A DNA stretch of 11,643 nt from contig JBGFRZ010000085.1 in NCBI GenBank assembly GCA_041694835.1, positions 1-11,643 of the forward strand, written 5' to 3'. Under the pieces are notes generated by a model. The model saw only the letters and a list, made by a program, of their open reading frames with translations, made no database searches and was not told the origin of the DNA. The translations under genes and the position numbers were made by a program. The stretch's first letter is position 1, and each line of letters opens with the position of its first letter. This document shows, one piece after another, positions 1 to 11,643 of the stretch. The stretch comes from Ignavibacteria bacterium. GTDB lineage: Bacteria > Elusimicrobiota > Endomicrobiia > PHAN01.

Positions 1-93
1 TACGAAAAACAGATTGACCGGATGGTTTACAAACTTTACGGTTTAACTGATGACGAAATTAAAATCATTGAAGGTTACCCTGGTGTATCGTAG
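1..93 (+). CDS. 3' end (partial) of a probable type IIG / Eco57I-like restriction-modification enzyme or related DNA methyltransferase
   Basis: Not in the ORF track. Frame 1 reads YEKQIDRMVYKLYGLTDDEIKIIEGYPGVS* (TAG 91-93), matching the IDxxVYxLYGLTxxEIxIIE C-terminal tail typical of these enzymes. Only 30 aa are visible. Confidence 0.6.
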   Translation, partial: YEKQIDRMVYKLYGLTDDEIKIIEGYPGVS

Positions 94-170
94 GACCAAT
101 GCTTTGTAATTACCTCTATAGGTTAGATATCCAGGTAAATCTATTTTTACCTTTGGAAACTGTGGTGTGA

Positions 171-240
171 CTGATAAATCGGCAACAACAATCTGCTATG
201 GCAATCCCCGACAAAAGCAGTTGGAGACAGATTGCCCCGC
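171..240. repeat. REP-like palindrome cluster between convergent genes
   Basis: CTGATAAATCGGCAACAACA (171-190) matches 7303-7342 at 18/20 once a 20-nt insert is removed. TGGCAATCCCCGACAAA (199-215) is identical to 7231-7247. GGCAATC (200-206) and GATTGCC (230-236) form an inverted repeat. Confidence 0.75.
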
Positions 241-242
241 TG

Positions 243-3200
243 TTAAAATTTTATTTTATCATTATGGGAAGGCCAGTAGTTTTTTATCGGTGTTACATTA
301 ACATTGTTTTTTTTAAGCGCTCTGATTGCGTCAAGAGCGGCAAGAGCCGCGGGGATAGTTGTGATTATTGGAATTTTATTGATAGTCGCATTTGTTCTGA
401 TAATGTATCCGTCGGAAAGAGATGTTTTTTTTCCTGATGGTGTGTTTATGAGCAAAGATATTTTTGAACCCTTTATAAGGTCAACAACATTGGGGCGCCC
501 CTCACTGATTTTTTTTACTATTTTTATTTTAATTTTATTTTTGACAAGATATTTTCCCGTTCCATCCGTTGAGAGAAGTTTAAATCCTAATTTGCTCAAT
601 CCCCTTGCAATAGGTAAAATTTTTTCTCTGTCTGTTTTTTGTACACTTAAAAAAACATTTCCCGATTTAGGAAGCATCGTCCCGGCTGCGAGCTGCGATT
701 TTGCAAAGGCAAGAGCAAAACTCTTGTCAATTCCCATAACTTCACCCGTTGACTTCATCTCCGGTCCCAAAACGGCGTCCGTCCCTAAAAATCTGTTAAA
801 TGGTAAAACGGACTCTTTAACGGCGAAATACGGCAGATTGAGAGGTTGATAGGCTGAGAGATTGATATGCTGGCCGAGCATGCAAGAGACAGCGAGTTTT
901 ACGAGAGGAATTCCAGTCGCTTTTGATATAAATGGAAGTGTCCGTGACGCTCGAGGATTCACTTCAATAACATAAACTTTCTCATCCTTAATCGCATATT
1001 GTATATTGACGGGGCCCAACACTTTGGCCGAGAGTGCGAGAATTTTGGTGTAGTCATTCAGCGACTTCATTACTTGAGGGCTAAAACTTACTGGCGGCAA
1101 AACAGAGGCGCTATCACCCGAATGAATCCCCGCTTCTTCAATGTGTTCCAATATACCACCGATAAAAATATTTTTTCCGTCGCAAACAGCGTCAACATCG
1201 CACTCTTTTGCGTCTTGTAAAAATTTGTCCATAAAGACGGGTTTATTTTCGGATATTTCCGACGACGTTTCAATATATTTTTTCAAAGATGGCTCGTCGT
1301 AGACGATTTCCATAGCTTGCCCGCCAAGCACATAAGACGGACGGACAATTACAGGATAGCCGATATTTGCAGCTATTTTTTTTGCTTCATCATATGTCTT
1401 GGCGCTGCCCCATTGCGGATGAGGCAATTTAAGTTTTTTTAGAAGTTTTCCGAAACGAATTCTATCTTCTACGAGGTCTATATTTTCCGGAGATGTCCCC
1501 AAAACATTCACACCCGCCGCTTTCAGTTGTCTTGCCAAATTCAAAGGCGTCTGTCCGCCGAAGTTTAAAATTACGCCAAAAGGTCTTTCTACATCAACTA
1601 TGTTGAGAACATCTTCGCAGGTGAGTGGTTCAAAATATAATTTATCAGAAACATCATAATCGGTCGAGACCGTCTCGGGATTGCAGTTGACCATTATTGT
1701 TTCAAATCCAAACCCCTTCAACGCTTTAACCGCATGCACGCAACAATAGTCAAATTCTATCCCCTGCCCGATTCTGTTTGGCCCACCACCTAATATCATT
1801 ATTTTTTTGTGGCTCGTGGCTCGTGGCTTGTGGCTCGTATTCTCGCTTTCTTCTTCATAAGTTGAATAAAAATAAGGAGTTTGCGATTCAAATTCACCTG
1901 CACAGGTGTCAACCATTTTATATGATGGCACAATTCCAAATTTTTTTCGCATGTTTCTGATTTCATCTTCATTTTTTCCTGACAGGTAACCGATTTGCTC
2001 ATCAGAAAATCCATACCGCTTCGCTTTTTTAACGAGTTGAGAGATGAGAGGTGAGTTTTTTCTCTTGTCTGACCTCTGACCTCTGACCTCTGTCCTCTGT
2101 CCTCTAAACTCTAAACTAATTTGATTTTCCAACTCTACAATTTCTCTTATTTGTTCAATAAACCACTTGTCTATCTTAGAAATTTCTGCAATTTGAGCGA
2201 CCGATAAACCGAGTTGCAATGCGTATTTTATATTAAAAATCCTATCGCAGTTTGGAACTTTCAGTTTGTATTTAACCAACTCGAGATATGCTTTTTTTTC
2301 GATTGAGTTGTCGGATAATTTTAAGAGACGTTCTATGGTTTTTGTCTGTCCAAATCCATCGGCGCCAAGTCCGTATCTGCCTATTTCCAGACCTCTTAAT
2401 GCTTTTTGGAGCGACTCTTTGAAATTTCTACCCATGGCCATCACTTCTCCGACGGATTTCATTGATACACCTAATGTCTGGTCGGTATCAACGAATTTTT
2501 CAAAAGTAAATCGTGGGATTTTTACTACGACATAATCAATAGCGGGTTCAAAAGACGCCGGAGTTTTTTTCGTGATATCATTTTTTATTTCGTCAAGGTT
2601 ATATCCAACGGCAAGCAAACTCGCAATTTTTGCAATTGGAAATCCTGTGGCTTTTGAGGCGAGTGCAGATGAGCGAGAAACTCTCGGATTCATCTCAATC
2701 ACAACCATTCGCCCGTCGTTTGGATTAACTGCAAATTGTATATTTGAGCCACCGGTGTCAACGCCAATTTCTCTAATGATTTTTATAGACGCATCTCGCA
2801 TTTGTTGGTATTCTGTGTCGGAGAGCGTCTGGGCAGGAGCAACGGTGATTGAATCGCCGGTATGAACACCCATCGGGTCGATATTTTCAATCGGACAAAT
2901 AATTACTACATTGTCAGCTTTATCCCGCATAACTTCTAATTCGTATTCTTTCCATCCAATGACTGATTCTTCGATGAGGACTTTATTGATTGGGCTCATT
3001 GAAAGCCCCCGCGAAACTTTTTCGTCAAATTCTTTTTCCTCAAAGCACAAACTTCCCCCGCCCCCGCCGAGGGTGAAGGAAGGTCTGATGATATTTGGAA
3101 ATCCTATTTTTTTTGCGATTTCTCTCGCTTCGGAGAGTGTTTTAACATGTGCAGATCCAGGCACATCTAAACCCACTCTTTTAACGCTCTTTTTAAAAAG

Positions 3201-3590
3201 TTCTCTATCTTCGGCTTTTTTTATGACATCATAATTGGCGCCGATTAACTCTACTTTGTGTTTTTTTAAGACGCCTTTTTCGTATAACTCGATAGCCAAA
3301 TTTAGTGCGGTTTGTCCGCCGAGAGTGGGCAAGAGCGCATCGGGTTTTTCCTTAGCGATTACTTTTTCGACGAAGTCAAAGGTGAGCGGTTCTATATATG
3401 TTGCCTCCGCGAACTCAGGGTCAGTCATTATGGTTGCCGGGTTGGAGTTGATAAGAATTATTTTAAAACCCTCTTTTTTTAAAGCCCTGCATCCTTGAGT
3501 CCCCGAGTAATCAAATTCGCATGCTTGTCCGATAACGATTGGCCCACTTCCAATGAGCAGTATTTTTTCTATGTCAGTTCTTTTTGGCAT
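243..3590 (-). CDS. carB: Carbamoyl-phosphate synthase large subunit
   Basis: 1115 aa. N-terminus [25 protein letters not shown], motifs GVHTGDS and [18 protein letters not shown], second repeat [15 protein letters not shown] with GIHSGDS and [22 protein letters not shown], and a C-terminal MGS-like domain. Confidence 0.99.
835..866. repeat. Degenerate octamer tandem repeat (AGRTTGAK x4) inside carB
   Basis: AGATTGAG AGGTTGAT AGGCTGAG AGATTGAT; encodes [11 protein letters not shown]. Reverse complement of the unit at 8227-8266. Confidence 0.7.
1809..1838. repeat. Heptamer tandem repeat (GTGGCTC x4) inside carB
   Basis: GTGGCTC GTGGCTC GTGGCTT GTGGCTC GT; encodes [10 protein letters not shown]. 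Confidence 0.9.
2034..2116. repeat. Two adjacent heptamer arrays inside carB
   Basis: GAGTTGA GAGATGA GAGGTGA (2034-2054), then TCTGACC x3, TCTGTCC x2, TCTAAAC x2 (2068-2116); encodes [27 protein letters not shown]. Confidence 0.9.
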
Positions 3591-3655
3591 AATTCGCTTC
3601 GTTCACTTATATTCAACCCCTTAGGAGATTTATGGGACACCACATTAGATAGCAA

Positions 3656-5746
3656 TCATCTAATGGGGTAGACCTTTACTGGTTTTGTTTTGCCTTTTAT
3701 TGCCGTCTCAAAAGGTTCTGATATATCAATCTGGCTTTTCACATACTCATACACATTCTCACCAATGAGTATCTGCTCCGGATGTGCTATTTGTTGTAGC
3801 CGGAATGCAATATTTACAGTATCACCGACGATAGTGTAATCGGCTCTTCTTTCAGAGCCGATATTTCCGGCAACCGCCTCCCCTGTATTTACTGCGATAC
3901 CTGGTTTAAGCACTTGTTTGTTTTGCTCCATTCTTAACTGGTTCAATTTTCTAATCTCAGATTGAATTTTTAATGCACACCGGCATGCTCTTAAATGATG
4001 GTCTGGCTGGTCTAATGGTGCCGAAAATATAGCCATCACGCAATCACCGATAAATTTATCAATAGTGCCTTCGTATTCAAAAATAATATCAACTATCCTG
4101 CTAAAATACTGGTTTAGTGTCTCAAGTACTTCTTCGGGTGGTGCTGATTCTGCATATTTTGTGAACCCGCGCATATCAACAAACATAACAGATACAGTTC
4201 TTTTTTCGCCTTTAAGATAAATAATATCCGGATTTTTCAGTATTTTTTCTACTACCGGTTTCGCAACATAGCGTTTGAATGTTTCCTTTACAAACTCTCG
4301 TTCTTTGAGTCCTTTTACCATTTTATTAAATGCAGTTCCAAGTTGACCGATTTCATCTTTCGTCTTGAAATACACCTTTGCATCTAAATCCATATTTTCT
4401 ACACGACGCATTTCTTTAACTAATGTATAAACCGGCATCAGCAAAACTTTAATCACGAACACTAAAACCATAATTCCAATAGTTGCGATTAAAAGTAGTG
4501 AATATCCTGATGATGCTAAAATATTGACAAGTTGCCATTGTTTCAAGTTATAGTACGAAAAAACAAGAAAGTAGCCATGAACTTTTGTAATTGTCCGGAT
4601 AGGATATATATACGCATTGTATGGAAATATCTCTTTGGTTTGAATAATAAGTTTTACCGTAGATAAAAATTCTTTCAGTGTATTCTGTTTTGGATACAGC
4701 GTCAATGTATAAAATGTTGGTTCAACTCTTGCATATGTCAGTTCATTTATTTCTGATAGACTAATTCTGGTATACAGATTCTTGAGTAACGATTTAAAAG
4801 ATTCCGGATGAGCATTTAACCATACAGTCGTATTTTCAGCAGCACCCAAGGTTAAAGGAACGCCATCACTGCTATATACAATTATATTGGTAACATCAAT
4901 TTTGCGTAATGCAGCAAAATCACTGATACCTTTTGTGTCACGAAACCGAGCGACCATTTTCCAGAAAGTATTTGTTGTGGTTGGTAGTTCTGTTTTCTTT
5001 TCTTTTAACAAACTGTTCAGATGTTCATCGCAATTAACATATAGCAGATTGGCTATTTGTATATCTGTATCATGGAAGATATTTTTTATATTCAAAATTA
5101 GTGTGGAAGACAAAACTATACCGAGTAATAACAACACACTACCAGCGATAATAATAAATTTCGTCAGCAGTCGTATATTTACTCGCATAAGTGCTCTGAT
5201 AAACCAGTTTACAAAAGGTGCGACTGAAACCAAAACCAATAAAGTAATCAGTGCAAAATTAAAAACTAATTTCATCGGTTGAACAGTTTTTATTTTAAGA
5301 ATAGAATTGAAACCACCAAAATGGTCATCAACTTTTTTGGGATTGGTTAGATCTTCAGTCCAGAGATATAGTATTTTTTCTTTCAATTTTTTATCTTCCG
5401 GAACCAATCTGAACTTGTATAAATAATCACCGGGCGGCAATTTAAGTGTTGTAGCATAATTATTCATATCTATCTTTTTTAAGAAATATAAATCTGCAGA
5501 ATCAAGAATATAATCAATATGTTTTGGATTGCCCCATTCGTTAAATGTACCTACGAGTTCTATGGTTTTGATTTTTGTATCAACAGGAATTTTGTATCTA
5601 TCAGCGATTTCTTTGGGTAGTTTACCGTCTGAGAGAGAAAAATAGAAGGTTACAGGTTTTGTATTTTTTAACTCAATAAGATTGAAGATATAATTTCCTG
5701 CAACCAAACATATCACTAACAGAATTGGCGCTATTATTTTTTTCAT
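3656..5746 (-). CDS. Membrane-bound class III adenylate cyclase with N-terminal CBM48/glycogen-binding-like domain, extracytoplasmic sensor region and HAMP domain
   Basis: 696 aa. Cyclase motifs VMFVDMRGFT, IDKFIGDCVMAIF, GIAVNTGEAVAGNIGS and YTIVGDTVNIAFRLQ; HAMP-like PVYTL...DEIGQLGTAFNKMV; four hydrophobic segments; N-terminal VGTFNEW...LPPGDYLYKF...W.ED..NP....D.FGGFNS. Confidence 0.9.
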   Translation of the reverse strand: MKKIIAPILLVICLVAGNYIFNLIELKNTKPVTFYFSLSDGKLPKEIADRYKIPVDTKIKTIELVGTFNEWGNPKHIDYILDSADLYFLKKIDMNNYATTLKLPPGDYLYKFRLVPEDKKLKEKILYLWTEDLTNPKKVDDHFGGFNSILKIKTVQPMKLVFNFALITLLVLVSVAPFVNWFIRALMRVNIRLLTKFIIIAGSVLLLLGIVLSSTLILNIKNIFHDTDIQIANLLYVNCDEHLNSLLKEKKTELPTTTNTFWKMVARFRDTKGISDFAALRKIDVTNIIVYSSDGVPLTLGAAENTTVWLNAHPESFKSLLKNLYTRISLSEINELTYARVEPTFYTLTLYPKQNTLKEFLSTVKLIIQTKEIFPYNAYIYPIRTITKVHGYFLVFSYYNLKQWQLVNILASSGYSLLLIATIGIMVLVFVIKVLLMPVYTLVKEMRRVENMDLDAKVYFKTKDEIGQLGTAFNKMVKGLKEREFVKETFKRYVAKPVVEKILKNPDIIYLKGEKRTVSVMFVDMRGFTKYAESAPPEEVLETLNQYFSRIVDIIFEYEGTIDKFIGDCVMAIFSAPLDQPDHHLRACRCALKIQSEIRKLNQLRMEQNKQVLKPGIAVNTGEAVAGNIGSERRADYTIVGDTVNIAFRLQQIAHPEQILIGENVYEYVKSQIDISEPFETAIKGKTKPVKVYPIR

Positions 5747-5780
5747 AGATTTTGTCTTTGGCAGGATTTTAGTTTTATTT

Positions 5781-5842
5781 AACCACGAATTATAGGAATA
5801 ACACGAAGTTTTTAACTCGCTTAATTAGAACAATTCGTGGTT
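5781..5842. repeat. CACGAA-type inverted-repeat element
   Basis: AACCACGAATT (5781-5791) and AATTCGTGGTT (5832-5842) form a perfect 11-bp inverted repeat with an extra internal ACACGAA; similar termini occur at 9386 and 9762. Confidence 0.75.
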
Positions 5843-5864
5843 TCATATTTTTATCCCGTTAATT

Positions 5865-5918
5865 GTTCGACTGAGCAGTTCGGCTCTGAGCTCAGAGCCC
5901 AATGGCGAATGACGAAGT
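5865..5918. repeat. Perfect 18-bp palindrome within a GTTCGACTGAGC...GACGAAGT element downstream of carA
   Basis: GGCTCTGAGCTCAGAGCC (5882-5899) is its own reverse complement; the flanks TTCGAC and GACGAA pair at 5/6. Confidence 0.75.
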
Positions 5919-5939
5919 TCTGTCAACTTCTTTTTCAGT

Positions 5940-7199
5940 TCATGTTTTTCTATCTATAGCACCCGATTTTATAAGTTTTGCAAATTTTTCAAAAAGGTAT
6001 TTTGTATCGTGTGGACCTGGCGATGCTTCAGGATGAAATTGGACAGAAAATATCGGCAGTTTCTTGTGCTCCATTCCTTCACAGGTTCCATCGTTCAGAT
6101 TTATATGTGTCACAACAAAATCGCTGTTATTTTCAATCTCCCATCTATTATCTCCTATCTGTCTCGTTCTAACCGCAAAATTATGGTTTTCTGCCGCAAT
6201 TTCCACTCGTCCCGTTATTAGATTTTTTATCGGCTGATTGGAGCCATGATGACCGAATTTCAGTTTATAGGTTTTTCCACCACAAGCAAGTGCAATGATT
6301 TGATGCCCAAGACAAATTCCAAAGACGGGTAAACGGTAGAAGGTAGAAGGTAGATGATAAATCAGTTCCTTTACGGTTTCTATGGCGTAGGGAATGCCTT
6401 CAGGGTCGCCGGGTCCGTTAGAAAGCATTATGCCTTTTGGTTTTAGTGCTAAAATTTTTTCAAAAGATGTATTTGCAGGAACAACTGCGGGAGACAATCC
6501 TACAGATGCAAGGGAGCGTAAAATATTCGTTTTGACTCCGCAATCGATTACTGCGACACGATGCTGGTGGCTGGTGCCCGATAGCTGGTTGCTTGCGAAT
6601 GATGAATAGTGGTTGGTAACTTGTGACCTGTGCTCTTGTGCTCTTGTGCTCTTGTGTTCTTGTGCCTTGTGCCTTGTGCACTCATATACATTTGAACAAG
6701 TGACTTCTTTGACCAAGTCCCTGCCGACGATACCGGGCACCGCTTTCATTTTGGCGAGCAGTAATTTTTTGTCAAAATTAGTTTCTTCGCGATATGACGA
6801 GATAATTCCTTTCATAGAACCCTTTTCGCGAATTTTTTTCACAATCGCTCTCGTGTCAACGCTTTCAATGGCGACGATTTTATTTTCTTTTAAGAAATCA
6901 GCGAGTGATTTTTTTGCGCGCCAATTAGAATAGACTTTAGAGTATTCACGGACGATAAACCCGGAAAGATGCGGTTTGACCGACTCAAAATCATCAAAAT
7001 TAATTCCATAATTCCCAATATGCGGATATGTCATCGTAACAATCTGTCCTTTATACGATGGGTCGGTCAATATCTCTTGATAGCCCGTCATTGAAGTATT
7101 GAACACCACCTCGCCGACCGCCTCCCCGTCGGCGCCGAACGACTCTCCCAGAAAAGTCGTTTCATCTTCAAGTATAATAACTGCCTTACTTTTAATCAT
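5940..7199 (-). CDS. carA: Carbamoyl-phosphate synthase small (glutaminase) subunit
   Basis: Motifs GEVVFNTSMTGYQEILTDPSY.GQ, TYPHIGNYG, LSNGPGDP, FGICLGHQ (catalytic Cys) and VQFHPEA.PGP (His/Glu). Start moved from 7271 to ATG 7199 (ATG 7208 also possible), because family similarity starts at KAVIILED and the upstream extension is repeat-derived. Confidence 0.98.
   Translation of the reverse strand: MIKSKAVIILEDETTFLGESFGADGEAVGEVVFNTSMTGYQEILTDPSYKGQIVTMTYPHIGNYGINFDDFESVKPHLSGFIVREYSKVYSNWRAKKSLADFLKENKIVAIESVDTRAIVKKIREKGSMKGIISSYREETNFDKKLLLAKMKAVPGIVGRDLVKEVTCSNVYECTRHKAQEHKSTRAQEHRSQVTNHYSSFASNQLSGTSHQHRVAVIDCGVKTNILRSLASVGLSPAVVPANTSFEKILALKPKGIMLSNGPGDPEGIPYAIETVKELIYHLPSTFYRLPVFGICLGHQIIALACGGKTYKLKFGHHGSNQPIKNLITGRVEIAAENHNFAVRTRQIGDNRWEIENNSDFVVTHINLNDGTCEGMEHKKLPIFSVQFHPEASPGPHDTKYLFEKFAKLIKSGAIDRKT
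6328..6362. repeat. Heptamer tandem repeat (GGTAGAA-like x5) inside carA
   Basis: GGTAAAC GGTAGAA GGTAGAA GGTAGAT GATAAAT; encodes IYHLPSTFYRLP. Confidence 0.85.
6563..6679. repeat. Composite heptamer/octamer array inside carA
   Basis: GCTGGTG GCTGGTG CCCGATA GCTGGTT (6563-6590); TAGTGGT TGGTAAC TTGTGAC CTGTGCT (6607-6634); CTTGTGCT x2 plus CTTGTGTT (6635-6658); CTTGTGC x3 (6659-6679). Confidence 0.9.
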
Positions 7200-7230
7200 A
7201 GTGTTCATCGGTTGGGACGATTTGTGCGGG

Positions 7231-7364
7231 TGGCAATCCCCGACAAAGACATCAAGGACATGCCGCGCCACTACATTGCAGATTTATATCCGCCGCTACA
7301 TACCGATAAACCCCGCCATAACGGGGCAGGTCGGCAACTACAACTCCCCTCTATCAAGATGGGA
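7231..7364. repeat. Cluster of GTAG-type REP-like hairpins upstream of carA
   Basis: Three units end in CTACA (7271-7275, 7296-7300, 7338-7342; TGTAG on the minus strand), each next to an imperfect palindrome. A further hairpin TCCCCTCT/AGATGGGA lies at 7345-7364. Confidence 0.75.
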
Positions 7365-7378
7365 CTGGGGCGTGTTCC

Positions 7379-7441
7379 TTTTTCCTTTTGCAATTTTCCT
7401 TTACACTTTACCAATTACCGATTACCGATTACTGATTACTT
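7379..7441. repeat. Period-7 array overlapping the phoU stop codon
   Basis: TTTTTCC TTTTGCA ATTTTCC TTTACAC TTTACCA ATTACCG ATTACCG ATTACTG ATTACTT. Confidence 0.8.
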
Positions 7442-8106
7442 CTGTCCTGTCTGTCGTAAGGATGACGGACATCCTTGCCGGTTATAAAATATATCACATC
7501 TTCGACGATGTTCACAGACATATCACCCACTCGTTCAAAACGATGACTTATTGAAATTACATCAAGTGCGAGTTCCGTAATTTCCGGTTTTCTCTTGATT
7601 TGTTCAATCACATCCTTGATAAGTTTTCTGTTTAAACCATCAAGAACATCTTCCTTGCTAAAAATTTCATCTGCGACAGAAATATCATTTTTGAGCAACG
7701 CATCAACCGATTTTTTGAGCATCTCTTTTGAGAGTTCTGCCATCTGCGGCAAAAGAAAGCCTTTTTCAAGCAGCGGGTTTTCGATAAGGTGTTTTACTCT
7801 TTCACAGATGTTCACGGCTTCGTCCGCAATTCTTTCAAGGTCATTTGTTATTTTCGAGATAATGTTTAAGAGTCGCAAATCCTGACCAACCGGTTGATGT
7901 AAGGCGATAAGTTTAGATACATTCTGGTCAATTTCCATCTCTATTCGGTTGATAGTGTGTTCGGTTGTATTTGTAAATTCAATTTTAGAACTGTCAAGAT
8001 TTATAAGTGCGGCGACGGAACTGTCCAGCATTTGCTGAACAAGTCCCGCCATATTTAAAAGTTCTGTTTTTAACATTTCAAGTTCTTGATGAAAATGTTT
8101 TTCCAC
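7429..8106 (-). CDS. phoU: Phosphate signalling complex protein PhoU
   Basis: 225 aa with two PhoU repeats (INRIEMEID...IALHQPVGQDLR...DLERIADEAVNI; ED.LD...FERVGDMSVNI.EDVIYFITGKDVRH). GTG start with GGGAGG SD at 8111-8116; downstream of pstAB. Confidence 0.96.
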   Translation of the reverse strand: MEKHFHQELEMLKTELLNMAGLVQQMLDSSVAALINLDSSKIEFTNTTEHTINRIEMEIDQNVSKLIALHQPVGQDLRLLNIISKITNDLERIADEAVNICERVKHLIENPLLEKGFLLPQMAELSKEMLKKSVDALLKNDISVADEIFSKEDVLDGLNRKLIKDVIEQIKRKPEITELALDVISISHRFERVGDMSVNIVEDVIYFITGKDVRHPYDRQDRSNQ

Positions 8107-8126
8107 TTTTCCTCCCGTTATAAAAT

Positions 8127-8209
8127 TCAGTAATCGGTTATCAGTTATCGGTAATCAGTGCTCGCCAATTATCCATTTTTTACCAATTACTGATTACAGA
8201 TTACCGATT
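8127..8209. repeat. Inverted pair of heptamer arrays (TCRGTWA)n / (TTACYGA)n
   Basis: TCAGTAA TCGGTTA TCAGTTA TCGGTAA TCAGTG (8127-8160) faces TTACCAA TTACTGA TTACAGA TTACCGA TT (8180-8209). Confidence 0.9.
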
Positions 8210-8226
8210 GCTTGATTCTTGTGCTC

Positions 8227-8266
8227 TTATCATCTTATCAACTTGTCAACCTATCAACCTATCGTA
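8227..8266. repeat. Octamer tandem repeat (YTATCAAC-like x5)
   Basis: TTATCATC TTATCAAC TTGTCAAC CTATCAAC CTATCGTA; preceded by one CTTGTGCT unit (8218-8225) identical to the carA octamer. Confidence 0.8.
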
Positions 8267-8274
8267 TTTTGCTG

Positions 8275-8727
8275 TTACAGAATCTCTTGAATCAATTCTT
8301 TCACCTTGTCTTTAATGTCATCTCTGACTTTTCTGAAAAAATCCAAATTTTTATCTTTCGGGTCTTCTATATTCCACTCAATGTGTTTATTGGCCGGCAC
8401 AAAGGGACATGTGTCCTTACAGCCCATTGATATTACATAATCAAATTTTCTTAAAGGAAGTTGAGCAAATCCCTTCGAATTGGCAGATGAAATATCTATG
8501 CCTTCTTCCCGCATTACTTTTATCGCCATTGGATTTACCCCGTTAGAAACCCGATGTGATTTAGCGTCGATCGGGATATTTCTAACAGGGTTAACTTTCC
8601 CGGATGGCTTTGAACCAGCGCTATAAGCGTCTATGAGTCCTTCGCCAAAAAAGTTGGCAAACCCCTCCGCCATTTGGCTTCTGCAAGAATTTTCCACACA
8701 CACAAATAAAATCTTTTTTTTATACAC
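8275..8727 (-). CDS. arsC: Arsenate reductase ArsC, LMW protein-tyrosine-phosphatase family
   Basis: P-loop ILFVCVENSCRSQMAEG, SAGS.P, MGC...CPFVP Cys pair and W.IEDP. The GTG start overlaps the aquaporin stop. Carries a 19-aa palindrome-derived insertion. Confidence 0.85.
   Translation of the reverse strand: MYKKKILFVCVENSCRSQMAEGFANFFGEGLIDAYSAGSKPSGKVNPVRNIPIDAKSHRVSNGVNPMAIKVMREEGIDISSANSKGFAQLPLRKFDYVISMGCKDTCPFVPANKHIEWNIEDPKDKNLDFFRKVRDDIKDKVKELIQEIL
8534..8594. repeat. Palindromic miniature element inserted in-frame in arsC
   Basis: TTTACCCCGTTAGAAA (8534-8549) and TTTCTAACAGGGTTAA (8579-8594) form a 14/16 inverted repeat; inner stem CCCGAT (8550-8555) / ATCGGG (8570-8575). Confidence 0.88.
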
Positions 8728-9367
8728 AGCAATTATTCCTCGTCGCCCTGCAAGTAGTAATTGCTAAAATTGCGCCTACAAATGGAGCGATTAAATAAAT
8801 CCAAAGTTGTTCTAAATGTCCGGAAATTAAAGCGGGAGCAAGTGACCTGGCAGGATTCATTGAGCCGCCGGTAATAGGTCCGGCAAATAGCGCTCCAATC
8901 CCAACTGTAGCTCCAACAGCAATCCCAGCCACAATGCTTTTTTCTCTGGGCAGGGCAGATGCCCTAATAATAACAAACATTAGCAAAAACGTTAATATAA
9001 TTTCGATGCCGAACGCCTTTGAAGTGGAGATGGCTGGAATTGTAGAGCCCAAAGTAGTATGCGACGGAAACAAGAGTTTTAATGATAACGAGGCAAGCAT
9101 TGCGCCCGATATTTGACTAATAATGTAGGGGAGCAACGTTTTGCCCGGCAGACGTTTCGCTAACCAAAAACCAAATGTCACCGCTGGATTAATATGCGCG
9201 CCTGAAATGTTTCCCGTGGAATAAATTACAGCGCTTACGACCAGTCCAAATACAGTCGCAATGTATACTTGATTGACTTTCCCTGTAAAATCATTGATTA
9301 TAATTGCTCCTGTACCTGCCAAAACCAATACAAATGTTCCTATAAATTCACAGATGTATTTTCTCAT
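8720..9367 (-). CDS. MIP-family channel (aquaporin/aquaglyceroporin), probably an arsenite channel
   Basis: 215 aa; EFIGTF, ISGAHINPAVT, GGSMNPARS; six hydrophobic segments. Substrate is inferred only from the coupling to arsC. Confidence 0.95.
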   Translation of the reverse strand: MRKYICEFIGTFVLVLAGTGAIIINDFTGKVNQVYIATVFGLVVSAVIYSTGNISGAHINPAVTFGFWLAKRLPGKTLLPYIISQISGAMLASLSLKLLFPSHTTLGSTIPAISTSKAFGIEIILTFLLMFVIIRASALPREKSIVAGIAVGATVGIGALFAGPITGGSMNPARSLAPALISGHLEQLWIYLIAPFVGAILAITTCRATRNNCCV

Positions 9368-9385
9368 AATGAGATTCTTAAAAAC

Positions 9386-9762
9386 TTTGCCACGAAAGTA
9401 CGAAAATCAGAAAGCATGAAGTAAATAAATTAAGAAATTGAAAAATTTTAAACCCGGACGCAGATTTTCGCAGATGCGACACAGATTGTCGCAGATATTG
9501 TCGTGAGCATCTGCGTTCATCTGTTTTGCTTCTGCGCGTATCTGCGTTAAAAAACTAACTTTGCAGAGCAGTAGTATGCAGTATGTTTGTAACATAAATA
9601 ATCGCGATTTCAAAAATTTTAAATCCGGACGCAGATTTTCACAGATGCGACGCAGATTGTCGCAGATATTGTCGTGAGCATCTGCGTTCATCTGTTTTGC
9701 TTCTGCGTGTATCTGCGTTAAATAAAAAAATTTTATTCATGATTTAGTGTTTTCGTGGTAAA
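9386..9762. repeat. Composite element: CACGAA-type terminal inverted repeats enclosing two 111-nt direct repeats of a CGCAGAT hairpin element
   Basis: Outer TTTGCCACGAAA (9386-9397) and TTTCGTGGTAAA (9751-9762) pair at 11/12. Inner copies 9441-9551 and 9612-9722 differ at 4 positions and are separated by 60 nt. Confidence 0.92.
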
Positions 9763-9793
9763 GATCTTTTTCATCGGTCTCATAACAACAAAT

Positions 9794-10606
9794 CTATCCA
9801 AATCTTCCCGTGATGTAATCTTCGGTAATCTTTTTAGATGGGGTGACGAATATCTTCTCCGTCTTATCAAATTCTATTAACTCGCCCAACATAAGAAATG
9901 CACAAAAATCTGAAATCCTTGCCGCCTGTTGCATGTTGTGAGTTACAATAGCAATCGCGTATTTCTTTTTTAATTCTCGAATCAATTCCTCAACCTTTGC
10001 TGTGGCAATCGGGTCTAAAGCCGAACACGGCTCGTCGAAAAGAATTACTTCCGGTTCAATCGCAAGTGCCCTGGCAATACATAACCGCTGCTGTTGTCCG
10101 CCGGATAAATCCAGCGCCGAGTCATTCAATCTGTCTTTTACTTCATCCCATAAAGCAGCGTCTTTTAATGACTGCTCGATTCTTCGGGCTAATTCTTCTT
10201 TATTTTTGGTCATTCCATTGATTTTAAGTCCATAAGCGACATTTTCAAAAACTGACTTTGGAAAAGGATTGGATTTTTGAAATACCATTCCTACTTTTCT
10301 TCGGACATCAACCACATCCACATCGGGAGCATAAATATTTTTTCCGTCTAACAAAATTTCTCCTCTGGCTTTTGCTCCGGGGATAATGTCATTCATTCGG
10401 TTAATTGCTCTTATAAGCGTGGACTTTCCGCAACCAGACGGACCGATAATGGCGGTAACTTTATTTTTTTCAATGTCAAGATTTACATTTTTTACCGCTC
10501 GCGTGTCCTGATACCAGATGCTCAAATCTCGAATAGAAATTCTGATGTTTTCTATTATTTCATTTTGACTTTTGACTTTTGACATTTGACTTTCTGTTTC
10601 TACCAC
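9794..10606 (-). CDS. pstB: Phosphate ABC transporter ATP-binding protein PstB
   Basis: Walker [67 protein letters not shown] and C-terminal YITGRFG. GTG start with AGGAGGAG SD at 10613-10620. Confidence 0.98.
10563..10590. repeat. Heptamer tandem repeat (TTTTGAC x4) in the pstB 5' end
   Basis: TTTTGAC TTTTGAC TTTTGAC ATTTGAC; encodes [10 protein letters not shown]. Confidence 0.9.
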
Positions 10607-11448
10607 TTTTTTCTCCTCCTGAACCGATTACGCATAATGATGGATACGATACTCATACTCAGCACTAAAAATAATAATATGGTGGCTGTGCCGTAGGCGA
10701 TGGGAATCTGCGTTTCGGCGTGAGTTCCCTCGGTAAGCAATCCGTAGATATGGTAAGGAAGAGCCTGAACTTCGCTAAAAATAGAGTCAGGCAGATGTAT
10801 AATATAAAATGTGGCCGCTGTAAAAAGCAAAGAAGCGGTATCTCCAGCTGCTCTGCTAATTCCCAAAATAGAGCCGGTAAGAATTGTAGAAATAGAGTTT
10901 GGAAGCACGATTTTGCGAACGGTTTGCCATTTAGTCGCCCCCAAAGCCAAAGATGCCTCGCGAAAAGATTGTGGAACTACGAGCAGCGACTCCTCGGAAG
11001 CGCGGATAATCGTCGGGAGAATCATTATTCCCAAAGTCAGACCGCCTGAAAGAATAGAGACACCAAACCCAAAAAATCTAACGAATATAGCCAACCCAAA
11101 AAGTCCAAAGACGACAGACGGCACCCCTGCCAATGTGCTTACACCGGTTCTTATAATTTGTACTATACTTCCTTGTCGAGCGTATTCTACAAGATAAATT
11201 GCTGCCATAACTCCCAAAGGAAGGGCAAAGACCACAGCCACAACCACCAAATAAAATGTGCCTACAATCGCAGGAAATATTCCACCTGCCGTCATGGCGT
11301 CTCGGGGCATCTGAGTCAGAAATTCCCAATTTATCACACCCGCTCCCCGACTGATGATAAAATACATAACACCAAAAAGAGCGAGCGATGGCAACAAAAT
11401 CGACGCGAACAACAATATTTGTAGAATAAAATCTTTAAATTTTCTCAA
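10600..11448 (-). CDS. pstA: Phosphate ABC transporter permease PstA
   Basis: [35 protein letters not shown]-like loop [14 protein letters not shown] and [11 protein letters not shown] start with GGGAG upstream; overlaps the pstB start. Confidence 0.93.
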
Positions 11449-11462
11449 ACCCCCATTCTCCC

Positions 11463-11643
11463 ATTATAATTGGACGCAGATAAAGGCGGATTTGATAGAT
11501 TAAAAACCATAAAAACAATCTACTTTTATCAGAGTTATTTCTGCGTTCATCTGCGTTCTATGTTTTTCAAGCGCCTATTTTCCTATTATAATTGGACGCA
11601 GATAAAGGCGGATTTGATAGATTAAAAACCATAAAAACAATCT
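11463..11643. repeat. Second tandem pair of CGCAGAT-type hairpin elements (second copy truncated by the window end)
   Basis: 11463-11521 is identical to 11585-11643 (59 nt, offset 122). The unit runs GGACGCAGAT...ATCTGCGTTC (11472-11558). Confidence 0.9.

Follow-up and report, generated by a model that had tools for sequence, protein, structure and literature searches.

The 11,643-nt window, that is the whole stretch of DNA analysed here and the entire contig C51 of the host genome G000 (1.9 Mb, 97% complete), encodes on its minus strand a 696-aa membrane receptor adenylate cyclase (P0001, ORF 5746..3656), the input module of which belongs to a real and apparently undescribed family of sensory modules. 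The members of this family are probably receptors for starch fragments. The window protein has the order TM1, CBM48/AMPK-beta-type domain, TM2/TM3, PAS/Cache-like domain, TM4, HAMP and class III adenylate cyclase (Table 1), and the reading we moderately favour is that of a predicted one-component periplasmic maltodextrin/alpha-glucan receptor controlling cAMP. A sequence-only reading of the window had placed a CBM48/AMPK-beta-like domain at aa 31-152, which corresponds exactly to window positions 5656..5291, and the motifs it quoted are all present (PVTF at aa 31-34, LVGTFNEW at aa 64-71, LKLPPGDYLYKF at aa 101-112 and WTEDLTNPKKVDDHFGGFNSIL at aa 129-150). That reading did not extend to the family, in which six kinds of output, the cyclase among them, are joined to the shared input module. 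The closest named relative protein comes from an Elusimicrobiota MAG, and four full-length homologues share 63-76% identity with the receptor over aa 20-235.

Table 1. Features of the receptor gene and its neighbours, in window coordinates
Feature	Position	Strand	Evidence
Receptor adenylate cyclase gene, 696 aa (P0001)	3656..5746	-	ORF list; Pfam; homologues
TM1 / signal anchor, aa 4-22, N-terminus inside	5681..5737	-	hydropathy; positive N-terminal stretch; model helix 2-28
Periplasmic CBM48 / AMPK-beta-type glucan-binding domain (predicted), aa 29-153, two family-specific inserts	5288..5662	-	profile, Foldseek, VIA
W71, AMPK-beta1 W100 equivalent (sugar stacking)	5534..5536	-	61/61 rows
K111, AMPK-beta1 K126 equivalent	5414..5416	-	60/61 rows
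W129, AMPK-beta1 W133 equivalent (sugar stacking)	5360..5362	-	61/61 rows
F143-G-G-F-N147, AMPK-beta1 L146 ... N150 equivalent; G145 in place of T148	5306..5320	-	alignment
TM2, aa 161-183	5198..5266	-	hydropathy; model helix 156-188
Short basic cytoplasmic loop, aa 184-196	5159..5197	-	net positive in 61/61 rows, mean +3.9
TM3, aa 197-218	5093..5158	-	hydropathy; model helix 193-238
Second periplasmic domain, aa 219-409, PAS/Cache-like fold, without Pfam family	4520..5092	-	structural matches to WalK, KinD, vpHK1S
TM4, aa 410-436	4439..4519	-	hydropathy; model
HAMP, about aa 437-485	4292..4438	-	Pfam; Af1503 HAMP Z 8.4-8.8
Class III adenylate cyclase domain, aa 515-693	3668..4204	-	Pfam; alignments to 2w01, 6fht, CyaB 3r5g
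carA, upstream neighbour	5940..7271	-	Pfam CPSase_sm_chain
carB, downstream neighbour	243..3590	-	Pfam CPSase_L; 69% identical to G010 carB

The CBM cannot be proven from the receptor sequence alone, since the Pfam AMPK1_CBM match at aa 60-112 (E 0.017) reaches 15.7 bits and stays below the gathering cut-off of 26.8, and a phmmer search of the PDB with this single sequence returned nothing. Its identity is established through the family, namely by a profile of 61 homologues, by the structural model and by the Pfam matches of relatives. The 61-homologue profile matches the CBM of rat AMPK-beta1 (1z0n) with E 1e-8, and AMPK1_CBM is found at E<=1e-4 in 23 of the 61 scanned relatives, 11 of these at or over the cut-off. 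The alignment-based AlphaFold2 model of aa 1-490 (pLDDT 92.3, pTM 0.83) contains an E-set beta-sandwich that superposes on the AMPK-beta CBM with Z 10.0 and an rmsd of 1.9 Å, where 79 of the 80 residues of 1z0n are aligned (VIA). The best Foldseek matches of this model are a WalK model and AMPK-beta chains, the latter with E 6e-5 to 1e-3; the alignment-free model of the receptor is poor (pLDDT 56.7) and yields nothing at E<=0.001 in Foldseek. The CBM48/AMPK-beta identity proposed in the sequence-only reading is thereby borne out by profile and Foldseek searches, the kind of check that had been suggested. A chance motif match as the source of the assignment is rejected by the family and structural evidence.

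The glucan-binding residues of rat AMPK-beta1 are W100, K126, W133, L146 and T148, and glucan binding to W100/W133 inhibits AMPK (PMC2642990), so that there is a precedent for a CBM of this type that regulates and does not merely anchor. The alignment maps W71, K111, W129, F143, G145 and N147 of the receptor onto W100, K126, W133, L146, T148 and N150 of AMPK-beta1, such that the two tryptophans and the lysine are identical, Phe replaces L146 and Gly at the position of T148 deviates. All rows of the 61-row alignment have G66, W71 and W129; K111 and N147 are each present in 60 rows, F/Y143 in 57 and G145 in 55, and the set W/K/W/[FYL]/N at positions 71/111/129/143/147 is jointly kept in 56. In the CBM, 12 columns are conserved at 90% or more, compared with one in the second domain, and conservation within the input module is highest at the predicted glucan-binding residues.

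Four segments of the receptor are hydrophobic, at roughly aa 4-22, 161-183, 193/197-218 and 410/417-436, and a basic loop occupies aa 184-196, as had been described from the sequence, and hydropathy indicates that four such helices recur across the module family. The AlphaFold2 model has helices at aa 2-28, 156-188 and 193-238. The HAMP and cyclase domains fix the C-terminus inside, and this, together with the positive charge of the TM2-TM3 loop (61/61 rows) and of the N-terminal stretch (net positive in 59/61 rows), places the CBM (aa 29-153) and the second domain (aa 219-409) on the non-cytoplasmic side of the membrane. The host phyla are diderm, and the outside of the inner membrane is therefore the periplasm. 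Computation accordingly shows a predicted topology in which both the CBM and the second domain are periplasmic and the HAMP and cyclase domains cytoplasmic. The earlier claim that both sensory regions are outside the cytoplasm agrees with this charge bias, while the term "extracellular" used for them is refined to the periplasm of diderm bacteria. The reverse arrangement, with a cytoplasmic CBM that reads the cell's own glycogen store, appears highly improbable. The receptor topology is itself a prediction, and glgC lies four genes from one PP2C-type module gene, as would suit a glycogen reader. Against this stand the C-terminus fixed inside and the recurrence of four helices, the charge bias of loop and N-terminus, and the presence of helices 156-188 and 193-238 as two separate elements in the model.

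Sequence searches of Pfam and the PDB gave no meaningful match to the second domain, and none of ten rows (0/10) matches any Pfam Cache model at E<=1. By structure, the sensor domains of KinD and vpHK1S align with model aa 198-427 (Z 7.8), and the WalK model aligns over aa 185-490, including TM and HAMP parts (Z 10.1, rmsd 5.2; VIA). The Atlas neighbours of the domain fall into sCache/CHASE clusters with scores of 0.76-0.78, all <0.8 and thus a lead only. On the strength of the modelled structure, we tentatively describe the domain as PAS/Cache-like.

It counts against the preferred reading that the signal may in fact be sensed by the Cache-like domain. In this alternative, the CBM would bind glucan solely as a tether or co-receptor, concentrating sugar or docking the receptor to glucan-loaded periplasmic proteins, and the Cache-like domain would bind the real signal (a solute-binding protein, or else a small sugar or other metabolite) and drive TM4 and HAMP in the manner of ordinary Cache receptors. 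Tether and Cache-like sensor taken together, we consider this a possible but distinctly less probable explanation. The TM3-Cache-TM4-HAMP portion on its own constitutes a complete receptor layout and matches WalK (Z 10.1), and the two CBMs of some relatives suggest avidity. Moreover, variability is far greater in the second domain than in the CBM, as would be expected if paralogues sense different ligands, and one genome (G302) keeps eight copies. However, in the model (pTM 0.83) short linkers fix the CBM between two helices, unlike a flexible anchor; the single column at >=90% leaves no shared pocket signature visible in the second domain; and LuxR variants devoid of HAMP retain the whole module.

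The cytoplasmic portion matches HAMP at aa 441-481 (Pfam, E 1.5e-7) and, over the cut-off, Guanylate_cyc (PF00211) at aa 515-693 (E 4e-26). Its catalytic residues are D524 and D568, which coordinate the metals, K564 and T638, which contact adenine, N645 and R649, which stabilize the transition state, and K684, roles that are well established for class III cyclases. All seven align with Cya2 (2w01), with a phytochrome-cyclase fusion and with CyaB (3r5g), the match to 2w01 having E 6e-39, and D, K, D, N and R are retained in 9/9 cyclase-type members. The Lys and Thr adenine determinants assign the domain to class IIIb, and computation shows a complete adenylate cyclase of this class, for which cAMP production is predicted. 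The fusion to a HAMP adenylate cyclase, part of the original proposal, is upheld by these matches and by the complete catalytic set.

When aa 1-439 were compared by phmmer with 1.84 billion representatives, 87 matches reached E<=0.001, of which 67 share the receptor layout, whole or as a fragment, with hydropathic helices near aa 10, 160, 195 and 410, and the remaining 20 are unrelated CBM48 proteins. A Pfam scan covered 61 of the module-bearing matches, leaving out P0003, P0028 and four short fragments. The input module spans ~435 aa and is joined to a signalling output in 60/61 scanned relatives, while one ends after TM4. The outputs are a histidine kinase or hybrid (18), a PP2C/SpoIIE phosphatase (18), a LuxR HTH (11), GGDEF-EAL (5), GGDEF (4) and cyclase (4); ten of the LuxR relatives have no HAMP match and one has HAMP-PAS. 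Two CBMs are seen by hydropathy in four relatives. In a quick IQ-TREE analysis of the module only (61 rows, without the two-CBM and extra-helix variants), output labels change 15 times compared with a minimum of 6, and one cyclase, P0060, falls within a group of kinases and phosphatases that has a support of 99, from which we conclude that the module has been recombined several times. The labels are still clustered on the tree, the shuffled mean being 37.8 changes.

A comparison of 12 module rows with the NCBIfam models gave no match at E<=0.01, and the absence of such a model, combined with a CBM that usually falls below the Pfam cut-off, explains why standard annotation misses the module. 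Its range was scanned with a module-only profile at E<=1e-18, built from 12 rows, several of which derive from the scanned genomes and match by construction; narrower patterns used on contigs miss the cyclase subgroup, and word-indexed searches with alignments, the results of which were swamped, gave no new member. The module is present in Elusimicrobiota, spirochaetes and gammaproteobacteria, with up to eight copies per spirochaete genome. It was found in 7/43 genomes of the G302 class (eight copies in G302, five in G303) and 13/351 of the G302 phylum, in 3/201 genomes of the G304 family and 8/301 of the G304 order, and in 2/350 other genomes of the window's phylum. The distribution of the module is patchy and uncommon. 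Cultured carriers include G818, with a LuxR type next to a pullulanase, and G520, G1149 and G1037, with the GGDEF-EAL type.

Module genes recurrently lie close to starch genes. The fetched loci were sorted by shared neighbours into 16 groups and selected neighbours were scanned. In 9/16 groups, one or more members have a starch-acting or starch-binding gene no more than three genes away. A rough chance ceiling, which is not a formal test, is ~11% per locus in the most GH13-rich genome (67 GH13 and CBM matches, ~3,500 genes assumed). In two metagenome loci of P0003, a 68-72% identical relative of the receptor, only a few bases separate the cyclase from the end of a GH13 (alpha-amylase) gene upstream, and in G010 the order is GH13-carA-cyclase-adh-cupin-carB, placing GH13 two genes upstream. 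In G010 and G026 (L019, L020), the two-CBM kinase variant is flanked by a GH13 amylase and MalK, and a kinase-GGDEF variant is near GH13 (L055). PP2C variants follow GH13 (L013) or a small CBM48 protein (L081, L084), and in 3/6 loci one is near a TPR-CBM48 protein. LuxR variants are found beside a CBM20 esterase (L057), a pullulanase (L083) and, in 1/2 loci, a CBM21 protein. The other 7/16 groups have no starch gene within three genes; two of these are cut by contig ends, and in one of the seven a pullulanase is located 4-6 genes away in 3/3 loci scanned.

These seven groups are among the grounds for an alternative that we judge improbable, where the CBM48 fold would bind a ligand other than dietary alpha-glucan, either a protein partner or a glycan that the cell itself makes for its periplasm or envelope, and report on the state of the envelope. 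It would fit with the LuxR type that adjoins a polysaccharide deacetylase, and with the occurrence of CBM48-like domains on non-amylolytic esterases: amylase CBMs as well as the N-domains of Fes and feruloyl esterases align with the model (Z 8-9.4; VIA), the Fes and feruloyl-esterase folds at Z 8.1-8.9. By contrast, both stacking tryptophans, the Lys and the Asn are near-invariant, glycogen-binding CBMs are the best structural matches, and starch-gene neighbours recur across separate lineages and output types.

At the genome level, the seven module-bearing genomes of the G302 class are its richest in GH13, with at least 26-35 matches compared to 0-25 in the 36 others, four of which have 19-25 matches and no module; the seven probably represent one clade. 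G000 has 6 GH13 matches and a full alpha-glucan uptake locus on contig C62, and two genomes of the same family that have no module have 11 and 8. Counted against the alpha-glucan receptor are the probable common descent of the seven, such GH13-bearing genomes without the module, the window without a starch gene, the groups without a starch neighbour, the T148-to-Gly change, the Fes and feruloyl-esterase folds and the lack of a CRP box at C62.

In the window, the cyclase gene sits between carA and carB, a block shared with G010, and Pfam scanning of the ORFs revealed no starch gene within the 11,643 nt. Promoter and terminator signals around the gene are at chance level. The receptor gene has a GC content of 0.341, within the lowest 3% of 916 ORFs, its input module shares 78% identity with the one in G010, which belongs to another class, and carB, 69% identical between the two, was not found in two same-family genomes. 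A candidate origin is transfer of the carA-cyclase-carB block, which would explain the position of the gene as well as the lost amylase neighbour. A mis-binned contig was considered and rejected, with 5/6 genome-typical repeat words present in C51; its tetranucleotide profile ranks 22nd of 24.

G000 encodes two cNMP-binding proteins, an MscS-like channel and a CRP-like protein, as well as a second, CHASE2-type cyclase. Five perfect TGTGA-N6-TCACA boxes are present versus 0.87 expected, and perfect and near-perfect boxes lie in front of genes for secreted proteins and of a type IV pilin-like gene, where a box is found also in G125. Rex was rejected as the owner of these boxes, as it was not found in G000. 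Upstream of the alpha-glucan operons of C62, no CRP-type box with <=1 mismatch was detected. Because the candidate CRP boxes precede the pilin-like gene and secreted proteins and not the amylase operon, the output may be attachment behaviour, although a link from glucan through cAMP to pili is a hypothesis only.

In the receptor mechanism that we prefer, maltodextrins or branched limit dextrins reaching the periplasm would bind in the cradle formed by W71 and W129, and, with the CBM predicted to be periplasmic in a diderm cell, such imported fragments would be a more likely ligand than a starch granule. Binding would shift either the TM1/TM2 hairpin or the Cache-like domain, TM4 and HAMP would move in the usual dimer, and cAMP output would change in one direction or the other. 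In G000, cAMP might then, more tentatively, act through the single CRP-like protein. Elsewhere, the same module would drive phosphorelays, PP2C phosphatases, c-di-GMP enzymes or a fused LuxR DNA-binding domain.

The closest parallel for the CBM is that of AMPK beta (1z0n, 4yef), which has the same fold and the residues W100, K126, W133 and N150, whose equivalents are kept in the receptor. Both carry a CBM48 on a signalling protein, but AMPK reads glycogen as a soluble kinase of the eukaryotic cytoplasm, whereas the receptor CBM lies between two membrane helices in the bacterial periplasm, differs by two inserts and by the changes of L146 to Phe and T148 to Gly, and would signal through the membrane. 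The remainder resembles Cache/PAS-HAMP cyclases and kinases (CyaB 3r5g, Cya2 2w01, WalK, KinD), which share the predicted core TM-PAS/Cache-like-TM-HAMP-output; the class IIIb cyclases CyaB and Cya2 likewise have all class III catalytic residues, including the Lys and Thr that determine adenine specificity. Unlike these proteins, the receptor has an additional N-terminal TM1-CBM48-TM2 and a second domain without a Pfam Cache match.

Similarities extend to 7TMR-DISM proteins (RetS, LadS; PMC7695008), in which an outward domain of carbohydrate-binding type and a membrane module reused with diverse intracellular outputs are described. The receptor differs in having four and not seven helices, CBM48 plus a Cache-like domain and not DISMED2, and HAMP coupling, and no 7TM-DISM Pfam match was obtained in any module-bearing protein scanned. 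RsgI of Clostridium thermocellum (PMC10328401) also has a CBM outside the cytoplasm, for which a role in sensing a polysaccharide and in controlling the genes that degrade it has been proposed, with several paralogues per genome. In that account, RsgI is a single-pass anti-sigma factor acting by proteolysis, with CBM3b, CBM42, PA14 or GH10 domains carried on a linker that crosses the cell wall of a monoderm and ends in them, whereas receptor signalling would be conformational and lead to six enzyme or DNA-binding outputs. The RsgI hallmarks (cytoplasmic anti-sigma domain, single TM, C-terminal CBM, sigma-I gene) are not found in the receptor or its neighbours. No description of a CBM48 membrane receptor was found in the literature searched, a scope that excluded most subscription journals, supplements and domain-architecture databases, nor in the part of the CBM review PMC13003330 that was covered, in keeping with the earlier remark that the architecture was not known from a characterised protein.

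The evidence is evenly poised on a broader proposal, namely that this protein would be the first noticed representative of an undescribed alpha-glucan receptor family in which the AMPK-beta-type CBM48 is itself the allosteric sensor, signalling across the inner membrane as part of a repeatedly recombined module, and thus a bacterial counterpart of glycogen sensing by AMPK. If true, CBM48, known as an enzyme appendage and as the AMPK glycogen sensor, would also signal across a membrane and a new sensory input family would join the catalogue of bacterial signalling, with the LuxR versions representing an unusual four-helix, membrane-tethered transcription factor. The cyclase version offers an easy readout through cya complementation, and with it a route to testing directly how diderm bacteria detect starch breakdown products, while a portable glucan-input module could serve biosensors. 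For uncultured spirochaetes, it would mean starch-sensing networks of up to eight members.

The receptor cyclase gene of the window lies between carA and carB, an order common to the window and to G010, a genome of another class whose carB is 69% identical to that of the window. Because this order is shared across classes, carB was not found in two same-family genomes searched with the carB of the window, and the GC content of the cyclase gene falls within the lowest 3% of 916 ORFs, the sequences suggest that the whole block may have been transferred. ORFs across G000, the genome of the window, recurrently bear low-complexity repeat inserts and N-terminal extensions, and one 10-base word occurs 163 times over 52 of its contigs. 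In the window, a 94-aa ORF made up of two copies of a repeat is possibly not a gene. Within the phosphate operon of the window, an LMWP/ArsC-type gene and an aquaporin gene form a possible arsenic-resistance pair.

Five perfect TGTGA-N6-TCACA boxes are present in G000, compared with 0.87 expected. Their spacers are alike, their positions are mostly intergenic, and the genes downstream encode a CHASE2 protein, a FecR-domain protein and large secreted proteins. An additional, near-perfect box is matched by a perfect box at the corresponding position in the genome G125. A single CRP-like protein is encoded in G000, where Rex was looked for and not found. The box-associated genes form a candidate cAMP-CRP regulon. 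A second cyclase is also encoded in G000, and the channel gene that precedes it encodes a cNMP-binding domain.

Coordinates of features in the window, in G000 and in relatives
Feature	Location	Remark
Low-complexity repeat sites	carA (window 6590-6670); carB about aa 495-515; window 9407-9691 (94-aa ORF); many ORFs of G000 C62
carA-cyclase-carB order	window 243-7271; G010:C25 (L018)
LMWP/ArsC-type and aquaporin (MIP) genes	window 8275-9367	between pstB and phoU
Perfect TGTGA-N6-TCACA boxes	G000 C32:3488, C45:7853, C65:23441, 30406, 30527
Near-perfect box (one mismatch)	G000 C42:7278	upstream of type IV pilin-like gene
CRP-like gene	L089:1168-1890	G000
Second cyclase, CHASE2 type	G000:C57 (L003:5755-9064)	directly downstream of MscS-like channel gene
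Alpha-glucan utilisation locus (L001)	G000:C62 22.8-42.0 kb	
Module-LuxR HTH fusions, about 500 aa	L014, L057, L058, L083 (loci)	P0019, P0034, P0045, P0057, P0065, P0068, P0070, P0071, P0072, P0090

The alpha-glucan locus of G000 encodes sugar ABC permeases and a binding protein, two GH13 enzymes and one GH31 enzyme, as well as CBM48 proteins, one of which is secreted and has three repeats; three further proteins have no Pfam match and are possibly located in the outer membrane. A similar locus in the genome G026 contains a two-CBM sensor kinase that is absent from the G000 copy.

In other relatives, the four-helix module is joined straight to a LuxR HTH, with no HAMP match in the ten fusions listed, which are predicted to be membrane-tethered transcription factors. 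Several of the fusion genes adjoin starch-binding or pullulanase genes. CBM48 is also found in further proteins of the membrane or periplasm: P0012 has six helices and two CBMs but lacks an output domain, and a 779-aa TPR protein with three CBM48 repeats is encoded with a response-regulator gene on one side and a histidine-kinase gene on the other (L065-L067). The class of G302 includes uncultured spirochaetes (G301-G303, G317-G320) in which GH13 matches are very numerous, with 53 in G302, 48 in G303 and 36 in G301, which suggests that these spirochaetes are starch specialists.
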